Below are positions 1-64,000 of a stretch of 64,000 nucleotides of DNA, piece after piece. The stretch is from positions 161,619 to 225,618 of the forward strand of contig JAFTCA010000010.1 in NCBI GenBank assembly GCA_017454945.1. The letters are read 5' to 3'. The notes under the pieces are model-generated. The model had not been told where the DNA came from, did no database searches, and saw only the letters and a program-made list of their open reading frames with translations. Made by a program: the position numbers and the translations under genes. Position 1 is the stretch's first letter. Each line of letters begins with the position of its first letter. Source of the stretch: Bacteroidales bacterium. Lineage in GTDB: Bacteria; Bacteroidota; Bacteroidia; Bacteroidales; WCHB1-69.

Positions 1-1199
1 TGACCATCCCTTTTATTTGTGTAATATGAATTAGTGTTCACTATCCTATTCCCACTATATTTTGTTCCACCCTCGTTTGTGCTATAAGCCCTTACATAAA
101 CATCGGTATTGGCTGGTATGTTTTTCAATTCGAAGGTAAATGTTCCTGAACCAGAGCCGTGGATCGTATATGCGTTATCCAAAGTTGGATTGGAAGAGGT
201 GCTCCAGCAAATGCCACGGGCTGTCACAGGATAGTTGGTATCAGATACCGAGCATGAGCTTGTAACATTAAACACTCCGTCTTCCACACATATGTTTGCT
301 ATGCCCACGTTCGGCAGAGGACACACTTCCGTAGTGAAACTTTTCTCTTCACCATAACCTGTACCGTCACTATTAGTGGCATAAGCTCTAACATAGTAAG
401 TGGTTTTATGGCGTAACACTGACATAGTGCTTGTGAAAGTTCCTGCTCCAATACCATCTGTGGTATGCTCATCGTCAACAGTGGGGTTGTGAGAAGTACT
501 CCAACAAACACCACGGGCGGTTACGTATGTTCCCATATCTATCACTGTGCCGCCACAGGTTGCATTATTGTATCGTATATTAGTCACATCGGCAGTTACA
601 GCTACGGGCAGTTTGGCCTCTTCCGTAGTGAAACTCTTCTCGTCACCATAGAAGGTTCCATCAACAGTGGTGGCGTATGCACGCACATAGTAGAGCGTGC
701 TGTGGTCCAAGTTCTTCAGTGTGCTTGTAAATGTACCAGCACCTATACCATCGTTGGTGCATGAATTCTCCACCGTAGGATTGGGAGATTTGCTCCAGCA
801 TACACCACGGCCCGTAATCTGCGAACCCATATCCTGTATGGTTCCCCCGCAAGTGGCACTGTTGTTGGTAACGTTGCTCACAACTGCCGTGGTCACCACG
901 GGAGGCGTAATAGTAACGGTGGTAAAGCTTTGCTCGTTGCCGTAAGACACACCCATACCGTTTTCAGCGTAGGCGCGCACGTAATAGGTGGTGCCGTAAG
1001 TCAAACCTGTCAGCGCACTCACAAAACTGCCCAAACCGCTGCCAGCAGCAATATGGCTGTCGTTTACGGTGGGATAGGGCTTCGTGTTCCAGCATAAGCC
1101 CTTCGTAATCACAGCACTACCGCCATCTTGCAGCACTTCGCCGCCGCTCATCGCACTGTGCGAGGTTATTTCGGTCACAGGAGCCGTGGTCACTGTGGG
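1..1199 (-). repeat. Tandem coding repeats of about 270 bp (~90-aa domains) inside the surface-protein gene
   Basis: Each unit in the hand translation carries GG..(D)xG...tarGvCWs....PT ... G.G.GtFts.l..L...T.YYVRAYAtn..G..YG.e.sFTT. At least four diverged copies are visible. Confidence 0.7.
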
Positions 1200-1904
1200 C
1201 GGATAGTTGTCGAAACTTAATGTGATAGTTTCCGAAATCAACTGCCGTTTTTCAACATTCTGGCTAACACACTCCTTGCCGTTAATCATGGCATAGCCCA
1301 TATAAATCATATTATCACCAAAGGCAAAGGGCTTGTTGGTACTGCCCTTGCCGCCTTTCAGCGTGGCGGTCAGCGGGTAGAAATTGCCTTCGCCCAAATA
1401 GGTAATGGCGTTTTCGCCAGCTCCGCCGTTGTTCACCATTTTGATCGTGGCCACATTATTCCCACAGCGGGCAGTCAGTAGGTATGTGCCAGCGGTGGCC
1501 ACGGTTGCGCGGAAATGGTGGGTGCCGGCTTGTAGAGACGCAATACATTGCGTCTCTGCAACGGCACGCCCATTTATATCCACAATTTCCAATGTAACAT
1601 TTCCATTTTCAGTTGTTTGCAATTCAAAATCCGTGGCGCCATCGAACGGGTTGGGCACATTCTGCGATAGTCTCATTCCGCTGGCGTTCTCAAAATCTTC
1701 CACGCCTGTTCCGCCCATCATCAGAATGGTGTCGGGATAATAAATGGTCTCCTGCCAGTTCTGTGTCAGGTTGGTAATCACCACACGGTTCAGTTTCACA
1801 TACTGGTTACGAGCGTCTTTACCCGTAAACATAAGGGTTACAGTTTGCGCTGTTGCACCAAGGCATAGCAGCGCAAAAACGAAGGTTGAAAGAATTTTTT
1901 TCAT
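1..1904 (-). CDS. Secreted multi-domain cell-surface protein, partial (runs off the window start)
   Basis: Minus-strand frame is open from the ATG at 1904-1902 to position 1. It is absent from the ORF track because there is no stop in the window. Hand translation starts MKKILSTFVFALLCLGATAQ (signal peptide), followed by a Por_Secre_tail-like block and at least 4 tandem ~90-aa domains. Confidence 0.75.
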   Translation of the reverse strand, partial: MKKILSTFVFALLCLGATAQTVTLMFTGKDARNQYVKLNRVVITNLTQNWQETIYYPDTILMMGGTGVEDFENASGMRLSQNVPNPFDGATDFELQTTENGNVTLEIVDINGRAVAETQCIASLQAGTHHFRATVATAGTYLLTARCGNNVATIKMVNNGGAGENAITYLGEGNFYPLTATLKGGKGSTNKPFAFGDNMIYMGYAMINGKECVSQNVEKRQLISETITLSFDNYPPTVTTAPVTEITSHSAMSGGEVLQDGGSAVITKGLCWNTKPYPTVNDSHIAAGSGLGSFVSALTGLTYGTTYYVRAYAENGMGVSYGNEQSFTTVTITPPVVTTAVVSNVTNNSATCGGTIQDMGSQITGRGVCWSKSPNPTVENSCTNDGIGAGTFTSTLKNLDHSTLYYVRAYATTVDGTFYGDEKSFTTEEAKLPVAVTADVTNIRYNNATCGGTVIDMGTYVTARGVCWSTSHNPTVDDEHTTDGIGAGTFTSTMSVLRHKTTYYVRAYATNSDGTGYGEEKSFTTEVCPLPNVGIANICVEDGVFNVTSSCSVSDTNYPVTARGICWSTSSNPTLDNAYTIHGSGSGTFTFELKNIPANTDVYVRAYSTNEGGTKYSGNRIVNTNSYYTNKRDG

Positions 1905-1989
1905 TGTAAATTGTTTGATTAAATTATGAAACTATTAAATTATTAATATATTGACACTTACATTATCTTTATCTCTTATTTTCCAGACA

Positions 1990-2188
1990 TAAAAAAACCG
2001 CGAACTTCATATTGTGGTTCGAGGTTCTGGTAAAACCCAATGCTACAAATAAGAAAGCTCACGGTTAATCCGCGAGCGTCTTAGCTTTCTTTGTAGCATT
2101 TTTGAAATTTACCAGATTTCGAACACACTAAAGAAAAGCGAAAACGCTTTTTATGTCAAGAAAATGCTGAGAACGTTTCCGTTAACAA
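1990..2188 (-). ncRNA. Candidate rod-like small RNA downstream of rplT (possibly the Bacteroidales-1 / 6S-like motif)
   Basis: Minus-strand -7 box TATCTTTG (2194-2201). An irregular extended hairpin spans 2017-2124 with helices 2039-2048/2091-2100, 2052-2059/2083-2090, 2026-2034/2108-2116 and 2017-2022/2119-2124. It ends in the stem CCTCGAAC/GTTCGCGG plus a U7 run (A-run 1991-1997 on the plus strand). No ORF is present. Confidence 0.4.
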
Positions 2189-2193
2189 CGGTG

Positions 2194-2201
2194 CAAAGAT
2201 A
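2194..2201 (-). promoter_or_regulatory. Bacteroidetes-type -7 box (TATCTTTG) for the sRNA candidate
   Basis: Exact TAnnTTTG on the minus strand, with a TTG about 20 nt upstream. Confidence 0.45.
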
Positions 2202-2287
2202 CGAAAACAATTTATAATTAACAATGTATAATGTATAATTGAGGGGCGCTCGCTGAACTTGTCGAAGCGAGCGGTACAAGAATACAT

Positions 2288-2319
2288 AAAAAAAGAAGAG
2301 CCCCTTTGGGAGGCCCTTC
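2288..2319 (-). terminator. Intrinsic terminator of the infC-rpmI-rplT operon
   Basis: Minus-strand GAAGGGCCTCCCAAAGGGGCTCTTC forms a 10-bp stem (including 2 G-U pairs) and is followed by T7. Confidence 0.7.
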
Positions 2320-2370
2320 CTATGATTGCAATTAAACCCGTTATTTTTTCTTTGTGAGTTGCGGTTAATG

Positions 2371-2715
2371 TTACTTAACCAAATCAACGATCGCTTTGAA
2401 TGCCTGAGGATTATTCATAGCGAGGTCGGCGAGGGCTTTGCGGTTCAAAGCAACACCCTTCTTTGCTATTTTGCCCATGAAGGCAGAATAGGACATGCCA
2501 TATTCGCGTACTCCCGCATTGATACGGGTGATCCATAAACTTCTGAATACACGTTTTTTGGCTTTTCTGTCGCGATAAGCGTACTGTTGACCTTTTTCCC
2601 ATGTATTCTTAGCTACGGTCCAAACATTTTTTCTCTTTCCGAAATAACCTTTGGTCCGATTCAAAATCTTTTTTCTTCTTGCTCTTGAAGCAACATGATT
2701 AACTGATCTTGGCAT
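2371..2715 (-). CDS. rplT: 50S ribosomal protein L20
   Basis: 114-aa ORF beginning [18 protein letters not shown]...YAYRDRK, typical of L20. Confidence 0.97.
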
Positions 2716-2793
2716 AAGTTCTCCTTTCTTTTTACGTCAGCGGTTTAAACTGATAAACTCTTGATGTGCTGATGGTAAAGTTAATAATTCGTT

Positions 2794-2991
2794 TTATTTG
2801 CAGCCTAACATTTCTTTGATAGTTCCTTCATTAACCTTGTCGGCAACGACTCCGTAACCGAGGTTACGTTTTCTCTTCTTTGTCTTCTTGGTTAAGATGT
2901 GACTCATGTAGGCATGGTGTCTTTTGACTTTTCCGGTACCTGTCAAGGTAAATCTTTTCTTGGCAGCGGATTTGGTTTTTGTTTTTGGCAT
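2794..2991 (-). CDS. rpmI: 50S ribosomal protein L35
   Basis: [14 protein letters not shown]...[20 protein letters not shown]. The ATG at 2991 is preferred over the TTG at 2997 used by the ORF track. Confidence 0.95.
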
Positions 2992-3039
2992 TTCCAAGTA
3001 ATTTTTTAAGGTGAATATTTTGGGTTTAATGCAATTTTC

Positions 3040-3603
3040 TTATTTCTTGGGATTCAGTATCATAATCATTCTCTTACCTTCCAACTTGGGCAACTGCTCG
3101 GGCTTTCCATACTCTTCCACCGCTTGCGCAAACTTGAGCAGTATCAACTCACCTTGGTCCTTGTAAACAATGGAACGTCCTTTGAAATAGACATCCACCT
3201 TCACTTTGCAACCGTCTTTCAAGAACTTGATGGCATGATTGGTCTTGAACTCGAAATCATGATCATCAGTCTGGGGCCCGAGGCGGATTTCCTTAATCAC
3301 CACCTTTGCCGATTTTGACTTGATCTCCTTCTGCTTCTTCTTCTGGTCATAGAGAAACTTCTGGTAATTCATCACACGGCATACCGGAGGAGTGGCCTGA
3401 GGAGAAATCTCCACTAAATCCAACTCTAACTGGTTGGCAATCTCCATAGCTTCTTTCAATGAAACTATCTTTGACTCAATTCCTTCACCTACAACACGTA
3501 CGGTGGGCGAAGTGATCTTCTCGTTAATCTTGTGCAAAGCCTCTTTCTTCTGAGGACCTCCACGATGGAAACCGGATTTGGTAACTGGTGTTGCGATACT
3601 TAT
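3040..3603 (-). CDS. infC: Translation initiation factor IF-3, probably with a non-AUG start
   Basis: The ORF-track fragment (TTG at 3537) is N-terminally short. The frame stays open upstream to the TAG at 3613-3615 (plus-strand cta) with no ATG, GTG or TTG in it. Candidate starts are ATA (3603) and ATC (3597), preceded by AAAGGAG. Confidence 0.85.
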   Translation of the reverse strand: MSIATPVTKSGFHRGGPQKKEALHKINEKITSPTVRVVGEGIESKIVSLKEAMEIANQLELDLVEISPQATPPVCRVMNYQKFLYDQKKKQKEIKSKSAKVVIKEIRLGPQTDDHDFEFKTNHAIKFLKDGCKVKVDVYFKGRSIVYKDQGELILLKFAQAVEEYGKPEQLPKLEGKRMIMILNPKK

Positions 3604-3780
3604 GACTCCTTTCTACTTTAAGTTTGTATTCTATTTATTTTGAAAATTTTAGGGGTGCAAAAATACATTTTTTTTTGATACGCACAAACCCCTCTGCATT
3701 TTTTTCTTTTAATCAAATAGTACTAATGCGATATTTTTATTGTTTTAGGTTCATATTATATACGATTTTTTTGGTAACCA

Positions 3781-3788
3781 TATACTTG
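3781..3788 (+). promoter_or_regulatory. -7-like box TATACTTG for large ncRNA copy A
   Basis: Lies 2 nt upstream of the conserved 5' GGCAC. Copy B has the equivalent TATACATG at the same spacing. Confidence 0.5.
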
Positions 3789-3790
3789 AT

Positions 3791-4187
3791 GGCACAAAGT
3801 GTTTCGGGAACAAAACCTTTTAGTCTTGTCGATTCGCATTGTTGCACGAGTGTCTCTTTCGCGGCGATTAAGCATGTTGTTTCATATCGCATCCTCCCCG
3901 CGCCGCGAGGAGCGCACATGCCTTCCACCGCCCCACACAGCGCGCTACCGCGCTTGTGTGGAGTTATTGATAGGGTATCCCTACGGGATACTTCCACATA
4001 TGCCATGCGCATTTTTAAACCTCGTAGAGGTTCCCTCCCAATAACCCCAGATGAGCGTAGCGTAATCTGGGGTAGCGAGAAACATCATGATACTCACCGC
4101 GGCGCGCTATGAATGTTTTATGGAACACCAAACTTGGTCGCCGCGGAAGGGACTCAGTGCCAACAAGTATATAGTTCCCTTTTTTTT
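3791..4187 (+). ncRNA. Unassigned large structured RNA, copy A (~397 nt)
   Basis: Paralogous to 41776-42164. Long-range helices are 3791-3795/4157-4161, 3857-3867/4138-4148 and 3899-3907/4098-4106. Hairpins lie at 3933-3961, 3975-3991, 4018-4032 and 4045-4072. The 3' terminator is GGGACT...AGTTCCC plus T8. The ORFs here are short and not conserved between the copies. Confidence 0.75.
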
Positions 4188-4243
4188 ACTATTTTTGTCT
4201 CCTATAAAAGATAAACTCTTAACATTATTTATATCTGATAATT

Positions 4244-5296
4244 ATGATGAAATCAAAACAAATCTTCAGCCTTTTTGCCTTCGCTCTCTTCATCTTGTTC
4301 GCAGGCAATAGCTGCTCCCATCGCTCTTCCACTGATGCGGATACCACCACCGACAGCACCACTACGGCCTACGAACAGAGCTTGCTCATCCACCCCGAAG
4401 AGCTGAGCATCAAATGGATAGACCGCATGCACGCACTGGGCATCAACACCATCACAATGCACCCACGCGGCGGCCGCAACGCCTACAAAACGCTGGAAGA
4501 GATGCTGCAAATGCTCGAAACTGAGGAGTTTAGAGCAATGCTCGACCATGCAGACTCGCTAGGACTGAACATCGAATACGAATTTCACGCCGCCAGCTAC
4601 CTGATGCCCCGCGACCTCTACGAGAGCCACCCTGAATATTTCAGGATGAACGCCGACGGTCAGCGCGAACCGCTGCTCAACTTCTGCGTCTCAAACGAAG
4701 AAGCCCTCGACATTGTGGCCAAACGTGCCGTGGAATTGGCTAAAAAACTCTATAAAAGCACGCACCGCTACTATTTCTGGATGGACGACGTGAAAGAGAG
4801 CACTTGCCAATGCGAAAAATGCGCCCAACTTTCCGAATCGGACATGACGCTTCTGGTGATGAACCGCATTATCAAAGAATTGCGCAAAGAGATTCCCGAC
4901 GCCCAACTGGCCTATCTGGCCTACCATGGCGCCATGCCTACCCCCACGCAGGTCACCCCCGAAGAGGGTATCTTTGTGGAGTACGCCCCCATCGACAGAG
5001 ACTTGAAATGCCGCCTGCGCGAGAACAATCCCGACGAAGAAAACATCAAGGCCCTTCTCGACTTCTTTGGCAAAAAGAATGCCAAAGTGCTTGAATACTG
5101 GTTTGATAACTCAATGATGTCGAACTGGACCAAACCACCCAAACAGTTTGTCCCCGACAACGACCTGATTCGTGACGACATAGATTATTACCGTCAACTC
5201 GGCTTTAGCTACATATCCTCTTTTGCCTGCTTCCTCGGAGCCGACTATGAAGAGCTTTATGGCGAACCCGATGTGAGTGCCTTCAGCATGAAATAA
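4244..5296 (+). CDS. Lipoprotein, DUF4838-like / glycoside-hydrolase-like TIM-barrel protein
   Basis: Signal peptide with lipobox (FAGNSC). The family assignment is from memory of Bacteroidetes DUF4838 proteins and is uncertain. Confidence 0.6.
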   Translation: MMKSKQIFSLFAFALFILFAGNSCSHRSSTDADTTTDSTTTAYEQSLLIHPEELSIKWIDRMHALGINTITMHPRGGRNAYKTLEEMLQMLETEEFRAMLDHADSLGLNIEYEFHAASYLMPRDLYESHPEYFRMNADGQREPLLNFCVSNEEALDIVAKRAVELAKKLYKSTHRYYFWMDDVKESTCQCEKCAQLSESDMTLLVMNRIIKELRKEIPDAQLAYLAYHGAMPTPTQVTPEEGIFVEYAPIDRDLKCRLRENNPDEENIKALLDFFGKKNAKVLEYWFDNSMMSNWTKPPKQFVPDNDLIRDDIDYYRQLGFSYISSFACFLGADYEELYGEPDVSAFSMK

Positions 5297-5305
5297 TCTG
5301 ATACT

Positions 5306-5686
5306 ATGACACATACCGACAACATTTATTCTGGCACAATCATCAAAGGGCTCCAAAACGGACGCAAATTTGGATTCCCCACTGCCAACATCGAATTGGC
5401 CGAGGGACTGCTGCCGCCCGAAACAGGCATCTATGCTGTCAAAGTATGGCTCGAAAAACAATCTCTGTTCGGTATGCTCTATGTGGGCACACGCCCTACC
5501 TTGCAACTTGACAAACTCTCCATTGAAATACATCTTTTTAATTTTCAAGAAGATATTTATGGACAACAGTTGCAATTCGAGATTCTGAAAAAAATACGGG
5601 AAGAAAAAACTTTCGACTCACCACAACAACTTATTGACCAATTACGTTTAGACAAACAACACATTATCCGACTTTTGAATGAATAA
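5306..5686 (+). CDS. Monofunctional riboflavin kinase (RibF C-terminal-domain type)
   Basis: 126 aa with the GRKFGFPTANI motif and IEIHLFNFQEDIYG. There is no FAD-synthetase N-domain. Confidence 0.8.
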   Translation: MTHTDNIYSGTIIKGLQNGRKFGFPTANIELAEGLLPPETGIYAVKVWLEKQSLFGMLYVGTRPTLQLDKLSIEIHLFNFQEDIYGQQLQFEILKKIREEKTFDSPQQLIDQLRLDKQHIIRLLNE

Positions 5687-6287
5687 ACTGATTTTCACCA
5701 TATTGTGTTTAGGACTCATCGTCATGGCTCAGGCACAGCCGCTCTCACCCGTCGAGTTGCAGGATCAGCCCGTCTATACCTCTCTGGACGAAGCACTTAA
5801 AAATCCCGAACAGGTATACCGACTTAAGCTCAAAGGTGAGAAAAAATGGGACACCATTCCCAACAAATTATTCCTCTTAACCAATCTTCAGGAACTGACC
5901 ATTGTGCGCTGCGGCCTAATGCAGGTAAACCAACAAATTGAAAAGTTGCAAAACCTCCAATACCTGGATGTTTCGCGCAACAAACTGATTACCCTACCCG
6001 AAAGCATCGGCAACTTACAAGAGTTGAAGACGCTGATTATCAATCGGAATATGATTGAATATCTGCCCGAAAGTATGGGTAAACTCAAAAAACTGGAAAG
6101 CATCGATGCCTGGGATAACCATTTGTATGTTCTTCCTAAAAGTATGGCCGAACTTGCCGAAACACTGAAAATCATCGACTTACGACAGATTCCCCTGCGC
6201 GCTGAAGAGTTGGATTACATGGAACTGCTACTCCCTAAAACCAAAATATATTACACATCGCTTTGCGAATGCAAAGATTCAAGATAA
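5679..6287 (+). CDS. Secreted leucine-rich-repeat protein
   Basis: Signal peptide followed by repeated LxxLxxLxLxxNxL units (LQELTI, LQNLQYLDVSRNKLITLPESIGNLQELKTL...). Confidence 0.8.
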   Translation: MNKLIFTILCLGLIVMAQAQPLSPVELQDQPVYTSLDEALKNPEQVYRLKLKGEKKWDTIPNKLFLLTNLQELTIVRCGLMQVNQQIEKLQNLQYLDVSRNKLITLPESIGNLQELKTLIINRNMIEYLPESMGKLKKLESIDAWDNHLYVLPKSMAELAETLKIIDLRQIPLRAEELDYMELLLPKTKIYYTSLCECKDSR

Positions 6288-6292
6288 CACCC

Positions 6293-7024
6293 ATGAACCT
6301 GGTTATTGATATTGGCAACAGCACCCACAAGTGGGCCATCTTTACCAACGAGGGCAAAATGGTTGACAGCCAACAACAACCGCAACTGACAACCGACCTG
6401 TTGCAAGCCACCCTCGACCGCTACCCCATCCGCCATTCCATTTGTTCGGCTGTGGGCGCCTGCGATAGTCAACTTATTAACATACTGAAAGATAGAACCA
6501 ATTATCACGAGTTTTCTTATCTTTCGCGCCTCCCTATTGAATTGTGCTACGAAACCCCGCAAACCTTAGGCCTCGACCGCATTGCCAACGCTGTCGGCGC
6601 CTTCTCGCTCTATCCGCATCACGACATTCTCTCTATACAAGCCGGCACCTGCCTCGTCTTCGACTTTGTTGACCACAACGGCCGCTATTTGGGTGGCAGC
6701 ATTTCGCCTGGACTCGAAATGAGATTCAAGGCACTGCACCATTTCACCCAAAAGTTGCCTCTCGTCACCAAACGTGACATCGATTTCTTCATCGGCAACT
6801 CCACCCAACACTCGATTGAGAGCGGCGTTATGCACGGAATTATTGACGAAATCAACACTTCCATCGACCGCTACGCCCAACAGGCAACCGACCTCAAAGT
6901 GTTGCTAACAGGGGGCGATTCCGCCTTCCTATGCAATTCAATAAAAAACACTATATTTGCACCTTCAAATATAGTACTGTTAGGTTTGCATAAAATATTA
7001 CAGTTGAATGTTGAACACGCTTAG
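6293..7024 (+). CDS. coaX: Type III pantothenate kinase
   Basis: MNLVIDIGNSTHKW... and GLDRIANAVGA motifs. The ATG at 6293 is preferred over the upstream in-frame start. Confidence 0.9.
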   Translation: MNLVIDIGNSTHKWAIFTNEGKMVDSQQQPQLTTDLLQATLDRYPIRHSICSAVGACDSQLINILKDRTNYHEFSYLSRLPIELCYETPQTLGLDRIANAVGAFSLYPHHDILSIQAGTCLVFDFVDHNGRYLGGSISPGLEMRFKALHHFTQKLPLVTKRDIDFFIGNSTQHSIESGVMHGIIDEINTSIDRYAQQATDLKVLLTGGDSAFLCNSIKNTIFAPSNIVLLGLHKILQLNVEHA

Positions 7025-8294
7025 AAAAGGGATTACACTGTTACTGGTTCTGATGACGTTGGCACTGTTGCAATTACAAGCACAGAACAACATCAGTTCC
7101 CCCTATTCAGGCTATGGTGTAGGCCTGCTCGACAATGTGACCTCAGCGCCGTTGGCAGCTATGGGCCACGTGTCGTATGCCATGCAACATAACACTGGCT
7201 ATATTAACTTCCGCAATCCCGCCTCCTACGCAGCATTCGACTCATTATCATTCATAGCCGATGCAGCCTTCAGTATTATCTCCAGCACACTGAAAACAGA
7301 TGAGCTGTCACAAAAAACCACTTACGCACGGCCAGGTTATCTAACCATCGGCTTGCCCGTGACCAGACATTGGCGCACCAGCGCCGGCATACTGCCGTTC
7401 AGCAAGTTAGGCTATGCTATTCTCGACAAGCAAGAGGTGGACAATATCGGCAAAGTGGAATACACCTACAAGGGCGAGGGGGGCCTGATGCAGCTATACT
7501 GGGGCAACGCTTTCAAGTTGTGCAAAGGACTCTCCATCGGACTGAATGTCTCCTACATCTGGGGCCGATTGAGTTCCATCAGAACCATTGCTTTTTCGGG
7601 AGAAAACTATGCTAATTCACTAATTGACAATTATATCCATGTCGACGGCATACATCTTTCAGCCGGCGCACAATATTTTGTCAACATCAAAGAAAATCAC
7701 CGCCTGGGACTGGGTGCCGTGTATGAAAACACCGCCTACATTTGGGCTAAGGAAAACAGCTTGGTGCTGAACTACGAAGGTGAAGCCACCGCCTCAACCT
7801 CATACGACACGGTGGCGAACATTATCGGCAACAAAGGCAACATGCGCATTCCCCAATCAGTTGGTGGCGGCCTCTCTTATTCTTTCAAAAACAAAATCCT
7901 GGTGGCCGCTGACGTTACCTGGCAAAACTGGAGCAAATACAGCCTGATGGGCCAAAAAGACTCGCTGCAAGATGCTATCAACGTCTCGGTAGGCGTTCAA
8001 TACACACCCAACCCCACCTCTTCGAAAGTATATAAACGACTCAATATCAGAGCTGGAGCCAGATATTCTACCGGCTATATTAGGATAAAAGATACCCCTA
8101 TCTCCGAATTCAGCGTGGCCTTGGGCTTGGGCATCCCGCTCAAAACCGCTACTTCGCAATCATCTATCAACATCATGATGGAATATGGTCAGATGGGCAC
8201 ACTGGCAAATGATCTGATTAAGGAGAACTTTTTCAGACTTACATTCAACTTCGTACTCCACGAAAAGTGGTACCAACGCGTCAAACTTGAATAG
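7008..8294 (+). CDS. Outer-membrane beta-barrel protein (porin / FadL-like)
   Basis: Signal peptide, an SPYSGYGVG N-terminal motif and alternating beta-strand composition. The C-terminus is not a classic aromatic terminus. Confidence 0.6.
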   Translation: MLNTLRKGITLLLVLMTLALLQLQAQNNISSPYSGYGVGLLDNVTSAPLAAMGHVSYAMQHNTGYINFRNPASYAAFDSLSFIADAAFSIISSTLKTDELSQKTTYARPGYLTIGLPVTRHWRTSAGILPFSKLGYAILDKQEVDNIGKVEYTYKGEGGLMQLYWGNAFKLCKGLSIGLNVSYIWGRLSSIRTIAFSGENYANSLIDNYIHVDGIHLSAGAQYFVNIKENHRLGLGAVYENTAYIWAKENSLVLNYEGEATASTSYDTVANIIGNKGNMRIPQSVGGGLSYSFKNKILVAADVTWQNWSKYSLMGQKDSLQDAINVSVGVQYTPNPTSSKVYKRLNIRAGARYSTGYIRIKDTPISEFSVALGLGIPLKTATSQSSINIMMEYGQMGTLANDLIKENFFRLTFNFVLHEKWYQRVKLE

Positions 8295-8355
8295 CAAATT
8301 TAACCTCGAAAAAATAATATTGTCTAATAGGAAATTACTTTAAAACATTATACCA

Positions 8356-9819
8356 ATGAAAAAAATTGCTGTTTCACTCTGCCTTATCTTAGCAGGTCTG
8401 CTTGTCAGCGCACAAACACCCTGCGGTTTTAAGTATGGTAAAACCCCCGAAGACTCACTGAAATGTCTGGAGCAAATCAGTCAGTTCCGCGTGTTCTACG
8501 ACCAGAAAAACTATGCCGACGCCTATCCGTCATGGCAATATATCGTTGAACACTGCCCCTGCTCATGGGACGGCGTTTTCACATACGCTCAGACTATGTT
8601 CGACAACCTCATTAAAGTGGAAAAAGACTCCGCCAAGAAAGAGATGTTGATTGATGAGTTAATCAACTCGTATCAAATCAGATACCAATACTTTCCCAAG
8701 AAATTCTCGGAAGGTAACGGTCTAGGCTTCATGTCTTTCAACGAGTATCGCTACAGAATCAAAGATTACTTGAGCAACAAAAAGTATGACAAGATTGAGG
8801 CTATGTACAACAGGTATGTGAAATCCATCGAGTTGGATAAGGAGAACACCCAGCCGGCTTTGTGGGATACCTACTTTATCGTAGCTGAAATCATGACTCA
8901 GATGAAGAAGGACACCACCATCATCATCGATGCTTACGAAAGAGCTACCGACTACATTGACGCCGCTGTGATCAACTGCTACAAGAAATATGAAAAGCAA
9001 CTGCCCAACTTCGAGAATTTGGAAGCCGCTTTCGCTAATAACCAAATCGACAAGATGGAGTATGACAAGCGTTTCAAACAGCTTTCAGCCGACACCGCCC
9101 GTCAGATGAAGCTCGTTAGCAACTACACCAAGACTCTCCGCAACATCGAGAACAAGTTCGCCCCCTACGCACCTTGCAGCGTACTTGAGAAAGTATATGC
9201 CAAGAAGTTGGATGCCAACAAGGACAACATCGCCGTGCTGAAGAAGATTGTGGCCACCATGAGCAAGAACAACTGCATCATGTCGCCCGTATTCAGCGAA
9301 GCATTGGAAATTGTTCACAAACAAGAACCCGGTGCACAGAGTGCCTATCTGATGGGTAACTTCTCCATCATGCACAACAAGGATTACGACAAGGCCATCG
9401 AGTACTACAAGGAAGCCATCAGCTTGTACGAGACCAACGAACAGAAGGTGGATCCTTACTATATGTTAGGTCTGGCCTACATGGGCAAGGGCAACTATGT
9501 TGAAGCAAGAGCCGCCGCCTTGGCAGCCATCAAGATTAAACCCAACTGCGGTAAGGCATATATCCTGATTGGCGACCTCTACGCTTCATCAGGCAGCCGT
9601 TGCTCGGGTGGTGACGAAGTTCCTGGCGCTTACGCTTGGGCCGCTGCCGACAAATACGCCCGCGCTGCCTCAGTTGACCCGTCGGTTGCTGAAGACGCCG
9701 CCGCCAAACGCGCCAAACTGCCTGGCGTTTCTGGCGAAGAGAAATTCAAGAGAGGTCTTAAATCCGGTGACTCCTACCACGTAGGCTGCTGGATCCAAGA
9801 AAATACTACCGTTAGATAA
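8356..9819 (+). CDS. Tetratricopeptide-repeat protein, secreted
   Basis: Signal peptide. TPR-like helical repeats, for example AIEYYKEAISLYETNEQKVDPYYMLGLAYMGKGNYVEARAAALAAIKIKPNCGKAY. Confidence 0.7.
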   Translation: MKKIAVSLCLILAGLLVSAQTPCGFKYGKTPEDSLKCLEQISQFRVFYDQKNYADAYPSWQYIVEHCPCSWDGVFTYAQTMFDNLIKVEKDSAKKEMLIDELINSYQIRYQYFPKKFSEGNGLGFMSFNEYRYRIKDYLSNKKYDKIEAMYNRYVKSIELDKENTQPALWDTYFIVAEIMTQMKKDTTIIIDAYERATDYIDAAVINCYKKYEKQLPNFENLEAAFANNQIDKMEYDKRFKQLSADTARQMKLVSNYTKTLRNIENKFAPYAPCSVLEKVYAKKLDANKDNIAVLKKIVATMSKNNCIMSPVFSEALEIVHKQEPGAQSAYLMGNFSIMHNKDYDKAIEYYKEAISLYETNEQKVDPYYMLGLAYMGKGNYVEARAAALAAIKIKPNCGKAYILIGDLYASSGSRCSGGDEVPGAYAWAAADKYARAASVDPSVAEDAAAKRAKLPGVSGEEKFKRGLKSGDSYHVGCWIQENTTVR

Positions 9820-9845
9820 TCTATTCTCACACAAAGAATAAAATT

Positions 9846-10397
9846 ATGAAAACCCTGAAGAACACCATGCTGGCACTGCTCTGCGTGGTGTTCTTTGTTT
9901 CTTGTCGCGACAGTTTCAAGACGGTCTCAAGAATGGACTACCACGGCAAATACCCCGACGAGTCGGCCACCGATATGGAATTGATTTTCAGCGATTCGGG
10001 TATCATCAACTACATTATTGAAATACCTCTGCTCAACAAATATATGGGCAAAAACGCCTATATGGACTGTCCAAAAGGGATTACCATCACCTCCTACACC
10101 GAAGATGGGGAACCTCAGTCGCGACTGACTGCCGACTACGCCATCAGCTACGAAAATGACATGCGTATGGAGGCCTCCAAGAATGTGGTCATCACCGACC
10201 TCATCAAGAACGAATCCATTGAAACAGAACAAATTATCTGGGATAAAAAGAAACGGCGAATCTTCTCCAATGTAGAGGTTTGCCAAAAGAAAGCCGACGG
10301 CACCATCAACTATGGTGATGGCTTCGACGCCGATGAACGATTCACCAAATATTCCGTGCGAAACCCACGGGGTGAAATGTTAGCCCAAGACCTTTAG
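9846..10397 (+). CDS. lptC: LPS export periplasmic protein LptC-like lipoprotein
   Basis: 183 aa with lipobox FVSC. The OstA/LptC-like pattern and the coaX-OMP-TPR-LptC context are typical of Bacteroidales. Confidence 0.6.
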   Translation: MKTLKNTMLALLCVVFFVSCRDSFKTVSRMDYHGKYPDESATDMELIFSDSGIINYIIEIPLLNKYMGKNAYMDCPKGITITSYTEDGEPQSRLTADYAISYENDMRMEASKNVVITDLIKNESIETEQIIWDKKKRRIFSNVEVCQKKADGTINYGDGFDADERFTKYSVRNPRGEMLAQDL

Positions 10398-10606
10398 CGG
10401 CACTCAATGCCCGTCTTTACGCCTTCCACTTCTTTATAAGTATTCATATCTGAACAAGTTTTGTAGTAATCCTTGTCCAGTTCTATCTCATATTCATCAC
10501 CGGCCACGCCCACTGTCCAGGCCTTACAGGTGCAGTTTTTCACGCAAGAGGTCGAAAGGGCGGCTACAAGGCAGAATGCTGCCAACAAACAAAAAGTTTT
10601 CTTCAT
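10394..10606 (-). CDS. Small Cys-rich lipoprotein (paralog 1)
   Basis: MKKTFCLLAAFCLVAALSTSC then VKNCTCKAW...YKTCSDMNTY...GIECR. Paralogous to 10675-10893. Confidence 0.7.
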   Translation of the reverse strand: MKKTFCLLAAFCLVAALSTSCVKNCTCKAWTVGVAGDEYEIELDKDYYKTCSDMNTYKEVEGVKTGIECR

Positions 10607-10621
10607 ACGAACGGTTTTAAG

Positions 10622-10654
10622 CAAAAACAGGGCAACCCGAAGATTGCCCTGTTT
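10622..10654 (-). terminator. Intrinsic terminator between the two small lipoprotein genes
   Basis: CAGGGCAA (10628-10635) pairs with TTGCCCTG (10644-10651), followed by a T-run on the minus strand. Confidence 0.65.
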
Positions 10655-10674
10655 GATGTTGGTTTAGCTTAGAA

Positions 10675-10893
10675 TTATTTGCATTCCAAACCAGTTTTGT
10701 TTTGACCATTGTCATCAGTAACGAAGGTGTTCATATCAGAACATTTTTTGTAGGTGTCTTTGTCCAGTTCTACTTCATCTGTTCTCAAAACAACGCCTGC
10801 TGCATAGGTTTTGCAGGTGCATTTTTTGTTGCAAGAAGTGGTGAAAGCTGCAACGCAAGCTACGAGAGCTAAAATTCCAATGATTCTTTTCAT
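10675..10893 (-). CDS. Small Cys-rich lipoprotein (paralog 2)
   Basis: MKRIIGILALVACVAAFTTSC then NKKCTCKTY...YKKCSDMNTF...GLECK. Confidence 0.7.
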   Translation of the reverse strand: MKRIIGILALVACVAAFTTSCNKKCTCKTYAAGVVLRTDEVELDKDTYKKCSDMNTFVTDDNGQNKTGLECK

Positions 10894-11067
10894 AACTTTA
10901 AAATTTTATATGGTTAATTAATTAAGGACTTCCTTATTTCTTTTATGCTACAGTTGTGAAGTCCACGACAGACTGTAACATATTATTTAACTTGCAAAAT
11001 TAAAATTAATTGTTCAATATCTCAACCTAAAAAAAGTTAATTTTGTAATTACTTGATTTTAAGTTGA

Positions 11068-13794
11068 TTATTTTGAAGCCTTGATGGCGGCTTGAGAAGC
11101 GGCCAGACGGGCAACGGGAACGCGGAACGGCGAGCAGGATACGTAGGTCATGCCAGCTTTGTAGAAGAATTCTACAGAAGCGGGGTCACCACCATGTTCA
11201 CCGCAAACACCCACTTTCAGTTTGGGGTTGGTGCCACGACCACGTTGAACGCCCAGTTTAACCAATTGACCCACACCTTCTTGGTCGAGAGTGTTGAACG
11301 GGTCGGCCGGGATAATCTTACCATCGATGTAAGTATGAACAATGGTGTTCACATCGTCGCGCGAGAAGCCGAGCGTCATCTGGGTAAGGTCGTTGGTGCC
11401 GAATGAGAAGAACTGTGCCACCTCAGCAATCTTGTCGGCCACGAGGGTAGCGCGCGGGATTTCGATCATCGTACCATACAGGTAGTCGATCTTCACACCG
11501 TAAGCGGCTTCTACTTTGGCCTTTACATCTTCGATGATAGCTTTCTGATGTTTCAACTCATCTACGCAGATGGTCAGAGGCACCATAATTTCGAGGTGAG
11601 GATGATAGTTTTCCTTCATCAGTTCGGCCGTAGCTTCAAACAAAGCCTTGGCTTGGATTTCGGTGATTTCGGGATAAACAATGCCCAGACGAACACCACG
11701 GAGACCCATCATCGGGTTCACTTCGTGCAGACCTTCGATACGATGTTTCAGTTCTTCAAAGTCCATACCACGTTCTTTGGCCAGTTCACGTTGTTTATCT
11801 TCAGTTTGAGGAACAAATTCGTGCAATGGGGGGTCCATCAAACGGAAAGTGAGCGGCTTGCCGTCCATCACTTTCAGCGTGCCCTTGGCAGCCTCTTTGA
11901 TGTAGGGTTCCAGTTCGTTCAAGGCGGCTACGCGCTCTGCCTTGTTGCCAGCCACGATCATATTACGCAGCTTAGCCAGAGGCTCTTCGCTGTTTTCGCC
12001 ATAGAACATGTGTTCGATACGGAACAGGCCGATACCTTCAGCGCCGAAGTTGATAGCGTTCTGTGCATCTTGCGGTGTGTCGGCGTTGGTGTGGACACCC
12101 ATGGTGCGATACTTGTCAACCAGTGCCATAAACTCTTGGAAGCGCGGATTTTCGGTTGCGTCAATCATGTTGACTTTCTCATCATAAACCCAGCCTTTCG
12201 AGCCGTTCAAGCTCAGCACATCACCTTCCTTGTAGGTCTTGCCGGCGATGGTTACCGTACGGCTGTTCATATCGATTTCGATGGCCTCGCAACCAACGAT
12301 GCAGCACTTGCCCCAGCCACGAGCCACGAGGGCGGCGTGAGAGGTCATACCACCGCGGGCGGTCAGAATACCGGTTGCCGAGCGCATACCTTCCACATCT
12401 TCGGGATTGGTTTCCTCACGAACGAGGATGTTCTTGATTTTCTTTTCAGTGTAAGTTTTAGAAGTTTCGCTGTCGAGGGCAATCACACCTACGGCACCGC
12501 CAGGACCTGCGGGCAGACCTTTAGCGATAACCTGATGTTTCTTCTCGTCTGCGGCATCCAAAATGGGGTGCAGCAGCTCGTCGAGCTGAGCGGGAGAGAG
12601 GCGGAGAACCACTTCCTTCTCATCGATGCGGCCTTCGTGCAGCATGTCGAGAGCCATATTCAGGGCAGCTACGCCGGTGCGTTTGCCCACACGGCATTGC
12701 AACATATAGAGCTTGCCTTCCTGAATGGTAAACTCGATGTCGAGCATATCTTTGTAATTGTCTTCCAAGATGGTACGAACATTGCACAATTCCTTGTAGG
12801 TGTCGGGCATCAGCTCTTGCAGCGAATGCATGTGCTTGTTCTGTTCGTTCTTGGTATCATCGTTCAGCGGGTTGGGGGTACGGATACCGGCCACCACGTC
12901 TTCACCTTGGGCATTTACCAGCCATTCGCCATAGAACTGGTTGTCGCCGGTGGCGGGATTTCGGGTGAAAGCCACACCAGTAGCTGAGTTTTCGCCCATA
13001 TTACCAAATACCATCGTTTGTACGTTTACGGCTGTTCCCCAATCATCGGGAATACCTTCGATACGACGGTAGGAGATGGCTTTCTTACCATTCCAGCTTT
13101 TGAACACGGCTTTGATACCGCCTTCGAGTTGTGCCTTGGCGTCATCGGGGAATTCGGTACCCAGCACTTCTTTCACTTTCTTCTTGAAGGCCTCGGCCAG
13201 ATCTTTCAGCTCTTCGGCCTTGATTTCTGTATCGCTCTTGTAGCCTCTGTTTTTCTTAAACTCATCCAGCATGTCATCCAGCTGTTTGCGGATACCTTTG
13301 CCATCGGCGGGCTCAATGCCTTCGGCTTTTTCCATAACCACGTCGGCATACATCATAATCAGACGACGGTAGGAGTCGTAAACGAAGCGGGGATTGTTGG
13401 TTTTCTTAATCAATCCGGGGATGGTTTTCGAGCAGAGACCGATGTTAAGTACGGTATCCATCATGCCGGGCATGGAGCTGCGGGCACCCGAACGGCAAGA
13501 GATCAGAAGAGGATTCTCGGCATCGTCATATTTCATGCCCATGATGTTTTCCACATTCTTCATGCCCTTCCAAACCTCGTCCATCAGACCTGCAGGGAGT
13601 TGGCAATTGTTTGCATAATAAGCTGTACAACATTCAGTTGTAATTGTCAGACCTGCGGGCACTGGCAAGCCAAGGTGACACATTTCAGCAAGGTTGGCAC
13701 CTTTACCGCCCAATAAATTCTTCATGTCTGCTCTGCCTTCCGCGGTCTTGCCGCCGAAAGAATACACATACTTTACTTCTTTCATAGTTTTCAA
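11068..13794 (-). CDS. ppdK: Pyruvate, phosphate dikinase
   Basis: 908 aa with an N-terminal ...LLGGKGANLAEM..., the GGMTSHAALVARGWGK phospho-His loop and a C-terminal PEP-utilising domain. Confidence 0.97.
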   Translation of the reverse strand: MKTMKEVKYVYSFGGKTAEGRADMKNLLGGKGANLAEMCHLGLPVPAGLTITTECCTAYYANNCQLPAGLMDEVWKGMKNVENIMGMKYDDAENPLLISCRSGARSSMPGMMDTVLNIGLCSKTIPGLIKKTNNPRFVYDSYRRLIMMYADVVMEKAEGIEPADGKGIRKQLDDMLDEFKKNRGYKSDTEIKAEELKDLAEAFKKKVKEVLGTEFPDDAKAQLEGGIKAVFKSWNGKKAISYRRIEGIPDDWGTAVNVQTMVFGNMGENSATGVAFTRNPATGDNQFYGEWLVNAQGEDVVAGIRTPNPLNDDTKNEQNKHMHSLQELMPDTYKELCNVRTILEDNYKDMLDIEFTIQEGKLYMLQCRVGKRTGVAALNMALDMLHEGRIDEKEVVLRLSPAQLDELLHPILDAADEKKHQVIAKGLPAGPGGAVGVIALDSETSKTYTEKKIKNILVREETNPEDVEGMRSATGILTARGGMTSHAALVARGWGKCCIVGCEAIEIDMNSRTVTIAGKTYKEGDVLSLNGSKGWVYDEKVNMIDATENPRFQEFMALVDKYRTMGVHTNADTPQDAQNAINFGAEGIGLFRIEHMFYGENSEEPLAKLRNMIVAGNKAERVAALNELEPYIKEAAKGTLKVMDGKPLTFRLMDPPLHEFVPQTEDKQRELAKERGMDFEELKHRIEGLHEVNPMMGLRGVRLGIVYPEITEIQAKALFEATAELMKENYHPHLEIMVPLTICVDELKHQKAIIEDVKAKVEAAYGVKIDYLYGTMIEIPRATLVADKIAEVAQFFSFGTNDLTQMTLGFSRDDVNTIVHTYIDGKIIPADPFNTLDQEGVGQLVKLGVQRGRGTNPKLKVGVCGEHGGDPASVEFFYKAGMTYVSCSPFRVPVARLAASQAAIKASK

Positions 13795-13835
13795 ATTTTA
13801 TATTCTAATTTTCGTTTATTTATTTCTATATCAAG

Positions 13836-13877
13836 CAAAAATCCGTTCTCGCATTGTACGAGCACGGATTCTTTTTG
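13836..13877 (-). terminator. Terminator after folD (hairpin is usable on both strands)
   Basis: AATCCGT.CTCG ... CGAG.ACGGATT, flanked by an A-run and a T-run. Confidence 0.6.
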
Positions 13878-13879
13878 TT

Positions 13880-14773
13880 TCACATAATTTTCTTTAAAGT
13901 TTTCTCGTTTTTTCGCTGGTACGCCGTCATCACATTCAGCAGCAGGCATACCATTGTCATAGGACCTACGCCACCCGGCACGGGCGTAATGGCCGAGCAC
14001 TTCTTCGCCACCTCGTCGAACTTCACGTCGCCGCACAGGCGGTAGCCCTTTTCGGTAGAAGCATCCTGCACGCGGTGCATGCCGATATCCATCACTACGG
14101 CATCTTTCTTCACATAGTCGGCGGTAATCATTTCGGGCTTGCCGATGGCCACGCAGAGGATGTCGGCTTGCGAGCAGATCTCTTTCAGATTCTGCGTACG
14201 GCTATGGCAAACGGTGACCGTGGCATTGTGCTCTTTGTCGGCCAGCAGCAGCGCCAGCGGTTTGCCCACAATGTTGCTACGACCAATAATCACGCAGTGC
14301 TTCCCTTCGGTTTCGATATCCGAGCGCTTCAGTAACTCCACAGTTCCGTGCGGTGTGGCGGGTACAAAGCACTCTTTGCCCAGCATCAGGTTGCCGCTGT
14401 TGATGGGGTGCATGCCGTCCATATCCTTCTTCGGGTCGATGGCAGCGATGATGTTGTCGGTTGAAATCTGCTTGGGCAGAGGCAGTTGGATGATGTAACC
14501 GTCGATTTCATCATCCTTATTCAAGAAGTTAATCACTTTCAGCAATTCTGCCTCATCAATGGTAGAAGAAAACTGATAAACCGAAGAGATATAGCCCACC
14601 TCTTTGCAAGTTCTTTCGATACTTTCCACGTATGTTCTGGAAGCGCCGTCCTCACCCACGATAACAGCAGCCAGATGCGGTGCCGGAAGATTATGGTCCA
14701 GCAATTGCTTTACCTTTAGCGCGATTTCGGCCTTGACATCACTTGCAACCTGTTTTCCATCAATTAGTTTCAT
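13880..14773 (-). CDS. folD: Bifunctional methylenetetrahydrofolate dehydrogenase/cyclohydrolase
   Basis: MKLIDGKQVA...YV(E)S..K.C.EVG and GRSNIVGKPLALLL motifs. Confidence 0.95.
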   Translation of the reverse strand: MKLIDGKQVASDVKAEIALKVKQLLDHNLPAPHLAAVIVGEDGASRTYVESIERTCKEVGYISSVYQFSSTIDEAELLKVINFLNKDDEIDGYIIQLPLPKQISTDNIIAAIDPKKDMDGMHPINSGNLMLGKECFVPATPHGTVELLKRSDIETEGKHCVIIGRSNIVGKPLALLLADKEHNATVTVCHSRTQNLKEICSQADILCVAIGKPEMITADYVKKDAVVMDIGMHRVQDASTEKGYRLCGDVKFDEVAKKCSAITPVPGGVGPMTMVCLLLNVMTAYQRKNEKTLKKIM

Positions 14774-14979
14774 AGAGAGCGAATTATTAAACCCGCTTTA
14801 GAAAGGGGATTTTCTTCAGCGTTGTAAATCAGTTCTTTAAGGTTATTTTTAATCTCCGATAAGAGTTCTGAGATTAAACGACAAAAATACAAAAAATTAT
14901 TTTTCAATAATTATTCCCTTTTTTTGAAAAAAACTTCGAATAATTTCATCTTACTATTCCGAGCGGTGAAAAAATGTTG

Positions 14980-14987
14980 TATCTTTG
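14980..14987 (+). promoter_or_regulatory. -7 box TATCTTTG upstream of metK
   Basis: Exact TAnnTTTG. It implies a leader of about 125 nt. Confidence 0.55.
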
Positions 14988-15117
14988 CCGCACGAAAAAG
15001 GACGGTGGACAAATTTGTAATGATTGCAACCACTTTAAAAAATGCTAAACCATTTCAAGTTTTCCCCTGCACCTTTCGTTAAACACCTAATTATCAACAA
15101 TAAAACTTTATTGTACT

Positions 15118-16401
15118 ATGAGTTATTTATTCACATCTGAATCAGTTTCGGAAGGTCATCCCGACAAAGTCAGCGACCAAATTTCTGACGGTTTACTTGA
15201 TGCTTTTCTGGCTCAGGACCCTGAGTCGAAGGTGGCTTGCGAGACTTTGGTGACTACAGGACTGGTAGTGTGCGCTGGGGAGGTCAACACCCACGGTTTT
15301 GTATCCATTGACGATGTTGCCCGAAAGATTATCACCAGGATCGGATATACCAAAAGCGACTATCAGTTTGATGCCAAGTCGTGCGCCGTCATTTCGTCTA
15401 TACACAACCAATCGTCGGACATCAACCAAGGGGTGGTGCGCCAAACTGCCGAGGAGCAGGGTGCCGGCGACCAGGGCATGATGTTCGGCTATGCATGCAA
15501 GGAGATGGACAACTTCATGCCCATCACTATTGAAATTGCCCACATCATTCTGCAAGAACTGGCGGCCATCCGCCGTGAAGGCAAGGTGATGACCTATCTG
15601 CGCCCTGATGCCAAGTCGCAGGTAACACTGCAATACTCTGATGACGGCAAGCCCGAACGTATTGACGCTTTGGTGGTTTCGACACAGCACGACGATTTTG
15701 ATGAAGAAGGCAAGATGCTGGCCAAAATCAAGGAAGACGTGCGCAACATTCTGTTGCCGAGAGTAATAGCACAATGCCCCGACAAGGTGAAGGTGCTTTT
15801 CAACTCCGACTTTAAGTTGCATGTCAACCCGACAGGCAAGTTTGTCATTGGCGGACCGCACGGCGACACGGGGCTCACGGGCCGCAAAATCATCGTGGAC
15901 ACCTACGGTGGCAAGGGAGCCCACGGCGGTGGCGCCTTCTCGGGCAAAGATCCGTCGAAGGTGGACCGCTCGGCGGCTTACGCTGCACGCCACATTGCCA
16001 AGAACATGGTGGCTGCCGGCCTTTGCGACGAGGTTCTGGTGCAAGTGGCTTACGCCATCGGCGTAGCCGAGCCTGTTGGCCTCTATGTCAACACCTACGG
16101 CACTGCCAAGGTGAACATGAGCGACGGCGAGATTGCCAAACGCATTTCCACCATTTTCGATATGCGTCCTTACGCCATCATCAAGCGGTTCAACCTCAAG
16201 AACCCTATCTACGAACCGACGGCATCGTATGGTCACTTTGGCCGCGACTGCTACGAAAAGGAAGTGGAAGTGTTCTATCAGGATGAAAACACCCGCACTG
16301 TCAATGAAAACGGCAAGGAGCGCCACTTCAAGAAAGTGACTTTCTTTGGCTGGGAAAAACTGGATTATGTAGATAAGATTAAAGAAAAATTTGGGTTGTA
16401 A
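15118..16401 (+). CDS. metK: S-adenosylmethionine synthetase
   Basis: [24 protein letters not shown]..., [21 protein letters not shown]. Confidence 0.98.
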
Positions 16402-16430
16402 TTAATTTTATTACAATCAATTAACCCTTT

Positions 16431-16465
16431 GTAGAGACGTTTCATGAAACGTCTCTACTTTTTTT
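16431..16465. terminator. Bidirectional terminator between metK and the radical-SAM operon
   Basis: Perfect 28-nt palindrome GTAGAGACGTTTCATGAAACGTCTCTAC followed by T7. It overlaps the last codons of the rSAM gene. Confidence 0.8.
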
Positions 16466-17543
16466 CTGTTAATGTCAGATATAGACACTCCTTCATGTTC
16501 TGGTTCTCGTCGCGGAGGTGCATACCACCGCCGAGGCAATATTTGAACACCTTGCAATCCTTGCAGGCGTCCTTGCGAGTCCATTCGCGGTTGCGGTACA
16601 TTTCGAAGCGCTTGTCCCACACTTCCCAGAAATCGTCTTTGTAGATGTTGCCCTGGTCATAGCGAGCGCGGATGCTGGTGCAGCCCGAGATGGCGCCATC
16701 GATACGGATACCCGCCACATTGACACCGGCGCCGCAATAGTAAAAATGATCACGAACTTCGGCTTCGTAGCCACCCAAGAAACCTTCGCAAGCAAAAGTG
16801 AGGTAAATCTCCTTCTCCTCACGGGTTTTCTTGATGAACTCAAGCAGCTCAACCGTTTGCTCGTGGTTGAGGAACATCGTCGGGTCTTCGGCGGCACGAC
16901 CCGATGGGAAGATGGTGAAAATGCGCCAATATTTCACACCACCGTCAATGAGGAAACGCTTCATGCGTTCCAAATCGCCGAAATTATGCTGGTTGACGCA
17001 GGTAACCACGTCATAAACCAAATCTTCCTCTTTGGAAATCATCTGGATGGCATTCCACGCCCTGTCGAAGCTCTGAGGATTGCCGCGGAAAGCGTTGTGC
17101 TGCTCAGCAAAACCGTCGAGGCTGACGGTAATGGAGTGCAGGCCAGCACGGAGCAGTGAGTCGAAGCGGGCGCGGTCGAGAGCCATGCCGTTGGTTACCA
17201 TACCCCACGGGTAGCCACGCTTATAGAGTTCAAGTCCCACATACTCAAGGTCTTTGCGCATCAAGGGCTCGCCGCCCGAAACCACAATCATCACCTTGTG
17301 CGGATCCACGTGCGGCGTGAGGGAATCGATAACGCGCAGGAAATCCTCGGCGGGCATGTCCTTGAACAACGACTCCTTACGGCAATCGCTGCCGCAGTGC
17401 TTGCACGCCAGGTTGCAACGCAGCGTACACTCCCAAAACAGTGTGTCGAGAGGGTGCTCTTTTACTTTTTGCTGATAGTACTTGGCAAACAGGTCGAGGG
17501 CTATCTTCTTACGCAGCCCAATTTTAGTGGCTTTGTTCTTCAT
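16455..17543 (-). CDS. Radical SAM/SPASM-domain enzyme (rSAM/lipoprotein-system type)
   Basis: CNLACKHC (CxxxCxxC) near the N-terminus and a Cys-rich SPASM-like C-terminus (CKDCKVFKYCLGGG). Its start overlaps the upstream small lipoprotein ORF by 20 nt. Confidence 0.85.
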   Translation of the reverse strand: MKNKATKIGLRKKIALDLFAKYYQQKVKEHPLDTLFWECTLRCNLACKHCGSDCRKESLFKDMPAEDFLRVIDSLTPHVDPHKVMIVVSGGEPLMRKDLEYVGLELYKRGYPWGMVTNGMALDRARFDSLLRAGLHSITVSLDGFAEQHNAFRGNPQSFDRAWNAIQMISKEEDLVYDVVTCVNQHNFGDLERMKRFLIDGGVKYWRIFTIFPSGRAAEDPTMFLNHEQTVELLEFIKKTREEKEIYLTFACEGFLGGYEAEVRDHFYYCGAGVNVAGIRIDGAISGCTSIRARYDQGNIYKDDFWEVWDKRFEMYRNREWTRKDACKDCKVFKYCLGGGMHLRDENQNMKECLYLTLTEKK

Positions 17544-17733
17544 CGTTCACAATCAAAGGTTGCTCCGTAGCGGCGGGATCAATTTGATGGATATTTTCTT
17601 TGTACTCGGCGGGGGCCACGCCGTACATCACACGGATATCTCCATCGCCATCCTCCTTATTACAGGAGACCATCATCGAAGAAAATCCCAACACACCGAT
17701 TAAAAATCGCAAAAATCTTTTTTTTGTTTTCAT
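17524..17733 (-). CDS. Small lipoprotein (69 aa), short paralog carrying only the YGxPxAxY motif
   Basis: Lipobox MMVSC followed by ...MYGVAPAEYKEN... Appears translationally coupled to the rSAM gene. Confidence 0.55.
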   Translation of the reverse strand: MKTKKRFLRFLIGVLGFSSMMVSCNKEDGDGDIRVMYGVAPAEYKENIHQIDPAATEQPLIVNDEEQSH

Positions 17734-17757
17734 GTTTTTTTTTGGAGTTAATATATT

Positions 17758-18174
17758 CTATTCGCTATCTTTCTTTTTCAAAATGAAATTGATTTCTTTG
17801 GTCAGCGTACCATAATCCCAATTGTCTCTTTTGTTTTCTTTTTTCATTTCATCACGTTCATACTTCAAATCTATTATCGCCGATTCAAAATCCCCTCCAT
17901 TTTCCTCGCCATCAATATCAGTTACTGCAACTCTAAGGGTTTGATATTCACCACCAATCTCTAACGATCCATGTGCTTGATAGTTTCCAGCGGCATCAGT
18001 GTACACCTTATTCCATTCGTTTCCTACTTGAACTTGAATATTGTTGATGGGTTGATTTTCCTCATCCATCACTTTTCCCGAAACTTTAAAGTCGGCATGA
18101 GGTGAGCCATAACAGGCCGTCAGGGTGACGCCCATGATGGGGAAAAGGAGCAGTAATATTTTTTTCAGTTTCAT
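17758..18174 (-). CDS. rSAM-associated lipoprotein (CarboxypepD_reg-like beta-sandwich)
   Basis: Lipobox LTAC followed by YGSPHADFKVSGKVMDEENQPI...TDAAGNY...TDIDGEENGGDF...GTLTKEINFILKKK. Confidence 0.8.
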   Translation of the reverse strand: MKLKKILLLLFPIMGVTLTACYGSPHADFKVSGKVMDEENQPINNIQVQVGNEWNKVYTDAAGNYQAHGSLEIGGEYQTLRVAVTDIDGEENGGDFESAIIDLKYERDEMKKENKRDNWDYGTLTKEINFILKKKDSE

Positions 18175-18193
18175 GATAATAATTTTTAAGAGG

Positions 18194-18595
18194 TTATTCT
18201 TTCTTTTTCAGTGTGAAATTAATTTCCTTGGTCAGCGTACCTTCATTCCATCCACTCCCTCCCTGCAAGTCGCCACGGCTGTAGGTTATCGTTTTTATCT
18301 GAGGCTCAAAATCCCCACCATTTGCTTCTCCGTCAATATCGGTAGCCGTTACGAGTAGGGATTCTCTCCCTAATCGCAAATCACCGTGCGCTCTATAAAT
18401 GCCCTCTGCGTCTGTATAAAATGTATCGTACTGTTGTACAACCACTTGAATATCTTGCAATGACTGATTATCCTCATCTGAAACCTGACCTTTGATTTCG
18501 TAAGTGGCTTTTGGGGTTCCATAAGCTGCAGTATGGTAGCACGTTGCCAATGAAAAGCCTAACAAACTCAACAAAAACGTTAATAAGCGTTTCAT
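18194..18595 (-). CDS. rSAM-associated lipoprotein, paralog
   Basis: Lipobox LATC followed by ...AAYGTPKATYEIKGQVSDEDNQSL...TDAEGIY...TDIDGEANGGDF...GTLTKEINFTLKKK. Confidence 0.8.
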   Translation of the reverse strand: MKRLLTFLLSLLGFSLATCYHTAAYGTPKATYEIKGQVSDEDNQSLQDIQVVVQQYDTFYTDAEGIYRAHGDLRLGRESLLVTATDIDGEANGGDFEPQIKTITYSRGDLQGGSGWNEGTLTKEINFTLKKKE

Positions 18596-18611
18596 AAGTC
18601 ACTATTTTTGG

Positions 18612-18619
18612 CAAAGATA
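18612..18619 (-). promoter_or_regulatory. -7 box TATCTTTG for the lipoprotein/rSAM operon
   Basis: Exact TAnnTTTG on the minus strand, about 17 nt upstream of the ATG at 18595. Confidence 0.55.
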
Positions 18620-18675
18620 ATACTATTTATTTACAGTAAGTATTAAATATAACGCTATTTAACATTTTTTATTAT

Positions 18676-18703
18676 AAAAATGGTAGCGTACCTTCGGTAC
18701 GCA
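18676..18703 (-). terminator. Possible murC terminator at the end of a hairpin-rich 3' region
   Basis: GCGTACC/GGTACGC stem (18686-18702). The U-run starts 5 nt after the stem, which is suboptimal. Confidence 0.35.
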
Positions 18704-18815
18704 AGCTTTGGTCTTTGCTACACTCCTCATACTGCGGCCTAACGGCCTTGTAAGGGGTTAATAGGAGATTGTGCCGATGGCACAAAAATTTCTTTTGTCG
18801 ATACTATCTCGTAGA

Positions 18816-20168
18816 TTAGCGCAGATTTTCCAACAGCGCTTTGATTTTCGGCACAAAGCGGTCGATGTTGCCAGCACCAATGGTGAGCAGCACTTCTGGG
18901 CGATTTATTTCCAGATAATCAAGCAGTTGCGAATCTTCTACCAGCACCTTATTTTCCACAGGGATCATATCAAGCAAATACTGCGAGGTGATGCCAGGGA
19001 TGGGCTTCTCGCGGGCGGGGTAGATGTTGAGCAGGATCACCTTGTCGAGCAGGGCGAGGGCCTCGGCAAACTGCGGGGCGAAGTCGCGGGTGCGCGAGAA
19101 GAGGTGCGGCTGGAAGATGCCCGTCAATTGTTTGTCGGGGTAGATGTTGCGCACCGCTTTAAGAAACGCTTTGATCTCTTCGGGGTGGTGAGCATAATCG
19201 TCGATATAGACCACATCATCGCGGACCACTTGGAAGTCGAAGCGCCGCTTGACACCGCTAAATTGGCTCAACTGACTTGAAATCAGTTCCGTGGGAAGTT
19301 TTGACAGCCATGCCACGGCAAAGGCGGCGGTAGCGTTCAGCACATTGTGCAAACCCGACACGCCCAGCTCCACATGGCGGCAAACATCGTCAGGACACCT
19401 GATGTCAAATTCGGCTTTGTGTGGCCACTGCTGAATGCGATGGGCGTAGAAGTCGGACGACGGCTCAAAGCCATAGACCATCTTGTGCGGATGGCTGATT
19501 TTGGCTGCCACTTTCTCGCACACCACCACGGCGCCGTCGCGATCCACCTGGTCGGCAAACTGCTGGAACGAAGCTTCCAGATTCTTCTTCTCGCCATAAA
19601 TGTCCAGATGGTCGGCATCCATCGAGGTGATGACCGCGATGGAAGGATAGAGTGTGAGGAACGAACGGTCGAACTCGTCGGCCTCCACGATGAAGGCCTC
19701 GGGATTGGACGAAAGCACCAGGTTGCTATCGAAATTCTTGGCAATGCCGCCAATGAAGGCCGTCACTGGCATGGCGGCGTGGAAAATTTGCGCCAGCATC
19801 GAGGTGGTGGTAGTTTTACCATGCGTGCCCGCTACAGCCAGCGTGCGATGCCCTTTGGTAATGATTCCCAGCACCTGTGAACGCTTGTAAATGGGAATAT
19901 TATTTTCTGTAAAAAATTGATATTCTGCGTGTTGTTTGCTTACAGCAGGTGTATAGACCACAAAATCAACGTGAGCAGGAATCTGGCTCACATCTTCGGT
20001 GAAATGCACATGCGCTCCTTCGGCCACGAGTTGGTCGATGAGCGGCGACGGTGTCAGGTCGTAACCGTAAACCTCATCACCGGCGTGCATAAAATAGCGA
20101 GCCAGCGCGCTCATGCCAATGCCACCTATACCAAGGAAATATATCGTTCTTTTCTGCTGCATAATCAA
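18816..20168 (-). CDS. murC: UDP-N-acetylmuramate--L-alanine ligase
   Basis: IYFLGIGGIGMSALARYF..., GTHGKTTTTSM, Mur ligase middle and C-terminal domains. Mpl was considered less likely given the N-terminal motif. Confidence 0.8.
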   Translation of the reverse strand: MIMQQKRTIYFLGIGGIGMSALARYFMHAGDEVYGYDLTPSPLIDQLVAEGAHVHFTEDVSQIPAHVDFVVYTPAVSKQHAEYQFFTENNIPIYKRSQVLGIITKGHRTLAVAGTHGKTTTTSMLAQIFHAAMPVTAFIGGIAKNFDSNLVLSSNPEAFIVEADEFDRSFLTLYPSIAVITSMDADHLDIYGEKKNLEASFQQFADQVDRDGAVVVCEKVAAKISHPHKMVYGFEPSSDFYAHRIQQWPHKAEFDIRCPDDVCRHVELGVSGLHNVLNATAAFAVAWLSKLPTELISSQLSQFSGVKRRFDFQVVRDDVVYIDDYAHHPEEIKAFLKAVRNIYPDKQLTGIFQPHLFSRTRDFAPQFAEALALLDKVILLNIYPAREKPIPGITSQYLLDMIPVENKVLVEDSQLLDYLEINRPEVLLTIGAGNIDRFVPKIKALLENLR

Positions 20169-20214
20169 CTGTCGTTACGAAACGCAAAGATACAGATATT
20201 TTTGTTGAAGAGAA

Positions 20215-20350
20215 CAGGGAGAAGTGAGGGGTGAGGAGTGAAAAGTTAAGAAACTAAGAAACTAAGGAGTTAAGAGTTATGGAATTATCGAATTATAGAA
20301 ATTTAATGTCTAATATCTAAAAACTAGAAACTAACAACTAATAACTAAAG
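20215..20350. repeat. Short-word intergenic array (AGTTAAGAA / ACTAAG / TTAT.GAA words)
   Basis: Shares the exact 19-mer agaaactaaggagttaaga (20257-20275) with 34831-34849, and is homologous in reverse complement to 31020-31070. Confidence 0.8.
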
Positions 20351-20389
20351 TCTCATTTGTTCTTTGTTCTTTGAATTTTGAATTTTTAG

Positions 20390-20397
20390 TATGTTTG
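20390..20397 (+). promoter_or_regulatory. -7 box TATGTTTG upstream of pepT
   Basis: Exact TAnnTTTG. Confidence 0.5.
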
Positions 20398-20434
20398 CAA
20401 TTCATTCATCGCATATCATTAAAACATCATAATT

Positions 20435-21658
20435 ATGAAAAAGAAATTATTGGAAAGATTTTCGCAATACATTGCGTATGCCACCACTTCCGACGAGACT
20501 TCCGCAAGTTATCCGAGCACGGCTGCCCAGCTGGTTTTCGGTGATTTTCTGGTTGAAGAACTGAAAAAACTCGGTTTGACCGAGGTCAAGAAGGACGAAT
20601 ACGGCTATGTGACGGCCACGTTGCCTGCCAACACCGACAAAGTGCTTCCCACGATTGGCTTTATTGCTCACTTTGATACGGCTCCCGATATGCCTGGCAT
20701 CGCCAAGCCGCGCATTATCAACAACTATGACGGCAAAGACATCATGCTGGATGCTGAAACCAACACGGCGCTGACGCTCGCCGACTTTCCCGAATTGAAG
20801 GAGTATGTAGGACAGACGCTACTCACCACCGACGGCAAGACGCTGTTGGGAGCCGACGACAAAGCCGGCATTGCCGAGATTGTCTGTGCCATGGAATACC
20901 TTATGGCCCATTCCGAAATCAAACATGGCAAAATCAGAGTGGGCTTCACCCCTGACGAAGAGATTGGCAAGGGTGTGCTGCATTTTGATGTAAAGGGCTT
21001 TGGCTGCGACTTTGCCTACACGATGGATGGTGGCGCCGTTGGTGAACTGGAGTATGAGAATTTCAACGCCGCCGCCGCAACCATCAAGGTGCAAGGCCGC
21101 AACATCCATCCAGGTTATGCCAAGAACAAGATGGTCAACTCGCAACTGATAGCGATGGAATTCAACGCCCTGCTGCCCGAGTTCCAAAGACCGCAATACA
21201 CGCAGGATTACGAAGGTTTCTACCTGCTCATCCGAATGGAAGGCACCGTGGAGAACAGCACTCTCACCTACATTATCCGCGACCACGACCGCAAACTGTT
21301 TGAAGAAAAGAAGCAATATATGCTAACTGTCACCGATTTCCTCAACCAAAAATACGGTAACCGTGTCACCTGCGACATCAAGGACCAGTACTACAACATG
21401 CGCGAAAAGATTGAGCCCGTATTTCATGTGGTGGAAATTGCCGAAGAGGCCATCAAGGAGGCAGGTGTTGAACCAAAGGTCATGCCCATCCGTGGCGGTA
21501 CCGACGGCGCCAACCTGTCGTTCAAAGGTCTGCCCTGCCCCAATATTTTTGCTGGCGGCCACAACTTCCACGGCAAGTACGAATATGTGCCGCTGGAGTC
21601 AATGGAAAAGGCTGTAGAGGTGATTGTCAACATTGCCAAGATTGTTGGCGAAAGATAA
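20435..21658 (+). CDS. pepT: Peptidase T (tripeptide aminopeptidase, M20B)
   Basis: [13 protein letters not shown]...SDE.S...[22 protein letters not shown]. Confidence 0.93.
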
Positions 21659-21666
21659 AAGAGGTG

Positions 21667-21700
21667 AAAAAACATCCATATTGATTATGGATGTTTTTTT
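21667..21700. terminator. Terminator after pepT
   Basis: AAAAAACATCCATA ttgat TATGGATGTTTTTT. Confidence 0.8.
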
Positions 21701-21744
21701 ACTTCCACAGCCGTAATATCTATACTATCGGTAAATGCTTTAAT

Positions 21745-22232
21745 TATCAACTTTCTTTTTCGGGCAAAAAAAGAAAGTTGCAAAGAAAAGTTGCCTTCGC
21801 CGCTGGCATTTTATTTTGCTAAAAAACGGCCACCGTACGCTAAAAATCTGAACTTGCAGTTCGTCACTACGTTCCTCACTGCTTCAAACAAGCAGATTTT
21901 TTTAACGCTTAACGCTGCCTCGTTTTTTGCAAGCCGCTTCGCGTCTTCCACGCAAAATACAATGAGGCGGCACTCTTGGTTCGATTTGATCTTTCATAAT
22001 CTCTTGAAATGATGGTATAACAAAGAATTTGAAAAAAACGCGCATTAGCAATAAGGATGCGTAAAAAATTAGCAATGGGTGGGCGTTAAGAGGCGGCGTT
22101 GTCTGAAGCACGCACAGCGTGCAAGTTTAGCCGCCTTAGCCCGCGGATTGCAATTTTTAGCATCCGTTTGCGTAGCGCTTAGCGCTTTTCTTTTGGTTCT
22201 TTTCTTTGGCAAGACAAAGAAAAAGAACATAA
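21745..22232. repeat. Diverged inverted duplication (arms of about 200 bp) in an ORF-free gap
   Basis: Colinear inverted word matches: gctaaaaa 21818 with 22153-22161; aacttgca 21851-21858 with 22120-22127; tgcttca 21880-21886 with 22104-22110; ttaacgc 21902-21908 with 22083-22089. The outer ends are A/T-rich hairpins at 21751-21777 and 22198-22228. Confidence 0.6.
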
Positions 22233-22273
22233 AATTACTATTGGTTTAATACTTGAGGAATATTTCTACATAC

Positions 22274-22307
22274 AAAAAAAGGGCGAATTTTCATTCGTCC
22301 TTTTTTT
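22274..22307 (-). terminator. Terminator after the MFS transporter gene
   Basis: GGGCGAA / TTCGTCC stem flanked by A7 and T7. Confidence 0.6.
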
Positions 22308-22328
22308 ATCGTTTTATAAATCAGTCGT

Positions 22329-24044
22329 TTATTTTACATTGGGTTCTTCCAGGCCGAGGTGTTGTTTCTTATCCACGGCTTTCAGGATAATACCCAGAAT
22401 AAGTGCGGAAACACCCAAGCATGCCAGCATTACAAGCGGCCAGGTATAGTCGTACTGAACGGCAGCTTGTTCAGAAATGGCTTGCACTTGGCTTGCGGCC
22501 TGTTCGGGAGTCATCAAACCACTGGCTACAGCTGCCGAGGTCTCTTCCTTAACTTGGGCAATACGAGCCACAATCTCCGGATTGGTCTTGTCGAGCACCT
22601 TACCGATAAGTAACGGGAAGAGCCACAAACCAATGTTCTGGATCCAGAAAATGAGCGCGTAGGCGGAACCGATGATCTTCTCATCGACCAACTTCGGCAC
22701 ACTGGGCCACAAAGCGGCGGGCACCAATGAGAAGGAGGCGCCGAGCACCAAAATAGTAACATAAGCCACGATAACGCCGCCGATTTCACTTTCTTTAAAG
22801 CCAGGAAGGATGAAAGCAAATGTCAAGTGGCAGATAATCAACAATAAAGAGCCAATCATCAGCATGGAAGCGGCTTTACCCTTGTGGTCCACATAGTTAC
22901 CGAGAATAGGGGTGATGGCCACAGCCAACAGCGGGAACACAGCGAAAATGGTTTCGGCAGTACCGCGCATGTAACCCATATAGCAATATACTACCAATGC
23001 CACAACGGCCAATGCCATCAGGACTATCTTGTTGGTTTTGTTTTTGGAGAAATTGCTGGTGAACGAGCAAACTGCCACTAACAACATAACAATGTATTGG
23101 ATGATGGTTACGCTGCTGCCAGCCCAGAAACCTTCACCAGGATTGAGGGTCAGGTTGCATTGCAACATGTTCACAGCATATTTCTGGAACGGGAAGATGG
23201 CGCTGTAGTAAAGTACACAGAGCAGAGCCACCAACCAGAAACCGCCAGAAGAGAGGATTTTGCCAATATCGGAAACCTTGAAGGGATCGTCTTTCTCTTC
23301 GGCTTCACCAGTTTGAGCATCCAATTTTTTGTCCATGAAGAAGTAAACAATAAACATCATGAGCGCGATGCAGAGCAATACCACACCAAATGCTACAGAG
23401 CGGGAAACATCCACATTACCACCCAACTTAGCAAAGAAAGGCGAGAAGATCATACAGGTGGCAACACCCAGACGGGCGAGGGCCATCTCAGAACCCATTG
23501 CCAATGCTGTTTCGCGACCTTTGAACCATTTTACAATACCACGTGAAACGGTGATACCGGCCATTTCTACGCCGCAACCAAAAATCATGAAACCGATAGC
23601 AGCCACTTTTGCAGAGGCGGGCATTCCTTCATAGAATGGAGCCACACCCAGTTGCTCAAAGCCTGGAATGTGATTCAAATGGTTGGTGAACCAAGCCTCT
23701 ATACCACTACCCATAAAAGCTTCTGTCACAGCATAATACTTAATGAGTCCGCCGATGAGCATCACAGCACCCGACAAGACGGCAGTGAAACGCACACCCA
23801 TTTTATCGAGAATAATACCGGCAAAGATGAGGAAGAAGACGAAGACATTCAGGAATGTCTCGGCACCCTGCATCGTACCGAAGGCGGTGGAGTCCCAACC
23901 GCGAGTTGACTGCATCAAATCTTTAATTGGAGAGAGAATGTCCATGAAGATGTATGAACAGAACATGGCCAGCGCCAGCAAAAGCAGCGCAATCCAACGC
24001 ATGGCGGGATTGTCTCTCAATGTAGCTTGTACTTTTTCTACCAT
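22329..24044 (-). CDS. MFS-type transporter (long, polytopic)
   Basis: 571 aa and strongly hydrophobic with many predicted TM helices. Substrate is unknown. A -7 box TATCTTTG lies at 24099-24106 on the minus strand. Confidence 0.7.
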   Translation of the reverse strand: MVEKVQATLRDNPAMRWIALLLLALAMFCSYIFMDILSPIKDLMQSTRGWDSTAFGTMQGAETFLNVFVFFLIFAGIILDKMGVRFTAVLSGAVMLIGGLIKYYAVTEAFMGSGIEAWFTNHLNHIPGFEQLGVAPFYEGMPASAKVAAIGFMIFGCGVEMAGITVSRGIVKWFKGRETALAMGSEMALARLGVATCMIFSPFFAKLGGNVDVSRSVAFGVVLLCIALMMFIVYFFMDKKLDAQTGEAEEKDDPFKVSDIGKILSSGGFWLVALLCVLYYSAIFPFQKYAVNMLQCNLTLNPGEGFWAGSSVTIIQYIVMLLVAVCSFTSNFSKNKTNKIVLMALAVVALVVYCYMGYMRGTAETIFAVFPLLAVAITPILGNYVDHKGKAASMLMIGSLLLIICHLTFAFILPGFKESEIGGVIVAYVTILVLGASFSLVPAALWPSVPKLVDEKIIGSAYALIFWIQNIGLWLFPLLIGKVLDKTNPEIVARIAQVKEETSAAVASGLMTPEQAASQVQAISEQAAVQYDYTWPLVMLACLGVSALILGIILKAVDKKQHLGLEEPNVK

Positions 24045-24144
24045 AATTAAGAAATTTAAAAAATGTTAATATGTTATGTTATCTTGATTTTCGATGGGCA
24101 AAGATACGGCAACTTTTGTTTTGTTATCAAAAAAAATCTTCACT

Positions 24145-24615
24145 TTAGTCGGCCTCATTGCGCATAGCGGCGCGCCGGTTGTCCTTCTCTTTGATGCTCT
24201 CACGCTTGTCGTACATCTTCTTACCACGGGCGAGGGCAATGTCGAGTTTGGCATAGCCATTTTCGTTAATCCACATACGTGTCGGAATGATGGTCATACC
24301 GCGTTCGTTGAGTTTAGATTGTAACTTCTTGAGTTCCTTGCGAGTAAGCAAAAGTTTGCGGTCGCGTTTGGGTTCATGGTTATTGTAGCTGCCGTTGGCA
24401 TACTCGCTGATATGGATATTGTGTGCCCACAACTCCCCATTTTCAAACGAGCAGTACGAATCGGTAAGGTTGACCTTGCCTGCGCGAATGGATTTTATTT
24501 CAGTGCCGCACAACACGATACCCGCCGTGAAAGTTGTGAGCAGATAATACTCAAACTCGGCTTTACGGTTTTTGATAGATATATTGGAATTGTTCTGGCT
24601 TTTATTCTTACTCAT
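24145..24615 (-). CDS. smpB: SsrA-binding protein
   Basis: [28 protein letters not shown]...KLLL.RKE..KL. Confidence 0.95.
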
Positions 24616-24630
24616 GAAAATCCTTCCCCA

Positions 24631-25725
24631 TTATACATACTTATCACCAAAATCCACCTGCACATCGTTGACGTACTGGCGAATCTGCTGTTCGTCCTCT
24701 TTCTTGCAAATCAGCAATTCATCATCGTGATCCACAATAATATAGTCTTCCATTCCCTGGATAACCGCCACTTTATGCTTAGGCATATTAATGATGCAAT
24801 TGCGTGTATTGTAAGTTTTTACCTGGCGTCCAATGATGGCGTTGCCATTGTCGTCTTTCGGGCGCATATCGTACAGCGAGCCCCATGTGCCCAGGTCGGA
24901 CCAGCCGAACTCGGCGGCGCACACATACACATTGCGGGCTTTCTCCATAATGCCGTAGTCGATGGAAATGTTACGACATACCTGATAGATGTTGTGGATG
25001 AAATCCTTCTCATCGCGGGTGTTGTAGAAGACCATGCCTTGCTTGAACAGGTCGTTGATTTCGGGCAAGAACTCCTCGAATGCCTGCTCGATGGACTTTA
25101 GCGACCACATGAAGATACCGGCATTCCACAAGAAGTCGCCGCACTCGATGAACTGTTTGGCCATTTCATACGCAGGCTTTTCGGTGAAGGTCTTCACTTT
25201 ATAGACAGAGTTGCTATCTTTATACTTCACATCTTCCTCGTATTGGATATAGCCGTAGCCAGTGTGCGGGAACGAGGGGCGGATGCCGATGGTGAGCAGG
25301 TTGTTGCTCTCGGCGGCGATGGCCATGCCCGACTGGATCACTTCGGTGAACACATCTTCTTTTTGGATGACATGGTCAGACGGAGCCACTACGATAACGG
25401 CATTAGGGTTCTTCTTCTTGATTTTATAGTTTGCGTAGGCGATACAGGGAGCGGTATTGCGGCGAGCTGCCTCCAATACGATGTTCTCTTCGGGCAGCGC
25501 AGGCAGTTGCGCCTTCACTGTATCACGATACATGATATTGGTCACCACATAGATATTTTCGGGAAGACAAATCTTCTCAAAACGACGGAAGGTCTTTTGT
25601 ATCAATGTGGTACCATCACCTAAAATATCAATAAACTGTTTTGGGGTGGCGGTTTTGCTGAGGGGCCAAAAGCGGGCACCGATGCCGCCAGCCATAATTA
25701 CGCAATAATAATTGGGATTTATCAT
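24631..25725 (-). CDS. Mannose-1-phosphate guanylyltransferase (nucleotidyltransferase)
   Basis: VIMAGGIGARFWPLSK...PKQF N-terminal motif, 364 aa. Confidence 0.8.
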   Translation of the reverse strand: MINPNYYCVIMAGGIGARFWPLSKTATPKQFIDILGDGTTLIQKTFRRFEKICLPENIYVVTNIMYRDTVKAQLPALPEENIVLEAARRNTAPCIAYANYKIKKKNPNAVIVVAPSDHVIQKEDVFTEVIQSGMAIAAESNNLLTIGIRPSFPHTGYGYIQYEEDVKYKDSNSVYKVKTFTEKPAYEMAKQFIECGDFLWNAGIFMWSLKSIEQAFEEFLPEINDLFKQGMVFYNTRDEKDFIHNIYQVCRNISIDYGIMEKARNVYVCAAEFGWSDLGTWGSLYDMRPKDDNGNAIIGRQVKTYNTRNCIINMPKHKVAVIQGMEDYIIVDHDDELLICKKEDEQQIRQYVNDVQVDFGDKYV

Positions 25726-25769
25726 AAAATGTATTGTTTGCTATGAATAACGCTAATTGGAAAAATAAA

Positions 25770-26420
25770 TTATGTTGTCTGCTGCTCTTTTTGTTTCTCG
25801 AGATAGCAGTGGCGGCAAAGCGGCTGGTAACTCTCCTTTTCACCCAACAGCACCTGCTTGTCGTTCAGCACGGTACGATAGGAATATTGCGCCAAGTCGC
25901 CACATTGAACGCAGATGGCGTGCGTCTTGGTCACATACTCGGCCACCGCCATCAGCTGGGGCATTGCGCCGAAAGGATTGCCGAGGTAATCCATATCGAG
26001 ACCTGCCACAATGACGCGGATACCGCTGTTGGCCAGCTTGTTGCAAACTGCCACAATACCCTCGTCGAAGAACTGCACCTCGTCGATGGCCACCACTTCC
26101 ACACTTTCCATATTGACGTACAGCAGTATCTCAGCCGAGTTGTTCACGGGCGTTGACATGACGGAAGTCTCATCGTGCGAAACCACAGCCTCCTCGTCGT
26201 AGCGGGTATCCACGGCGGGCTTGAATATCTCGATTTTCTGGTTGGCGAACTGCGCGCGGCGAATTCTTCGCAGCAATTCTTCCGTTTTGCCGGAAAACAT
26301 CGAGCCGCAAACCACCTCAATCCATCCTTTATTCTTGCTCCTATTCGCTTTACTCTCTAAGAACATCGACTTGATTGTTGCGTTTAATATTTTTTGTATT
26401 TTTGAAGACTTTTTCGCCAT
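25770..26420 (-). CDS. tdk: Thymidine kinase
   Basis: [21 protein letters not shown] and a C-terminal Cys pair (C..CG...C..C). The true start may be the internal ATG at 26366. Confidence 0.9.
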
Positions 26421-26474
26421 GCAAATTTACAAAATCATCGCATATATCTGTCATTAATTTCAATCCAAACCATT

Positions 26475-27458
26475 ATGAAAGAAAGTGTGCTTCAAATCAT
26501 TCACAATCTAACAGATATCAAAAATCAACTCAACGATTTAGCCCCTATTGAGAAAGACATTCTACTGCAAGAAATCCGTCAACTTTATGTTTCCGTTTTG
26601 GAAGCCGAAACTACTAAAACTGAAGAAGCCATTCCCGTGATAACACCTGCCAAGGAAGAGTCGAAGGAAGAAAAAGTTGTTGAGGCACAAGAAACTCCAG
26701 CCGAAGAACCCGCCATGGAGTTTGAGACGAAGGAAGAGGAACCTGCTCCCGAGCCGGAAATCATTGCAGAAGAGACGAAAGAAGAGCCGGCGCCATCTGT
26801 TGAACCAGAACCAGAAATTGCTGAGCCAGAGCCCATTGAACCAGAGCCCGAGCCTGTAGTTGAAGAGCCCACTGAGGCAGCACAGCCCGAAGTGGCCGCT
26901 ACGCTTGAGCCAGAGCCCGCCGACATTGCCGACGACCTGCTGCAATTCCTTCCAAAAGAGATGACCGAAGAGAAAGCGGTGGCCGAGCAGCCCGAGGAGA
27001 AGACCGCTGAAGAGAAGGTGGCCGAGTTTAGCGCCTCCCTGTTCCCCGAAGAGCCTGCCGTTGAGCCCGTTGCACAACCCGTTCAGCCAGAGCCCAAACC
27101 GGCCGAGCAACCCAAACCCGTTGAGCCGGCGCCACAAACAACATCGGAGAAACGCTCGCTGAACGACCTGCTGCAATCGCAACACGAAGAAAACTCCTTG
27201 TTCAACAAGATGCAGCAATCCAAAATCAACGATCTGCTCAAAGCCATTTCTTTAAATGATAAATTCTTGTTTATCAAAGAATTATTCCAAGGAAAAGGAG
27301 AGGATTTCAGTCTCAATATTCAGAAACTGAACAACTGTGCCAACCTGGATGAAGCCTTTGAGGAATTAGAAATGATGAAGAAACACTACTTCTGGGAATC
27401 CACCTCCGAGGCTTATCTGTCGCTGTGCGACCTCATCCGCAGAAGATATATCAACTAA
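26475..27458 (+). CDS. Hypothetical protein with a long acidic Pro/Glu-rich low-complexity linker
   Basis: About 200 aa of EEP/PEPE-type sequence sits between a short N-terminal helix and a C-terminal domain of about 100 aa. Confidence 0.6.
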   Translation: MKESVLQIIHNLTDIKNQLNDLAPIEKDILLQEIRQLYVSVLEAETTKTEEAIPVITPAKEESKEEKVVEAQETPAEEPAMEFETKEEEPAPEPEIIAEETKEEPAPSVEPEPEIAEPEPIEPEPEPVVEEPTEAAQPEVAATLEPEPADIADDLLQFLPKEMTEEKAVAEQPEEKTAEEKVAEFSASLFPEEPAVEPVAQPVQPEPKPAEQPKPVEPAPQTTSEKRSLNDLLQSQHEENSLFNKMQQSKINDLLKAISLNDKFLFIKELFQGKGEDFSLNIQKLNNCANLDEAFEELEMMKKHYFWESTSEAYLSLCDLIRRRYIN

Positions 27459-27463
27459 GAGAG

Positions 27464-28048
27464 ATGAAGAGACTGCTTTGCGTTTTTGGATTTCTTTTTT
27501 GCCTGAGTTTGGTTTACGCTCAGAGCGATGACGATATTCCGCTCCCAAAAAGCCTGCAAACAGGCAGAGCGGCCAATAATATCGACCGCAAAGTGAAATT
27601 TATGGTGGGCGGCTCCTTCGGCTTCCAGATAGGCACCTATACGGCCATTGAAGTGGCGCCCAAATTCGGCATTTATGCCACCGACTTCCTAGCTTTCGGC
27701 ATTACGGGCACCTACATGTTCATGCACACCCGCGCGTACGGACTGTCGCTCAACAGCCACACTTTCGGCGGCGGCGCTTTTGTAGAAGGATATGTCTGGA
27801 AACGACTCATTTTGCACGCATCCTATGAATATCTTAACTTTGATGCCTTATTTATTGATAATGCAAACCAAGTATATGTGGACAGAGTGGGTAATCATGG
27901 CATTTTGGTGGGACCGGGCTATCGCCAGAAAGTGGGCGAGCGTGTCAACATCTTCGCCTTGATATTGTTTCCCGTCTATCAAAGTCAACATGAGCTAAAA
28001 CCTTACTCCATACCCGTTTACAAAGTAGGTGTCACCGTTGACATATAA
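27464..28048 (+). CDS. Small outer-membrane beta-barrel-like protein
   Basis: Signal peptide MKRLLCVFGFLFCLSLVYAQ and alternating hydrophobic strands. The ATG at 27464 is preferred. Confidence 0.5.
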   Translation: MKRLLCVFGFLFCLSLVYAQSDDDIPLPKSLQTGRAANNIDRKVKFMVGGSFGFQIGTYTAIEVAPKFGIYATDFLAFGITGTYMFMHTRAYGLSLNSHTFGGGAFVEGYVWKRLILHASYEYLNFDALFIDNANQVYVDRVGNHGILVGPGYRQKVGERVNIFALILFPVYQSQHELKPYSIPVYKVGVTVDI

Positions 28049-28055
28049 AGTTGCC

Positions 28056-29348
28056 ATGTCGTCATTCCAAACCCAATACCAGCTTTCACGGGCCTTGTTG
28101 AAAAACAAGAACAACCGCTACTCGCGCCCGATAGTGCATCTGGCGGTGGCTGGCGTGGTGCTCAGCCTGGTCATCATGATTATCGCCGTATCGGTGACGA
28201 CGGGCTACAAAAATCAGATTCGGCAGAAGGTTATTGCGATGGGCTCGCACATCCGCATTTCGAACAACGACCTGAACTACTCGTACGAGCCAGTGCCATT
28301 CGACCGCCAACAGCCGTTTGTCGGCACGTTGGAAGCCAACCCGCACATCCAGAAACTGCAATACTACTCCACCAAAGTGGGCATCGTGAAGACCGATGAC
28401 CAAGTGGAAGGCATTGTACTTAAAGGCATTGACACATCGTTCCTATGGAGCAATTTCGGACAGAACATCATTGCGGGCCAGCCCTTGAATGTGTCGGGCG
28501 AAGAGGCCAGCAAGGAGATTCTGATTTCCTCCACACTGTCGAAAAAACTGCAGCTGGCGGTGGGCGACCGCTGTCGCACCTATTTTGTGCAAGACCCGCC
28601 GCGACAGCGCAACTTCACCATTGTGGGCATTTACGAAACGGGCATGCCCGAATATGACGAGAAATTCGCCCTCGTGGATTTGCGGCAGGTGCAAAAACTC
28701 AACGATTGGGACAGCAATCTCGTGGGCGGCATCGAAATACTGATTGACGACTACGACCGCATTGATGAAGTGGGCCAATTTGTCAAAGACAACGCCCAGA
28801 TTTTGCAGCAAGCCGTCAGGATGCAAACCTCGGGCGATTCAACCCTTACCGACACCGTGACTTACCAACTCAAAGCCGAGACCATCAAGGAAATCTATCC
28901 CGAAATCTTCGAATGGATTGCCCTTTTCGACACCAATGTCATTGTGCTGATCATCATTACTTGCATCATCTGCCTGGTTACAATGCTGTCTAACTTCTTC
29001 ATTATCATCTTGGAACAGGTTCAAACCATTGGCATCCTGAAAACGTTGGGTATGAAAACCGGCAACATTTTGCAACTCTTTCTCTTCATTGCCGGTAAAA
29101 TCATTTTGCGGGGCCTCATTATCGGCAATGTGGCGGCCATCGCCATCTGCTGGCTGCAAAAGGCGTTCCATCTTGTCAAACTCGATCCTGCCACTTATTA
29201 TGTATCCTACGTTCCCATCGACTTTAACATACCGATAATCATTGCGTTAAACGCTGGCATATTGCTGCTTTGCATTTTGGTGCTGGCGGTGCCCTCCTTC
29301 TACATTGCCAAACACATTTCGCCCGTCAAAGCCATTCGTTTCGATTAG
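28056..29348 (+). CDS. FtsX-family ABC transporter permease (LolC/LolE-like)
   Basis: N-terminal TM, a large periplasmic domain, and three C-terminal TM helices with an FtsX-like pattern. Confidence 0.8.
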   Translation: MSSFQTQYQLSRALLKNKNNRYSRPIVHLAVAGVVLSLVIMIIAVSVTTGYKNQIRQKVIAMGSHIRISNNDLNYSYEPVPFDRQQPFVGTLEANPHIQKLQYYSTKVGIVKTDDQVEGIVLKGIDTSFLWSNFGQNIIAGQPLNVSGEEASKEILISSTLSKKLQLAVGDRCRTYFVQDPPRQRNFTIVGIYETGMPEYDEKFALVDLRQVQKLNDWDSNLVGGIEILIDDYDRIDEVGQFVKDNAQILQQAVRMQTSGDSTLTDTVTYQLKAETIKEIYPEIFEWIALFDTNVIVLIIITCIICLVTMLSNFFIIILEQVQTIGILKTLGMKTGNILQLFLFIAGKIILRGLIIGNVAAIAICWLQKAFHLVKLDPATYYVSYVPIDFNIPIIIALNAGILLLCILVLAVPSFYIAKHISPVKAIRFD

Positions 29349-29363
29349 TATATCTTATTGAAA

Positions 29364-30833
29364 ATGAAATATTTCACACCTATAAAACTGTTTTTTTCAT
29401 TAATCTTCGGGATGATGACCATTGCCGCCACTGCACAAATATCGCCATTAGACTACGGTTTGCGCGACGCCACCACAGGCACTGAACGCTACAACGCTCT
29501 TTACAAAGTACATAGCGAGGCCATTTCACGTGGAACGACCGTGTCGTACGAAGGCATCCGACAGTTGGACATTGAGTTGCCGCCCGATTTCAAGAGCATC
29601 CCCGTTGGGCGCTACACCGACTTTGGCGGCGTGGTATTCTATGTCACCAACCGCAGTCGCCACGACGCCTTATTTGTGATGAACGACTGGGGCACGTCTG
29701 TTGACCTGCCCAAAGAGATGGTGGACGGCCGCGACTTTCGCTCGATTTCCGCATTGGCGGATGGGTATAAAATGTTGATATTAAACGATAAGCATCCGTG
29801 GACCGAGCGCCAGGGCTATGGATATCGTGTTTACCGTAAAGATATTCTGTTATTGCACAACGGACGAAGCGAAAGCGGCACCATTGCCCCGTGGAATACC
29901 GAAGCTACAGAATTGAGTGCCAGCTATATAAATATAGACACCGCACAAAAAGTATTCAAGGGACTCACGCTGCTACGGAGCAAGGAATCGACTTTCCGAA
30001 CCTACTGCCTTACGATGAACGGACAGTATAATGTGCTGATTGAAAATGTTTTAGTAAGTACACCAAGGAGTCGGATGATTGACGACCGCGTGTTTGGCGT
30101 GTACGACTGTATGCGCATCACCTTCCGCGATGTGCGCGTGGCCGGCACTTATTCGGGCTATGGCCGCTGGCGCGACTATGGTTACGCCTTCTCGATGAGC
30201 AACGTGCGCGATGCACGCTTTGAGCTGGTGAGCGCTGACGGCAACTGGGGTGTTTTCGGCACCAACAATCTGGCTAACACTACTTTGACAAGCTGCGACA
30301 TCAACCGCTTCGACATCCACTGCTATGGCCGCGACGCCCTGCTGGAGCGATGCACGCTGCGACAGCGCCAAACGCAGTTCTCGTCGATGTACGGCACCGT
30401 CACTTTCGACTCGTGCCGCTTTGTGGACTGCATACCCGTGCGCATCCGCTCGAGCTACAACGCCTACACTCCCTTCGATATTAAGATGTTGAACTGTACC
30501 TTCGAGCTGACACCACGCCACCACTCGTTAGTGAATGTCATGCTGCTTGACACAGCCGAAAACAGTCGTCCGGAGCTCAACACAAAGTGCTGGCCCAACC
30601 TGCAAGTCATTGGGATGAAGGTGATTGCGCCCCGAAATGTTCGTTCGCTGGACCTATTTGAACCGACGGGCACCCTCAGCGAACTGGACAAGCCTGTTGG
30701 CTATCTTAACCAAGTGACCGTCAAAGACTTGCAAATAATGCGCCCCAACGGGAAGGCCGCCGACATTCCCTGCCAGCTCTCAACCAAAGAGTTCAAGACG
30801 GTAACGGAGTTGCTATTTACAATTGATAATTAA
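29364..30833 (+). CDS. Secreted hypothetical protein (possible beta-helix fold)
   Basis: Signal peptide ...MMTIAATAQ. I recognise no family. The last codons (TIDN) are supplied by the intergenic word-repeat. Confidence 0.6.
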   Translation: MKYFTPIKLFFSLIFGMMTIAATAQISPLDYGLRDATTGTERYNALYKVHSEAISRGTTVSYEGIRQLDIELPPDFKSIPVGRYTDFGGVVFYVTNRSRHDALFVMNDWGTSVDLPKEMVDGRDFRSISALADGYKMLILNDKHPWTERQGYGYRVYRKDILLLHNGRSESGTIAPWNTEATELSASYINIDTAQKVFKGLTLLRSKESTFRTYCLTMNGQYNVLIENVLVSTPRSRMIDDRVFGVYDCMRITFRDVRVAGTYSGYGRWRDYGYAFSMSNVRDARFELVSADGNWGVFGTNNLANTTLTSCDINRFDIHCYGRDALLERCTLRQRQTQFSSMYGTVTFDSCRFVDCIPVRIRSSYNAYTPFDIKMLNCTFELTPRHHSLVNVMLLDTAENSRPELNTKCWPNLQVIGMKVIAPRNVRSLDLFEPTGTLSELDKPVGYLNQVTVKDLQIMRPNGKAADIPCQLSTKEFKTVTELLFTIDN

Positions 30834-31115
30834 CAATTTACAATTATTATCCGCGCAGATTCGTGGCAATTTATATCTCCGCGAATTACACGAATTAACA
30901 CGGAATAATTCTCCCGCAGATTTCGCAGATTAACGCAGATTTTTTCAATACAATATTCCCATTTCTTTCTCGTTATAATACTTTAGACTTTAGCAATTCC
31001 TTTTATCTATAACTCTATAACTCTATAATTCTTAACTCATTAGTTCCTAACTTCTTAACTATTCTTCACTCACTTCAACAGTTAAACATTTAAACAATCA
31101 ACACCTCAACAATCA
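30821..31115. repeat. Modular short-word intergenic array
   Basis: Module order is TTTACAATT-type words, then CGCAGATT-type words, then TATAACTC words, then CTTAACT words, then CACTCACTTC, then CAATCAACA words, then the gene start. Confidence 0.8.
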
Positions 31116-31125
31116 ACATACCATT

Positions 31126-32970
31126 ATGAGCACCTTAAAATCATGGTTTAAAAACCTTTTGGAAAACCTTAAGCAGGTTTTTATTCGTTATCCGTTGGCT
31201 TGCTTTTTTTCGCTGGCCATAACAGTTATGATTTCGTCTCTCATTATTGCCGAAGATATCAAAATGGAGGCTGTCTTTTTCAGTGTGATGTGGGGCTGCG
31301 GCTTGGCGGCCGTGCTGACTTTCGCCTTCGGACTTTTCTGCAAGCATCACGAAACCAAGTTGTGGCAACAGCTCACAGGCTATGGCGCGGCTGTCCTGCT
31401 GGCTGCTGGCGGCGGCTGGCTGTTCTTCCACTTTTACGGCAATGACGTTATTGGCTATTATGCCACCACGATGGTGTTTATCACACTGTTGGTACTTTTC
31501 TGGCTTCCTATGGCTGGCAAACGCAACATACAACTGACTTGGAACTACCACGCCCGTCTGGTGCTGTCGGGTATAGCAGCCGTAGTGCTGGGCTGTGTTG
31601 TAGCACTGAGCCTTAGCGGCATCCTCGGCTCCATCTATCTGCTTTTCAATGTGGAGACAGACAAACTACTGGAGGTCTTGCTGGCTGTCACCTACTGCTT
31701 TTTCACGCCGTGCTGCGCCATGGCCCTGATGCCCGTAGAACGCGAGGCATACGACCAGCCGCTGCAATACCAGAAATTCACCCGCATATTGGCACTGTAC
31801 ATCCTGCTGCCGCTCATCTGCATTGAAGGCATTATTTTATACATATATATGTTTAAGATATTGTTCCAGTGGCAATTGCCCGACGGTGGCGTTGCCTACC
31901 TTGTCTTCTCTTACGCCATCATCGGCTCGCTCATCTGGTACCTTCTTATGCCTGTCTATCTTTCCGAAGAGAAACAGTGGGCGCGCTTCTTCAACCGCAC
32001 TTTCTTCATCTCACTGCTACCGCTGTTAGGCTTGCTCTTCGTAGGCCTCTTCCGTCGCATTGGCGACTATGGTCTCACCACCAACCGCTATATCGTCTTC
32101 CTCGTGGCCTGCTGGTTTACCGTGATGGCTATCTTCATGGCGATTAAAAACACGAAGAATGTCCTGCCCTGGCTGATGTCGCTCACCGCTATCTCACTGC
32201 TGGTGATGTTCGGACCATGGAGTATGTTTGCCGTACCAAAAGTAATGCAAACGCGTCATTTTGAGAATATTACAACAGAATACAACCTACTCGTCGACAA
32301 TCATATAGTAGCACCGGCCGAGTCGCTGACCTTGGAGCAGAACATCGAACTGAGTGAGTCGCTCGACTTTTTCTTGGAAGAGCAAAACCGCTACGAATTC
32401 ACCGAACACTATTTTGGCCTCTCCAACGCCGAAACCGACTCGTTGGATGATGGTGGTTACTACGCATTACATAACAGACTGATGGAAAGAATGAAAGGCG
32501 AATATGTCCACGAAAGGGACCGCCGTCACCGCGAAGATGCGGAAGTAGAAGAGGTAGACCAAACTTACTCTTTCCGCCAGCATGTCGATACAAGACAGAT
32601 GTATCATATTTCGGGCTATGATTACAGTTTCTACTTGGATGAATGGAATAATGGGCTTAAGGAACATTGGTACGAAAACGATCCTATCCGCTTGAATATC
32701 AAGACCAATTTGGACAGCTCGGCGGTTATCACTTTCTCGTTTACCGACCACTCGTTCGACATCAACCCGATAGAGTCGTTAGGGTTGGCCAAGCGCATCG
32801 ACAACGGCTGCGATAACTACGGAAATCTGTTGCATAATCATGAAATAGTACACGAAGACAGCTATCTCAAACTCTATTTGGATGTTTTAGATATTCGTGT
32901 TTTAAGAGACTCAACAGGAACGGATTACCTTGACAATATTGAGTTCAGAGCGTTCTTGAAGAAGAAATAA
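31126..32970 (+). CDS. Polytopic membrane protein, DUF4153-like, with a soluble C-terminal domain
   Basis: About 10 TM helices over the first ~370 aa, followed by a hydrophilic domain. The family call is from memory. Confidence 0.6.
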   Translation: MSTLKSWFKNLLENLKQVFIRYPLACFFSLAITVMISSLIIAEDIKMEAVFFSVMWGCGLAAVLTFAFGLFCKHHETKLWQQLTGYGAAVLLAAGGGWLFFHFYGNDVIGYYATTMVFITLLVLFWLPMAGKRNIQLTWNYHARLVLSGIAAVVLGCVVALSLSGILGSIYLLFNVETDKLLEVLLAVTYCFFTPCCAMALMPVEREAYDQPLQYQKFTRILALYILLPLICIEGIILYIYMFKILFQWQLPDGGVAYLVFSYAIIGSLIWYLLMPVYLSEEKQWARFFNRTFFISLLPLLGLLFVGLFRRIGDYGLTTNRYIVFLVACWFTVMAIFMAIKNTKNVLPWLMSLTAISLLVMFGPWSMFAVPKVMQTRHFENITTEYNLLVDNHIVAPAESLTLEQNIELSESLDFFLEEQNRYEFTEHYFGLSNAETDSLDDGGYYALHNRLMERMKGEYVHERDRRHREDAEVEEVDQTYSFRQHVDTRQMYHISGYDYSFYLDEWNNGLKEHWYENDPIRLNIKTNLDSSAVITFSFTDHSFDINPIESLGLAKRIDNGCDNYGNLLHNHEIVHEDSYLKLYLDVLDIRVLRDSTGTDYLDNIEFRAFLKKK

Positions 32971-33147
32971 TTGATAATTAACAATTTATAATTTACAATT
33001 GATAATTATTTTCCGTGAAGATTCGTGTAATTCGCGGAAGAAAATGCTCCACGGATCTCGCGGATTTGCGCGGAGATATATTCCCGCAGATTGCGCGGAT
33101 TTGCGTGAAAAAGATTTCCGTGAAGATTCGTGTGATTCGCGGAGGTT
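32969..33147. repeat. Short-word intergenic array containing a pair of 30-bp direct repeats
   Basis: ttccgtgaagattcgtgt[a/g]attcgcgga[a/g]g occurs at 33011-33040 and 33116-33145. The 20-mer aattgataattaacaattta (32969-32988) is identical to 30821-30840. Confidence 0.8.
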
Positions 33148-33687
33148 TTACGACTGCTTCCCTATATTTTCCTCAATCATCTCTTTGAGGTATTGCACAA
33201 TTTCGGGGTTCTGGACCGACATGCCGTCCAGGGCCTCGTTCACTTCGTCGGTGTCAAGTACAAAGTCGGTCTGGTCGTCTTTGTAGTGAAAGATGAAGCG
33301 CACATCAGGATAGGAAGAGAGTGTGAGCACCACGGCGCCGGCCAGGTCGCCCATAGGCTTGCGGTCGATGTGTGTCAGGCCGAAGGTGGCAGTCACTTCG
33401 GTGCCTTTGCCCACCTCTGAGGTTATGTTGAACGAGCCTCCCGTCAGCTCGGCGTTCTGCTTGAGCAGCGGCAGGCCTAATCCCACCTTACGCGTGGTGC
33501 GCGTGGTGAAGAACGGCTCTGTCACCTTTTTCACCATCGCCTCATCCATGCCGCAACCATTGTCCTTGAAACGGAGCACCAGCTTGTCGTCGGCAGTGCT
33601 TTTCTCCACATCCAGTTCAATCTTCGTGGCCTTGGCGCGGGTAGAATTCTGTAATATATCGATGATATGTAGAGATAAGTCTTTCAT
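33148..33687 (-). CDS. GHKL (HATPase_c) ATP-binding protein
   Basis: DNGCGMD, GLGLPLL and EVGKGTEV boxes, with no DHp or His-phosphotransfer domain. Confidence 0.8.
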   Translation of the reverse strand: MKDLSLHIIDILQNSTRAKATKIELDVEKSTADDKLVLRFKDNGCGMDEAMVKKVTEPFFTTRTTRKVGLGLPLLKQNAELTGGSFNITSEVGKGTEVTATFGLTHIDRKPMGDLAGAVVLTLSSYPDVRFIFHYKDDQTDFVLDTDEVNEALDGMSVQNPEIVQYLKEMIEENIGKQS

Positions 33688-33699
33688 TATAAATGGTTT

Positions 33700-34440
33700 T
33701 TAAGTTAAAGAAACCAAACGCCCCTGCTCCTGATGCAGAGCCAAACGGATCTCCTCAAACGAGCGCGTCTCCATCTCAAAATAGCAGGGTGACGTGCCCA
33801 CCACGTCGGGAATGTGCGCATCGGAAGCACGCGTAAATGTTTTGTCTTTGAGGTAGGAATGCTCCTTCAAAATCTTCTCCTTGTCGCCAAACTTCGACAA
33901 CTCAACAGCATCGTAATCCAAATCGAAAGGAATAAAGCCCAACTGGGAGATAACACTATACTTCGGTTTGTCGATATGGGCTGGAATGAACAGGCCGTTA
34001 AGCTCCTTTACCTTTTTATTTATCTGACTTATAGATTCATCCAAGCACGAAGTGAGCAGCCGAGGTTCCTCATAAACGATATTGTCATCCTCATCAATCT
34101 GCACTTGGTCACCGAAAAGGTCGGGTGAGTTGGGTATATTGGGAAGATGCTCGTCGAGGTACTGCTGGAAAGCGTCCAGTTGCTCGTACGTCTCGAAAAA
34201 AGCCAGACAGTGCGCTTCTTCCTTCGTCGTCACCTCGGCGCCGCATAGGATGAAGATGTTGCGGCGCTTGGAGTAGTGCTGAGCCAAGCGGCAGTGACGG
34301 GTGGCGTTGTGGTCGGTGATACCCAGCACATCAACGCCGCGCTGTAACGCCAGCTCGACAATATACTCGGGTGTCATGTCCAAATCGCCACACGGGGAAA
34401 GAAGCGTGTGGTTGTGCAAATCGACTTTGTAGCGGGTCAT
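33700..34440 (-). CDS. PHP-domain phosphoesterase
   Basis: DLHNHTLLSPCGD...ITDHN...SDAH motifs. The ATG at 34440 is preferred over the TTG at 34461. Confidence 0.8.
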   Translation of the reverse strand: MTRYKVDLHNHTLLSPCGDLDMTPEYIVELALQRGVDVLGITDHNATRHCRLAQHYSKRRNIFILCGAEVTTKEEAHCLAFFETYEQLDAFQQYLDEHLPNIPNSPDLFGDQVQIDEDDNIVYEEPRLLTSCLDESISQINKKVKELNGLFIPAHIDKPKYSVISQLGFIPFDLDYDAVELSKFGDKEKILKEHSYLKDKTFTRASDAHIPDVVGTSPCYFEMETRSFEEIRLALHQEQGRLVSLT

Positions 34441-34454
34441 GGCGCAAAGGCTGT

Positions 34455-34787
34455 TTAGCAAATCAGCTGATATACCTGACCTGCCGTTTCAAAGGTCTGC
34501 TGTGAAGTGCCCAACACGGGAATCTCTTCTTCTACAGCATGTTGCAGCGTATCCTCTTCGGGCTCAAAGCCTTTGACAAGGATAATGCACGACAAATCTT
34601 TCAACGAAGCGATGGCAGCCACATTTTGGTGAGTTTGCAAAGTAATCCAGGCCATGCCCGATTTTGCGTTGCCCATCACATCGCTCAGCAAGTCGGATAC
34701 ATAGCATCCTTCAATAGTTCTATCTAAGTTGGTTTCTCCGCAGAAGATTTTCAGATTCATCTTCTCTGCTAATTCTTTTACTGTCAT
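34455..34787 (-). CDS. DRTGG-domain protein (copy 2)
   Basis: 110 aa with ...VSDLLSDVMGNAK...ITLQTHQNV... Paralogous to 36787-37134. Confidence 0.75.
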   Translation of the reverse strand: MTVKELAEKMNLKIFCGETNLDRTIEGCYVSDLLSDVMGNAKSGMAWITLQTHQNVAAIASLKDLSCIILVKGFEPEEDTLQHAVEEEIPVLGTSQQTFETAGQVYQLIC

Positions 34788-34794
34788 ATTGTTA

Positions 34795-34936
34795 GGGTTT
34801 AGGTTTAAAAGTTAAGAAGTTAAGAAGTTAAGAAACTAAGGAGTTAAGATTATATAAAGTGAATAAGTGAGGAGTTAAGATTATGTTCTTCTAATTGTAA
34901 ATTATTAATTGTCAATTGTAAATTATAAATTGTGAA
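34795..34936. repeat. Short-word intergenic array splitting the six-gene cluster
   Basis: Three tandem copies of (a)gttaagaa plus aactaaggagttaaga. Positions 34912-34933 are the exact reverse complement of 32981-33002 (22 nt). Confidence 0.8.
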
Positions 34937-36319
34937 TTACTCTATCGCCAAGTCCGCAATATTATCGGGGTTAAACTTATCGGTACCCCAAATCTGGTAG
35001 GCAATCTGCAGTGCTTCTTCGGTTGAGAGGCGGGCATTTTGTTCCAATATGCGTTGAATGAAGACGCAGCGCTTAATGTCGGTTTTTTCGCTACCCACGG
35101 CCAGCGAGAACTCCTTGCACGACTGGTAGCCGCACATACGGCAGTCGATTTGCGGCAGGTGCTTGTTGATAGAAATGGATTTCTCCATCTTGCGCATAGC
35201 CACGCTGATGTCATTGTCGAGCTTGTCCATAGAGCGCGGCTCCACCTTGCCTACCTTGCTGTGTTTATCTAAGTAGTCGGCATCGGCCAGCAAGCCGTTC
35301 TCCTTCACAGTCACTTCGGCGGGACTCTTCTCGGCTCTATATTTCTGTTTTTCAACGATAAGGAAGCGGTTGTTGGCGCAGAGGATGCCGCCAGCGCAAC
35401 TCTGGTCGCATGCGCGCAGTTCGAGGAAGTCGATATCGTCAATATCCTCATTTTCCAACTTCTCCAAGAATGTGGAAACGTTGTGCACATCGTCAATTGC
35501 CAAGTTACGACCTTTTTTCAGCAGGCTGATTTCACCGTCGGTCAGCGCCCACAGCAACGCATCTTTCGACAAGATGTTCATACGAAGATCGGCGGGTGGA
35601 GGTGGACAATCGCCCTGCTTGATACGACGCAATACTTTGTTATACAAGTAGTTCATATTGATAACGCCATCAATGGGCGACTTCTCATCACCCACAGGGC
35701 TTTTCACGGCAGCAATCTTGGCGGCGCAAGGAGCCACATAGAAAATGCCGATGTCTTCAGGAGCAACACCCTGTGTCTCAACAAGATGCTTTTTGATATA
35801 CAGGGCGGTCAAATCCAACGGCGGCTTGGTCAGCATCAGGTTGCCTACCAGCGAGGGAAACTTCACCTGTATCAATCGCACGATAGCGGGGCAGAACGAA
35901 GAGATGACGGGCATTCCCCTATCGGGATCTTGCATCTTCTTGGATAACAACTGCTTAATCACATCCACACTCTGTTCTACTTCATAAATATGTCGGAAGC
36001 CTAAATCGGCCACAGCGGCCACAATATCTTTTTCTTTAACTTTGTCAGGAAACTGCGATCCGAAAATGGAAGGGCATAGAAGCACAGGAACCTTATAGTT
36101 GTAAATCGTTTGGAAGTCGTCCTGTTCAATGTAGATAGCGTGCACGGGACAGGCCAGATAGCAATGGCCGCAGTCGATACAACGGTTATCGTCTAACACG
36201 GGGCGACCGTTTTCGATATGGATGGCGGCGGTAGGGCAGCACTCGGTGCAATGCGAGCAGCCTATGCACAAGTCATACTTGAATTTAAGGGCGTGATGAA
36301 ACGATTCTTGAGCTTCCAT
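34937..36319 (-). CDS. [FeFe]-hydrogenase-like Fe-S protein with degenerate H-cluster motifs (putative sensor)
   Basis: N-terminal 2x[4Fe-4S] (CIGCSHCTECCP, CIDCGHCYLACP). The hydrogenase large-subunit-like core carries SSFCPAIV, VAPCAAK and ACDQSCAGG in place of TSCCPxW, MPCxxKxxE and MxCxxGCxxG. The C-terminal CRMCGYQSCKEF...RCVF resembles the RnfB-type putative Fe-S domain. Confidence 0.75.
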   Translation of the reverse strand: MEAQESFHHALKFKYDLCIGCSHCTECCPTAAIHIENGRPVLDDNRCIDCGHCYLACPVHAIYIEQDDFQTIYNYKVPVLLCPSIFGSQFPDKVKEKDIVAAVADLGFRHIYEVEQSVDVIKQLLSKKMQDPDRGMPVISSFCPAIVRLIQVKFPSLVGNLMLTKPPLDLTALYIKKHLVETQGVAPEDIGIFYVAPCAAKIAAVKSPVGDEKSPIDGVINMNYLYNKVLRRIKQGDCPPPPADLRMNILSKDALLWALTDGEISLLKKGRNLAIDDVHNVSTFLEKLENEDIDDIDFLELRACDQSCAGGILCANNRFLIVEKQKYRAEKSPAEVTVKENGLLADADYLDKHSKVGKVEPRSMDKLDNDISVAMRKMEKSISINKHLPQIDCRMCGYQSCKEFSLAVGSEKTDIKRCVFIQRILEQNARLSTEEALQIAYQIWGTDKFNPDNIADLAIE

Positions 36320-36321
36320 GG

Positions 36322-36732
36322 TTAAAAATTGTTGGTTATTTCAACGGTAGTGCCTTTACCCACGACGGAATGGACTTCCAGCACATCCGAGTTGGCTTTG
36401 ATGTTGGGCAAACCCATACCAGCACCGAAGCCCATCTCACGCACTTCGGGCGAAGCGGTGGAGTAGCCGCGTTGCATAGCCTGATTGATGTCGGGAATGC
36501 CAGGACCTTCGTCATCCAACTTGATGTAAATTTTGTCTGAGTCCAGTTGTACCGTGATAACCCCTTTGTAAGCATGAGCCACGATATTGACCTCGGCCTC
36601 GTACAGCGCCACAATGGTCCGCTTGATAACACCTGCATCAACGCCGAGTTGACGCATCATCTTCTTGACCTTGCTGGACACCGTGCCCGCATTTGTAAAA
36701 TCGCCGCCTTGTACCGGATATTCAAAAACCAT
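36322..36732 (-). CDS. Small GHKL ATPase, anti-sigma-factor/RsbW-like serine kinase fold
   Basis: 136 aa with EAEVNIVAHAY, DEGPGIP, GFGAGMGLPN and VGKGTTVE. Confidence 0.75.
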   Translation of the reverse strand: MVFEYPVQGGDFTNAGTVSSKVKKMMRQLGVDAGVIKRTIVALYEAEVNIVAHAYKGVITVQLDSDKIYIKLDDEGPGIPDINQAMQRGYSTASPEVREMGFGAGMGLPNIKANSDVLEVHSVVGKGTTVEITNNF

Positions 36733-36786
36733 AGTTCTGCTAAATTGGATTAGTAATAAGGATAATTATGCCAATGTACACCGTTT

Positions 36787-37134
36787 TTAATACAACGGTG
36801 AGAGGCCATGAGCATACAAAATGCCCGACGTGCGGAACAGCGTGTAGTTCGTCTGAATGAGCACCATGCCGTTCTCTTCGGCCAATTCTTTCATCTCGTC
36901 GGTAATGTTTTTTCCTCTTACGAACAAGACGATTTGGATGTCAGACATCTCGCATGTCCGGATAGTTTGGGTGTTGGCTAACCCTGTGATGAGCATCAGC
37001 GAGTCGGTATCCTTGATGGTGAGCACATCGCTCATCAAATCCGAAGCAAAAGCGTTCGTAACTTCTTCATTTTCAACATCGCCACCCACAACCAAAGTAC
37101 CTTCAACAAGAGAAATAATTTCTTTAATCTTCAT
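36787..37134 (-). CDS. DRTGG-domain protein (copy 1)
   Basis: 115 aa with ...ASDLMSDVLTIKDTDSLMLITGLANTQTI... Confidence 0.75.
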   Translation of the reverse strand: MKIKEIISLVEGTLVVGGDVENEEVTNAFASDLMSDVLTIKDTDSLMLITGLANTQTIRTCEMSDIQIVLFVRGKNITDEMKELAEENGMVLIQTNYTLFRTSGILYAHGLSPLY

Positions 37135-37216
37135 GATTACGAATTTTATAATTTTGTTCGCAAAGATAGGAAATTAATTCTCAAACTCCCATATTTATTT
37201 TCATTTTGAATAATAA

Positions 37217-37290
37217 TTCCAGCAGATTACGCGTATTGACGCGGATTGTTTTCGGCGTTGTTCTGCGAGTTCTGTGAGTTCTGCGAGAGA
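37217..37290. repeat. Short-word array (cagattacgcg / gacgcggatt, then gttctg[c/t]ga x3)
   Basis: 9-bp tandem gttctgcga gttctgtga gttctgcga, just upstream of a TATTTTTG -7 box and the polyferredoxin gene. Confidence 0.65.
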
Positions 37291-37345
37291 GAAAAAATTT
37301 TTTCATTATTTTTGCCATTCATTTGCTAATCTAACACACCTTTTT

Positions 37346-38806
37346 ATGCTTCGAAAAATTAGAATTGGCCTTGCCGTACTCTTTTTCATTCTGCTAACGC
37401 TGCTATTTTTGGATTTTACCGGCGCGTTGCATCACTGGTTCGGCTGGATGGCCAAAATTCAATTCGTACCCGCCGTTCTGGCCATTAATGTCGCCGTTGT
37501 CATCGGCTTGATTGTCATCACTTTGCTATTTGGAAGAGTCTATTGCTCCGTCATTTGCCCATTAGGAATCTTCCAAGACATCTTCTCGGGAATGGCAAGC
37601 CGTATCAAGAAAAATCGCTTCCATTACCACAAAAACAGACCTATTTTAAGAGGTGTCATTTTATTGATTTTCATTATTTTACTAATTTTTCTACCACCTA
37701 TTGCGCGGCTCATTGAACCTTACAGCGCCTTTGGTCGCATGGCCGCCAATCTGTTTGCCCCGCTGTATGCGTGGTGTAACAACCTGCTGGCACAAATTGC
37801 CGAGCGTGCCCAAAGCTACGCCTTCTACTCGGTGGATGTGTGGTTGAAAAGCCTCTCGTCGCTCATTATTGCCGCAGTGACCTTCGTGGTGATTGCCGCC
37901 TTGGCTGTCTGGAAAGGCCGTATTTGGTGCAACACGGTCTGCCCTGTCGGCACGATAATGGGCTTCCTGTCGAAATACGCTTATTTCAAGCCTGTAATCA
38001 ATACCGACAAGTGCAACCACTGTGGCCTCTGCGGCCGCAACTGCAAAGCCGAGTGCATCAACTCGCAAGAGCAAGCCATAGACTACAGCCGCTGCGTGGC
38101 CTGTATGAACTGCCTCTCCAACTGTCATCAGAAAGCCATCAGCTACAAGCATATCCCCAAAGTCACAGCCGCTGATGACCAGCCCGACCAGTCGAAGCGC
38201 AAGTTTTTGGCTATCACAGCTTTATTTACTGCTGGCTCCGTACTCAAAGCCCAAGCCCAAAAGGTGGACGGTGGCCTGGCGGTCATTGAGGACAAGAAAG
38301 TGCCCGAACGCAAACTGTCGCCCTGCCCTCCCGGTGCCCGCAGCTATAACAACTTTTATCACCGCTGCACTTCGTGCCAGTTATGTGTGGCCGAATGTCC
38401 TAACCATGTGCTGCGCCCCTCAAACAAGCTCACCTCGCTGATGCAACCCGAGATGTCGTATGAGCGCGGCTACTGTCGCCCCGAATGTACGCGCTGCTCG
38501 GAAGTGTGCCCCACAGGAGCCATTGAGCGCATCACGCCTGTGGAGAAGTCCTCCATCCAGATTGGCCACGCCGTATGGATTAAGGAAAACTGCCTCGCCT
38601 ACAACGGTGGCAATTGCGGCAACTGCGCCCGCCACTGCCCCGTCGGCGCCATCCAGATATTGCCCGCCAGTGAAGGCAGCGTGCAACAGACCGTGGCAGT
38701 CAACACCGAGCGCTGCATCGGCTGCGGCGCCTGCGAGAACCTCTGCCCCGTGCGGCCACTCAGCGCCATCTACGTCGAAGGCCACGAACAACAGCGAATC
38801 CTATAA
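37346..38806 (+). CDS. Membrane-anchored polyferredoxin (NapH-like N-domain plus multiple 4Fe-4S motifs)
   Basis: TM helices with CSVICPLG and CNTVCPVG, followed by several CxxCxxCxxxCP motifs. The ATG at 37346 is preferred over the GTG at 37274. Confidence 0.8.
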   Translation: MLRKIRIGLAVLFFILLTLLFLDFTGALHHWFGWMAKIQFVPAVLAINVAVVIGLIVITLLFGRVYCSVICPLGIFQDIFSGMASRIKKNRFHYHKNRPILRGVILLIFIILLIFLPPIARLIEPYSAFGRMAANLFAPLYAWCNNLLAQIAERAQSYAFYSVDVWLKSLSSLIIAAVTFVVIAALAVWKGRIWCNTVCPVGTIMGFLSKYAYFKPVINTDKCNHCGLCGRNCKAECINSQEQAIDYSRCVACMNCLSNCHQKAISYKHIPKVTAADDQPDQSKRKFLAITALFTAGSVLKAQAQKVDGGLAVIEDKKVPERKLSPCPPGARSYNNFYHRCTSCQLCVAECPNHVLRPSNKLTSLMQPEMSYERGYCRPECTRCSEVCPTGAIERITPVEKSSIQIGHAVWIKENCLAYNGGNCGNCARHCPVGAIQILPASEGSVQQTVAVNTERCIGCGACENLCPVRPLSAIYVEGHEQQRIL

Positions 38807-38826
38807 CTCCCTTAAAGCGAAAACTC

Positions 38827-40665
38827 ATGTCACAAGAGAAATATATCAACAGAAGAGACTTTTTGAAAGTGCTGGGCGGCGGTGCAGCAGCCACTGCGGC
38901 CATCATGGCGGGCTGCACACCCAAAGAATACACCTCTTCGGGCGGACCGCAAGGCGAGGTGCCCACCGACAAGATGACCTATCACACCAGCAGTCGCGGC
39001 GACAAAGTGTCGTTGCTGGGCTACGGCTGCATGCGACTGCCTACCGTCAACGGCGCCAGCGGCCGCGAAGATAAGAACGCCGACCTCGACCAGGAAGCCG
39101 TAAACCGACTGATAGACTACGCGTTAGACCACGGCGTGACCCTGTTCGACACCTCCCCCGCCTACTGTCAGGGACAATCTGAAAAGGCCGTGGGCATCGC
39201 CCTGAGTCGGCACCCACGCAACAAATATTTGGTTTCCACCAAGTTATCCAACTTTACAGCCTACTCGCGCGAAGAGTCGCTGAAGATGTACCACAAGTCG
39301 TTCAAAGAGCTGCAAGTGGATGTCATCGACTACTACCTGTTGCACTCAATTGGTGGTGGCAAAGATTGGATGAAAACACTAAGCGACAGATACTTGGACA
39401 ACGGAATTCTCGAGTTTCTATTGAAAGAAAGAGAAGAAGGAAGAATTCGCCATCTGGGCTTTTCCTACCATGGCGACGTTCGGGCCTTCGACTACCTGCT
39501 TTCGAAGCACGACGAGTACAAGTGGGACTTTGTGTTGATACAGCTTAACTATGTGGACTGGAAGCACGCCAAGCAGATCAACCCCCGCAACACCAATGCT
39601 GAATATCTCTATAGTGAATTGGAAAAGCGTGGTATTCAGGCGTTTGTGATGGAACCTCTGTTGGGCGGAGCCTTGGCCTCGCTCAACGACCATGCCACCC
39701 AACTGCTTCGCCAGAAAGAACCTGAGGCCAGCACCGCATCGTGGGCTTTCCGCTTTGCCGGCTCCAAACCCAAAATCCTCACCGTGCTTAGCGGCATGAC
39801 CTACATGGAACACCTGCAGGACAACATCCGCACTTACTCGCCACTGAAAGAATTGACCGATGAGGAATATGCTCTGCTTGAGGAGATTGCCGACATCTAT
39901 GTCAACTTCCCCATCATCCCATGCACCAGTTGCCAGTACTGCATGCCCTGTCCTTACGGCATTGACATACCCGGCATTTTTGCCCATTACAACAAGTGCC
40001 TCAATGAAGGGTACATTGTAGAAGACCGCCGCAGTCCCGAATACAAAAAAGCACGCCGCGCCTTTCTGGTAGAGTACGACCGCAGTATTGAGCGACTGCG
40101 CCAAGCCGACCACTGCATCAACTGTGGACGATGTCAGCCCGCCTGCCCGCAGCAGATCGCCATCCCAAAGGAGCTGCACCGCATCGACCGCTTTACCGAA
40201 GACCTGAAACGCAACGGCGCTGAATTGGGCTCTGCCGCTCTGCTCACCGGCCTCATCCGCCACTTGGACGAAGGCAATTACTCGTGCGTCATCTACAAAA
40301 ATGGCGAGATGAGAACTGGCACACAACGCGGTGTCCTCGACTTGTACGGCATGGTGAAAAGCAAAGACACCTTCCTCAAAGACGCCAGCATGGCCGACAA
40401 GGTTGTGGGCAAAGGCGCCGCATACCTGATGGTGCTGGGCGGCATCAAAGAGCTGCGCACCCATGTGATATGCACACCTGCATTGCAACTACTTCAAAAA
40501 CATAATATTAAAGTCACTTTTGATAAGGAGGTGGACTATATCATCAATCGGAGCAAAACCGATTGGTGCCCGCTGGAAAAGAGAGTCAAAGAGTGCCGCA
40601 CGCCCGAAGAGGCATGGCCCGTGATAGAACAGTTTGTCAACGATTTGTTGGCTGGCAATATTTAA
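38827..40665 (+). CDS. Tat-signal lipoprotein: aldo/keto reductase, 2x[4Fe-4S] and a DUF1893-like C-terminal domain
   Basis: RRDFLKVLGGGAAATAAIMAGC (twin-Arg plus lipobox), AKR core (GYGCMRLP...), CTSCQYCMPCP and CINCGRCQPACP, and an extra C-terminal domain of about 130 aa. Confidence 0.8.
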   Translation: MSQEKYINRRDFLKVLGGGAAATAAIMAGCTPKEYTSSGGPQGEVPTDKMTYHTSSRGDKVSLLGYGCMRLPTVNGASGREDKNADLDQEAVNRLIDYALDHGVTLFDTSPAYCQGQSEKAVGIALSRHPRNKYLVSTKLSNFTAYSREESLKMYHKSFKELQVDVIDYYLLHSIGGGKDWMKTLSDRYLDNGILEFLLKEREEGRIRHLGFSYHGDVRAFDYLLSKHDEYKWDFVLIQLNYVDWKHAKQINPRNTNAEYLYSELEKRGIQAFVMEPLLGGALASLNDHATQLLRQKEPEASTASWAFRFAGSKPKILTVLSGMTYMEHLQDNIRTYSPLKELTDEEYALLEEIADIYVNFPIIPCTSCQYCMPCPYGIDIPGIFAHYNKCLNEGYIVEDRRSPEYKKARRAFLVEYDRSIERLRQADHCINCGRCQPACPQQIAIPKELHRIDRFTEDLKRNGAELGSAALLTGLIRHLDEGNYSCVIYKNGEMRTGTQRGVLDLYGMVKSKDTFLKDASMADKVVGKGAAYLMVLGGIKELRTHVICTPALQLLQKHNIKVTFDKEVDYIINRSKTDWCPLEKRVKECRTPEEAWPVIEQFVNDLLAGNI

Positions 40666-40691
40666 TGTAAATAACTTAAAACAAAATAATT

Positions 40692-40898
40692 ATGATGACA
40701 TTATTATTTATGGGAACCACCGAAATTATCATCATCGCCGTAGTCATTATTCTGCTTTTCGGCGCTAAAAAAATTCCCGAACTGATGAAGAGTTTAGGCA
40801 AAGGAGTGAAGAGCTTCAAAGACGGCATGAACGACACCGAACAGCCGAAGAACGACGAACCCAAGAAAGAAGATTCCACTTCTGACAATGCCCAATAG
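40692..40898 (+). CDS. tatA: Twin-arginine translocase subunit TatA/E
   Basis: ...EIIIIAVVIILLFGAKKIPELMKSLGKGVKSFKDG... The start may be the ATG at 40710. Confidence 0.9.
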   Translation: MMTLLFMGTTEIIIIAVVIILLFGAKKIPELMKSLGKGVKSFKDGMNDTEQPKNDEPKKEDSTSDNAQ

Positions 40899-41661
40899 CG
40901 AACATACGCAAACATTCTGGGACCATCTGGACGAACTCAGGTCGTGCCTGATACGCATGATTGTGGCCGTACTGGTGTGCGGCATCGTTGCGTTTTGCTT
41001 TAAAGACCTGCTGTTCAAGATTATACTTGCCCCTAAAGAGGCTTCGTTTGTCACCTTCAAACTTATTGAGCGACTCACGGGGCAGGCGTCCGATTTCTCG
41101 CTTACGCTCATCAACATCGACCTGGCGCAACAGTTCATCATCCACTTGAAAGTGGCCTTTTACTTCGGACTGCTGTGTGTCAGTCCCTACCTGCTGTACG
41201 AGCTGTTCAAGTTTGTGGCGCCCGCGCTCTACACGAGCGAGCGGAAATATGCTGTCACTGCGCTGGTTGGCGGCTGCGTGATGTTTTTTGCGGGCGTGCT
41301 GCTCAACTATTTCATCATCTACCCTGTGACGGTCCGTTTTCTCGGCAGTTATCAGGTCAGTGCTGCGGTGCCGAACATCATCTCGCTCGAATCGTACATC
41401 AGTGCGCTGCTGATGCTCAGTCTCACCTTGGGCATTCTATTTGAAATTCCCATATTATGCTGGCTTTTGGCCAAATTCGGTCTGCTGACCGAGGCGCCCA
41501 TGAAAAAGTACCGCCGCCATGCCATTGTGGTTATTCTCATTGTGGCTGCCATCATCACCCCCACCGCCGACGCTTTCACCCTCACCATCGTGGCGCTGCC
41601 CATCTATCTTTTGTATGAGTTGAGCATCGTCATAGTGAAAAAGACAAGTAAGGCAACGTAA
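40888..41661 (+). CDS. tatC: Twin-arginine translocase subunit TatC
   Basis: FWDHLDELRSCLIR... and a six-TM pattern. Confidence 0.9.
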   Translation: MPNSEHTQTFWDHLDELRSCLIRMIVAVLVCGIVAFCFKDLLFKIILAPKEASFVTFKLIERLTGQASDFSLTLINIDLAQQFIIHLKVAFYFGLLCVSPYLLYELFKFVAPALYTSERKYAVTALVGGCVMFFAGVLLNYFIIYPVTVRFLGSYQVSAAVPNIISLESYISALLMLSLTLGILFEIPILCWLLAKFGLLTEAPMKKYRRHAIVVILIVAAIITPTADAFTLTIVALPIYLLYELSIVIVKKTSKAT

Positions 41662-41765
41662 GGATTGATTATAAGTTCAACTTGGAAAGTTATAAAAGAG
41701 GAGTTACAGAACCCCTGCAAATTAATGCGACAAACTTTTTTTAATTCCATTAATATTGGTAACTA

Positions 41766-41773
41766 TATACATG
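41766..41773 (+). promoter_or_regulatory. -7-like box TATACATG for large ncRNA copy B
   Basis: Same 2-nt spacing to the conserved GGCAC as in copy A. Confidence 0.5.
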
Positions 41774-41775
41774 AC

Positions 41776-42164
41776 GGCACAAAGTGTTTAGTAAACAATC
41801 TCTTTTAGTCTTGCCGATTCGCATTGTTGCAAGAGTGTCACTTTCGCGGCGAATAAACGACCGCATCATTGCACACATCTACCGCGCCGCGAGTAGGCTT
41901 GCGAATTTTCCATGTGTTCCCCACACTGACGTGTGGGGTTATTGATAGGGTGTCCCTACGGGACACTTTCACATGTGGTCATGCGCACATCTTTTCGACC
42001 TCGTAGAGGTCGTCTGTCAGTAACCCCAGATGAGCGTAGCGTAATCTGGGGTATGCGAAAGCCGCTCATACTCACCGCGGTGCGCTATGAAAGTTCAACG
42101 GAGCAATCAACTTGTTCGCCGCGGAAGGGATTCAGTGCCAACAGGAAAACAATCCCCCTTTTTT
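41776..42164 (+). ncRNA. Unassigned large structured RNA, copy B (~389 nt)
   Basis: Colinear with 3791-4187. Shares an identical 33-mer (42021-42053 = 4042-4074). Hairpins at 41919-41938, 41950-41966 and 41997-42011 carry compensatory changes. The terminator is GGGATT...AATCCC plus a T-run. Confidence 0.75.
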
Positions 42165-42248
42165 ATGTTGAAATGACCTGAAACCAATAGGTAAATAATC
42201 ATTCTATTTTTTTCTTTACCATATATCTTTTTGATTGAAAAAATTTTT

Positions 42249-42256
42249 TAAGTTTG
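42249..42256 (+). promoter_or_regulatory. -7 box TAAGTTTG for the hydrogenase operon
   Basis: Exact TAnnTTTG, followed by the leader hairpin CGCTAA..AGCCA gca TGGCT..TTAGCG (42260-42285). Confidence 0.5.
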
Positions 42257-42349
42257 CAACGCTAATAGCCAGCATGGCTTTAGCGCGTATGTAAATATTT
42301 ATTAGTTAAACAACATATTATTTATCAACCACTTACAAAACCAAAAAGT

Positions 42350-42745
42350 ATGGAAAAAATTAAGTCATTAGCGGATTTGAAAAAGAGAAGAGAAGCTCTT
42401 CAATCCGATTTGAATTTGCGCGAAATGGGCGACAACGCCGAGAAGGTGATCCAAGTGAAGGTTGCCATGGCTACTTGCGGTATTGCTTCAGGTGCCAAGA
42501 AGACTATGGAAGCCATTATCGACGAATGCCAAAAGAACAACGTAGCCGCCGTGGTAACCCAAACCGGTTGCATGGGCTACTGCTATGCCGAACCGACCGT
42601 AGAGGTGAAGAAACCAGGCGCTGACCCTGTTGTTTTCGGATACCTGACCGCCGACAAAGCTGCCGACCTGGTGAAGAAATACCTCATCGGCAACGAGTTA
42701 TTGGAAGGCATCATTCCTGTCAACTATGAGAAAATTGATAAATAA
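42350..42745 (+). CDS. Thioredoxin-like [2Fe-2S] ferredoxin-domain protein
   Basis: 131 aa with the Cys pattern ...ATCGIASG... and ...GCMGYCYAEP... Confidence 0.7.
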   Translation: MEKIKSLADLKKRREALQSDLNLREMGDNAEKVIQVKVAMATCGIASGAKKTMEAIIDECQKNNVAAVVTQTGCMGYCYAEPTVEVKKPGADPVVFGYLTADKAADLVKKYLIGNELLEGIIPVNYEKIDK

Positions 42746-42764
42746 CATTTTAAAATAGACAATA

Positions 42765-44558
42765 ATGGCAAATTACAAATACCATATCTTGATATGCGGC
42801 GGTACGGGATGCCATGCTTCTCAAAGTGCGCTTATCAAAGAGAATTTTGAAAAACTGTTAAAGGAAAACAACCTTGAAAACGATGTTCAGGTTATCGGCA
42901 CCGGCTGCTTTGGCTTCTGCGAAAAAGGCCCCATCGTTAAAATCCTCCCTGATAACACCTTCTACACACAGGTTAAACCCGAAGACGCTGAAGAGATTAT
43001 CAAGGAACACATCATCAAAGGTAGAAAAGTAAACCGCTTGTTATACTTGGATCCCAAGACGCAAGAGCACAAAGATGACTCGAAGCACATGGGCTTCTAC
43101 AAGAAACAGCTGCGTATCGCTTTGCGTAACTGCGGTTTCATCAACCCTGAAAACATTGACGAGTACATCGCCCGCGACGGTTACAAAGCTTTGGCTACCG
43201 TTTTGGAAAAGAACGACCCCGAATGGACCATCGACGTAATCAAGAAGTCGGGTCTGCGCGGTCGTGGCGGCGCCGGCTTCCCCACAGGTTTGAAATGGGA
43301 ACTCTGCCGCAAGAACCAAGCTGATCAGAAATACATGATCTGCAACGCCGACGAAGGTGACCCCGGTGCATTTATGGACCGTTCCATCCTCGAAGGTGAC
43401 CCCAACACCTTGATTGAAGCTATGACCATCGGTGGTTTCTGTATTGGCGCCACCAAGGGTTTGGTTTACATCCGTGCCGAATATCCTCTGGCTATCCACC
43501 GTTTGCAAGTGGCCATCGGCCAAGCTCGCGAATATGGCTTGCTGGGTAAGGACATCCTCGGTTCGGGTTTCGACTTTGACATCGAACTGAGATACGGAGC
43601 AGGTGCTTTCGTATGCGGTGAGGAAACCGCCCTCATCCACTCGATGGAAGGTCTGCGTGGCGAACCTACCTTCAAACCGCCGTTCCCGGCCGTTGAAGGT
43701 TACTTGAAGAAACCCTCAAACGTAAACAACGTTGAGACTTTCGCCAACATCCCCGTTATCATCAACAAGGGTTGGGAATGGTTCTCATCCATCGGAACTG
43801 AGAAATCAAAAGGTACCAAGGTATTCGCTTTGGCCGGCCAGATCAACAACGTAGGTCTGATCGAAGTTCCTATGGGTATCACCCTTCGTGAAGTTATTTA
43901 CGAAATCGGTGGCGGCATCAAGAATGGTAAGAAATTCAAAGCCGTTCAAACTGGTGGTCCTTCTGGTGGCTGCTTGACCGAGAAATTCCTCGATACTCCT
44001 ATTGATTACGAAAACCTGATTGCTGCCGGTTCTATGATGGGCTCGGGTGGTATGATCGTTATGGACGAAACCTCATGTATGGTATCCGTAGCTAAGTTCT
44101 ACCTCGACTTCACCGTTGAAGAATCCTGCGGTAAATGCTCTCCCTGCCGTATCGGTAACAAGAGACTCCACGAGATTCTCACCAAAATCACCGACGGTAA
44201 CGGTACTATGCAAGATTTGGACGAGTTGCGTAATCTTGCCCACGTTATTAAAGACTCTGCTCTTTGCGGCCTTGGACAAACTTCTCCCAACCCGGTATTG
44301 TCAACCATCGACAACTTCTGGGATGAGTATGTTGCTCACGTAACCGAGAAGAAATGTCCTGCTGGCCAATGCAAGGCTCTGAAGCAGTACATCATCGATC
44401 CTGACAAGTGTAAAGGTTGTACGGCTTGCGCACGCAATTGCCCCGTTAACGCTATCTCGGGCACCGTTAAGAACCCGCACACTATCGATCAGTCGGCTTG
44501 TATCAAATGCGGTACTTGCTACGAAAAATGTAAGTTTAACGCAATTAGTATTAAATAA
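42765..44558 (+). CDS. hydB: NuoF-like flavoprotein subunit of the [FeFe]-hydrogenase (HydB)
   Basis: N-terminal 2Fe-2S thioredoxin-like domain, GRGGAGFPTGLKW FMN/NADH site, SLBB region, and C-terminal 2x[4Fe-4S] (CKGCTACARNCP, CIKCGTCYEKC). Confidence 0.9.
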   Translation: MANYKYHILICGGTGCHASQSALIKENFEKLLKENNLENDVQVIGTGCFGFCEKGPIVKILPDNTFYTQVKPEDAEEIIKEHIIKGRKVNRLLYLDPKTQEHKDDSKHMGFYKKQLRIALRNCGFINPENIDEYIARDGYKALATVLEKNDPEWTIDVIKKSGLRGRGGAGFPTGLKWELCRKNQADQKYMICNADEGDPGAFMDRSILEGDPNTLIEAMTIGGFCIGATKGLVYIRAEYPLAIHRLQVAIGQAREYGLLGKDILGSGFDFDIELRYGAGAFVCGEETALIHSMEGLRGEPTFKPPFPAVEGYLKKPSNVNNVETFANIPVIINKGWEWFSSIGTEKSKGTKVFALAGQINNVGLIEVPMGITLREVIYEIGGGIKNGKKFKAVQTGGPSGGCLTEKFLDTPIDYENLIAAGSMMGSGGMIVMDETSCMVSVAKFYLDFTVEESCGKCSPCRIGNKRLHEILTKITDGNGTMQDLDELRNLAHVIKDSALCGLGQTSPNPVLSTIDNFWDEYVAHVTEKKCPAGQCKALKQYIIDPDKCKGCTACARNCPVNAISGTVKNPHTIDQSACIKCGTCYEKCKFNAISIK

Positions 44559-44573
44559 TAAAGCATAGAATCA

Positions 44574-46364
44574 ATGGATACAGTAAAATTAACAATAGAT
44601 AACAGAGAAGTAGAAGTTCCGAAAGGGACTACCATTCTTAAAGCCGCACAGAGCATGGGCATCGATATCCCCACGCTGTGCCATTTTGAGCTGGAAGGTC
44701 TGGACATTCATAACAGACCCGGTGGCTGCCGTATTTGCGTTGTAGAAGTTGAAAAGCGCAGAAACCTGGCTCCCGCCTGCGTTACCGAATGTATGGAAGG
44801 TATGGTTGTAAAGACCAACTCTATCCGCGCCATCAACGCTCGTAAAACCGTTCTCGAGCTGATCCTCAGCGACCACCCCGCCGATTGCTTGCAATGCGCT
44901 AAGAACGGCCGTTGCGAACTGCAGGACCTCGCCGCACGTTTCGGCATCCGCGAGAACCCCTATATGGGTGGAAACCACGTTCAATCGCAATACCAAGTGG
45001 AAGTTTCTCCTTCCATCATCCGCGATATGAACAAGTGCGTTATGTGCCGTCGTTGCGAGACCATGTGCAACGAGCTGCAGACCGTAGGTGCCCTGTCAGC
45101 TATTGAAAGAGGTTTCCCCGCAGTGGTATCCACCGCTTTCAACCAGCATCTCGACCACTCACCTTGTACCTTCTGCGGCCAGTGCGTAGCCGTTTGCCCC
45201 GTTGGTGCTCTGACCGAGGTTGACCATACCTCCAAGATCATCCGCGCCATCGCCGATCCTACCAAGAAGACCGTCGTACAAGTGGCTCCCGCCGTTCGTG
45301 TTGCCCTCGGCGAAGAGTTCGGCATGGAACCCGGCACCATCGTTACTGGCAAGCTGACCGCCGCATTGAAGGCCCTCGGCTTCGACTATGTATTCGATAC
45401 CGACTGGAGCGCCGACTTGACCATCATGGAAGAGGGTACCGAGCTGATCGGCCGTCTGACCAGATACCTCAACGGCGACAAGGATGTGGCTCTGCCTATC
45501 CTGACCTCCTGCTGCCCCGCTTGGGTTAACTTCTTCGAACATCAGTTCCCCGAAATGAGAGCGCTGCCTTCAACGGCCAAGTCGCCTCAACAGATGTTCG
45601 GCGCCATCGCCAAATCTTACTTTGCAGAAAAGATCAACTGCAAACGCGAAGATATGGTCAGCGTATCAGTAATGCCCTGTTTGGCAAAGAAATACGAATG
45701 CAGCCGTGACGAGTTCAAGGTAAACGGCAATCCGGATGTTGACTACTCCATCTCAACCCGTGAGTTGGCCCGCCTGATTAAGCTCGCTAACATCGACTTC
45801 GCTTCGCTGCCCGAAGCTGAATTCGACAGCCCGCTCGGCGAATCTACCGGTGCTGGCGTCATCTTCGGAACCACCGGTGGTGTTATCGAAGCTGCCGTTC
45901 GTACCGCTTACGAAGTTATCACCAAGAAACCTCTTCCGAAGATCGACTTCGAAGAACTGCGCGGTCTGGAAGGCGTACGTTCAGCCACCATCGATGTGGA
46001 CGGTTTGAAACTGAACATCGGTATCGCCCACGGTTTGCGCAATGCCCGCAAGCTTCTTGAAGACATCAAGGCTGGTAAATGCCAATTCCACGCCATCGAG
46101 ATCATGGCATGCCCCGGCGGTTGTATCGACGGTGCAGGTCAGCCTCTCCACCATGGCAACAGCGACATCATCAAAGCTCGTTGGGAAGCCATCTACCGTG
46201 CTGACAAGGAAATGCCTATCCGTAAATCTCACGAAAACCCGTCAATCCAAGCTATCTACAAAGAATACCTTGGCGAACCCTGCGGTCACAAGTCTCACGA
46301 ACTGCTTCACACGCACTACTTCGACAGACAAACTACCGTGGAAGTTGATGTGGATAAAAAGTAA
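44574..46364 (+). CDS. hydA: [FeFe]-hydrogenase catalytic subunit (HydA)
   Basis: All three H-cluster motifs are intact: TSCCPAWV, VMPCLAKKYE and EIMACPGGCIDGAGQP. N-terminal 2Fe-2S and 4Fe-4S domains are present. Confidence 0.93.
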   Translation: MDTVKLTIDNREVEVPKGTTILKAAQSMGIDIPTLCHFELEGLDIHNRPGGCRICVVEVEKRRNLAPACVTECMEGMVVKTNSIRAINARKTVLELILSDHPADCLQCAKNGRCELQDLAARFGIRENPYMGGNHVQSQYQVEVSPSIIRDMNKCVMCRRCETMCNELQTVGALSAIERGFPAVVSTAFNQHLDHSPCTFCGQCVAVCPVGALTEVDHTSKIIRAIADPTKKTVVQVAPAVRVALGEEFGMEPGTIVTGKLTAALKALGFDYVFDTDWSADLTIMEEGTELIGRLTRYLNGDKDVALPILTSCCPAWVNFFEHQFPEMRALPSTAKSPQQMFGAIAKSYFAEKINCKREDMVSVSVMPCLAKKYECSRDEFKVNGNPDVDYSISTRELARLIKLANIDFASLPEAEFDSPLGESTGAGVIFGTTGGVIEAAVRTAYEVITKKPLPKIDFEELRGLEGVRSATIDVDGLKLNIGIAHGLRNARKLLEDIKAGKCQFHAIEIMACPGGCIDGAGQPLHHGNSDIIKARWEAIYRADKEMPIRKSHENPSIQAIYKEYLGEPCGHKSHELLHTHYFDRQTTVEVDVDKK

Positions 46365-46391
46365 TTTTAGTAACAAGAAAAAATCAGAACA

Positions 46392-46874
46392 ATGGATAAG
46401 ATAATCATTAAAATGAAAAAAGAAGTTCGTGAGAAAATTATTGAAATTTGCAACAAATTCAATAATCAACCGGGCGAACTCATCAATGTTTTGCATCAAA
46501 CTCAAGACTACCTCGGCTATCTGCCCGCAGAAGCTCAGGAACTGATTGCCGAATGTCTGCACATCCCCACCGCCAAAGTTTACGGTGTAGTTTCTTTCTA
46601 CGCATTCTTCACCATGACTCCCAAGGGCAAACATCCCATTTCAGTTTGCCTGGGTACCGCCTGCTACGTGCGTGGCGCTGAAAAGGTGCTGGACGCCTTC
46701 AAGAAAGAGTTGAACCTCGAAGTAGGCCAAACCACCGAAGACGGCGAATTCTCACTTACCTGCCTGCGTTGTGTAGGTGCTTGCGGTCTGGCTCCTGTTG
46801 CCATGGTTGGCGACAAGGTTTACGGCCGTTTGGCTCCCGACATGATCAAAGGTATTGTAGCTGAATATAAATAA
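46392..46874 (+). CDS. hydC: NuoE-like [2Fe-2S] subunit (HydC)
   Basis: CLGTACYVRGA ... CLRCVGACGLAPV. Confidence 0.88.
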   Translation: MDKIIIKMKKEVREKIIEICNKFNNQPGELINVLHQTQDYLGYLPAEAQELIAECLHIPTAKVYGVVSFYAFFTMTPKGKHPISVCLGTACYVRGAEKVLDAFKKELNLEVGQTTEDGEFSLTCLRCVGACGLAPVAMVGDKVYGRLAPDMIKGIVAEYK

Positions 46875-46893
46875 GCCATATACATATTATGGT

Positions 46894-46930
46894 AAAAGTG
46901 CTCCGGGCGAACGTTCGGAGCACTTTTTTT
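46894..46930 (+). terminator. Terminator after hydC
   Basis: AAAAGTGCTCCG ggcgaacgtt CGGAGCACTTTTTTT. Confidence 0.8.
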
Positions 46931-46973
46931 ATGGATTTTTCTTATTTTTGCATATTCATAACTCATTACAACA

Positions 46974-47699
46974 ATGAAACTATCTATCGTTATTCCCGTT
47001 TACAACGAGGAGAAAACCATCCACCTGATTCTCGACCGCGTGCTGGCAGTGCAACTCGCTGGCGATGCTGAGAAAGAGATTATCTTGGTTAACGACTGCT
47101 CGAAAGACAACAGTGAAGAGGCGCTGAAAAACTATATGCAAGCTCATCCCGAAGTGGATATGAAATATTTTGCCCAGCCCGTCAATATGGGCAAAGGCGC
47201 TGCGCTGCACCGCGGCTTTGAAGAGGCCACGGGCGATTACATTGTGGTGCAAGACGCCGACCTTGAATACGACCCCGAAGAGTACAACAAACTGCTGGTG
47301 CCCGTCTTTAAAGACAACGCCGACGTGGTTTACGGCTCGCGCTTCATGGGCGGCCAACCCCACCGCATCCTCTTCTTCTGGCACTCACGCGGCAATAGGT
47401 TCCTGACATTCCTCTCGAATATGTTCACCAACCTCAACCTCACAGACATGGAAACCTGCTACAAGCTCTTCCGTGCCGACATCATCAAGAAAATCTATTT
47501 TAAAGAGAACCGCTTCGGCTTCGAACCTGAAGTAACCGCCAAAATAGCCCGTTTCAAAGGCATCAAAATCTACGAAGTGGGTATATCCTACTACGGAAGA
47601 ACGTACGAGGAAGGCAAGAAAATTGGCTGGAAAGACGGCTTCCGCGCCATCTACTGCATTTTGAAATACAACATTTTCTCAAGAAAATATTTGAAATAA
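46974..47699 (+). CDS. Family 2 glycosyltransferase (polyprenol-phosphate sugar transferase-like)
   Basis: [13 protein letters not shown]..., [17 protein letters not shown]. Confidence 0.85.
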
Positions 47700-47754
47700 C
47701 CATCAAAAAATTTATTGCTCATAAAACTAATTTGGTTGTCGTTAAAAAATAGTT

Positions 47755-47762
47755 TATCTTTG
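47755..47762 (+). promoter_or_regulatory. -7 box TATCTTTG upstream of the usp gene
   Basis: Exact TAnnTTTG. Confidence 0.5.
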
Positions 47763-47796
47763 TAACCAAGATTATTAACCATAAAAATAAAGAGAT

Positions 47797-48645
47797 ATGA
47801 AAAATATTGTAGTGGGAATCGACTTCTCCAAGAACTCGCTGAATGCGTTGAAACACGCCGTAGCCATAGGCTTGAAAACCAAAGGCACCTTGCATCTGGT
47901 TTGGGTAAAAACTCCCGCCGTTTCAAACGAAATCGCCAAGAAATCGGCCTCTTCTTACACCAAAAGAGCCGAAGAATATCTGCAACATCTGAAAGCGGAA
48001 TGTAAAGCCGAAGCTCCCCACTGCGGTGTCAATTGCGTGATTTTGGAAGGAAAAACTGCTTACGAACTGACCAAGTTCGCCGCCAACCTGCAAGACTCGA
48101 TCTTGGTTATGGGTACCCACGGCGTTTCCGGCTTCGAAGAAGCTTTCATTGGTAGTAACGCCTACAAAACCATCGGTTTGACAGAAGTTCCCGTTCTGAT
48201 TATCCGTGAGAATATCGAAATCAACCGCGACTTGACACAAATTCTTGTGCCTATCGACTCAAGTTTCGAAACCCTGCAGAAGATCAAATATGCCATCGCA
48301 TTTGCCAAAGCATTCTCGGCTAAGATTCTTCTGCTCGGTATCAACACCAGCGAAGATGCTATGTTGAAACATACTATTAATGTGCAATTGGGCCACGCCG
48401 GCAATATGTGCACCAAAGCCAATGTTAGATACGATGTGCACACCATCGCAGTGAAAACCAACAGTTCGAAAGCCGTTATCGACTACGCTCAAAACGTGGA
48501 TGTGAACCTCGTGGTTATCATGCGTGAGGAAGAAGAGGATATGACCAACTTCTGGATGGGCAGCACCACCCGAATGATGATCAACACCTCTCCCGTGCCT
48601 ATGCTCATCATCCCCAACGTAAACCATTTTGCAGTAAGCAAATAA
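47797..48645 (+). CDS. Tandem-domain universal stress protein
   Basis: Two Usp-like halves (MKNIVVGIDFS...VMGTHG.SG... and QILVPID...). Confidence 0.8.
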   Translation: MKNIVVGIDFSKNSLNALKHAVAIGLKTKGTLHLVWVKTPAVSNEIAKKSASSYTKRAEEYLQHLKAECKAEAPHCGVNCVILEGKTAYELTKFAANLQDSILVMGTHGVSGFEEAFIGSNAYKTIGLTEVPVLIIRENIEINRDLTQILVPIDSSFETLQKIKYAIAFAKAFSAKILLLGINTSEDAMLKHTINVQLGHAGNMCTKANVRYDVHTIAVKTNSSKAVIDYAQNVDVNLVVIMREEEEDMTNFWMGSTTRMMINTSPVPMLIIPNVNHFAVSK

Positions 48646-48670
48646 AATAAATTCTCAAAACCTCATACCG

Positions 48671-48709
48671 ACAAAGATTTATACCTGACAAGTGTAAATC
48701 TTTGTTTTG
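48671..48709 (+). terminator. Terminator after the usp gene
   Basis: ACAAAGATTTA ... TAAATCTTTGT plus TTT. Confidence 0.6.
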
Positions 48710-48741
48710 TAAATAGTTGATTATTAAATAGTTTATCCAAT

Positions 48742-50481
48742 ATGAAAAAACATCTTTTCCCCTTATTGCTTTTAGTATTAATCAATGTGCCCTTGTTGGC
48801 TTGCACCAACTTCATTGTAACCAAAGGCGCCAGCAAAGACGGCTCGTGTATGGTTTCTTACGCCGCCGATTCGCATACGCTGTACGGCGAACTCTACTAC
48901 CGTCCCGCTATGGATTACCCAGCCGGCACCTGGATGGATGTCATTGAATGGGATACTGGCGAATTCAAAGGCAAAATCCTGCAAGCTGCTCATACCTACT
49001 CAGTTATAGGGAACATGAACGAGCACCAATTGGCCATCGGCGAAACCACCTACGGTGGCTTGGAGCCGCTTTGGAAACCCAATGGCATTATCGACTACGG
49101 TTCTTTGATTTACATCACCTTGCAGCGCGCCAAAACCGCCCGTGAAGCCATCAAGGTTATGAGCTACCTGCTGGAAACTTACGGCTACTGCAGCGAAGGC
49201 GAATCGTTTTCGATTGTGGACCCCAACGAAGCCTGGGTAATGGACCTGATTGGCAAAGGCGAAGAGATGAAGAACGAGAAGGGTAAAACCGTAAAAGGCT
49301 GGACCAAAGGCGCTGTATGGGTTGCCCGCCGCATTCCCGACGGCTACATCTGCGGCCACGCCAACCAATCACGTATCACCACTTTCCCGCTCAGCGACGG
49401 CAAAACCTCCATTACTTCCAAGGAAATTGACAAGATTTTCCTGCCCACCGTGGAAACCGTCTATGCTTATGATGTTATCTCGTTTGCACGCCTCAAGGGA
49501 CTGTATGACGCAAAAGCTCCCGATGCCGAGTTCAGCTTCTGCGACACCTACAACCCGCTCGACTTTAGCGGTGCGCGTTTCTGTGAAGCCCGCGTGTGGG
49601 CTGGTTTCTACCGCTGCAACCCCGAACTGATGAAGCCCTACGAGAAATACGCCCGTGGCGAAGACCTGCAGAGCAAAGAGAAGATGCCCCTCTGGATTAA
49701 GCCAGTACACAAACTCTCCGTGCAGGATGTAATGCAACTGATGCGCGACCACTATGAAGGCACCTCCATGGACATGACACAAGATATCGGCGCAGGCCCC
49801 TACGCATGCCCCTACCGCTGGAGACCCATGACATGGTCTTACGAAGGCAAAAACTATATTCACGAACGCGCCACGGCCACACAGCAGACCGGCTTCTCGT
49901 TTGTGGCACAATCGCGTAGCTGGCTGCCCGACAAGTTCGGCGGCATCTTCTGGTTTGGCGTTGACGACGCTGCCAGCACCTGCTACTTGCCCATGTTCTG
50001 CGGCATTACCGAAATTCCCGAGGCCTTCCGCGAAGGCAACGGCTCCATGGTTGACTACTCGCCTACCGCCGCCTATTGGATTTTCACCAAAGTGAGCAAC
50101 TTCGCCTACTCGCGCTACAGCGATATGATTGTCCCCATCAAAGCCAAACAGCAAGAGTTTGAAAACGCTTTTGTGAAAGACATCCAAAATATGGAAGGCG
50201 AGATGAAGAGCCTCTTCGCCAACAACCCCGCCAAAGCACAAGAACGCATTAACCAATACTCTAACAACAAAGCACAAGAAGTGTGCACAGCATGGAATCA
50301 TTTGTTCGAATACCTCCTTGTCAAATACAATGACGGTAATGTGAAAAAAGAAAAAGATGGTAAATTCTTGAAAACCAACGCTGTAAAACCACAATGCGAG
50401 AGTCCGGCACACCCCACCTACCCCGACAAATGGTATAAGATTATTGTAGATGACTGCGGAAACAACATTCAAGCAAGATAA
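48742..50481 (+). CDS. C69-family dipeptidase, secreted
   Basis: Signal peptide ending ...LLAC, then TNFIVTKGASKDGS (N-terminal nucleophile Cys), 579 aa. Confidence 0.85.
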   Translation: MKKHLFPLLLLVLINVPLLACTNFIVTKGASKDGSCMVSYAADSHTLYGELYYRPAMDYPAGTWMDVIEWDTGEFKGKILQAAHTYSVIGNMNEHQLAIGETTYGGLEPLWKPNGIIDYGSLIYITLQRAKTAREAIKVMSYLLETYGYCSEGESFSIVDPNEAWVMDLIGKGEEMKNEKGKTVKGWTKGAVWVARRIPDGYICGHANQSRITTFPLSDGKTSITSKEIDKIFLPTVETVYAYDVISFARLKGLYDAKAPDAEFSFCDTYNPLDFSGARFCEARVWAGFYRCNPELMKPYEKYARGEDLQSKEKMPLWIKPVHKLSVQDVMQLMRDHYEGTSMDMTQDIGAGPYACPYRWRPMTWSYEGKNYIHERATATQQTGFSFVAQSRSWLPDKFGGIFWFGVDDAASTCYLPMFCGITEIPEAFREGNGSMVDYSPTAAYWIFTKVSNFAYSRYSDMIVPIKAKQQEFENAFVKDIQNMEGEMKSLFANNPAKAQERINQYSNNKAQEVCTAWNHLFEYLLVKYNDGNVKKEKDGKFLKTNAVKPQCESPAHPTYPDKWYKIIVDDCGNNIQAR

Positions 50482-50505
50482 TTCTTTAATATACAAATAT
50501 TTACA

Positions 50506-51705
50506 ATGAAACGAATCGCCCTTCTATCCATCTTAAGTTTCTATTTTCTAATAGGTTACGCCCAAATTCCTGAAGGCTATTACGATGCGGCTGTCGGATT
50601 AAAAGGCGATTCACTCAAGGAGGCGCTGCACAAAATCATCCAAAACCACGATACCATCAGCTACAAAGGGTTGTGGGGCTGCTATCCTTACACCGATGCC
50701 CGTCTTGACGACAACACCAAGGTGTGGGACATCTACTCGGATATTCCTGGCGGTACGCCGCCCTACCTCTATACTTTTATCACCGACCAATGCGGCAATT
50801 ATAGTGGCGAGAATTCCTGTTATAATCGCGAACATCTGGTGCCGCAAAGCTGGTTTGGCGATGCTTCGCCTATGGTTTCCGACTTGCAACACATCTATCC
50901 TACAGATGGTTTTGTAAATAATCGACGCGGCAACTATCCGTTTGCCGAGGTGGGCTCAACCACCTGGACCAGTCGGAACGGCTCTAAGTTAGGAGTCAGT
51001 ATCACACCTGGCTATTCGGGCACTGCTTTCGAGCCTATCGATGCCTTCAAAGGCGATATTGCCCGCGTATTCTTCTATATGGCAGTATGTTATATGGATA
51101 AGAATTTAGGACAAGAAGGCAACTCCATTTTCAACGGCTCCACCATGGACTCATGGGCGCTGACCATGTTCATCCGATGGCATAATCAGGACACAGTAAG
51201 CCAAAAAGAACATATCCGCAACCACGCCGCCGATTCGCTCCAGCATAACCGCAACCCGTTTATCGACTATCCCGAGCTGGTAGAGATGATTTTCGGTAGC
51301 CAGAAAGAGAAACGCTTCTATCCCAACGGCATTCCTGGTGACGACCCGGGTGATGATCCGGGCGATGACCCTGGTGATGACCCGGGTGATGATCCGGGCG
51401 ACGATCCTGGAGACTCCACCATGGTTCATAACTATGTCAACGAGATACATTTCGTGCTTTACCCCAATCCTGTCAGCGACCGCATCTATATCCGCAATTT
51501 GAGCGGCCAGGCCGTACAAATCACTGCTCTTTCAGTATTCGACCTGCAAGGCCGCCTGCTCTACATGGACCGACAGGTAAATAATCCGACTTGGGCACAC
51601 GAAAACATCCTGCCCATAGACTTCTCCACCTTCAAGCCAGGCTGCTATTTCGTCAAAATAGACACCCCAACAGGTGTGGAGACACACAAAGTAATGGTGA
51701 GATAA
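50506..51705 (+). CDS. Endonuclease I-family nuclease with a T9SS C-terminal sorting domain
   Basis: NREHLVPQSWF..., NPFIDYPE, a (PGDD)n linker, and the C-terminal YPNPVSDRIYI...GCYFVKI...HKVMVR. Confidence 0.85.
   Translation: MKRIALLSILSFYFLIGYAQIPEGYYDAAVGLKGDSLKEALHKIIQNHDTISYKGLWGCYPYTDARLDDNTKVWDIYSDIPGGTPPYLYTFITDQCGNYSGENSCYNREHLVPQSWFGDASPMVSDLQHIYPTDGFVNNRRGNYPFAEVGSTTWTSRNGSKLGVSITPGYSGTAFEPIDAFKGDIARVFFYMAVCYMDKNLGQEGNSIFNGSTMDSWALTMFIRWHNQDTVSQKEHIRNHAADSLQHNRNPFIDYPELVEMIFGSQKEKRFYPNGIPGDDPGDDPGDDPGDDPGDDPGDDPGDSTMVHNYVNEIHFVLYPNPVSDRIYIRNLSGQAVQITALSVFDLQGRLLYMDRQVNNPTWAHENILPIDFSTFKPGCYFVKIDTPTGVETHKVMVR
51337..51408 (+). repeat. Six 12-bp in-frame tandem repeats encoding (GDDP)6
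   Basis: GGTGACGACCCG GGTGATGATCCG GGCGATGACCCT GGTGATGACCCG GGTGATGATCCG GGCGACGATCCT. Confidence 0.95.
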
Positions 51706-51732
51706 AAAAAGGGCGTTGCATGCAACGCCCTT
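51704..51732. terminator. Bidirectional terminator (palindrome GGGCGTTGCA/TGCAACGCCC)
   Basis: 20-nt perfect palindrome. The A7 on the left gives a U-run for the minus-strand floA operon. Confidence 0.7.
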
Positions 51733-51751
51733 ACAATATCATCTGATTGAA

Positions 51752-52378
51752 CTATTTGCCAAATCCTACGGGATGAGCCAATATGGCTTTACCGTTGAAT
51801 TTGAGCAAATCCTTGATTTTATCACGGTAGATGCTGCCGAGCGAAACGGTATGCAAGCCTTCGGATGCGCAATAGAGATAGATGTTCTGGCACACGTTAC
51901 CACAGTCGGTGGCTCCGTAGAACTCTTTGTGTTCCATGTCCATATCCTTCATCTTGTCGTAGTTGGCCACCATCACCAGCAATACCGGCGCTTCAGCGGG
52001 AAACGGCTGCATAGCAATGATTTTCCGCTTGTCGCCATTGACCATTAGCTTCAGCATGTTTTCTTTGGCGTCATAAAGATAGACACCTTTTTCCATAAAC
52101 ACATAGACTTCAATCTGTTGGCAGTTGCGAGCTGTCGGCGCCGTGCGCTTGCCATCGGGGCGGTTAACGCCAACGGCTGCCCACAGCAAGTCGGCCAGCT
52201 GCTGGTCGCTAAGCTGCTTGGATGAAAAATCGCGATGGGTTTGACGCTCGTTCAGCGCCTGCATGAGCGGTTTGCCGCCCTCTTTGTGCGGGGCGGGCAA
52301 CTTGATATTTTGTGCACATCCTGTCGTGCAGAGAATCATACACATAACACTTAAAATTGCTAAATTCTTCATAATCAA
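51752..52378 (-). CDS. Nitroreductase-family (SagB-like) protein with a lipoprotein signal
   Basis: Lipobox CTTGC. ...RQTHRDFS...LLWAAVGVNRPDGKRTAPTARN... Its start abuts the floA stop with no gap. Confidence 0.7.
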   Translation of the reverse strand: MIMKNLAILSVMCMILCTTGCAQNIKLPAPHKEGGKPLMQALNERQTHRDFSSKQLSDQQLADLLWAAVGVNRPDGKRTAPTARNCQQIEVYVFMEKGVYLYDAKENMLKLMVNGDKRKIIAMQPFPAEAPVLLVMVANYDKMKDMDMEHKEFYGATDCGNVCQNIYLYCASEGLHTVSLGSIYRDKIKDLLKFNGKAILAHPVGFGK

Positions 52379-53350
52379 CTAATTCTTTTTGGGTGAAGTG
52401 GGCTTGGCAATGCTGTCACGCATCTGCGTATCGGCCTTGATATTTTCCATTCTGTAATAGTCCATAATGCCCAAATTGCCATTACGGAAAGCTTCAGCCA
52501 TGGCCAACGGCACTTCGGCTTCGGCCAAAATAACCTTAGCGCGGGCTTCCTGTGCCTTGGCTTTCATCTCCTGCTCTTGCGCTACAGCCATAGCTCTTCT
52601 CTCCTCAGCCTTAGCCTGGGCAATGTTCTTGTCGGCATTGGCCTGGTCCATTTGCAGGATAGCACCGATATTCTTACCTACATCCACGTCGGCGATATCG
52701 ATAGAGAGAATCTCGAAAGCGGTGCCTGAGTCAAGACCTTTGGTGAGCACCAATTTGGAGATGGAATCGGGATTTTCGAGCACCGACTTGTGGGTGTCGG
52801 CAGAACCGATAGCCGAAACGATGCCCTCGCCAACACGGGCGATAATGGTCTCTTCGCCGGCACCACCCACCAGCTGGCGGATATTGGTGCGCACGGTTAC
52901 ACGAGCCTTGGCAATCAACTGGATACCGTCTTTGGCCACAGCTGCCACGGGTGGCGTATTGATAACTTTCGGGTTTACAGATGTTTGAATAGCTTCCAGC
53001 ACATCACGACCTGCCAGGTCGATAGCGGTGGCAGCTTTAAAATCGAGAGGAATGTTGGCTTTTTCGGCAGAAATCAGTGCACTTACGACTGCTTTCACAT
53101 GGCCGCCAGCCAAATAGTGGGCTTCCAACTGGTCGCGGTTGAGCTTGATACCGGCTTTGGTACCCGTAATCATCGCACCCACGATCAAACTCGGCGGAAC
53201 CTTTCTCCACCTCATCAGTATAAGCTGAAGCAGCGATACGTGCACGCCATTCAATAAAGCATTGAACCACAGTCCAATAGGAACCATCCACAAAAGAAAA
53301 ATTAGCAGAAATAAACATGCTAACGAGATAACAATGATAATTGCGTCCAT
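52379..53350 (-). CDS. floA: Flotillin-like protein FloA (SPFH family)
   Basis: Near-collinear with remembered FloA/YqfA: [11 protein letters not shown]..., [62 protein letters not shown]. Confidence 0.93.
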
Positions 53351-53356
53351 AAATGA

Positions 53357-53821
53357 TTATTTAGTTTGTTTGACAATAATTTTTCCGCCTTCTATTTTAA
53401 CAATGACGATTTCGCTATTCACATCGATGAAATCGTTGGAAGAATGAACTTCCACAAGCTCGTCGCCGAACTTGCCTGTGCCCGAGGGTGCCAGTCGCGA
53501 CACAGCCACACCCGTCATACCTTCGGCAATCTTACCCTCATCCACCTCGTTCATCTTGCTGTCGATATTGGTTTTGAGCATCAGTTTGTTCCACGTTTTC
53601 GAGCGCAGCATCATCACTGTCGTGATGGCCGTCAGCACCAGCGTGCTCAGCAGGGTGATATTGCCAGCCACGGCTCCGTACTGCACATACGAGATGACTA
53701 TGCCGCAGAGCATCATCAAACAGCCGAAAGTGGCCACCACGCCACCAGGAATCACCAGAATGTCGAGCAGCAGCGACAGCAGGCCCAAAACGATCAACGA
53801 AATGACAAGTCCCCAATTCAT
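53357..53821 (-). CDS. NfeD-family membrane protein
   Basis: Three or four N-terminal TM helices plus a C-terminal OB-like domain, located upstream of floA. A -7 box lies at 53847-53854 on the minus strand. Confidence 0.8.
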   Translation of the reverse strand: MNWGLVISLIVLGLLSLLLDILVIPGGVVATFGCLMMLCGIVISYVQYGAVAGNITLLSTLVLTAITTVMMLRSKTWNKLMLKTNIDSKMNEVDEGKIAEGMTGVAVSRLAPSGTGKFGDELVEVHSSNDFIDVNSEIVIVKIEGGKIIVKQTK

Positions 53822-53982
53822 AATTCAGTATGCTAAAAAAAGATTGACAAAGATAAAATTTATTTCCTTATGGTAAGAAGAATAGGAGTTTTTTCATAAT
53901 ATTAATGAATTATCAATTTCTTGGTTATCACCTGTTCCCCATTATTCAATCGGATAAAATAAAGTAACTATATACCTTATTT

Positions 53983-56900
53983 TTAAAAATCTGTACCTAT
54001 CGAGAACATCAGCATGCCCCTCTTCTTGTAAATCTTGTAGTCTTCCACGCCCCAAGCATAGTCGAGTTTGAGGAAATAACCAAGCACGCTGACGCGCAGG
54101 CCCAACCCGAAACCGCCAATGAACGGCTCAACCTGACGATGCACTTTGGCTGAGATGGAGCCGCTTTCCACAATGCGGGTATAGAGACTGTTCTCTTTCG
54201 AGTAGGGCGTAAGTCCCGTCCAGGCCGTGCCAAAGTCGCCGAACAGCACCAACTGCAACGATTTGAGGAAGTTGCTCGAGATGCGCCGTGCGGTGAACAT
54301 CTGCACAATGGGCATGCGCAGCTCGGTGCTCAGCACCACAAACGAAGTGCCATTGCGAATATTCTGCTCAAAGCCGCGCATGTTGGTGGCCAAAGTCTGG
54401 TAGGCATATCCTTTGGAAGGATCCACCCAAATTTCGCTGTTGAACTTGGCCAGAATCCAGTTGTCGATGCCACCCATGTAATATACCAGACGGCTGCTGC
54501 CGAAGTTGGTGCTTCCCGCCAAACGGGTGGCCCACGTCATGTTGCGGAAGACCTTCACCGACTTGCGGGCATCGAAGCCCACCACCAGCAAGTTCTTCAT
54601 ATCCTTGTCGATACGATGGTTATATTCGGCAAACACCTTGATTTTGCTGCCGCGCCACAGGTTGACAGCCAACTCCTTCGACGAGTCGAAAACATACTCC
54701 AGCTTGACACCGCCCCACACATGCCTCTGGTCGGGATTTTGTAACGAATAGTCGTTCAAGCCCGTCATAATGAAGGTCTCGTAGCGCCCTGTGAACTGCA
54801 GGCGCAAACTGTTTGTCTTGTTAAACGGATATTTGAGAATGTAGAACAAGCTGTTATTGTGCTGCTTATAGAGATATTGGTCCGCATACGATTTCAGCGA
54901 CTGCCGATAAACCACTAGCTGGCGGTCGAGGCGGCGCGACAGGTTCTCATAGCTCAGCATCACCTCGTTATTATCCAGATTGAAGGATATTCTGAAGCCC
55001 GCCGAAATGCGGTAATCCTCAAACAAGTCGTGTATGCCCACCATCACGAGGGCGTTGAGACCCGCATTGAGATAAATGGGGTTCTTGTCACCGGTAAACT
55101 GCTGGTAGGTGGTATTCAAAAAACTGAAGTCGGCTTGTGTAACCAACTTGTTAACAGTATATTGCACATAATAATTTCTCGGCACCTGCTGGATAAACTC
55201 GAAACCGTCGGCCAAATTACCGCTTAAGCCTTTAGGTTGGCGCGCCGTACGGAGCGAATCGCCACGTGCCTGCAGGTCGCTGCGGCGCACTTGATAGAAG
55301 CCGTGCTTCGTACTGCCCGACTTGCGGAGACTCTTCTTAGCCGCCGCCAGGCTATCGCGCTGACGCTGCTCCGCACGCATCTGCCGCTGGAACGACGACG
55401 GTGCCGCTGGCTGCGACAGTTTCTCCTCAACAGGGTGGATATAGATCTTCTTCACGTTGCCGTTAAGCACAATGTCGGCCACCTGCCCCGACGCAGCATC
55501 GTAGTCGTGCTCGAGAATGCTGTAAGCATTGTCGGTCAGTGGCGACACCTTGGCCGAGTAGGCATAGTGGATGGCTGTGTCAATGCGGCTGATGGTGCTG
55601 TCGAAACGAGCTGAGTAGCGGTTGACAATACCCGTCTCGTCTCCCAAAAAGAGAATACCCTCTGCGCCCTCCTTTACCTCCGTCTCGTTGGCGTAGGGCG
55701 TGTTGGTCACTCTAAGCAACTGATTATCTTTATGTTTATAGTCATAAAGGAATAAATCATACGACGTTTGGGGTTTGGCGGTGAAAAATGTCTCCTGGGT
55801 GTTCAGCGTATCGTGATTCCTATTGGAAGAAAAGATGATTTTGCGCTGATTATCAATAAATTTCGGGGCATAATCGTCAAAAACATCCTTGGTGACATAC
55901 TGAATGGAGCGCGCCTTGAAACTGTAGAGGAAGATGTCCGACTGGCCGTTTTTAAAACCCGAGAAGAGCAGGAGTTTGCCATCGTCGGAGAAGGAGAAGT
56001 CGGTGATTTTCTCCACATCTACCAGCAGGCGGTCGTCCAATTTACCGCTCTCCACATCGTAGGGATAGTAGTAGCAGCGCCCTTTGTCCTCGATGGTGAA
56101 ACCCAGCATGCCGCCCTGCGGGTGCCAGTTGATGAGCGGGAAGGTCAGGTCGGGGTTGTCCTCCGTCTTCTGGAACTTGCGGAAAATCACCTTGGCTTTC
56201 TTCATCTCTGCCGTCTTCACCCACACCTTAATCTGTCCCGCCTCATTGGTCGAGTAGGCGTAATCCTCACCGTTGGGGGCTATCTTTATCTGCGCGTAAT
56301 CGCGTTTGCGCTTGGCTTTCTGAACAATGCCCACCTCTTCGGGCATCGTCCGTTTCATATCCTTCTTATACAGAGCATAATAGTAGCGATACCAATTGGC
56401 TAGCAGCTGCCTATAGCCGACGCCCGTGCCGTAGTAGAAGCCCTTCTCGATGCTTTTCGAAGAGCGGGTGGCGTACAAGATGGTCGAGATGGTGTTTTCG
56501 CCGTAGATGTCGGCCACATATTTCCAGAACGAGTGGCCGGCGTAGGTCGCCTCGCGGGGCGAAAGCTCGTCAAAATCGGCGTAGCGCTGCGTCAGGATGC
56601 CGTCCTTGACATGCGCGTCAATCAGGCTGTTCCAGTGCTCGCCGATGTAGGAAGCCAGGCCGCTGTAATACCAGTTGGGCACGTTAAAGAGCGTGGCGGC
56701 GGAGATATTGGAGCCGACGCTTTGGCCTTCGACAATCAGGCGGGCGTAGATGTTGGCGATGCCGCTGCGAATCATCGCATCGAAGTTGCGGTGGTTGCCG
56801 TCGAAATAGAGATAGGCCTTGGTGCCGTAGATGTTGGTCACGCCACCTTGATTGTAGAAATCGTCGTCATCATAGGCAAAATTCGACTCCCGGAAATCCG

Positions 56901-57222
56901 ACTGGGTGTTATAGACGATGAACTGCAGTTTCTTGGTTGGTGCAAAGTTGAACAGCCGCTCAATCTCATCCATAAACTGAGGCGCTTTGAACATCGTATA
57001 TTGCGCCAACATCTTGCCTGTAGGATAAAAATAGACATCAAACTGGGTGGTGCGGTAATAGGTCCAATTGAATTTCTGATACTGCACCCTGTTTTTGCCG
57101 AAAGAAAGCTGCGAACCGTTGTAAAACTGCGCCTTTAACGGAAACGAAGAGACCACCAATCCCAATATCAACAAAGTGATAATGAAAATTTTATAATTGG
57201 AATTGTGAATGAATCGTTTCAT
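53983..57222 (-). CDS. Large outer-membrane protein: TolB-like beta-propeller region plus a C-terminal Omp85 (D15) barrel
   Basis: Signal peptide, PD40-like repeats (FSGFKNGQSDIFLY, FSSNRNHD), and a C-terminal ...GFGLGLR...LDYAWG...FSIGTDF. Confidence 0.7.
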   Translation of the reverse strand: MKRFIHNSNYKIFIITLLILGLVVSSFPLKAQFYNGSQLSFGKNRVQYQKFNWTYYRTTQFDVYFYPTGKMLAQYTMFKAPQFMDEIERLFNFAPTKKLQFIVYNTQSDFRESNFAYDDDDFYNQGGVTNIYGTKAYLYFDGNHRNFDAMIRSGIANIYARLIVEGQSVGSNISAATLFNVPNWYYSGLASYIGEHWNSLIDAHVKDGILTQRYADFDELSPREATYAGHSFWKYVADIYGENTISTILYATRSSKSIEKGFYYGTGVGYRQLLANWYRYYYALYKKDMKRTMPEEVGIVQKAKRKRDYAQIKIAPNGEDYAYSTNEAGQIKVWVKTAEMKKAKVIFRKFQKTEDNPDLTFPLINWHPQGGMLGFTIEDKGRCYYYPYDVESGKLDDRLLVDVEKITDFSFSDDGKLLLFSGFKNGQSDIFLYSFKARSIQYVTKDVFDDYAPKFIDNQRKIIFSSNRNHDTLNTQETFFTAKPQTSYDLFLYDYKHKDNQLLRVTNTPYANETEVKEGAEGILFLGDETGIVNRYSARFDSTISRIDTAIHYAYSAKVSPLTDNAYSILEHDYDAASGQVADIVLNGNVKKIYIHPVEEKLSQPAAPSSFQRQMRAEQRQRDSLAAAKKSLRKSGSTKHGFYQVRRSDLQARGDSLRTARQPKGLSGNLADGFEFIQQVPRNYYVQYTVNKLVTQADFSFLNTTYQQFTGDKNPIYLNAGLNALVMVGIHDLFEDYRISAGFRISFNLDNNEVMLSYENLSRRLDRQLVVYRQSLKSYADQYLYKQHNNSLFYILKYPFNKTNSLRLQFTGRYETFIMTGLNDYSLQNPDQRHVWGGVKLEYVFDSSKELAVNLWRGSKIKVFAEYNHRIDKDMKNLLVVGFDARKSVKVFRNMTWATRLAGSTNFGSSRLVYYMGGIDNWILAKFNSEIWVDPSKGYAYQTLATNMRGFEQNIRNGTSFVVLSTELRMPIVQMFTARRISSNFLKSLQLVLFGDFGTAWTGLTPYSKENSLYTRIVESGSISAKVHRQVEPFIGGFGLGLRVSVLGYFLKLDYAWGVEDYKIYKKRGMLMFSIGTDF

Positions 57223-57306
57223 TTCCGGTATGGCAAAATAAGTGGGCTAAATTACAAAAAATAATGAAAGGCTTTGGTTTTGAGGGGTTGCAATGTAAAA
57301 TTATTG

Positions 57307-57314
57307 TATATTTG
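57307..57314 (+). promoter_or_regulatory. -7 box TATATTTG upstream of pyrH
   Basis: Exact TAnnTTTG 16 nt before the ATG at 57330, which supports the shorter start. Confidence 0.5.
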
Positions 57315-57329
57315 CCACAAAATTTTGGA

Positions 57330-58040
57330 ATGCAAGTTAAGCGTATTTTATTGAAATTCAGTGGTGAATCTTTGGCAGGTCAAGAATCTTACGGTTTAGA
57401 CTACCAAGCGGTGAATCATTTTGCAGAAGAAATCAAATCGGTCGTGGACCAGGGTGTTGAAGTCGGTGTGGTTATCGGCGGCGGCAACATCTTCCGCGGT
57501 GTGAAAGGTGCCGGCAAGGGCTTCGACCGCCGTCAGGGCGACTATATGGGCATGCTGGCCACCATCATCAACGGCATGGCCATGCAAAATGCGCTGGAAA
57601 GTATGGGCTTGAAAGTCAAGCTGTTCTCGTCATTGGAAATCGAAGGCGTGGTGGAAAAGATCTTCTTCAAGAAGGTGGTTGAGCACTTGCAGAAGGGCTA
57701 TGTGGTCATCCTCGCTGGCGGCACGGGCAATCCGTTCTTCACCACCGACTCGGGTGCAGCCCTGCGCGCTGTGGAAATCAAAGCCGACGCACTCATCAAG
57801 GGCACGCGCGTGGACGGCGTTTACACTGCCGACCCCGAAAAGGACCCCACCGCCACCAAGTACGACGAGCTGACCTTCACCGAAGCCTACGAACGCAACT
57901 TGAACATCATGGACATGACTGCTTTCACCCTCTGCAAAGAGAACAACATGACAGTGTATGTCTATAATGCCAATGTCAAGGGCAACCTGCTCAAGATGCT
58001 TTCGGGCGAGAAAATTGGAACCAGAATCATAAACAAATAA
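57330..58040 (+). CDS. pyrH: UMP kinase
   Basis: KRILLKFSGESL..., GGGNIFRG, GTGNPFFTTD. Confidence 0.95.
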   Translation: MQVKRILLKFSGESLAGQESYGLDYQAVNHFAEEIKSVVDQGVEVGVVIGGGNIFRGVKGAGKGFDRRQGDYMGMLATIINGMAMQNALESMGLKVKLFSSLEIEGVVEKIFFKKVVEHLQKGYVVILAGGTGNPFFTTDSGAALRAVEIKADALIKGTRVDGVYTADPEKDPTATKYDELTFTEAYERNLNIMDMTAFTLCKENNMTVYVYNANVKGNLLKMLSGEKIGTRIINK

Positions 58041-58043
58041 GCT

Positions 58044-58457
58044 ATGGACGAGAACACCAAGGTTGTGGAACAACCTGAAATGATTGACATCAAAACATAT
58101 CGAACCGCCAACAAGCGCGCCCACTTCAAACGCCATATCGCTATTTATTTCCTGCTGATGATTGTGCTGTGGGTACTCTATTTTTTCATTTTCCGCGAAC
58201 CTAAAACTCCTGAAAACGCGGATGCCCCAATGGGCCTTTTCCTCAAATGCACTCTTTTTGTCACCATCATCTGGACGGTGCTCCTCTTCTTCCATTACCT
58301 GTTTGTCTATCGCCTCAACGCCACCATGGTTGACCGCGAAATCAAGAAGTTGCAGAAGGAGATCAAGAACAAGAAAATGCTGTTGGAAAAACTGAAAGAG
58401 GAAGCCAAGCAACTCGCCAATCCCGACAAAACCGACAATCCTATTAACGAAGAATAA
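58044..58457 (+). CDS. 2TM-domain membrane protein with a C-terminal coiled coil
   Basis: Two hydrophobic helices, then KEIKKLQKEIKNKKMLLEKLKEE. Confidence 0.6.
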   Translation: MDENTKVVEQPEMIDIKTYRTANKRAHFKRHIAIYFLLMIVLWVLYFFIFREPKTPENADAPMGLFLKCTLFVTIIWTVLLFFHYLFVYRLNATMVDREIKKLQKEIKNKKMLLEKLKEEAKQLANPDKTDNPINEE

Positions 58458-58476
58458 GTAATCTAATATCTTTACA

Positions 58477-59040
58477 ATGACTGAAGAAACAAAAAAATGC
58501 CTGGACCAGGCTAAGGAAAGCATGAACGCCGTGATTGCCTTCTACGATAAGGAATTGCAGAAAGTACGCGCCGGCAAGGCCTCTCCGCAAATGCTGGAGG
58601 GTCTCAAAGTGGACTATTACGGCAACCCCACGCCTGTTGAGCAGGTGGCCAATATCAATACACCCGACGCCCGACAGATTGTCATCCAACCCTGGGAACG
58701 CAATATGCTGCCCGTCATCGAGAAAGCCATTCTGGCCGCCAACCTGGGCTTCACTCCGCAAAACACGGGTGAGTTCATCCGCATCGTAGTGCCCACACCG
58801 ACCGAAGAGCGCAGAAAAGAGCTCGTGAAGAAGAGCCGTCAGGATGCCGAGCAGAACAAAGTGAGCATCCGCAACATCCGCCGTACCGCCAACGATACCG
58901 CCAAGAAGCTGAAAGACAATGGTATCCCTGAAGATATGGTGAAGAAACTGGAAGGCGACATCCAGAAGATGACCGACGAGTTCATTGCCAAGATTGAAAA
59001 GATGGCCGACGCCAAAGAAAAAGAAATCATGACTGTATAA
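58477..59040 (+). CDS. frr: Ribosome recycling factor
   Basis: ...LQKVRAGKASPQMLEGLKVDYYG...P.TEERRKELVK... Confidence 0.96.
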   Translation: MTEETKKCLDQAKESMNAVIAFYDKELQKVRAGKASPQMLEGLKVDYYGNPTPVEQVANINTPDARQIVIQPWERNMLPVIEKAILAANLGFTPQNTGEFIRIVVPTPTEERRKELVKKSRQDAEQNKVSIRNIRRTANDTAKKLKDNGIPEDMVKKLEGDIQKMTDEFIAKIEKMADAKEKEIMTV

Positions 59041-59059
59041 TTTTATAAAACAACAAATT

Positions 59060-59437
59060 ATGAAAGCATTAGACAACTACAAATTCACAAAAGATCACGA
59101 ATGGATTACCATGGACGGCGACACCGCTATCATCGGCATCACCGCTTACGCCGCTGACCAGCTGGGCGACATCGTTTTCGTTGACATCAACACCGTGGGC
59201 GAAACCCTGAACAAAGAAGAAGTTTTCGGCACCATCGAAGCCGTTAAGACCGTTTCCGACATTTTCTTGCCCATTGGCGGTGAAGTGCTCGAGTTCAACG
59301 AAGCCCTCGAAGGCAACCCCGGCTTGATCAACTCTGACCCCTACGGCGAAGGCTGGATTATCAAACTGAAACCCGCTAACGTTGCAGAAATGAACGAGTT
59401 GATGGACGAAAACGCCTACAACGCACTGATCGGCTAA
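59060..59437 (+). CDS. gcvH: Glycine cleavage system H protein
   Basis: ...YTKDHEWI...IGIT.YAADQLGDIVFV... and ESVK-type lipoyl-Lys (EAVKTVSD). Confidence 0.93.
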   Translation: MKALDNYKFTKDHEWITMDGDTAIIGITAYAADQLGDIVFVDINTVGETLNKEEVFGTIEAVKTVSDIFLPIGGEVLEFNEALEGNPGLINSDPYGEGWIIKLKPANVAEMNELMDENAYNALIG

Positions 59438-59457
59438 TCCGCTGATTTTGTAATTCT

Positions 59458-59504
59458 AAAAGTGACAAGGTGCCAATTTTTCCGCATTTTGTCACTTTTT
59501 TTTT
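59458..59504 (+). terminator. Terminator after gcvH
   Basis: AAAAGTGACAA ... TTGTCACTTTTTTTT. Confidence 0.75.
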
Positions 59505-59533
59505 GCCAACATGAATTGCACGATAATTTTTTT

Positions 59534-59541
59534 TATCTTTG
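59534..59541 (+). promoter_or_regulatory. -7 box TATCTTTG upstream of the TonB-family gene
   Basis: Exact TAnnTTTG. It supports the ATG at 59584 as the start. Confidence 0.5.
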
Positions 59542-59583
59542 CAGCGTTATTATTGTGAGAACTATCTAATAAAAATAACCAAC

Positions 59584-60267
59584 ATGTTAGAGAAAAAAAC
59601 ACCAAAAGGCGATATCGAAAGCAAGAGAGGTTCCTTTATTCTCATTGGCTTGATTGTGGTGCTCAGCTTGGTTTACGCCGGCTTTGAACTCTTTGCCAAT
59701 CAGGATAAACAAGAACTCGTTGTGGAAGATATGGATGAAGTCATCATCGTGGAAGATGATGTATTGGCAACCGACCAGACACCTCCCCCGCCACCCCCTC
59801 CCGTAGCTCAACAACAAGAAGTCATCCTGAACATTGTGGAAGACAATATCAAGGTTAACACCGACTTTGACTTCTCACAGGACTTCGATGAGAACCTCGA
59901 AATTGAAGAGTATGTTCCCATTGACATCGTGGAGGAAGTGGTGGATGATACGCCTCCCGTGCGTTTCGCAGAGAAGATGCCCGAATTCATCGGAGGTATG
60001 GACGCTCTGTACGCCTTCCTGAGAGAAAATCTGGTTTATCCCGAGGTGGCCCGTAACAACGGTATCCAAGGTACCGCCGTTATCGAGTTCGTTGTGGAAA
60101 GAGATGGTAGCATCAGTAACGTGAAGACGCTGGTGCCCCTGTTCCCAGAATGCGACGCCGAAGCTATCCGCGTTATCAAGAAACTTCCCAAGTGGAAACC
60201 CGGTGAACAGATGGGCAAGCCCGTCCGCGTGTTCTACAACATCCCCGTACGTTTCACCCTGCAATAG
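59584..60267 (+). CDS. TonB-family energy transducer
   Basis: N-terminal TM, a Pro-rich PPPPPPP segment, and a C-terminal TonB domain (PEFIGG...YPEVARNNGIQGTAVIEFVV..DG). Confidence 0.85.
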   Translation: MLEKKTPKGDIESKRGSFILIGLIVVLSLVYAGFELFANQDKQELVVEDMDEVIIVEDDVLATDQTPPPPPPPVAQQQEVILNIVEDNIKVNTDFDFSQDFDENLEIEEYVPIDIVEEVVDDTPPVRFAEKMPEFIGGMDALYAFLRENLVYPEVARNNGIQGTAVIEFVVERDGSISNVKTLVPLFPECDAEAIRVIKKLPKWKPGEQMGKPVRVFYNIPVRFTLQ

Positions 60268-60291
60268 ACAATCTTATTTCCGAATATAATG

Positions 60292-60323
60292 AAAGGCCGA
60301 GGATTTTCACCTCGGCCTTTTTT
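60292..60323 (+). terminator. Terminator after the TonB-family gene
   Basis: AAAGGCCGAGG attttca CCTCGGCCTTTTTT. Confidence 0.8.
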
Positions 60324-60376
60324 CTGCGCATATTCGCTATTTCTGCGGGAAACTAACCTGTTTGCGCTTATTTTTG

Positions 60377-60384
60377 TATCTTTG
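60377..60384 (+). promoter_or_regulatory. -7 box TATCTTTG upstream of trpS
   Basis: Exact TAnnTTTG. Confidence 0.5.
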
Positions 60385-60425
60385 CGCCATCATAGTTAAT
60401 TCGTTATAATTTAAACCCAAACAAT

Positions 60426-61421
60426 ATGGACATTGTCGTTAGCGGAATCAGACCGACAGGACTTTTGCACCTCGGCAACTATTTCGGTGCTTTAAGGAAT
60501 TTTATCAAGATGCAGAATGAGAACCGCTGCTATTTTTTCATTGCCGACTATCATTCTCTTACCACCCACCCCAAAGCCGAACACCTGCATCAGAATATCC
60601 GCAATGTGCTGATTGACTACCTGGCTGCCGGCCTCGATCCCGAAAAAGCCGCCATCTACGTGCAGAGCGATGTACCCCAGGTCTGCGAGCTTAGCCTGCT
60701 GCTCTCTATGCAAGTGTATGTAGGTGAACTACAGCGCGTTTCATCTTTCAAAGAGAAAGTGCGCCGCCAACCCGACAATGTCAACGCCGGCCTGCTGAAC
60801 TATCCCGTGCTGATGGCCGCCGACATCCTGCTGCACCGTGCCGACAAAGTGCCCGTAGGCAAAGACCAGGAACAGCACCTGGAGCTGACGCGCGACTTTG
60901 CCCAGCGTTTCAACCATATCCACGGCACCGACTATTTCAAACTGCCCGTGGCCTACAATTTCGGCTCTGAGCTGGTCAAGATTCCCGGACTGGACGGCAC
61001 CACTAAAATGTCGAAATCTGACAACGAGAATTCGTGCATATTCCTCTCCGACGCGCCCGAAGTGATTAGGAAGAAAGTGATGAAAGCTGTGTCGGACGCC
61101 GGTCCTACGGAGCCCAACCAGCCCAAGCCGCAGGCTATCGAAAACCTTTTCACGCTGATGAAAGCCGTATCGGCACCCGAAACCCTGCAATTCTTCGAGG
61201 AACAGTACAACCAGTGCCAGATTCGCTACGGCGATATGAAGAAGCAACTGGCCGCCGACATCACCGCCTACATCGCCCCCATCTACGAGCGCATCCTTGA
61301 GCTGCGCAGCGATGACGACTACTTGCGCAAAGTGCTGCAACGCGGTGCCGAACAAGCCCGCGAAAGCGCAACTCAAACCATTCAAGACGTAAGAGAACTC
61401 ATCGGTATCAAACCTCTGTAA
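60426..61421 (+). CDS. trpS: Tryptophan--tRNA ligase
   Basis: SGIRPTGLLHLGNYFGA (HIGH-type) and KMSKS. Confidence 0.96.
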   Translation: MDIVVSGIRPTGLLHLGNYFGALRNFIKMQNENRCYFFIADYHSLTTHPKAEHLHQNIRNVLIDYLAAGLDPEKAAIYVQSDVPQVCELSLLLSMQVYVGELQRVSSFKEKVRRQPDNVNAGLLNYPVLMAADILLHRADKVPVGKDQEQHLELTRDFAQRFNHIHGTDYFKLPVAYNFGSELVKIPGLDGTTKMSKSDNENSCIFLSDAPEVIRKKVMKAVSDAGPTEPNQPKPQAIENLFTLMKAVSAPETLQFFEEQYNQCQIRYGDMKKQLAADITAYIAPIYERILELRSDDDYLRKVLQRGAEQARESATQTIQDVRELIGIKPL

Positions 61422-61427
61422 TACAGC

Positions 61428-62624
61428 ATGGCAAAAGACAAATTAGAAGCGCAGATTGAAGAAGAGAAAGCTGTCCTGCTGAGCGTGTGCACCTCCAACA
61501 CCACCCTCGAGCGAGTGATGGAGTATTTGGAAGAATTGGCATTCCTAGTGGACACGGCTGGCGGCGTGCCTGTGAAGAAGTTCGTGCAGAATCTCGCCTA
61601 CCCAGACCCGAAAACTTACTTCGGCAGCGGCAAACTGGATGAGGTTCATGACTATATCAAAGAGAACGACATCGACCTGGCTGTCTTCGACGACGAGTTG
61701 TCTCCATCGCAAATACGTAATATTGAGGCGGTTCTGCAATGCAAAATCTTAGACCGCACCCACCTTATCCTCGACATATTCTCGAAGCGCGCCCAGACAG
61801 CGCACGCCAAGGTGCAAGTGGAATTAGCTCAGTACCAATATCTTCTACCGCGACTAACAGGTATGTGGTCGCACCTGCAGAAACAGCGCGGCGGTATCGG
61901 CATGAGAGGTCCTGGTGAGAAGGAAATAGAGACTGACCGCCGTATTATTCGTGACCGCATCTCATTGTTAAAGAAAAAGTTACAAGATATTGACCGACAA
62001 AAACTAACACAGCGCAGCAACCGCGAGAAGTTTGTGCGTGTGGCCCTGGTCGGCTACACCAATGTGGGCAAATCCACCCTGATGAACCTCATCAGCAAAT
62101 CAGATGTGTTTGCCGAGAACAAGCTATTCGCCACCCTCGACACCACCGTCCGCAAGGTGGTCATCGACAACCTGCCGTTCCTACTATCTGATACTGTGGG
62201 ATTTATTCGCAAGTTGCCACATACGCTGGTTGAGTCTTTCAAATCGACATTGGACGAGATTCGCGAGACCGACCTGCTACTGCATGTGGTTGATATCAGC
62301 CATCCCGACTTTGAAGAGCAGATTGCCGTTGTGAACCAGACCCTTGAGGAGATCCACGCCGGCAACAAACCTGTCATCACCATCTTCAATAAAATCGACA
62401 ACTACCGCTGGATTGACAAAGACCCCGACGACCTGACTCCCAAACAGAAATGCAACATCACCCTTGATGAGTTGAAACAGACATGGATGGCCAAGGCTGG
62501 GACCAAAACGCTATTCATATCTGCCAAAACCAAGGAAAATATGGACGAGTTGCGTACGGTGCTGTATGAAGAGATCAAAAAACTGCACATTCAGATTTAC
62601 CCCTTCAACAATTTCCTGTATTAA
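61428..62624 (+). CDS. hflX: GTPase HflX
   Basis: HflX N-domain, LAQYQYLLPRL, GYTNVGKSTL, DTVGFI. Confidence 0.95.
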   Translation: MAKDKLEAQIEEEKAVLLSVCTSNTTLERVMEYLEELAFLVDTAGGVPVKKFVQNLAYPDPKTYFGSGKLDEVHDYIKENDIDLAVFDDELSPSQIRNIEAVLQCKILDRTHLILDIFSKRAQTAHAKVQVELAQYQYLLPRLTGMWSHLQKQRGGIGMRGPGEKEIETDRRIIRDRISLLKKKLQDIDRQKLTQRSNREKFVRVALVGYTNVGKSTLMNLISKSDVFAENKLFATLDTTVRKVVIDNLPFLLSDTVGFIRKLPHTLVESFKSTLDEIRETDLLLHVVDISHPDFEEQIAVVNQTLEEIHAGNKPVITIFNKIDNYRWIDKDPDDLTPKQKCNITLDELKQTWMAKAGTKTLFISAKTKENMDELRTVLYEEIKKLHIQIYPFNNFLY

Positions 62625-62644
62625 CCTGCAAAAATAGTTCACAG

Positions 62645-63499
62645 ATGGAATACTTCTTAGATATGCCCGAAGAGTACTCGAAAGGGGAAAATGCCCGCTA
62701 CGTGCTGATTCCCGTGGCATACGACGGCACCAGCACCTTCATCAAAGGTGCCGACAAAGGTCCGCAAGCCATCATCGACGCTTCCGACAGCATTGAACTG
62801 TATGATGTTCCTTTAGACATAGAAGCTTATTACGCAGGTATTTACACCGACAAGCCCTCGTTCGATTTTTCCACGCCCGATAGTATGGTACAATCGGTAT
62901 ATGAACGAGTGAAGCATTTCTTGCAGAAAAAGAAGAACATCGGACTGTTGGGCGGAGAGCACTCCATCTCTGTCGGTGCCATCAAAGCCATGAAGGAGCA
63001 ATATCCCACGCTGTCGGTACTGCAGATTGACGCCCACGCCGACCTTCGCGACGAGTACCACGGCTCTATTTACAACCACGCCTGTGTCATGCGGCGCGCA
63101 CAAGAGATGGCTCCAGTAGTGCAAGTGGGCATACGCAATGTCTGCATTGAGGAAAAGCCCCACATTGTAGAAGAAAACATCTTCTACGCCCATAAAATTT
63201 GGAATCGCACCGACTGGATGCAGCAAGCCATTGACCGCCTTAGCGACACCGTTTATCTCACCATCGACCTCGACGGCTTAGATCCGTCGGTGCTGCCCGC
63301 CACAGGCACCCCGCTACCAGGCGGACTGGGCTGGTACCCGTTCATGCAATTCCTTGAACTACTGTTTAAAACGAAAAAAGTGGTGGGCTTCGACGTAGTG
63401 GAACTCTGCCCCAACCCCATCAACAAAACCTCCGACGTGCTGGCCGCTGTACTGGTGTACAAAATCATCTCAATGTTTGAGGTGTATAGAGAACGGTAA
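62645..63499 (+). CDS. speB: Agmatinase / ureohydrolase family protein
   Basis: GGEHSIS, IDAHADLRD, TIDLDGLDPS. Substrate specificity within the arginase family is not certain. Confidence 0.8.
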   Translation: MEYFLDMPEEYSKGENARYVLIPVAYDGTSTFIKGADKGPQAIIDASDSIELYDVPLDIEAYYAGIYTDKPSFDFSTPDSMVQSVYERVKHFLQKKKNIGLLGGEHSISVGAIKAMKEQYPTLSVLQIDAHADLRDEYHGSIYNHACVMRRAQEMAPVVQVGIRNVCIEEKPHIVEENIFYAHKIWNRTDWMQQAIDRLSDTVYLTIDLDGLDPSVLPATGTPLPGGLGWYPFMQFLELLFKTKKVVGFDVVELCPNPINKTSDVLAAVLVYKIISMFEVYRER

Positions 63500-63551
63500 G
63501 AGAAAATGAGGTTACACGTACATATACAACTCAACATCATAGAAAATTACA

Positions 63552-64000
63552 CTAAAACTCCACAGTAACCACCAGCGGAAAATGGTCGGACGGATAGTGC
63601 AACGAACCATCTTTTGTGGGAAATTTCTTGCGCACCGTTTCGTAAGATGTGAGTGTAAAACCTGTAAGGAACATGTGGTCAATACGATATGTCCCTGTAG
63701 CTTCTGTATTGTGATTATTCATTGTACCTGGACCCTCTTTTGCCATCGGTCCTAAAACGCCCTTTCTTTCCGCTTCCTCGTAGGCATTAAACCATTGATG
63801 AACACGGCCATTACTGTTGTTGAGATATTGAATATAACCCTGATCTGTAGGTTTGGCGTTCATATCGCCGCAAATGATGGCGGGCACACCTGGTCCTACC
63901 AACGTTTCATCAGCATAATTCATCAAATTCTTGCAGTTTTCAGTGTTCACCTCAGGATCATCAACACCTTTAAACGATGTTACTTCAAGATGGGTTGAAA
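63552..64000 (-). CDS. Endonuclease/exonuclease/phosphatase-family protein, 5'-partial
   Basis: The frame stays open upstream of the ORF-track GTG start to the window end. ...ICGDMNAKP... and ...YPSDHFPLVVTVEF are typical EEP C-terminal motifs. Confidence 0.75.
   Translation of the reverse strand, partial: STHLEVTSFKGVDDPEVNTENCKNLMNYADETLVGPGVPAIICGDMNAKPTDQGYIQYLNNSNGRVHQWFNAYEEAERKGVLGPMAKEGPGTMNNHNTEATGTYRIDHMFLTGFTLTSYETVRKKFPTKDGSLHYPSDHFPLVVTVEF

Follow-up and report, generated by a model that had tools for sequence, protein, structure and literature searches.

Two elements built of inverted modules

The window, a 64,000-nucleotide stretch of a Bacteroidales contig, contains two copies of an element of about 400 bases: copy A at about 3772-4178 and copy B at about 41757-42158. 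Copy B has tatC upstream and a HydABC-like operon downstream, as described in an earlier sequence-only reading, which took them for two copies of one large RNA. Its comparison of the copies holds up. They are colinear, with a mean column identity of 85% on alignment, and identical blocks alternate with divergent ones, both kinds being found where they had been placed. The shared 33-mer TAACCCCAGATGAGCGTAGCGTAATCTGGGGTA lies at 42021-42053 in copy B and at 4042-4074 in copy A, and the window contains the 28-nt core of this 33-mer exactly two times, where 0 occurrences are expected.

The covariance model R1 was trained on 3' halves only, from 42 homologues. On the plus strand, it matches the right module of copy B (41989..42142, 131.2 bits, E = 1.3e-29) and that of copy A (4010..4164, 134.4 bits, E = 2.2e-30). 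In the 5' halves of both copies, R1 has further matches on the minus strand, with E about 1e-14 (copy B, 41826..41973, 66.5 bits, E = 2.6e-14; copy A, 3841..3998, 69.6 bits, E = 4.8e-15), and the same minus-strand match in the 5' half is found in L089, L096, L100 and subfamily R1. Therefore, each element consists of two diverged modules of ~155 nt arranged head to head. The spacer between them is 11 nt in copy A and 15 nt in copy B (41974..41988, the gap separating the two R1 matches), and in subfamily R1 the modules overlap by 7 nt. The arms are 59-63% identical, compared with 49 +/- 1.7 for shuffles.

The ends of the element mirror each other, and the terminal inverted repeats match at about 19/23 positions. 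In copy B, the right end, when reverse-complemented, can be aligned with the left terminal repeat, GGTAACTATATACATGACGGCAC (41757..41780), which is conserved among copies A and B, L089 and L100; what had been read as the promoter of copy B is this left repeat, a mirror of the right end. The right terminal repeat, GTGCCAACAGGAAAACAATCCCCC (42135..42158), is directly followed on its 3' side by a T-run (42159-42164). Between the left repeat and the left module lies an extra segment, AAAGTGTTT...CTTTTAGTCTTG...GCATTGTTGCA (41781..41825), that has no counterpart in the right arm; it falls outside the module match (41826-41973), and conservation of it is seen in two subfamilies of homologues, the window-like one (W) and R1.

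The core of a module comprises, in order, hairpin-a (with a loop of R-N-A or GAAA type), a linker of ~12 nt ending in TAAC, and hairpin-b. This TAAC, placed at the foot of hairpin-b, never varies: it is present in 25/25 aligned units and in 42/42 modules. In the right module of copy B, hairpin-a lies at 41997-42011, the TAAC at 42021-42024 and hairpin-b, with the loop GAGCGTAGCGTA, at 42024-42051, followed by a variable hairpin at about 42052-42072 and by hairpin-c at 42075-42082 / 42117-42124. Read on the plus strand, the left module shows hairpin-c' (41843-41851 / 41885-41893), hairpin-b' (41919-41938), the linker GTTATTGATAGG and then hairpin-a' (41950-41966). The variable blocks, once suggested to be guide-like segments, are in fact terminal loops and one variable stem per arm.

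All modules are intergenic. The 64 kb of the window hold two elements (four modules), and each MAG has 2-4 exact-core matches plus weaker ones. A simple regex scan of the window for solitary units is unspecific (~90 matches in shuffles), and only the four known units stand out. At L091, units form mosaic arrays, both tandem and inverted.

Covariation is limited to local hairpins

Folding of both copies is much stronger than that of shuffles (z = -6.4 and -8.9), as is folding of the minus strand (z = -5.2). Across the 42 homologues, compensatory changes are seen in each of the three hairpins a, b and c. Since the stems are under selection for pairing, the element is neither a decaying repeat nor a gene remnant, in agreement with the sequence-only reading. 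The compensatory differences that it had listed between the two copies are real as well: GTATCCC-TAC-GGGATAC in copy A against GTGTCCC-TAC-GGGACAC in copy B (41950-41966), AACCTC-GTA-GAGGTT against GACCTC-GTA-GAGGTC (41997-42011), GGGACT/AGTTCCC against GGGATT/AATCCC, and the hairpin at 3933-3961 of copy A against CCCCACACTGACGTGTGGGG at 41919-41938 of copy B. In the left module of copy B, too, the local hairpin covaries.

Among 12 homologues, the local hairpins are 97.5% paired, with compensatory changes in 3 pairs (9 cells), and their covariation score (0.186 vs 0.109) is reached by 0/500 shuffles. The long-range helices that had been proposed show 0 compensatory changes and no covariation in the same 12 homologues; they are 87.9% paired, which is the shuffle level, with 414/500 shuffles reaching the observed value. 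These helices arise from the palindromic symmetry of the inverted modules. One of them, which had been said to tolerate a C-to-U change, is better explained as the local hairpin 42075-42082 / 42117-42124. Stem pairing has no strand bias (7 G-U cells vs 7 A-C cells), and in the left arm of copy A, a minus-strand U-G pair of hairpin-b corresponds to a C-A mismatch on the plus strand.

The right-end hairpin had been taken for a terminator. Its loop is 18 nt long, it is not conserved in L096, and it is not called in a scan for sigma-70-type promoters and terminators, which is uninformative for Bacteroidetes promoters. The earlier claim of selection on structure stands for the stems, which are selected for pairing, and lacks support for a single large RNA with long-range helices and guide-like blocks.

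Both copies are absent from orthologous sites

In relatives with a TatC that is 89% and 87% identical, copy B is absent, although tatA, tatC and hyd are syntenic and the promoter region of hyd is retained. The tatC-hyd intergenic regions measure 252 and 140 nt there, compared with 689 nt in the window, and contain no R1 match. Copy A, taken as the whole element with both terminal inverted repeats (3772..4178), is not found between infC and DUF4838 in relatives, its intergenic site being empty in L130, L131 and L132. The flanks of the empty sites are too divergent to define exact junctions or target-site duplications. The sequences bordering copy B, AATATT at one end and CTTTTTT at the opposite end, are not duplicates. 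T-runs adjoin copy A at both ends, and the one on its 3' side belongs to the pre-existing flank, as it is also found in the empty sites of relatives.

Near-identical elements of the window type adjoin unrelated genes. No conserved protein partner adjoins the modules, and their neighbours are unrelated to one another (AAA_14/DUF4143, DUF1015, M14 peptidase, YkuD, Band_7, ATP-grasp, HTH/nitroreductase, GidA, PorP, PglZ and Fic). In some subfamilies, the syntenic position is conserved from MAG to MAG, a pattern that is also compatible with a host function. The sequence-only reading had named mobile-element behaviour as an observation that would speak against an RNA. In substance, such behaviour is what the empty orthologous sites of both copies display, and the flanking of Y1 transposase genes by the core unit bears on the same point; the element is probably not a MITE that makes target-site duplications.

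The core unit flanks Y1 transposase genes

Related Bacteroidales from gut and rumen have a small IS200-like transposase gene with the core hairpin pair on either side. The Y1_Tnp gene at L103 is recognized by Pfam (E = 2.7e-22) and scores 64.1 bits with the NCBIfam IS200 model (transpos_IS200, cut-off 55). A homologue 57% identical to it is present in L086/L093, and four more were fetched independently (L124, L126, L127 and L128). This gives six independent Y1 loci (L103, L086, L124, L126, L127 and L128), none of which was used to train R1. With R1, we found an inverted unit just downstream of the Y1 gene in 6/6 loci and a forward unit just upstream in 5/6, and there were no R1 matches in 8 control loci. 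The similarity between the Y1-flanking units and the window modules is confined to the first ~65-90 nt (20-49 bits); the window modules have a variable hairpin and hairpin-c in addition. GTAGG is seen beside one inverted unit only, in L103.

The flanked genes are single, encode 149 aa, and have the Y motif YIKNQKEHH and an N/DH[IVL]H HUH motif. This Y motif puts them in TnpA_Y1 subclass 1.2. With NCBIfam REP_Tyr_transpos, the enzyme scores 20.1 bits against a cut-off of 80, which does not place it in the RAYT clade. The genes appear to be single-copy and lie in varied housekeeping contexts. No TnpB or IscB gene adjoins any module or Y1 gene examined, and there is no Y1 gene in the 64-kb window.

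Quentin et al. 2018 (PMC6006769) described subclass 1.2 as occurring in Bacteroidetes at low copy number, and listed for it no REP and, in general, no terminal structures of the IS200 type. The genes found here resemble it in their length of 149 aa, YIKNQKEHH, HUH motif, presence in Bacteroidetes and low copy number. Unlike the published subclass, which is without a REP (PMC6006769), they are flanked by the two-hairpin unit at all six loci examined.

Comparison with known families

At gathering thresholds, no Rfam family matches the element in the window or in 17 homologue loci. A permissive Rfam scan returns only Acido-Lenti-1 (RF01687), at 41919-41965 of copy B, with a sub-threshold 29.6 bits (E = 1e-4; gathering score 37). 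The likeness consists of a two-hairpin motif, a CUGACG-type loop and an A/U-rich linker on the plus strand of the left arm of copy B. However, the match spans only 47 nt, in the reverse-complement orientation of the unit, and copy A is unmatched. A tRNA/tmRNA scan returned nothing. The core 18-mer has no matches in viral contigs, and the element is therefore not a phage RNA. An integron attC site was also considered and rejected, the R''/R' consensus (RYYYAAC/GTTRRRY) being unmatched as judged by eye. In the literature, we found nothing specific on a large RNA or MITE of this kind in Bacteroidales. GOLLD, ROOL, OLE and raiA resemble the element in being hundreds of nt long, with many hairpins, a conserved 3' part and variable 5' parts, and in occurring in rumen metagenomes. 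In contrast to them, the element is palindromic and two-stranded, has no Rfam match or supported long-range helices, is mobile-like and is associated with a Y1 transposase.

REP/BIME-RAYT systems (REPtrons) and REPINs are closer. As in these, the hairpin repeats are intergenic, with stems kept through compensatory change, and are dispersed as inverted doublets and in mosaic arrays that combine different unit types. Inverted repeats enclose one small HUH/Y1 gene, here in related genomes, and elements are present or absent between close relatives without a clear target-site duplication. A REPIN likewise consists of two inverted repeat units with a short spacer, whereas the arms here are ~155 nt long and ~60% identical. 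The unit also differs from a REP, which is one hairpin with a 5' GT[AG]G, in having two hairpins and a conserved linker ending in TAAC. Modules of ~155 nt and doublets of 330-400 bp compare with ~25-40 nt for REPs and ~100 bp for REPINs. The apparent copy number is low where REPs typically number in the hundreds, and the enzyme scores as IS200-type rather than as a RAYT (REP_Tyr_transpos).

IS200/IS605 elements have subterminal hairpins and, close to the foot of the hairpin, a conserved tetranucleotide, which is TTAC in IS608. The elements described here share with them and with their gene-less derivatives (PATEs) the Y1 HUH transposase, a tetranucleotide near the hairpin foot, and no requirement for terminal inverted repeats or target duplications. 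They differ in that the end hairpins of IS200/IS605 are on the same strand and the units here are on opposite strands, both in the window elements and flanking the Y1 genes, and in that tnpB is missing and the Y1 genes are apparently single-copy.

Discussion

We conclude that copies A and B are probably REP/BIME- or REPIN-like non-autonomous repeat elements of Bacteroidales, made of paired inverted modules. What was supposed to be a "large RNA" of 400 bases is, most likely, a mobile DNA repeat with a palindromic build, two inverted hairpin-rich modules and a close resemblance to REP/BIME repeats of E. coli. We infer Y1 catalysis, a single-stranded DNA substrate and a Y1 gene in the window's own genome. 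The Y1 enzyme would recognize the folded hairpins in single-stranded DNA, like TnpA of IS200/IS605 and REP-associated transposases, with the TAAC at the foot of hairpin-b as a putative counterpart of the GTAG or TTAC tetranucleotide, and the doublets would be copied or moved by it in trans. Such recognition could select the stems, giving rise to compensatory changes, and let the loops drift. By analogy with REPs, the elements may also be transcribed and act on neighbouring mRNAs, and they may have a further role as RNA.

An unlikely alternative is a stand-alone structured ncRNA of ~390 nt, with its own plus-strand promoter, ending at the GGGAYT...ARYCCC/T-run hairpin and bearing variable, possibly guide-like segments. 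It would be new, as it has no Rfam entry, and it agrees with the strong folding (z = -6.4 and -8.9), the clear stem covariation and invariant loop motifs across species, the T-run after the last hairpin in both copies, and the synteny of some subfamilies across MAGs. However, the minus strand folds nearly as well, and a plus-strand RNA would combine one sense and one antisense copy of the module, its 5' half being the module's reverse complement. The long-range helices lack covariation, the U-G pair of hairpin-b in the left arm of copy A becomes a C-A mismatch on the plus strand, and G-U and A-C cells are equally frequent (7 vs 7). The "promoter" mirrors the right end; the "terminator" is neither conserved in L096 nor called in the scan; the T-run of copy A belongs to its pre-existing flank; and orthologous sites in relatives are without the element. 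These sites also bear on a cis-regulatory leader of the HydABC operon, which we consider the least probable reading of all: close relatives have the operon and its promoter region without the element, and a hyd riboswitch or attenuator was rejected on this ground. Such a leader would set termination at the downstream hairpin through competing pairings (seg1:seg2 / seg3:seg4 versus seg1:seg4 / seg2:seg3) of four mutually complementary CGCGG-rich segments, and is suggested by the overlap of the 3' segment with the 5' arm of the last hairpin and by the position of copy B directly 5' of the hyd operon. Yet copy A and other family members adjoin unrelated genes, and the alternative fold, which lacks covariation, comes about through the symmetry of the inverted repeat.

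For a classical TIR-type MITE, a DDE transposase would recognize terminal inverted repeats of ~23 bp and make target-site duplications. The matching repeats (about 19/23 positions), the T-runs on both sides of copy A and the presence/absence polymorphism suit this reading, which is nevertheless highly unlikely, as no consistent target-site duplication is found (AATATT vs CTTTTTT at copy B), selection on internal hairpins is unexpected for the TIR type, no DDE transposase with these ends was seen, and the core unit goes with Y1/HUH genes instead. More doubtful still is the idea that the module is a scaffold RNA of the omega or guide kind that stayed on an IS200/IS605 derivative devoid of genes and serves a TnpB-, IscB- or TldR-type protein in trans. 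The link to Y1 genes of the IS200/IS605 type and the conserved, structured ~155-nt module with variable loops are what it would explain; against it, a TnpB or IscB gene is absent beside every module and Y1 gene examined, omega-RNA-type Rfam families are unmatched, the sequence past the module is conserved within subfamilies and not target-like, and the modules come as inverted pairs.

Within the reading of the elements as Y1-associated palindromic repeats, there is some small chance that the two-hairpin/TAAC unit is the missing cognate repeat of the "orphan" TnpA_Y1 subclass 1.2 or, more novel, that the module carries domesticated cargo. In the latter case, the additional portion of the ~155-nt module, which is well conserved and made of the variable hairpin and hairpin-c (with a loop of the CCGAAGCAC type), would be a functional structured RNA or single-stranded DNA domain, with the variable loops as specificity determinants, so that a mobile hairpin handle would bear a functional nucleic-acid module.

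The analysis removes a false lead, as the conserved helices and compensatory changes at this locus stem from the hairpins of a palindromic repeat. It also calls for caution in RNA discovery in Bacteroidales and rumen metagenomes, where inverted-repeat symmetry can mimic long-range helices. A REP/RAYT-like partnership is suggested for TnpA_Y1 subclass 1.2, a Y1 family widespread in Bacteroidetes, and a cognate repeat would make its function testable. The range of REPIN/BIME-type systems could widen to include modular units that have two hairpins, are far larger and occur in a major phylum of gut and rumen. Insertions may also change the transcription of neighbouring operons, hydABC among them, or the stability of the mRNA.

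Each copy is an inverted doublet of one module

Copies A and B are colinear over ~400 nt with a mean column identity of 85% (alignment A1), and the identical blocks listed in the sequence-only reading are all present, with dissimilar blocks between them. The 33-mer occurs at 42021-42053 and at 4042-4074, and its 28-nt core is found exactly twice in the window, where none is expected by chance. The stem differences that had been called compensatory (41950-41966, 41997-42011 and the last hairpin) are indeed so, and the 3933-3961 hairpin changes length between the copies as described. Folding is far stronger than in shuffled sequence for both copies (z = -6.4 and -8.9), and likewise for the reverse strand of copy B (z = -5.2). 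Copy B lies, as had been stated, between tatC (40888-41661) upstream and the NuoE/NuoF/[FeFe]-hydrogenase (hyd) operon (42350-46364) downstream, and copy A is flanked by infC (minus strand) and a DUF4838 gene.

Using the 18-mer GATGAGCGTAGCGTAATC, we scanned one genome per species and recovered 78 loci, with ~17 chance matches of an 18-mer estimated for this collection. Seventeen loci are true homologues from six rumen Bacteroidales MAG species, at 2-4 per genome and with three on one contig, while ~60, from Proteobacteria, Binatia and Nitrospirales, are REP hairpins of the canonical GTAG-tagged kind that have the hairpin alone in common. Viral contigs gave no match to the 18-mer. A looser pattern recovered 31 additional true homologues from metagenomes, including near relatives of the window copies (L089, L096 and L100) and a short two-hairpin variant (L103/L111). 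All homologues share a ~155-nt 3' module, and their 5' halves differ among subfamilies. The module consists of hairpin-a, a linker ending in TAAC, hairpin-b (the 33-mer), a variable hairpin, and a long hairpin-c with the closing sequence CCGCGGYG/CRCCGCGG. RNAalifold supports three local helices across 42 modules, with double changes in 11 of 25 pairs.

A covariance model built from 42 modules, R1, matches the 3' halves of the window copies at 131-134 bits, and also the minus strand of their 5' halves at 3841-3998 (69.6 bits) and 41826-41973 (66.5 bits; E ~1e-14). The minus-strand match is seen too in L089, L096, L100 and the rumen homologue group termed subfamily R1. In both window copies, the "400-nt RNA" thus consists of one module present twice, in diverged form and head to head, with a spacer of 11 nt (copy A) or 15 nt (copy B) in between. 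Identity between the arms is 59-63% (shuffles 49 +/- 1.7). Since the outermost 23 nt at both ends are mirror images, the proposed promoter is simply the reverse complement of the right end. The same symmetry accounts for the triloops, which are UAC on the left and GUA on the right, for the strong folding of both strands, and for the four mutually complementary CGCGG segments. A conserved extra segment of ~45 nt in the left arm (3796-3840 and 41781-41825; ...CTTTTAGTCTTG...GCATTGTTGCA...) has no counterpart in the right arm and is also kept in subfamily R1.

Two further features of the recovered loci were observed. The top and loop of hairpin-b, GATGAGCGTAGCGTAATC, exactly match one variant of the canonical GTAG-tagged REP hairpins (GTAGGnCGGATGAGCGTAGCGTAATCCGnC; L002, L004-L030 and others), which often occur several to a genome in Proteobacteria, Binatia and Nitrospirales. 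As Y1/HUH enzymes are linked to both kinds of hairpin, this could be a shared recognition determinant or coincidence. In addition, AAA_14/DUF4143 ATPase genes repeatedly adjoin full modules (L056 1376-3626, L115 12274-14526, L040 320-1810 and L088 98-1588). In L056 and L115 the gene lies between two near-identical direct module copies 2.1 kb apart, an arrangement that could reflect a recent duplication or form a cassette-like unit.

Covariation is confined to local hairpins

We compared local and long-range pairing in alignment A5, which holds 12 sequences from the two subfamilies with the entire element in common. In the local hairpins (seg1:seg2 and seg3:seg4), 97.5% of cells are paired, with compensatory changes in 3 pairs and 9 cells, and their covariation score of 0.186 (0.109 in shuffles) was reached by 0 of 500 shuffles. 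The long-range helices proposed from sequence (seg1:seg4 and seg2:seg3) fail this comparison: 87.9% of cells are paired, which is the shuffle level, compensatory changes are absent, variable positions disrupt pairs, and the covariation score is 0.080 versus 0.081 in shuffles. The C-to-U change read as a tolerated G-U pair of a long-range helix belongs to the local hairpin-c. Module stems contain 7 G-U and 7 A-C cells, indicating that neither strand is favoured; copy A also has, in hairpin-b of its left arm, a position that pairs as U-G when the minus strand is read and becomes a C-A mismatch when the plus strand is read.

The element is present or absent among close relatives

In relatives whose TatC is 89% (L118/L119) or 87% (L122/L123) identical, tatA-tatC, hydB, the 131-aa gene and the conserved promoter region of hyd are all in place, and the tatC-hyd intergenic regions measure 252 and 140 nt, respectively, versus 689 nt with copy B. 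The element is also missing from L121 (TatC 98% identical), where the gene downstream of tatC differs. R1 run with filters off found no match in any of these tatC-relative loci. Likewise, the copy A element is absent from L130, L131 and L132 (DUF4838 85%, 89% and 73% identical), and L130 retains the infC/DUF4838 arrangement. The T-run right of copy A is found at all three empty sites and thus is flank, outside the element. Near-identical window-type elements occur in unrelated contexts, namely at YkuD_2/Band_7 and after a Fib_succ_major gene. Together, the empty sites and unrelated contexts show that close relatives differ by gain or loss of the element, which is not a conserved hyd operon leader.

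Two-hairpin units flank Y1 transposase genes

At L103, short module matches flank a 149-aa ORF encoding a Y1_Tnp protein (Pfam E = 2.7e-22), which scores 64 bits with the NCBIfam transpos_IS200 model (cut-off 55) and 20 bits with the RAYT model (cut-off 80). A forward unit (hairpin-a, TAAC linker and hairpin-b; UUGUCCGAAGGACAA, AAAUCUGCAUAAC, CGCGGAUAAGCGAAGCGCAAUCCGUGG) lies upstream of the gene, and an inverted unit directly 3' of it is followed by two more forward units. L086/L093 carry a 57% identical Y1 homologue with the same flanking arrangement and a full module 1.3 kb away. This protein family includes 657 close homologues of 149 aa, annotated either as IS200/IS605 transposase (NCBI) or as RayT (JGI). 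Four more members chosen blind to repeats (L124, Bacteroidales; L126 and L127, Prevotellaceae; L128, Prolixibacteraceae) all have the unit on their flanks, and the hairpin-b loop of L126, GAGCGUAGCGUU, differs from the window loop by one base. R1, whose training set included none of the Y1-flank sequences, detected an inverted unit just 3' of the gene in 6 of 6 loci and a forward unit just 5' of it in 5 of 6, and nothing in eight control loci. Across 25 aligned units, drawn from the window arms, the Y1 flanks and further loci, TAAC alone is invariant.

The Y1 proteins carry YIKNQKEHH and N/DH[IVL]H, the signature of TnpA_Y1 subclass 1.2, a low-copy group of Bacteroidetes and Cyanobacteria described as lacking both REPs and IS200-type ends (Quentin et al. 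2018, PMC6006769). L091 contains tandem unit arrays with a period of ~84 nt closed by an inverted unit, a BIME-like mosaic. Immediately beside its array is a tRNA-like sequence recognised by eye (4120-4200, minus strand), which could mark a preferred insertion neighbourhood.

Known RNA families and other features of the window

At gathering thresholds, Rfam returned no family for the element in the whole window or in 17 homologue loci. The sole window match is a SAM-II (long-loop) riboswitch at 14999-15058 (plus strand; 52.7 bits, gathering score 44), directly 5' of the S-adenosylmethionine synthetase gene (15118-16401). No tRNA or tmRNA genes were found in the window. In a permissive scan of copy B, one notable match was sub-threshold: the opposite strand of the two-hairpin unit resembles the Acido-Lenti-1 sRNA motif (RF01687; 41919-41965, 29.6 bits, gathering score 37). 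In Acidobacteria, class 3 Y1 genes are described together with atypical hairpin repeats that number in the hundreds (Quentin et al. 2018, PMC6006769), so the Acido-Lenti-1 motif may represent a DNA repeat of REP-like type and not an sRNA. At the left end of the window, ~100-1930 (plus strand) holds a chain of short ORFs with shifting frames, coding-like G+C (0.45-0.55) and no Pfam matches. This chain may represent a gene that is frameshifted or has been disrupted, or a reading frame that extends past the left end of the window.

A REPIN/BIME-like element as the best-supported explanation

We weighed the novel, guide-like large RNA of the sequence-only reading against other explanations and consider it unlikely, given the two-strand architecture, the absence of long-range covariation, a "promoter" that mirrors the other end, a "terminator" that is weak and not conserved, and the lack of the element at the corresponding sites of relatives. 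The hypervariable blocks suggested as guide segments resolve into drifting loops and one variable stem. A MITE with terminal inverted repeats moved by a DDE enzyme is less probable still, as neither a consistent target duplication nor a DDE partner was seen, and an omega-RNA-like scaffold is slightly more doubtful again, with no TnpB or IscB among the neighbours of the loci examined and no Rfam match. Least credible is a regulatory leader of hyd, since relatives have empty sites and other elements lie in unrelated contexts.

The best-supported explanation is a non-autonomous, REPIN/BIME-like element whose hairpins are recognition structures of a trans-acting Y1/HUH enzyme. Recognition of the folded single strand would maintain the stems through compensatory change. 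By analogy with IS200/IS605 TnpA and RAYTs, the Y1 enzyme would recognise single-stranded DNA, TAAC would play a GTAG/TTAC-like role, mobilisation would occur in trans, and a Y1 gene would be expected somewhere in this genome. Our confidence is tempered because the 64-kb window contains no Y1 gene, the units beside Y1 genes match the module in its a-b part only, few copies are apparent, and some subfamilies are syntenic across MAGs. An additional role at the RNA level is possible, for example in the stability of mRNAs or the formation of their 3' ends, as with REPs.

Elements of the REP/BIME/REPIN kind with a Y1 enzyme are already known. The TAAC unit with its two hairpins, the modules of 155 nt forming ~400-bp doublets, and the association with subclass 1.2 in Bacteroidales appear undescribed in the literature searched, and are relevant both to mobile-DNA researchers and to RNA-motif hunters working on Bacteroidales.
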